Shown here in pieces: positions 1 through 64,000 of a stretch of 64,000 bases of DNA; position 1 is the stretch's first letter; each line of letters begins with the position of its first letter. A model generated the notes under the pieces. That model saw only the letters and a list, made by a program, of their open reading frames with translations, was not told the DNA's origin and did not search any database. This DNA is from a bacterium (lineage in GTDB: Bacteria > UBA8248). The DNA is taken from positions 224,001 to 288,000 of the forward strand of contig CBDBZY010000051.1 in the NCBI GenBank assembly GCA_965213685.1. Reading direction: 5' to 3'. Made by a program: the position numbers and the translations under genes.

Positions 1-455
1 ATAACCCCCATTAGCAAGTGATGGGTGGTGGAATGGACTTGCCACCCACCATAGCTAAGAATGTGCAAATCATGACTGCTCTATCAGCGCTGTTGATTGG
101 TGTGTTGCCCTCCCACTCCTGTGTTATTTTTGAGTCACTTCCTCCCTCTCCTCTGAATCCTCCCTCTCCTCCTCCTCTCCCTCTCCCATCCCTATTGTTA
201 TTGGGTCACTTCCTAAGCTCCCTCTCTCGCTCTCTCACCAGTGTTGTTAGGACACTTCCTAAGCTTCCATCCCCCCCTCCCTCTCTCCACTTCTATACTT
301 CTGTGTGTTTAATCACTTCCGAATCTTCCTCTCCCTGTCTCCCTCTCTCACTCCTGTGTTATTACAGAGCCACTCCCTAATTCTCCTCATTCCCCCCCCC
401 CCCCTCTCTCTCTCTCCCTCCCTCCCTTTCTCTTCCTCCCTCCCCACTCCCGCAG

Positions 456-826
456 GCCTACAGTCGAGAACAAAAGCCCTCTAAGCAGATGCGGGAGGAG
501 CTAATGTCAAAGACTGGACTGGACATGAGAGTGATTCAAGTGTGGTTCCAGAACCGCCGCTCCAAGGAGAAGAGAGATGCCATGGCCATGCGTGATGACA
601 CTTCAGCCATTCACACAGCCAGCTCAGCCTCCGTCATGTCTCCCATGGTGAGCAGCTCACCCGTATCCATGGCCATCATCACCTCCTCTGATAACCCCCT
701 CTCCTCGACACTATCAGGTATGGTAGCACTGTTTTTACCCCTACTTGTGGCATGAATTTCTCCCTCCCTCTCCCCCCTCCCCCTCCTCTCTCTGCAGACC
801 CTAGCTCTTCTCTGGCTACTCAGTGA
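456..826 (+). CDS. LIM-class homeobox transcription factor (Lhx1/5- or Lhx3/4-like), last exons; 5' part lies outside the window
   Basis: Exon 456-717 follows a polypyrimidine/cag acceptor and encodes [40 protein letters not shown] (homeodomain helices 2-3 with LIM-HD signature). Probable final exon 798-826 ends in TGA. Confidence 0.85.
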
Positions 827-1197
827 CCTACACACATTAAGGGCCTAGCCTCCTGTGTGTTGACTCACAACTATCACCTACTATAGCTTCTATTCACGCA
901 CCATTTCCATTAACATTCTTTCACGAGTGATTGTATAATTGGCAAGAAATACATACGCGCGTGCGCGGCCTACATGACGCATGCTATTATAGTGTGTGTA
1001 CGTACGTAGGTGTATATATGCGCACGTGATTGAAGTCTTCCCATTCTCGTATACGCGTATACGTGTACCCGCCGCGAGCGCAAGACGGTGGTGACAGCGG
1101 ACGACTCCAGAGAAGACAAACGGTACAATTTGCTATATACCATCCCGGTACGTGTTCAGTTCGCATTGTATTGGATATCTCTCACATTTCCACAGCC

Positions 1198-2056
1198 ATG
1201 AAACACCTGCTGCTACTGCTGACGGCCGCCTTGCTAGCCGTTGGACGGTGCGCGTCTGACACGGTGGGTGACAAATGACGGGAGTAGCCGTCGACTGCAT
1301 GCCCATCATAGCGCCGCTTTACAGTGCATCAACACCAATATAGATACGTAGCCCCGAGAGGTTAGGTATCTAAGACATCATGTATTTACGGATATGTCCA
1401 CCGGTGATTCCTTGCAGTTCGCGTGTACCAACTGCACTACGGAGTACACTCAAGTGATATACCGCCTGCATTTCCCCCATATCAACTGCTACGGGGGCGA
1501 AGGGAGCAGCATTGCACGCCCAGATCCCATCAATGTCAGCCTGCCTGTCCAAGAAAACAATACATACACACTTCAGATGGTTATGGAGGCAGCTACCGAC
1601 CAGGACGAATCCTACCAGTTCAGTGCACAGTACCAGGGTGAGGTGACCGGGTACCTGCTGGAAGCAGTGAATGGAACTGAGGAGAATGGTGACTGTGTGT
1701 GGATCCTCTACTACCAGGCACCGGGGGAAGCAGAGCCAACCCGCCGTGATGAATTTCAGAGTGCTGTGTCCTTTTTTGAGGTCGAATCAGAGAGCACCAT
1801 TGTGCTGTGTTTCCAGAGCACAGTCCCTCCTGAGCCACCGACAACTTCATCCCCCCCCAGCCCATCTCCCAGCCCATCACCCAGTGCTGCTCCACCCGAA
1901 CTGCCCAGCTCCCAGCCTGCCCCAGTGACCTCCCCAACCCCCCCACCTTCCACTGATGCACCAACCATGGGACCGGGGAGTGGCTCTTCACCCTCTAGAC
2001 CAGCTGTTTTTGTTTTCTTGTTTACCATACTTCTCTGTTTGTGTATAATTTTTTAA
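1198..2056 (+). CDS. Secreted, predicted GPI-anchored protein with one transcobalamin C-terminal (beta/DUF4430-like) domain, copy 1 (~234 aa)
   Basis: Exon 1198-1263 is a signal peptide (MKHLLLLLTAALLAVGRCASDT), followed by a phase-0 GT-AG intron and exon 1418-2056. Motif TLQMVMEAA..YQFSAQY..TGYLLEAVNG..CVWILYY..VSFFEVESESTIVLCF, then a Pro/Ser/Thr stalk and a hydrophobic C-terminus with no cytosolic tail. Confidence 0.75.
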
Positions 2057-2421
2057 GTAGATGGATCATAATAATAATAATTGTAAGATATTGTGTTTTG
2101 GTCTTGTCTATTACATTTGGAAGTCAAATTCTCTTGGGATAAGGTGTTAATGGAAGAGCATACCTCTGAAATGCCTGCACCCACCCTGTTCACTCCCACG
2201 TTCTTGGAATGCCGTATATACATACTGTTAGGAGGTGTGCTATTGCACTATTGTATCAGTGAAAGGCGCAGTTGAGTTGCCAGCAGCAGTGCAAGGTACG
2301 AAGAGCGAAGGCCCTGGCTGGAGCATACGTACATTTTATTTGCATTATAATATGCGAGCATTAAACCTTTTTATTTTCTCTCCCCGGACTTTTATCAGTG
2401 CGTGGTATAGGGCGGCTGAAG

Positions 2422-4091
2422 ATGACACCTCCGTTCCACCTTCTTACGCTAGTGCTTCTCACAGGACTCGCTGTCGCAGGCGTGAGTTATGCACGCACCG
2501 TAATAGTATGTACAGGTCCAGCTAACACAACTACCTACATCTAGGGGGTATAGGCATGGACTCACTTGGCAATACATTGATTGAGGCAAAGAACATAAAA
2601 TGTAGTAAACTACATGGATATTAGCCTCGCGAGACGTATGCTGCAAGGACATGAGCTCACTGTGCAATACGTTGATCGAGAAAAATGTTTCTACATGAGT
2701 ATGACATCGTCACGGCTCTGGTGCTGTAAACGTAAGCGCTTGTGTATTACTACAAGCCACTCCCTTTACATTTTGCGCACTTGGTTCATTGCACAAGAAT
2801 GCGCGGAGGAGTTAGGGCGGATAGCTGAAGTGTGCACATGTTTGTCGCGTGGAATACGCTGGGTGGCAGCACCTGTTCAAACTGCTCTGGGTGGGTAGGG
2901 GGCACTAAACAAACAATGGGATGAACACAGTTCATAACATGTACGGAGGCACTGCATGTCGTGATGATGTATCTATATTTTTCTCCCTCTTCCCAGAATG
3001 CTACAAATGACACAACCGAATGCCCGACAGATCCTCCTCCAACTGATCCTCCTACATACTATGGCCCGTACAATGTGATGTATGACATAGAGTATCCAGA
3101 CCAGGACTGCTTTGGATTGATCAATCGCACTATGTCAGTTAACAACGAGACAACCTGGATGCTGGTATACGACGTGCCTAACCCATTTACAACGACAGTT
3201 GAGTTGCAGGCGGATATCACTCATGGTGTGACATATGTTGTACAGGATGTGCTGGAGACAGCAGTAGATGAGAACTCTGATGTGTTCTTCAGTGTCACGT
3301 ACACTGGCTCAGTCACTGGCTACTTTGTCAGAGCCATAAAAGGCCTGAGGAGCAACAATAACTGCAAGTGGTTCCTGTACTACAAAGCACCCAACGTACC
3401 TTACCCCTTCCTGAGAAGCACTGGAGTGTCACTGTTTACAGCCGAGCCCAACTCTACAGTTGTGATGCGCTACCAGTACCCACCAGTCCACCATGTGTTC
3501 TATGAGCTCTACTTCCCTCACGTGAACTGCACTGACCCTGACCTCCCCAGGCCTGCTCCACTCAACATCAGCCTCTACTTTGGTGCACCCAACTACACAT
3601 ACACAGTTCAGAAGGTGATGGAGTTGGCTGTCGACATGGACCGCTCGTATGAGTTTACTGTAACATACTATGGGAAGTCACGAGGGTACGAGATTGACGC
3701 AATAAATGGTACAGACAACCATGAGAAGTGTGTCTGGCACTTCTTCTACCTTCCTGCTCGGATTCCAAGAGAACAAGCTACCATGCAGAGCAACATCTCC
3801 TACTTCAATGTGGAGGCCAACTCAACCATAATAATGAGCTTCCAGGAGCGGCCCACCATTGAGCCTCCTACGGAACCTCCAACTGACCCACCAGAACCTT
3901 CACCCACACCTGAACCCACTGGTGCACCGGTGCCCCCAATGGAGACTCCCACCGCTACGCCGACGCCCGATACCCCCGGCACCACGTTACCTCCTATGCC
4001 ATCGAGATCAGGAGCACCGAAACTCGCAGTGGGAATTCTCGCGCATGTGCTTTCTCTTGCAATATGTCTTGCCTATATGTATGTATTGTAG
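2422..4091 (+). CDS. Secreted, predicted GPI-anchored protein with two tandem transcobalamin-beta/DUF4430-like domains, copy 2 (~384 aa)
   Basis: Exon 2422-2481 is a signal peptide (MTPPFHLLTLVLLTGLAVAG|gtgagt), then a phase-0 intron and exon 2997-4091. Two domains: VVQDVLETAVD..TGYFVRAIKG..CKWFLYY and TVQKVMELAVD..RGYEIDAING..CVWHFFY. PT-rich stalk and hydrophobic end. Confidence 0.78.
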
Positions 4092-4356
4092 AACGTAGCG
4101 AACGACTGAAATTCATGCATACCATATTATAGATGATGTAATGTTTTGCACAATTACTTTTTGCTGAAAAAGCCAGGGTTGGACACCATTGTATTCTCAA
4201 TACGAATCGCGAGAGTATAGAGGTGAGTTACTACTGTTATTTTAGCAAGAGAAGCGCAATTGCTACGGCGGTCGATTCGGCAATACACCCACACAGGGAT
4301 AGCCCTTTGGAAGCCATTCAGCTGCACTGCGAGCGCCCGTTGACATTCGTGCTGAT

Positions 4357-5107
4357 ATGTACCTCAGATCACTTCTCTTCTCGCTGTTGGTGGCGCTCTT
4401 CGCCATTTCTCACGGAGAGGTAAACAGTGCAACTCATCCTCTTCTTTCCTACCCCACCCATCTCTCCCTCCCACCTGGCTCACCCACAGTAGACTACTTC
4501 TTACTTATTTCACACAGCCTTTCTGCCTAAAGAATATCCCTTTCCCCTTCCTCTCCTCTCCCCCTCCTCCCTCCTCCTCCTTCCTCCCTCATCTCTCCTC
4601 TCCTGCCAGGCGGAGCCCCAGGTCAACTACAAACTAGAGTTCTATGTGAACTGCTCTGCTCTCAACGGAACAGTGGAAGAGCTGGGCCCTGTCACTGTTG
4701 AGCTGGAGGACACTCCCTCCACAGTGCAGGATGTCATGGAGCTGGCAGCAGACGATAGCGCTGAGTACCATTTCACCGCCACCTACTACAACCGAAGCAC
4801 TGGCTATGTGATCAATGCTGTCAGTGGGGTGTGGGAGGCTGAGGACTGTCAGTGGTACCTCTGCTACCAGGCCCCTGACGAGCATGCTCCACAGTTCCAG
4901 AGAGGTGCTCGCATCTCAAAATTCATGGTTAAAGCCAACTCTACTGTTGTGCTGAAGTACCAGCCCCCTCCCGCCATCCCACCCTCCCCCACCCCCTCCC
5001 CCACCCCCATGGCAACTGATGATGATGACTCAGCCCCGCCCATTGTTGCAGCCAATCTCCTGGCAGTTCTCCTCTGCCTCTTCATCGGAATGGCCGTACC
5101 ACTCTGA
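4357..5107 (+). CDS. Secreted, predicted GPI-anchored protein with one transcobalamin-beta/DUF4430-like domain, copy 3 (~186 aa)
   Basis: Exon 4357-4419 is a signal peptide (MYLRSLLFSLLVALFAISHGE|gtaaac), then a phase-0 intron and exon 4610-5107: QVNYKL..TVQDVMELAADD..TGYVINAVSG..CQWYLCY..ISKFMVKANSTVVLKY, Pro stalk, hydrophobic tail. Confidence 0.78.
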
Positions 5108-5321
5108 ACACGGCAGTGGCAGCAGCTCTCTATGACGCTGATACTAATTATAGAATTCCATGTAAAATTAGCTGACGCGAAGATGTACGTGTATTAATTT
5201 TAGGATTTTATACTCCACCTGTTATGTGGGCGGGGCCCTCGTAGTGGCCATGTGCGCGTACTGTGTTCGTGGTGCGCCAGTGACTACCTTTATGCCACAC
5301 CCGGCGTAGCGGTAGGTTGAG

Positions 5322-8496
<3,175 letters not shown>

Positions 8497-8748
8497 CTAC
8501 CTGCAACCAACCGCCCAACCATGTCACAGCTCTGTTCACCATTGTATGCGTTTGCCATGACAATCACCATTAATTCTGTGGCTTATTGTGATACATGTAC
8601 ATATGACAATAATTTATTGGTATAATTGCACCTTATGCAGGCCTTCCCCAAACAAGCTGCATGCCAGTCACGTGGGCTGTTGTCACTGTGCATACAAAAT
8701 GCGATGATGTGATGATGGTATAGGACATGCACAAGGAGATCACAGCAG

Positions 8749-10038
8749 CTAGCACTGGGTGCCCTGGGGGTCCACAGTGATGCGTGTGAAGTATGCATTG
8801 CTGGGGAGAACCTGCTGCACGTCATAGCCCTCCTCCACCTCACTCTCCTCCGTGAGGCCGAGCTTGATCACCCCTGAGATGCTGTGCAGGTACACAGGCA
8901 TGGGCTCTTCCTTCCCCCCCACCGTTTCCAGGCCTGTCTCCTTGTCACCTTCCTGGCTCTTCTTGCTCTTCTTCCTAATGTCAGCATACTTGAGGGGGCA
9001 CTTGGTGGATTGCAGTATGGTGCTGTAGCGGCAGCCCCTGCTCTGGCATGGAGTCAGCCTACTCCCAGAGTCAGGAGAGCTAGAGATAAAGAAGGTGTTC
9101 CAGTCAAGGATGAGAGCGTATCGGTACACCCCGAGATAGCGGTATATGCAGTCATTGTACCCCAGGACCTTAGAGAAGTCTCGTATATCCGTCTCGTTAA
9201 GCCACTGAGTCCAAATGTTTACACTGAGATATTTGTCCATGGATGCCTCATATATGAAGGGATTCACAAACCCTCCTCTGTTGAGGAAGGAGTTCTCAGA
9301 TATCATGTGGACGTGTTCCACACCAATCATCTTGAGGTGATGGACCCACTCATAAAACAAGTGGTCCTGGGAGGGAGGAGGGTTGCTTCTCGATAGAGTG
9401 GCAAGGCAGGCCACGATGGATACTGTATCGTTCCTGGCTGGCTGCGAGGGAGGGTTAAACCTCTTTTCAGACTCAGCTGTGTAGATGATTTTATCGTCTG
9501 GGGAGGTCTTGAAGTAGAGGAAGGCTCTCTGGCTGCAGCTGTCGACGGGGAGGTCGTAACAGTCCACCAGCGCGGGGGAGTGGGTTAGCGCCCCTTCACG
9601 GAGGACCCTCACAGCCAGCGAGGAGGTGATGTGGGTGCCCACCTGGCACTCCACCAACAGGTTGTCCTTCACCAGCTCATTCGCCACCTCCACCAGAAAC
9701 ACAGAGGCGTTGCTGTGCCCGTTCCGAGGGCGGGGATCGAAGTGCACGGCGCGGACAATCAACAGCTTGGTGGCCACGGCGTACTCGGTGTGCCAGTTGT
9801 AGTTGGAGCCGTGCTGGGGAAGAACGTAGCCTCCCGCGACGAGCTCGCGTGTTAGGCTGGACGGCTGGCTGCTACGGTAAATGGCAGGGACTCCCATAGG
9901 CAGGGCGCTCATGGACACGCTCCCTCTCGAAAAGGCAAAGTACATCAGTAGAAAGACTAGGGTGATGAGAGGCGGCGCCACCCACACGCACCAACTCCTC
10001 TTCGTTCTCTGCTCCGTGCCTTCGTGAGACTCGCCCAT
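8749..10038 (-). CDS. Intronless type II membrane glycosyltransferase, GT92/DUF23 family-like (429 aa)
   Basis: Short cytosolic N-terminus and one TM helix (WVAPPLITLVFLLMYFAF). GT92-like core: IVACL..EWVHHLKMIGVEHVHM..YNDCIYRYLGVYRYALILDWNTFF. Confidence 0.75.
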   Translation of the reverse strand: MGESHEGTEQRTKRSWCVWVAPPLITLVFLLMYFAFSRGSVSMSALPMGVPAIYRSSQPSSLTRELVAGGYVLPQHGSNYNWHTEYAVATKLLIVRAVHFDPRPRNGHSNASVFLVEVANELVKDNLLVECQVGTHITSSLAVRVLREGALTHSPALVDCYDLPVDSCSQRAFLYFKTSPDDKIIYTAESEKRFNPPSQPARNDTVSIVACLATLSRSNPPPSQDHLFYEWVHHLKMIGVEHVHMISENSFLNRGGFVNPFIYEASMDKYLSVNIWTQWLNETDIRDFSKVLGYNDCIYRYLGVYRYALILDWNTFFISSSPDSGSRLTPCQSRGCRYSTILQSTKCPLKYADIRKKSKKSQEGDKETGLETVGGKEEPMPVYLHSISGVIKLGLTEESEVEEGYDVQQVLPSNAYFTRITVDPQGTQC

Positions 10039-10194
10039 CGCTCTGCACTCTCAAAACGTGCGCGGTTACACCTAGTACCTGTCCACGCTCTGCGCTACTA
10101 TACTACATGCGCACGCATCACACTAGCACTCCTAATGAATACTTTTCCGCCATTCACGTGCACAATTATCAATAGCCATACACAGTACAGCAAT

Positions 10195-13580
<3,386 letters not shown>

Positions 13581-13997
13581 GCCCTTCAGCTCTGGTCTGC
13601 AGCCAGCCAACGTACATGTGTTGTGTTAACCCTTTATGCACCGTTATTCGTATTGGCGCGCGCCACATGACTATAAATTATGTCTACACCGTCGCAACAA
13701 CCCTATTACCATAGATATTTACCCTACGGCACCGTGAGGTAGTAAATATCTATGCTATTACAACTGTACACGTACATAGCTCACGTTCCCTCTCCATTCC
13801 TCTTCCGCTACAGAGCTAGAACACGGTACGTGTGCGTGTGGTGTGAGGCAGGATATAAAACAGCTCTGCAGTCTAGCAGTTATAACTGTAAAAACAGGGC
13901 ACTCTTACAGAAAGCAACAGATGATACACGTCATACAGCTCATGCCCCGCCCCTTGGCAGGAAACGTGAGTGCTAGTATTGTGAGCGAGAGTTAGAT

Positions 13998-20949
<6,952 letters not shown>

Positions 20950-21131
20950 CTCCGCGCCACCGCTGCGTTCTTCCCTCCTGGCCCCCCTGCAGTCCGCACA
21001 GAGAAATCGGCTTCCAGAGCTTGTCGGATGGGGTCTAGGCCCAAATTAGAGAATTAATTGGAGGGGCTCACCCCCGCGCCCGCCGCTTAATCGTGGCTTA
21101 TACTAATAATCTTGCACTGTTAATCAATGAA

Positions 21132-24257
<3,126 letters not shown>

Positions 24258-24264
<7 letters not shown>

Positions 24265-24288
24265 CTTGTTTGTTGTTACCAGAGCAAC
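24258..24288. promoter_or_regulatory. RFX X-box (24275-24288) and YY1-like motif spanning the LRRC74 ATG
   Basis: GTTACCAGAGCAAC fits the X-box consensus GTNRCC(N0-3)RGYAAC. CAAGATGGCGG lies on the minus strand at 24258-24268. Confidence 0.55.
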
Positions 24289-24729
24289 AAGGAAAGCACG
24301 TGACTGAATTGATGCGCGCACGCGCGCAGGTCCATATCAACAGCTGTCCCGGCCAGCACCTTTACTAGGGACAGGAAAGGAACCATCGACTTTTGAGCCT
24401 TAACTGCAAGCTCTAAGCTGCCCTAAAACGCGGTTCCACAGTGCTTTATGCCCATATTCACTACAAGTCAGCTCTGAAACAATCGACCTATATACCTACT
24501 GATTCAAACCTGCCCATGATTGGAGTGTAACCACAGTCCTGGTCATTCCAGGAGTGAAGGATACAAAGTCAGGCCACCGGCTCTATCCAAATAATAAAAA
24601 GAGCAGGAATAGAGAATGTTCTACTTATAGCAATTTTAGAAAGGCAGAAAAAAAGAAGTAAATCATTAGAAACCAAGGAAAAAAGAGGAAAATGCGGTGG
24701 CTATCGTGGGTTGTGCCCGTACCTGCTAA

Positions 24730-25140
24730 CTCTTTGTTGTGTTTTTTTGTATGCATGTGTTTGTTTGCTTGTTTTTCTTTTTTTTGGGGGGGGAGGGGGG
24801 GGTTGTTTGTTGTGTATTGTTGTGTATTGCATTGTATTATGCTGTGTTGTATGGGACATCAATTTTTGTATTGTTTTGTTTGTAATATTTGCTTTTAAAA
24901 ATTTTGTATTTCTGCAACCCAGTTTATGTAAATTCTTGCACCCATGAAAAAATAGAGAGAAAAAGGAGAAAAGAGAGAAAAAAAGGAAAGAAAAAGAGAA
25001 AAGAAAAAACAAAATGGAAAAAGAAGAAGAAAAACAAAGAAAAAGAAAAACAAAACAAATGAAAAAGAAAAAGAAAAACAAACAAATGAAAAAAGAAAAA
25101 GGAAGAAAAACAATGAAAAAAAAAGGAAAAGAAAACAAAA
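24730..25140. repeat. T-rich then A-rich low-complexity tract between LRRC74 and SFSWAP
   Basis: ttgt-rich block followed by an aaag/aaac-rich block. Confidence 0.75.
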
Positions 25141-25273
25141 GGGACGGCCTACGAGGTGAGTTGCGCTAGCCTAGGCACAATTTTCGATTATAAAGCCGAA
25201 CATTATTTGCCGCGTAGCCGCTTCGTGGGTGGAGCCTGGTATGGCCAGTCTGATTCCCAGACCGTCCGTTTAA

Positions 25274-25283
25274 GCGCATGCGC
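25274..25283. promoter_or_regulatory. NRF1-type palindrome in SFSWAP promoter
   Basis: GCGCATGCGC about 90 bp upstream of the ATG. Confidence 0.5.
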
Positions 25284-25369
25284 CTATTAGGACAGCTGTT
25301 TGCGCGCGGTTCTTTCTGTCCCTAGCCGCTGTGTGGTAGTGTAGCGAGGCAACAAGTTTACTGTTAGGG

Positions 25370-28300
25370 ATGTCGATAATCATGGGTCCTTACGAGAAGG
25401 AGGCTCGTCTCCAGGCGGAGTGCGAAGATGACGAGCTACTAGTGTTCGGATACGCTTGTAAGCTCTTTCGAGACGATACGAAAGGGTTGCTGGAGGACTC
25501 GGGCCAGCTGCTGATCCCCTGGATGGGAGATAGTTCGCTGATGGTGGACAGGTGAGAAGGATGAGAGGAGAGCCGGTTTGGCGCTAGTTTAGCAACTCGA
25601 GGGAGGTGTTGTAGTGTGCATTATTTAGAACGCAGGTGCGCTAACCCGTTCAGTAGTTGTTTCACGTTCAGTAGTTGTTGTTTGTGCTCTTCACCAGATA
25701 CGACATTCGCAACAGACTGGAGGACAAGAGCCAGTTCGGATTGAAGCCTAATCTACCACGCAGGATGACCAAGGGTGAGGAAGAGCTTGAAGAAGTGCTG
25801 GACCATGAGCGGTACCTAGCCCTGGGAGTGGACATCCTGGAGCATGAGCTGAGAGAGGGTGAGTGTAGAGAGAAAGTAGTACGGACATATTTCAGATTGC
25901 CCTGTGATTAGAATGCAATGAGTGTGCCATTCATGAGGATGTGTCTCTTTTCCTCAGAGGAAGCTGAGAAGAGAGCACATGAAGGCGGTGATGGCTTCTT
26001 CAGAGCAGTGGGCTTCAATTATGATGCCCAACCACCAGTGGAGGAGGCCACGCACATTCCAGCACACCTCCCTGAACTCCCTGAGCATCCTCCCACCTCA
26101 GCTGTGGATGTGGTAGGAAGGGAGGCCCCTTTCATTATGCCTGACAACCTGGATGTCCCTGGCCATGTTAAACTGGTATGTTCTTCATCACCCTCCCCTG
26201 AAGCCCAGTACCGGGTGAAGTAGAGCATTGTTACAACGCTGTGTCATCATCCCCCTCTCCCTCCCTCCCTCCCTCCTTTCCCTTGTTTTGTCTCTGCCTC
26301 AGCCTGCCACAAATAAGCTTCACTCCATTGTCGAGCGTACAGCCCTGTTCGTTGCCAAGCAGGGCACACAGATGGAGATAATGATCAAAGCAAAGCAGAA
26401 GTTCAACCCTTTCTTCTCCTTCCTCTCTCTCTATGACCCCCTCCACCCATACTACCGACACCTCCTCCAGCTCATCACCTCCGGCAAGTACACCCCCAAT
26501 CCAGAGGCTGCCAAGACAGAAGAGGAGGAAGGCAGTGGAGAGGTGGGGGGTGGGGGTGAGGACATTGCTGGAAGCAGTACAGAGACTGATACAGCCAGGA
26601 GAGGGGAAGAGGAGGCTATGCCCAGTGACAATGATGGGGAACCTGGTTCTGATGACTCCGATGGGGAGGAGTTTGAGCTCCACCCGCTGTTACGAGTCTC
26701 TACCAACTCCTCTCCAAGGCTTCCTTCTCACCAACAGCCTCCCAGGACCACAGCCACTCCTTCGACAGCTGCCACCACTACCCTCTCACTCGATCAGAGA
26801 CACAACACGTCGTTCTATGCCAAGTCCCTCAGTGTCAACGCTGCCCCCTCCCTGGAGCGAGAGAGGGAAGATGGAGTGGCTGGGAGGGACTACTCCTCCT
26901 CCCAGTCTGCCTATCACTACTCTCATTCCCCATACACCAGGTGGGAATGGCACACATACACACACACTCACTCACCCCACGCTGACCTCAGCCCACCCTC
27001 TCTGCTCATCTCTTGAGTTCTCTCCACAGGACTGCTACTGTAGCACATGTTGTGGTGCACTTAGCACTGTGTGTATTGCAGGCCACCTAGACCCAGTGTG
27101 TTAGAGACCTACCATAGCCCTGCCTCCCTCCCTTGTGTTAGCTATGCATCCTCCTTGGATCTTTCAGCGGGAGAGAGAGTGTCACGCTCACTGGTTGTGG
27201 CTGTATGCTGTAGGGCTAGGCTGTGTGGAACGTGTTGCAGACTGACAGGAAGAGAACGGCCACACTATTTTCTGAGCTGGCCACGCACTATTTTGTTCAA
27301 CAGGCAGAGGAGAAGCTACTGAACACACGACCCAGTGGGGAATGCTAAAATACTGTACATGAACATGGTTCTCTGCATTGTGGTTATGGTGCATGTGTAT
27401 ACCAAGTAGGATTTGGTACTTGTGTGGTATGCAGTGTGGTATGCAGTGTGGTTGTGTGGGCGGGGGGAAAATTGCAGTGATTCGTGCTCAAGATCAGCTG
27501 GCAGAGGTGAAAGGACGGTAAGATGGAGTGTTGTTTTGCAGGGGGTTATGAAACTGAAGAGTTTGTTATAGGAATGAATATTTACATAAACTTTTTATCT
27601 GTTTGATCACAGCCACCACATGGGGGGCCCCGAGGAACAGGCCTACCACTACCACCATCCTCCCCACTACCTGTACTGTGATGGTAAGACTTGGCTGCAG
27701 TGTGTTGCAGAGTGGACACTAGCTGTGTGGTGTGTTGCAGGGTGGAATATTTTTTATGCATGCATGCACACACACACACACACACACACACACAGGATAT
27801 GACTACCACCCTACCCAGTCGGACTACAGCAGTCAGTACAGTCTGGAGGCATACTACCACAGACTCAGTGCACAGCACATCAGCAGAATGGAGGGCCACA
27901 GCACGGCCCCCAGCCCTGCTCCTCCTCCCCCCGACCTGCAGCCTATCATAGACAAAACGGCCGAGTACGTTGCTCGGAACAGTGAACAATTTGAGCGAAC
28001 GGTTCTCGAGAGGCACTGTGGGGACCCCAAGTTCGGGTTCCTGAACCCCTGGAACAAGTACTATGCCTACTACAAGCTGCGGCTGCAGCAGTTCAAGGAG
28101 AGGGCAGTGCTGGAGGAGGGGCAGAGGACAGCTGGAGGGCAGGAGGAAGGGAGGGGGCAGGGCACCGAGGAGCCTCAGGAGAAGCTCCGTGGGAAGAAGG
28201 TGCAGAAGTTGAGTCAGAGTGGGACTGTCAGTTTTCGTTTGGAGCCAAAGGTTGTTAAGGTTTTGGAGACTCCAGTGGACCTGAGCACCAAGGATGAGGA

Positions 28301-28663
28301 GGAGGAGGAAGAGAAGGCTGAGGAGAAGGAGGAGGGAGAAAAGCGGGTAGAAGATGGGCCCTCTGCAGACTACCAGCAAGATGACCTCGACCAACCCTAT
28401 GCCATAGAAGCAGAACAGTACTCCTACAGTGCAGAGGGAGTGTACTACCACAGCGATGCCCCAGGGGATGGGGAAGACCCACCTGCTCCCAAGAGAGCTA
28501 GGATGGCTCCCAGTAGCAAGGGCCTAGTGATGGATAACAAGGTCAAGGTGAGTACACTGATCTTGTGTGTATAGGGGAATGACTATATATGATGATCCTT
28601 ATCAGTTCTGCTCTCACTCCTCAGGAGTTTCTGGATGAGGTCAAAGCTGTTTTGGATTCCTAG
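25370..28663 (+). CDS. SFSWAP: Splicing factor SWAP homolog (DRY_EERY domain plus two SURP domains), multi-exon
   Basis: [29 protein letters not shown]|YDIR; SURP1 [29 protein letters not shown]; SURP2 [27 protein letters not shown]; last exon [12 protein letters not shown]. Confidence 0.9.
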
Positions 28664-28874
28664 CCCAGCCACTATTTGTTTTGCATGATTGCATGTGTTT
28701 CAGTTCTGTCATGTGATTCATGGGATAAGTTTTGTCAATCAATTGCGGTTGCATGGAGTTCTCATAAATTCTAGGCCTATAATATGGTTAAAGTGCGTGG
28801 TGAGGTAGAGGCTAGCCTACAGTGACTTGATCGGACAGCCCGTGAAAGGAACGCGCTGAGCGGAACGCGATTTT

Positions 28875-29063
28875 GGGATTATCATTTTGCAGGTATTAAA
28901 TTTTGCTATTTTCACTTGTGAGTGAGATGACCAATCATTCAATTGTAGTGTTGAGAACACTGTAAGCTAGTAAAGCTTTTGTTTGCGTGTACAAAATTTT
29001 GCGTTTTTGCGCCAATCCGCAAAAATTTCAAACAGTATAATAGTACCCGCAAAAAATAGTCAC
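28875..29063. mobile_element. Putative degenerate MITE-like element
   Basis: AT-rich, ~190 bp, with imperfect terminal inverted repeats (ttttgcaggtatta versus the reverse complement of tagtacccgcaaaa; 12/14 match) and internal ttttgcg/cgcaaaa inverted words. No target-site duplication identified. Confidence 0.4.
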
Positions 29064-29179
29064 AAGCGAAAATTTGTTATTGCGCTGTCCCGCTTTGGAT
29101 GCGGCCTACACGTATAAGCACCCGCTTGAAGGGCTTCCTACATAAGCTCAGAGCTCGCCTGCACTGAAGTGGCCGGGAT

Positions 29180-32100
29180 ATGTCCCTGTGTGAGGAAAAC
29201 CAAGACAAGATCATCCGAGCGTGCGCCAAGGGAAATTTTAGGTACGCAGTTGAGCTCAGTAAGAATCTTAGGAGCGACGAATTCTCGGCAGTTGTTAGCA
29301 AGCGTGGATGGACTCCACTGCACTATGCGTGCAGTTTTTGCCGTGTGAAGTATGCAAGTACTTTGAATAGCCTCGGCTACGATCCGCGGCAGAAGGACTC
29401 CACGGGAGTCACGCCCCTGCACCTGGCCTGTCAGTATGGCCCACTGGAGATGGTTCAACTTCTGATTAACAATCTGACTGCGTTGGATTACAACATAGAG
29501 ACTGAGTGTGTGGATTCAGACATGAATACGCCCGTCCACAGCGCCTGTCAGTACGGCCAGCTGGACACGATGAAGACGCTATTAAGGTATGTCAACGAAG
29601 CGGTCGTAATGCAAAAAAATCGCGACGGCGACACGCCGCTTGGTATCGCCTTCCAACAAGGAGAGGTAGGCATCGTCATGCTATTTGCCAGAATTATACC
29701 CAGCGCGAAGATAAAACAGCACATCACCAGGGAGGAAGGCACAGTACTCTTTCATAAAGCTTGCGAGTATGGCAGAGTAGAAGCTGTGGACTTTCTCCTG
29801 AAAAATGGCTTCAGGTTGCATCAGGTAATGGAGATGTACAAACGTTCTGCAGTGCATGTTGCTAGCACGTATGGACAAATGGAGGTGCTAGCAGTATTGG
29901 TTCAGTATGGATGTCAGCCCAGCACACTTACAGATTACGAGGGTTCTACTCCTCTCCATGTTGCATGTTGGCATGGACATTTGAATGTGGTACAGAGACT
30001 AATATGTAGACATTCTTGCAATCCCCTGGAGGAAAACTCCAAAGGGGAAACCCCTTTCTCATTGGCCTGCATTAGTCATCACTATAGTATTGCAAGGTAT
30101 ATTCAGCATTGGTTGGCTTCCCAAGGTGACGTACCAGAAGACATAGCAGCAGCTTCATGGCCTAAGGTGGACGAGTTGCCCTCTGTATCTGAGCCATATA
30201 GATCAGAGGATGACATTGTGTTACTTACGTTGCAGGCTGTTGAGCGCACTAGTGTCCCACTAAGTTACCAACAGCAACTTCACATGGCATGCCAGAGAGG
30301 TGTTCTGGATGTGGTGAAACTACTGAGTGAGTCAAACATTGACCCACTCCTGCCAATTACTGAAGAAGGCCATTCTGCACTTCATGTGGCTTGCGAATAT
30401 GGCCAAAGTGACATTGCTAGGTACCTGATTGACACACATGGGTGTGACCCTACGTCAAAAACCAAGAATGGGTCCACAGCATTCCACTGTGCTAATAATC
30501 CAGCACCAAATGCTGCACATAACCCTCTTGATATTGGAGTGCTCTTTGAGAAATACTTCAAAGAGCACCATGGCAACACAGGAACATATCACACCGGGAC
30601 TGATGATGAACCTGACATTCACGAGAAGAGAAGAGAAAACATTCAGCACTTGAAATACTTTCAAACATTGGACTTGGATTCCAAGAATGATGAGGGGAAG
30701 ACTGCATTGCATTATGCATGCCGTCATGGTTTAAAGGACAATTTGAGACAGCTGCTTTCCATGGGTTGCAATCCATTCATAAGAGACAAGGAGTGTAACA
30801 CTGCTATGCATCTGGCTTGCTTATCGGGTAATGCTGAAACAATATCCACTCTCTCTAGTTACAGCAGTAAATTATGTAACCCAAGGTGTAAGAACAGCTA
30901 CCTTGACACACCTCTGCACTTTGCTGCATCTACTGGAAACATGGAACTGGCAACTTCATCACTGAGACTCTTTCAAAAGAATGTTTGGTACAGACCAATA
31001 CCTCAAAATTGTGTGTGGGACACACCACTGCATGAAGCCTGCCGATCTGGTTCAGTTGACTTTGTTCGCTATCTTGTAGAAGAGATGAAGTACAAAGTCA
31101 GAGTCCGAAATAAATCAGGTGAGACTCCTCTTCACAGTGCTTGCTGCAAATCTGGCAATGTGCAAGTAGTTAAGTATCTTGTGACAAAGATGGGAAACCC
31201 ACTAGTAAAAAACAAAGTGGGAGATTCACCACTGCACAACGCCTGTGCATTTGGGCAGTATGAAATTGTGAAGTTTTTGATTAGTCACTTGGCTGAAGCC
31301 AAACTTAAAAAGCTCCACAACAATCAAGGTTTCAATCCTCTGCACACTGCATGCAGCTTTGGACAAGATATCATCGTGAAGTATCTCCTACAGTGCTCCA
31401 TATGGGATCCAAACAAACCTGACTGTGCTGGTAGAACTCCTCTCCACTGTATTTTCCAAGGGCTAGAGCTGGAATATTGCTCACATGCAGCTGCCCAAGA
31501 GACATTAGAACAGCTATTGACCAAAAAGAGCCTGAATCTGTCTCTATTGGACCACAATGGACAGACTCCCTTTGCCATGTGTAACAGCACAAAGTTAGAA
31601 AAAATCTTGCTTCACAATATGAAAAACTCTGCCGAGATGTATGTAAAGTATTGTGGCCAACTTCAACCACAGTCTCTCCCAGCATCATCTCTGGTTGTGT
31701 TTGTGTTAGGAAACAGAGGTGTGGGCAAGAGCTCTCTGATTGCATCTCTTCAGAAAGAGAAGAAGCTCTCTCTTTCTCAAAAAGTCACAGTTGTGTCACC
31801 ATGCACAGCAGGAATAGTCCCAAGCAAATTTTTCAGTAAAGCATATGGTTCGGTGATGTTTTATGACTTTGCTGGCCACTACGAATATTATGCTGGACAC
31901 TCTGCCATTTTGCAAAATTGTGCAACTTCTAAGATCCCCCCACTTTTCCTGGTAGTGGTGAACCTGGAGGAAAGCAGTGATGACATCAGAAAGAGGCTAG
32001 GGTACTGGCTGTACTTCCTCACTAGCCAGTATCACATGCAGGAAGCCCAGTCACATGTCGTCATCATTGGGAGCCATTCCGATAAGATATCTGCACAAGA

Positions 32101-34547
32101 TGCAACAAGCAAAAAAGAGTGTATACACTACATAATACAGCATCATGGTAAACAGTTCCAGTATCAGGGATGTGTTCTGCTGGATTGTCGCAGGCCAGAC
32201 AAAATGGACTGCCTCCGAAGCAAACTCAGTGTCATAGACAGGGATAGAATCGGGAGAATTGATCCCATGGCACAATATTTCCTCTCATTCCTGGAGAGCA
32301 ATCTGCAGCATTCTGAGGTGGCACTGACTGTAACAGAGCTTGAAACAAGAGTCAAAGAAAGCAGCTGGTTCAAGGTGCCAGAGAAATTTGAGAATGACCC
32401 AAGTATAACACCGTTTGAGCCGCACCATGACACTCTCGAGGTGTGCCGTCATTTGAATGAACATGGACATATTCTTCTGCTGGAACAGGAGGAGAAATCT
32501 TGTAGTTGGGTAGTTTTTCATACCCAGAAGCTGTTGTCTGATATCATGGGGTCAATATTTGTTCCCACAGACCCCCAGTCTTCTCCTTCCTGCACTGGAG
32601 TTGTGACATTCTCAGCCATCAAGGCGCATATTGCAATTGTGGACACGGAAGTGATAGTGAAATTTCTCTGCCACTTTCAATTCTGTCGTGAGCTATCTGA
32701 CTGTCAAGTGTTAGACCTCTTGGTATTGGAAAGCAGGCACGAGGCTATTTCAACAATCCCAGGTGAAAGGTATTTCTTTTTCCCTGGTCTCATCAACACA
32801 GTTACGCCAGACACTCTATGGGAGGAGGATGAACAATATACATTCTACAGTGGTTGGATGCTGGAGTGCATTGAACTAGAGTATATGCAGTTTTTAACAT
32901 CAAGATTTCTGCAAGTACTACAGCTTCGCCTCATGTTTGGGTTTGCTTTCCCATCCACTACAGCTGTGTCTCCTCTCCCAGACCCAGCCCTCAGGAGGAA
33001 GTGTGTGGTGTGGAAGAATGGCATTCAGTGGAAAGAACACGGGACACAAGTGCTAGTGGAAGTAACTGAACAGAACACGAAAGTCGTCGTACTCTTGAGA
33101 TCGTATCAGGATTCAAAGTCAAAGAACATCACACTACGCTCTAGCATCATCAGGGAGGTACTGGAGGCCAAGAATGAGTTCTGTTGCCACACTTGCATCT
33201 CACAGTCATTTCTTCATCCACAGGACATAAAGCAGTACCCACTCCAACAGAATGTCCGAAAGTTCAATATCCACGATGTAGCTCAGGCAATTGTTCATCC
33301 TCACAACAAAGCAAAATATGTTCTGGACAACATGGGGAGCTGTGAAATCCAGCTAAACGAACTGCTGTACTTCGAGCCTTATGCTGAACTGTGCCGCATG
33401 ATCCTTTGCCAACTACTAAATGATGCAGCTTCAGACGTGGAGATTCCACACCACATTCTGGAAGGCATAGCAGCTCACTGCTCAGCATCAGAGAGAGGAG
33501 AACTCTTTGCAGATATTCTGGGCTATCACTCTGCCACCAAGGATGAGATAGCCACAGTCTTTAGACACTGGAAGAACAGAGGTAGCTGCACATTTGAGAG
33601 CCTCAAGGCTAGCATTGACCAATACACTGTGTTCCGAGGAAGAGCTGGGCGACAGCTTCTGCTGGTAAATATGGAAAGAGTTTGCTACTAGGAGCTAATC
33701 CATAGCTATAGTGTGCCAAAAGATCCTAATTTTTCTTGTGCATTCACCTGTGCTGTCAGAATAAGGCTCTGCATGGGAAGTCATATTGAAAGTTTGTATC
33801 CCCATAATACCCTTACCACCACACCATAGGCCAGTAATGTGATCCCTATCAGCAAGTGCAACCCACCCAGTGCCATATCAGTTACTAAAATCACTACACA
33901 TCATCAGCCAAGTACATGTAGTAGTGCCGTGGTTGCATGATAGCCATCTTGTATGTGCCATGTTTTACTCTATTACCTGCTAGGATGAGACGGAGCATCA
34001 CCTCTCCCGGTTCCCTGGTGCTAGTTCAGTTTGCCTGAGGTGCCAGGAGCCAGAAATTCCTCTCAACAATGAACAGATCGATGACACCCACTTAGGTAAA
34101 TATTAGGCCATACTCCACACAAGCTAAAGCACAAGCTGACGTATGTCTTATAGGCCAATATATTATATATACATAGAGCAGATGCATGGTAGTGCCCATA
34201 TCCTGCTGTGTGTCATTGGATCGCCTTTGTTTCATGCAGAAGAAGACAATCTATTTGAAGTCCTCTCTGAACTAGTTGAGGTCGTACAATGGAAGAACTT
34301 CAGCCTGGCCCTCGGTCTCCTGCCCTCAACAGTGAACAAGATTGCTGCTAAGGAAAGGGGAGATGTTGACAACTGTCTGCGAGAGGCATTGCTGGCCTGG
34401 CTTTGTTGGCAAGACAACACCAGAGCAACCACTTGGAGGGAGTTGTATCAAGCATTGCGTCAGTGTGGCTGTGTCTCAGTAGCCAAACAGGTGGCAAGAA
34501 ACCACCCTCAGCACCCTGCAGCCATCCCTAACTCTAGCCCCCCATAA
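29180..34547 (+). CDS. Ankyrin-repeat ROCO protein (ANK-Roc-COR-death domain; DAPK1-like without kinase), ~1630 aa
   Basis: Exon 29180-33664 has many TPLH ankyrin repeats, then Roc motifs G1 GNRGVGKS, TAGI, G3 DFAGH, G4 GSHSD and a COR region. In-frame splices lead to 33984-34095 and 34240-34547, encoding a death domain (WKNFSLALGL..CLREALLAWL..TWRELYQALR). Confidence 0.88.
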
Positions 34548-35000
34548 CATGCAGAATGTGCATGGGAGAGAGCAGGTCTATCCCCTCCCCCCTCCTACGC
34601 ACCTTTCTCTAGAGCTAAGGAAAGAAACAAATCATCCATTATATACTCTATTCAAAGTTGCTTCCCTGTCCTACCTATCTTGCCTACAGAGCTTTGTATT
34701 CATAAGCCCATGCACGTGTGGGAGACTCCCCATCACTCAAAGGCATAACATCAAGCATATGTGACTCCAGACAATGGCTATATACACAGTTGGAATGCAT
34801 CTGATCACCATGTGTCCTGTCAGACAAGTAGCAGTGTTCTGTCATTTTAGAGTCAGTTCAGTGTGTTATGAGTTACTGGAGAGAGCTCTGCGCTCTTCAC
34901 TCGGTCTGACATGACATGTGCAACTGAGAGAGTTATGACAATGTCATAGTATATACACCGTAACATGTACAAGCAAATATCAGTGGCTATACTGGGCACA

Positions 35001-40997
<5,997 letters not shown>

Positions 40998-41257
40998 CAG
41001 ACCCCACTCTAATTAAAGCTCATCTCGTAGTAGCCGTCGCGCATGCGCAGATTGTTCCCTTGTGACCGACCCTATCCCGAGCGGAAGCGGTGTGCAGAGT
41101 CGCTGCTTGGGTTGTCGAGGACAGAAGACGCTGCTCAGCTGCTACACTCCCCCTACAGAGGCTGACCTCAGCTTGTACAACTAGCTAGCCGTCCGGAGGT
41201 TGGAGCGGGTGGCGATCGAGGGAGAAACGATTGTCACGGAATAGACTGGACTCCAAA
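40998..41257. promoter_or_regulatory. Bidirectional promoter between CHD1L and CLTC
   Basis: Head-to-head ATGs 260 bp apart in a CpG-rich spacer. GCGCATGCGC (NRF1-like) at 41039-41048, CGGAAGCG (ETS-like) at ~41082, AAAATGGCG (YY1-like) at the CLTC ATG. Confidence 0.65.
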
Positions 41258-52466
<11,209 letters not shown>

Positions 52467-53029
52467 CACCCACCCCTGAGTGGACCATAAACTAGCCTAG
52501 GCTTATGTGTATTTTTTTGCAATTTAGTAGGCTTAGCTGCATGCATGATGGAGATAAACACTATATTAAATTGTAATTGAATAACTTATGATGGTTGTTT
52601 GTGTGTGTGTTGATGTAGAAAATATTGTGTAATGAATGCATTGTGATTGCAGAGGAAAACTATTTGAACGTTGTAACACTATTAAAGTTGATATTTTTCT
52701 CTTGGACAAGTCGCTCGTTTACGAATACACTGCGCATTAATTAGAGAACGAATATCTGGTCTCGTGCACACGCTGGAATGGAGTGGAATGTACGGTACCG
52801 GGACAGTGCGCACGCCGTTCTGTTGTAGTGGGCTTTAATTGGAAGCCAAACCTACTACTGTGAGGGCGTTGTTGAGCTGCTCCCCGTCCTCCCGAGCCTT
52901 GGCGCACAGTGCAGTGCTACCAGGTTGTTGGAGATGTGAAGTGATGTGCGTGGTGAACAGTTACTCTCGGGAATAAGGCGTCCATTTTGCATGACAAGGC
53001 TTTGCCTGTGAGGTTGGGGAGCTTGAAGC

Positions 53030-59178
<6,149 letters not shown>

Positions 59179-60034
59179 CCTCCACTGTCCCTCCTCTGCC
59201 TCATGTTGTTCTGTGTCCACACAGTGTGTGGTTGTTTTGTAATGACCTGTGTTCATCATGTGAGAAGTGTTCCAATGTGGGCGGGGTCACATGACTACTA
59301 TAGGCAGGGATCATGTGACTACTGTGGGCAGGACTACATGTGCATGCCTTTCTCACTGGCACCCACTTACAGTTGCAAGGGTCAAAGGTCACATGCATTT
59401 TTGGACTAGGTCTAGCTATATATAGCACAAGGGTGCTATATATAGCTATCTGCAGTATACATATAATTATATAGGGGCAGCACACATTATGTATTTGGGC
59501 TGGGGCCTTGTGGCATGCCATAGGACTTCTGTAGTGGGAAGGATAGAGCTTCAGGAGGTCTTACTAAGTGGCTAGTGGTGAGAACCACCTGGCTGCTTGG
59601 GTTCTGTGGGTCTTCATCAGTGAGGGGGGAGACCATACCAGCACACATGCTGGGCAGTGGTGTGGTATGTGACTCACTGTCCACACCTTCCTCTGGTCTG
59701 CAGCCACACACACACGCACACACACCCACACCAGGGCCACCACTAGGACCATACACTGCCCTACCACCACACAGTGATACCTACAGCATACATACACGTG
59801 CCACGCCTCCTCACATACAAAAGTGTATAAAGTCTATTAATACATATGACTACAGCACAGTGAACATGTACAATGCACCCTAGAGGCAAGGAGTGCTGCA
59901 ACGGCACAACACACAGCACACACCACTATACAGTGTCTACTCTAACATCTCTCACACACAGAACTAGTGCGTTGCAGAGACTCAAATGACAATCAGCGAC
60001 GGCCGTAGTGTTCGTGACAGTGGAAAGAGTCTCT

Positions 60035-64000
<3,966 letters not shown>

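What the first reader, a model, noticed from the sequence alone, without database searches (positions are those of the whole stretch)
1198..5107. Tandem cluster of GPI-anchored transcobalamin-beta/DUF4430-domain proteins: candidate cell-surface vitamin B12 capture system
Seen in sequence: three adjacent same-strand genes share one layout: signal-peptide exon, phase-0 intron, then a single exon with one, two or one ~110-aa domains, a Pro/Ser/Thr stalk and a hydrophobic C-terminus with no cytosolic tail. All four domains share V-x-Y..TVQxVMExA..F-x-x-x-Y..GY-x-I/V-x-A-I/V-x-G..C-x-W-x-L/F-x-Y..I/V-S-x-F-x-V-x-x-N-S-T-I/V-V. Established: this pattern resembles the C-terminal beta domain of haptocorrin/transcobalamin/intrinsic factor (Pfam DUF4430-like), recalled roughly as haptocorrin ISVNYSV..VFLSVMEKA..GPYITCIQG..YWELL..GSYVVRNGENL. 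The vertebrate carriers are soluble two-domain (alpha+beta) proteins, and soluble beta-only B12 binders are known in zebrafish. Inference: here the alpha domain is absent and the beta domains are displayed on a mucin-like stalk at the cell surface. They could be membrane-tethered corrinoid receptors with diversified specificity, plausibly harvesting B12 from seawater or bacterial symbionts in a filter feeder.
Basis: partly seen in the sequence, partly recalled or inferred. Interest (0 to 1): 0.85.

Follow-up and report, generated by a model that had tools for sequence, protein, structure and literature searches.

The report
Tethered B12-carrier-like sponge surface proteins
Three neighbouring animal (probably sponge) genes encode cell-surface glycoproteins built only from the small B12-gripping domain of our own vitamin B12 carrier proteins, so they may be how this animal catches B12, but binding has not been tested.

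Summary
At 1198-5107 (+) lie three tandem two-exon genes. Each has a signal-peptide exon, a phase-0 GT..AG intron, and one exon with 1, 2 or 1 paralogous ~120-aa domains, a Pro/Ser/Thr stalk and a hydrophobic end with no tail.

The DNA is animal, probably sponge, mis-binned into a bacterial genome.

The transcobalamin-beta/DUF4430 reading is supported, but only transitively:
- The window's own domains fail Pfam DUF4430.
- Their profile finds 169 relatives, and 34 of the best 150 hit DUF4430.
- A close relative passes Pfam's cut-off.
- A 52-sequence family profile hits the beta domain of human intrinsic factor in PDB at E 8e-6.
- A profile of the 18 nearest sequences matches mollusc DUF4430 domains at 97-99% hhalign probability.

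No alpha domain is present. GPI anchoring is inferred from a rule-based check only. Corrinoid binding is inferred from homology only, at odds of about one in two.

No RNA data were found.

Verdict: a new tethered, beta-only variant of a known carrier domain. Interest is moderate.

The parts
1198..1263 (+). Gene 1 exon 1: start codon and 22-residue signal peptide
   Evidence: ATG, a Leu-rich hydrophobic core, then donor GTGGGT directly after codon 22
1264..1417 (+). Gene 1 intron, 154 nt, phase 0, GT..CAG
   Evidence: The exon-1 frame stops at 1276-1278. The exon-2 frame opens at 1352. The two frames differ
1418..2056 (+). Gene 1 exon 2: one beta-type domain (1445-1816), Pro/Ser/Thr stalk (1817-2005), hydrophobic end (2006-2053), stop (2054-2056)
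   Evidence: Translation P0001. Domain by alignment A1 and tblastn. Stalk is 73% P+S+T and the tail scores KD 3.3
2422..2481 (+). Gene 2 exon 1: start codon and 20-residue signal peptide
   Evidence: ATG, hydrophobic core..AVAG then donor GTGAGT
2482..2996 (+). Gene 2 intron, 515 nt, phase 0, GT..polypyrimidine..CAG
   Evidence: The 99-aa ORF inside it has no Pfam hit
2997..4091 (+). Gene 2 exon 2: short Pro/Thr linker, domain 2a (3069-3479), domain 2b (3489-3851), stalk (3849-4022), hydrophobic end (4023-4088), stop
   Evidence: Translation P0002. Ten orthologues of 55-86% identity (P0005-P0014) keep the same layout
4357..4419 (+). Gene 3 exon 1: start codon and 21-residue signal peptide
   Evidence: ATG, hydrophobic core..SHGE then donor GTAAAC
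4420..4609 (+). Gene 3 intron, 190 nt, phase 0, pyrimidine-rich, ends CAG
4610..5107 (+). Gene 3 exon 2: one beta-type domain (4619-4966), short stalk with an acidic DDDD patch (4958-5041), hydrophobic end (5042-5104), stop
   Evidence: Translation P0003. Domain by A1. Tail

Best explanation
Three old paralogous genes of an animal, probably a demosponge, encode secreted and heavily glycosylated proteins. Their only globular parts are one, two and one copies of a divergent transcobalamin-beta-type (DUF4430 superfamily) domain. Each copy is stapled by a family-specific disulfide.

Shown: the gene structure, the four homologous domains, their membership of a large family of mostly unnamed sequences whose two credibly named members are molluscs, that family's link to DUF4430 and to the beta domain of intrinsic factor and haptocorrin, the absence of an alpha domain, and the stalk plus tail layout kept in orthologues.

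Inferred: the signal peptide takes the protein into the ER. The Pro/Ser/Thr stalk is O-glycosylated and holds the domain away from the membrane. The C-terminal hydrophobic peptide is exchanged for a GPI anchor at a small-residue site about 24-29 residues from the end.

Inferred by analogy with the isolated human TC beta domain and the zebrafish beta-only carriers Tcnba and Tcnbb: each domain binds a corrinoid (vitamin B12 or a related cobamide). Binding would use its beta3'-beta4' hairpin (x-x-x-G-Y-x) and the following C-x-W strand. The cell surface would thus capture B12 from food bacteria, symbionts or seawater, and the complex would then be taken in by endocytosis or handed to an unknown membrane partner.

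My odds: homology and fold type about 0.9, GPI tethering about 0.7, corrinoid binding about 0.5. The confidence given for this explanation as a whole (0.5) is set by its weakest step, corrinoid binding.
For: Gene models and paralogy.

Animal origin: homeodomain, ribosomal S5, Surp and SET exons. Clathrin exon 84% identical to Ephydatia muelleri, the best named hit. Low-GC, ORF-poor contigs. The family is absent from 50 of 50 other genomes of the bin's bacterial phylum.

Family:
- The profile of the four domains finds 169 cluster representatives at E<=1e-3 among 1.84 billion.
- 34 of the best 150 hit PF14478, best E 9.8e-14.
- P0016 (E 2e-43 to the profile; hhalign 99.7%, 38% identity over 110 columns) passes Pfam's cut-off, 25.0 against 23.8 bits.
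- The profile of 52 family members hits intrinsic factor 2pmv_A residues 313-371 at E 8.1e-6 and 3kq4_A at 8.3e-6, with haptocorrin next at 0.45 in the same register.
- The Mya arenaria relative P0159 hits the intrinsic factor beta domain (3kq4_A residues 282-393; 288-399 in 2pmv_A) at 9e-8. P0121 hits haptocorrin 332-433 at 2.8e-6.
- The near-clade profile (18 sequences, none Pfam-positive) aligns with 6 domain segments of P0159, P0121 and P0019 at 97.2%, E 3.9e-11. It aligns with 10 segments at 99.3%, E 3.4e-20. The reversed control gives 0.2%.

Conservation:
- Trp is invariant in 97 of 97 domains, the hairpin Gly in 89 of 97, Tyr/Phe after it in 94 of 97, and the Cys in 91 of 97.
- Each window domain sits in its own well-supported clade with orthologues (quick tree).
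- The layout is kept in 10 of 10 gene-2 orthologues.

Tail: hydrophobic, uncharged, with small omega-candidate triplets in all 21 proteins I picked. It is present in 24 of the 48 representatives that carry an extension of at least 25 residues.

Precedent:
- The isolated human TC beta domain holds Cbl through purification and was crystallised with it (PMC5599065, sections and passages read).
- Cbl binds the beta domain first, and some organisms have only the beta domain (PMC11107200 passages).
- Sponge papers propose that symbionts supply cobalamin.
Against: - No binding data of any kind exist.
- The window's own domains fail Pfam DUF4430, both as proteins and in the six-frame search (0 matches, 4 candidates scored).
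- Profiles of the four domains and of the gene-2 orthologues find no solved B12 carrier. P0002 alone and P0016 alone find none either.
- The nearest-clade profile reaches intrinsic factor only at E 0.66. The window's clade is therefore among the most divergent members.
- At the positions aligned to the bulky residues that grip the nucleotide side in haptocorrin, IF and TC (R357, W359, Y362; PMC4350170), only domain 2a keeps an aromatic (Phe). The others have Leu, Glu or Val, and Thr or Arg. That register sits next to a gap.
- The family is large and diversified. That is more usual for recognition or adhesion proteins than for a vitamin carrier.
- A bacterial TC-beta-like protein has been proposed to bind heme (preprint 10.1101/864751).
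- About half of the relatives with a complete last domain (49 of 97) end within 25 residues of it, so tethering is a subfamily trait.
- GPI signal: no trained predictor was run.
- The co-binned bacterium lacks CbiC and CobS, so that bacterium adds no support for B12 supply by symbionts.
Confidence: 0.5

Rival explanations
1. Same fold and same surface display, but the ligand is another tetrapyrrole or small molecule, for instance heme. The proteins would then be scavengers or sensors for that compound and not for B12.
For: DUF4430 is a broad family with few tested members. The Lactobacillus sakei TC-beta-like protein Lsa1839 sits in an ECF-type operon that the authors tie to heme uptake, and they dock heme into it (preprint 10.1101/864751, passages read). 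The hairpin residues aligned to the vertebrate nucleotide-gripping positions are mostly not bulky or aromatic in the window's domains.
Against: Every eukaryotic member with a tested ligand binds cobalamin: TC, IF, HC, Tcnba and Tcnbb. The heme claim for Lsa1839 rests on docking and on operon genetics, not on binding by the isolated protein.
Confidence: 0.15
2. A lineage-expanded family of mucin-stalked surface glycoproteins that uses the beta-grasp-like domain as a protein or glycan recognition or adhesion module, for example in contact with microbes or other cells. No small-molecule ligand would be involved.
For: The family is large: 169 clusters at 50% identity. Old paralogues are kept side by side. 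Paralogue-specific surface residues occur. Glycosylation is heavy, with 4, 11 and 4 N-x-S/T sequons. Mucin stalk plus GPI is a common layout for adhesion and recognition molecules (general knowledge). The window's clade lies far from canonical DUF4430.
Against: The two best-conserved motifs of the family (G-Y hairpin and C-x-W strand) align with the two stretches that I recall as the cobalamin-contact stretches of intrinsic factor (alignment; the contact annotation is recalled, not from a call). No adhesion-type domain is detected.
Confidence: 0.25
3. The proteins are not GPI-anchored. The hydrophobic end is either a plain C-terminal membrane anchor, or it is removed or absent in the mature protein, which is then secreted like the mollusc relatives.
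For: Only a rule-based check was made. The relatives P0159 and P0121 end without a hydrophobic tail. 49 of 97 representatives end soon after the domain.
Against: A hydrophobic stretch of 16-22 residues that ends the protein, with no charged residue behind it and small residues 24-29 positions from the end, is the classical GPI signal. It is kept in 10 of 10 gene-2 orthologues although the sequence around it drifts.
Confidence: 0.2
4. Artefact: chance ORFs, or bacterial genes of the genome bin in which the window is filed.
For: The window is filed under a prokaryote genome. Public gene calls for the relatives were made with prokaryote-style ORF finding. For example, P0004 starts inside the intron.
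Against: Paralogy at E 1e-14 to 1e-29. Orthologues at 55-86% identity with conserved domains and drifting stalks. A coding-type codon-position GC pattern. Animal neighbours. 0 of 50 related bacterial genomes hold the family.
Confidence: 0.02

Closest known systems
Zebrafish Tcnba / Tcnbb (beta-domain-only cobalamin carriers; Benoit et al. 2018, J Biol Chem)
   Same: They consist of the TC-type beta (DUF4430) domain without an alpha domain and enter the secretory pathway. They are reported to bind cobalamin with high affinity (passages of PMC10778862, PMC4350170 and PMC9730659).
   Different: As I recall them, the fish proteins are soluble single-domain carriers and are described as conserved in ray-finned fishes. 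The primary paper is not held, so I could not check its phylogeny or its supplements. The window's proteins carry a mucin-like stalk and a GPI-type tail, one has two domains, they carry a family-specific disulfide, and they come from a non-vertebrate.
Beta domain of human intrinsic factor, haptocorrin and transcobalamin (PDB 2pmv, 3kq4, 4kki; TC-beta 5NO0 series)
   Same: The family profile matches at E 8e-6 over helix alpha1 to strand beta5. It shares the helix motif V-M/L-E-x-A, the hairpin glycine and the invariant Trp. The isolated TC beta domain binds Cbl.
   Different: The vertebrate proteins are soluble alpha+beta clamps. Here there is no alpha domain. Identity is low, and the window's own sequences and narrow profiles do not reach the solved chains. 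The bulky specificity residues are mostly replaced.
Invertebrate 'DUF4430 domain-containing' or uncharacterized proteins (Mya arenaria XP_052766009.1, Batillaria attramentaria KAK7478927.1)
   Same: They belong to the same family. They have tandem beta-only domains behind a signal peptide. hhalign gives 97% to the window's clade.
   Different: P0159 is secreted, with no hydrophobic tail. These proteins are closer to canonical DUF4430, at 36-52 bits. They have no known function and no paper in my searches.
Bacterial and archaeal DUF4430 proteins, e.g. Lactobacillus sakei Lsa1839 next to an ECF transporter
   Same: Extracellular TC-beta-like domain that stands alone as a separate protein. PF14478 rings in Lactococcus lactis and Methanosarcina acetivorans among the control genomes.
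   Different: They are prokaryotic, encoded in operons, and pair with a separate alpha-like protein. The proposed ligand is heme or cobalamin.
Folate receptor alpha (works-like analogy only; recalled, no call)
   Same: A GPI-anchored, high-affinity vitamin receptor that delivers its ligand by endocytosis.
   Different: Unrelated fold and a different ligand.
Algal cobalamin acquisition protein CBA1
   Same: A membrane-associated eukaryotic protein needed for B12 uptake from the sea (abstract of PMC10828217).
   Different: I made no sequence comparison with CBA1. That it is an unrelated family is recalled, not tested here.

Membership tests
Pfam PF14478 DUF4430 (transcobalamin-like C-terminal domain) | Own sequence scores above the curated cut-off (23.8 bits) | tested here: not met
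   P0001, P0002 and P0003 give no DUF4430 row even at E<=10. The six-frame search of the assembly gives 0 matches from 4 scored candidates. 0 of 18 near-clade sequences hit.
Pfam PF14478 DUF4430 (transcobalamin-like C-terminal domain) | Homology to accepted members, by transitive or profile-profile evidence | tested here: met
   34 of 150 relatives hit PF14478, best 9.8e-14. P0016 scores 25.0 bits and 99.7% hhalign to the window profile. The near clade against P0159, P0121 and P0019 gives 97.2%, E 3.9e-11, with a reversed control at 0.2%.
Pfam PF14478 DUF4430 (transcobalamin-like C-terminal domain) | Beta1-beta2 / alpha1 / beta-hairpin fold of the TC beta domain | not testable with these tools
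Eukaryotic cobalamin carriers TC / IF / HC | N-terminal alpha6/alpha6 barrel (PF01122 Cobalamin_bind) joined to the beta domain | tested here: not met
   The proteins are fully accounted for by signal peptide, beta-type domains, stalk and tail. No PF01122 row appears in Pfam scans. There are 0 matches in the assembly, but no control genome rang.
Eukaryotic cobalamin carriers TC / IF / HC | Sequence-profile match to a solved beta domain | tested here: inconclusive
   Met with the 52-sequence family profile: IF at E 8.1e-6, HC at 0.45. Not met with the 4-domain profile, the gene-2 orthologue profile or single sequences. The 18-sequence near-clade profile puts IF on top at E 0.66.
Eukaryotic cobalamin carriers TC / IF / HC | Bulky residues on the hairpin that grip the nucleotide side (HC R357, W359, Y362) | tested here: inconclusive
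   The aligned residues are E-x-T-G-Y-L, S-x-T-G-Y-F, K-x-R-G-Y-E and R-x-T-G-Y-V. Only domain 2a has an aromatic at the Y362 position. A Tyr one place earlier is nearly invariant. The register lies beside a gap.
Beta-only cobalamin carriers (Tcnb type) | Beta domain(s) only, in the secretory pathway | tested here: met
Beta-only cobalamin carriers (Tcnb type) | High-affinity cobalamin binding | not testable with these tools
   This needs recombinant protein. Complex prediction offers no corrinoid ligand.
GPI-anchored proteins | N-terminal signal peptide plus a C-terminal hydrophobic peptide with no cytosolic residues | tested here: met
   Exon-1 peptides of 20-22 residues have hydrophobic cores. 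The last 16-22 residues are hydrophobic and uncharged and end the protein.
GPI-anchored proteins | Omega site: small residues at omega and omega+2, then a short spacer before the hydrophobic stretch | tested here: inconclusive
   My own rule finds candidates 24-29 residues from the end in all three proteins: G-S-G / S-G-S, S-G-A and D-S-A. No trained predictor was available.
GPI-anchored proteins | Release by PI-PLC, or a lipid-linked C-terminus | not testable with these tools
   This is a bench test.

The most novel reading that the evidence does not exclude
Early-branching animals catch vitamin B12 and its many bacterial analogues directly at the cell surface, using a battery of GPI-tethered, beta-only transcobalamin-like receptors. 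The old paralogues, including the two domains of gene 2, would differ at the hairpin that reads the lower ligand, so each is tuned to a different cobamide made by food bacteria or symbionts. The soluble alpha+beta carriers of vertebrates would be a later elaboration of this stand-alone beta module.
Probability: 0.25. Interest if true: 0.8.

Novelty: new variant of a known kind. Interest (0 to 1): 0.55.

Why it matters
Animals cannot make B12. How invertebrates take it up, above all sponges that live with B12-producing microbes, is not addressed in the passages I read. Sponge papers only propose that symbionts supply it.

A surface-tethered, beta-only relative of our own B12 carriers gives a concrete candidate that can be cloned, and a simple test. 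If it binds corrinoids, three things follow:
- The origin of the TC/IF/HC binding module moves back to non-bilaterians.
- It adds a new receptor layout, in which the carrier and the receptor are one molecule.
- It offers small, stable, disulfide-stapled B12 binders with possibly different cobamide preferences.

If it does not bind, it shows that the DUF4430 fold has been re-used for something else in a large family of marine animal proteins.

Separately, the window shows that a 'prokaryote' reference genome can be 61% host DNA and still pass marker-gene contamination checks.

Tried and rejected
No model, no Foldseek or VIA search and no look at a pocket was possible.

Expression. The look-up of sequencing runs (rna) listed no RNA holder. 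The four listed runs are DNA-type contigs of one study that carry the stretch unspliced and identical, and they may be the window's own source. Nothing follows for expression or splicing.

Related DNA.
- The search for related loci with A4 found no confirmed relative in metagenome contigs or genome contigs.
- With A3 it returned an error, because no stretch was conserved enough.

Closed or empty tools.
- The search for homologous proteins with A3 and lengths 'longer' found nothing among proteins of 453-2000 residues. This is weak evidence against fused forms.

Kre9_KNH (PF10342). It hits domain 2b at 22.5 bits, below the 24.6 cut-off. At E<=0.01 only P0004, the window's own gene-2 product, shows it among the 150 relatives. 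P0020 reaches E 0.011. I rejected it as a chance or low-level match.

Other negatives.
- P0142 (Pseudomonas ZirU) and the long silk-like or TSP3-like hits are low-complexity matches.
- Minus-strand and intron ORFs have no Pfam hit.
- There is no Rfam family and no tRNA in the window.
- There is no DNA-level repeat between the genes.
- CbiC and CobS are absent from the assembly, so that bacterium adds no support for B12 supply by symbionts.

Papers.
- Not held: PMC6231144 (Benoit 2018), PMC1876373, PMC1450181 and PMC2077253. The contact residues of TC and IF could therefore not be read. What I say on the IF contact stretches is recalled.
- Searches for a tethered or sponge TC-like binder found none: DUF4430, 8 papers; 20 papers, 15 listed, all on other meanings of 'sponge'; badly posed, uninformative; 4 papers, none relevant.
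- Supplements were closed. Those of PMC4350170 and of Benoit 2018 may list invertebrate beta-only sequences.

Tree. The tree is the quick tree, because the careful search did not finish. I dropped P0004, which is near-identical to the window, and all domain pieces that cover fewer than 95 profile positions or have E above 1e-8. That left 97 rows.

Full report
**What is in the sequence**

On the + strand between 1198 and 5107 lie three genes of one design.

| Gene | Exon 1 | Signal peptide | Intron | Exon 2 |
|---|---|---|---|---|
| 1 | 1198-1263 | 22 residues | 154 nt, GTGGGT..CAG | 1418-2056 |
| 2 | 2422-2481 | 20 residues | 515 nt, GTGAGT..CAG | 2997-4091 |
| 3 | 4357-4419 | 21 residues | 190 nt, GTAAAC..CAG | 4610-5107 |

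- Each gene opens with an ATG and a short exon encoding a typical signal peptide, which ends exactly at a GT donor.
- Each intron closes with a pyrimidine run and CAG.
- In every gene the two exons lie in different frames and the exon-1 frame runs into a stop within the intron. Only splicing, in phase 0, joins signal peptide and domain.
- The exon-2 frames hold a single stop, the terminal one, against 4-18 in the other frames. Codon-position GC in the domains (about 0.5 / 0.37 / 0.62) is that of coding DNA.
- GC falls to 0.42-0.45 between the genes.
- Nothing on the opposite strand or in the introns has a Pfam match. No RNA family lies here.

**The proteins**

The exon-2 products are P0001 (212 aa), P0002 (364 aa) and P0003 (165 aa). 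They hold one, two and one copies of a domain of about 115-135 residues.

- The copies are 32-43% identical pairwise, with tblastn E 1e-14 to 1e-29.
- Twenty-three columns are invariant among the four copies. They include a Cys pair, a helix-like Q-x-V-x-E-x-A-x-D, F-x-x-x-Y, G-Y, C-x-W, S-x-F and S-T.
- After the last domain comes a stretch of 28-63 residues that is 61-73% Pro, Ser and Thr. Then 16-22 hydrophobic residues follow, on which the protein ends.
- There are 4, 11 and 4 N-x-S/T sequons.
- A simple rule of my own finds small-residue triplets 24-29 residues from the end in all three proteins. This is the classical outline of a GPI attachment signal, but it is not a trained prediction.

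Its motif was written a little too strictly in three places, which are listed under the observation check.

**Where the DNA comes from**

The window is filed as contig C51 of a 'prokaryote' genome of 7.97 Mb. It is nonetheless animal DNA.

- The contigs fall into two groups. About 3.1 Mb has 61-69% GC and is almost wholly covered by long ORFs (median 0.97). The other 4.90 Mb has 33-54% GC and a long-ORF cover of 0.09-0.37; this group holds the six longest contigs, C51 among them.
- Genomes of the same bacterial genus measure 2.9-4.6 Mb.
- The window carries spliced animal genes: a homeodomain exon, ribosomal protein S5, a Surp module, a SET domain, an ankyrin-Roc protein and clathrin heavy chain exons.
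- The best named match of the clathrin exon is the demosponge Ephydatia muelleri (84%). Trichoplax (83%) and the sponge Halichondria panicea (82%) follow, and unnamed sequences reach 88-89%. 'Probably a demosponge' is as far as this goes.
- The family is absent from 50 of 50 other genomes of the bin's phylum. In the assembly it occurs only at this locus, even with a broad 97-domain HMM at E<=10.

**Relatives**

Gene 2 has ten orthologue clusters of 55-86% identity, plus one 99% copy, in public metagenome and genome data.

- All ten keep two domains, a drifting Pro/Ser/Thr stalk and the hydrophobic end. The domains are highly conserved, with 62% mean column identity.
- A profile of the four domains, run against 1.84 billion cluster representatives, finds 169 proteins at E<=1e-3, 51 at <=1e-10 and 6 at <=1e-30.
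- Many of these are ORF fragments that start at an internal Met. That is what prokaryote-style gene calling gives on animal DNA.
- In a quick maximum-likelihood tree of 97 domain pieces, each of the four window domains sits in its own well-supported clade with orthologues from other organisms. Domain 2a has 12 rows (support 99), domain 2b 12 rows (97), domain 1 four rows (98), and domain 3 sits with P0020 (97).
- The paralogues are thus old and each is kept. No DNA-level similarity remains between them.
- Of 30 representatives looked up, three carry names: a snail protein called 'DUF4430 domain-containing protein', an uncharacterized clam protein, and a Pseudomonas ZirU protein that is a low-complexity false hit.

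**Is it a transcobalamin-beta / DUF4430 domain?**

Direct tests fail:
- Pfam gives no DUF4430 row for the three proteins, even at E<=10.
- The six-frame family search of the assembly gives none.
- None of the 18 nearest sequences hits the family.
- PDB searches find no B12 carrier with P0002, the four-domain profile, the gene-2 orthologue profile or the close relative P0016.

Indirect tests agree with each other:
1. 34 of the best 150 relatives hit PF14478, best 9.8e-14, and 9 of the 52 in alignment A3 do so.
2. P0016 is the third-best cluster (E 2e-43). It aligns with the window profile at 99.7% hhalign probability and 38% identity over 110 columns, and it passes Pfam's own cut-off (25.0 against 23.8 bits).
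3. The 52-sequence family profile hits human intrinsic factor in PDB at E 8.1e-6 (2pmv_A residues 313-371). Haptocorrin comes next at E 0.45 in the same register.
4. The 18-sequence near-clade profile still ranks intrinsic factor first of 177,635 sequences in that register, but at E 0.66.
5. The clam protein P0159 (Pfam 52 bits) hits the intrinsic factor beta domain (3kq4_A residues 282-393; 288-399 in 2pmv_A) at 9e-8. P0121 (50.5 bits) hits haptocorrin 332-433 at 2.8e-6.
6. The near-clade profile aligns with six domain pieces of P0159, P0121 and P0019 at 97.2%, E 3.9e-11, over 84 columns. It aligns with ten pieces at 99.3%, E 3.4e-20. The reversed template control gives 0.2%.

One caveat applies. 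The Pfam-positive proteins were themselves found with the window's profile, so they were not chosen independently.

I conclude that the domains belong to the DUF4430 / TC-beta superfamily and form one of its most divergent branches.

**What is the same as in the vertebrate carriers, and what is not**

- The alignment to intrinsic factor and haptocorrin covers strand beta2, helix alpha1, the beta3'-beta4' hairpin and strand beta5 (element names from PMC11107200).
- The family's best-kept residues lie there. The hairpin Gly is present in 89 of 97 domains, Tyr/Phe after it in 94 of 97, and the Trp in 97 of 97. That Trp aligns with the Trp of Y-W-Q-F-L in intrinsic factor and Y-W-E-L-L in haptocorrin.
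- From memory of database annotation, not from a call, these two stretches are the cobalamin-contact stretches of intrinsic factor.
- Haptocorrin's three bulky hairpin residues are R357, W359 and Y362. Intrinsic factor keeps the Trp and TC keeps the Tyr, and these residues stabilise the nucleotide side and set analogue tolerance (PMC4350170 discussion).
- The aligned residues in the window, and the fixed positions among orthologues, are as follows:

| Domain | Aligned residues | Fixed among orthologues |
|---|---|---|
| 1 | E-V-T-G-Y-L | Leu in 4 of 4 |
| 2a | S-V-T-G-Y-F | Phe in 12 of 12 |
| 2b | K-S-R-G-Y-E | R-G-Y-E in 11 of 12 |
| 3 | R-S-T-G-Y-V | not counted; only one orthologue (P0020, K-T-T-G-Y-T) |

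- Residues that are fixed within a clade but differ between clades are what tuned specificity would look like. Divergence to other ligands would look the same. The register also sits next to a two-residue gap.
- A Cys pair (91 of 97 domains) has no counterpart in the aligned intrinsic factor sequence. I read it as a family-specific disulfide.
- No alpha domain is present.

**How it most likely works**

Shown:
- Secretory-pathway proteins made only of beta-type domains, on a mucin-like stalk, with a GPI-type end.

Inferred from precedent:
- The beta domain is the part of the vertebrate carriers that binds cobalamin first, and it has the most favourable interface with it (PMC11107200).
- The isolated human TC beta domain keeps cobalamin through purification and was crystallised with cobalamin, cobinamide and an antivitamin (PMC5599065).

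On this basis I propose that the window's proteins hold corrinoids at the outer face of the cell and deliver them by endocytosis or to an unknown partner. This is much as the GPI-anchored folate receptor does for folate, an analogy that I recall and that comes from no call. Sponge studies propose that symbionts supply cobalamin to the host, so a host-side receptor is expected.

My odds are about 0.9 for the homology, 0.7 for GPI tethering and 0.5 for corrinoid binding.

**Rivals**

- The same display with another ligand. Heme has been proposed for a bacterial TC-beta-like protein.
- A recognition or adhesion family without a small ligand. The size of the family, the divergence from canonical members and the loss of most bulky hairpin residues favour this.
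- A secreted or plainly membrane-anchored form instead of GPI. 49 of 97 representatives with a complete last domain end within 25 residues of it. Of the 48 with longer extensions, 24 have a hydrophobic tail and 18 also a Pro/Ser/Thr stalk. The clam and P0121 relatives are tail-less.
- An artefact or a bacterial origin. This is excluded.

**Novelty**

- Beta-only cobalamin carriers are known from fish, and invertebrate relatives are auto-annotated as DUF4430 or uncharacterized proteins.
- In the held library I found no paper on a tethered TC-like binder or on such proteins in sponges (one search was uninformative). The library lacks many journal papers, and supplements were closed.
- New here are the tethered layout, the two-domain member, the conserved three-gene cluster of old paralogues, and the early-branching host.
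- I rate it a new variant of a known kind, of moderate interest. It is easy to test and would be informative whichever way the binding assay falls.

**Limits**

- No structure model could be made.
- No transcript evidence was found.
- No related DNA from other species was available to compare exon 1 or synteny.
- No trained signal-peptide or GPI predictor was available.

Noticed in passing
whole assembly G000 (window = C51:224001-288000): The 'prokaryote species genome' that holds the window is a chimera. 4.90 of its 7.97 Mb lie in 22 contigs of 33-54% GC. The 12 of these that are at least 20 kb long have a long-ORF cover of 0.09-0.37, against 0.97 in the 61-69% GC contigs. Same-genus genomes are 2.9-4.6 Mb. 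Yet the bin is rated 94% complete and 3.7% contaminated. I showed animal origin only for C51.
   Followed up: partly
window 29168-33691 (+): A single uninterrupted 1507-aa ORF encodes many ankyrin repeats followed by a Roc GTPase-like domain (25.1 bits, just under the cut-off of 27). It stands intron-free amid intron-rich genes.
   Followed up: partly
window 8749-10050 (-): A 433-aa ORF has a borderline match to glycosyltransferase family 92 (22.8 against 23 bits). It lies next to a ribosomal protein S5 C-terminal exon at about 7.8-8.4 kb.
   Followed up: no
window, e.g. 6119-6253, 6890-7134, 10616-10955, 15378-15570, 17262-17660, 19099-19278, 44349-44799, 57585-57865, 61030-61378: Non-coding stretches and introns are packed with purine- or pyrimidine-rich and (GT)n/(CA)n microsatellites. 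TRF returns 33 rows at score 150 or more, and some overlapping rows describe the same array. They create many long spurious Pro- or Gly/Glu-rich ORFs on both strands.
   Followed up: no
window 381-755 (+): The last exon of a homeobox gene (homeodomain E 3e-14) ends only about 440 bp upstream of gene 1's start codon, so the cluster's first promoter must be very short.
   Followed up: no
window domains 1445-1816, 3069-3479, 3489-3851, 4619-4966: A Cys pair is kept in all four domains and in 91 of 97 family domains. One Cys is in the first strand region, the other two residues before the invariant Trp. It has no counterpart in the aligned intrinsic factor sequence. Domains 1 and 2b also carry an N-G-T sequon right after the hairpin, which most family members share.
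   Followed up: partly
assembly G000, bacterial part: Neither CbiC (PF02570) nor CobS (PF02654) is found in the assembly. At 94% completeness, the co-binned bacterium therefore does not look like a cobalamin producer.
   Followed up: partly
relative P0019 (Batillaria attramentaria KAK7478927.1): The 836-aa snail gene model is four near-identical units, and each begins with its own signal-peptide-like stretch. It looks like four tandem genes merged into one model.
   Followed up: no
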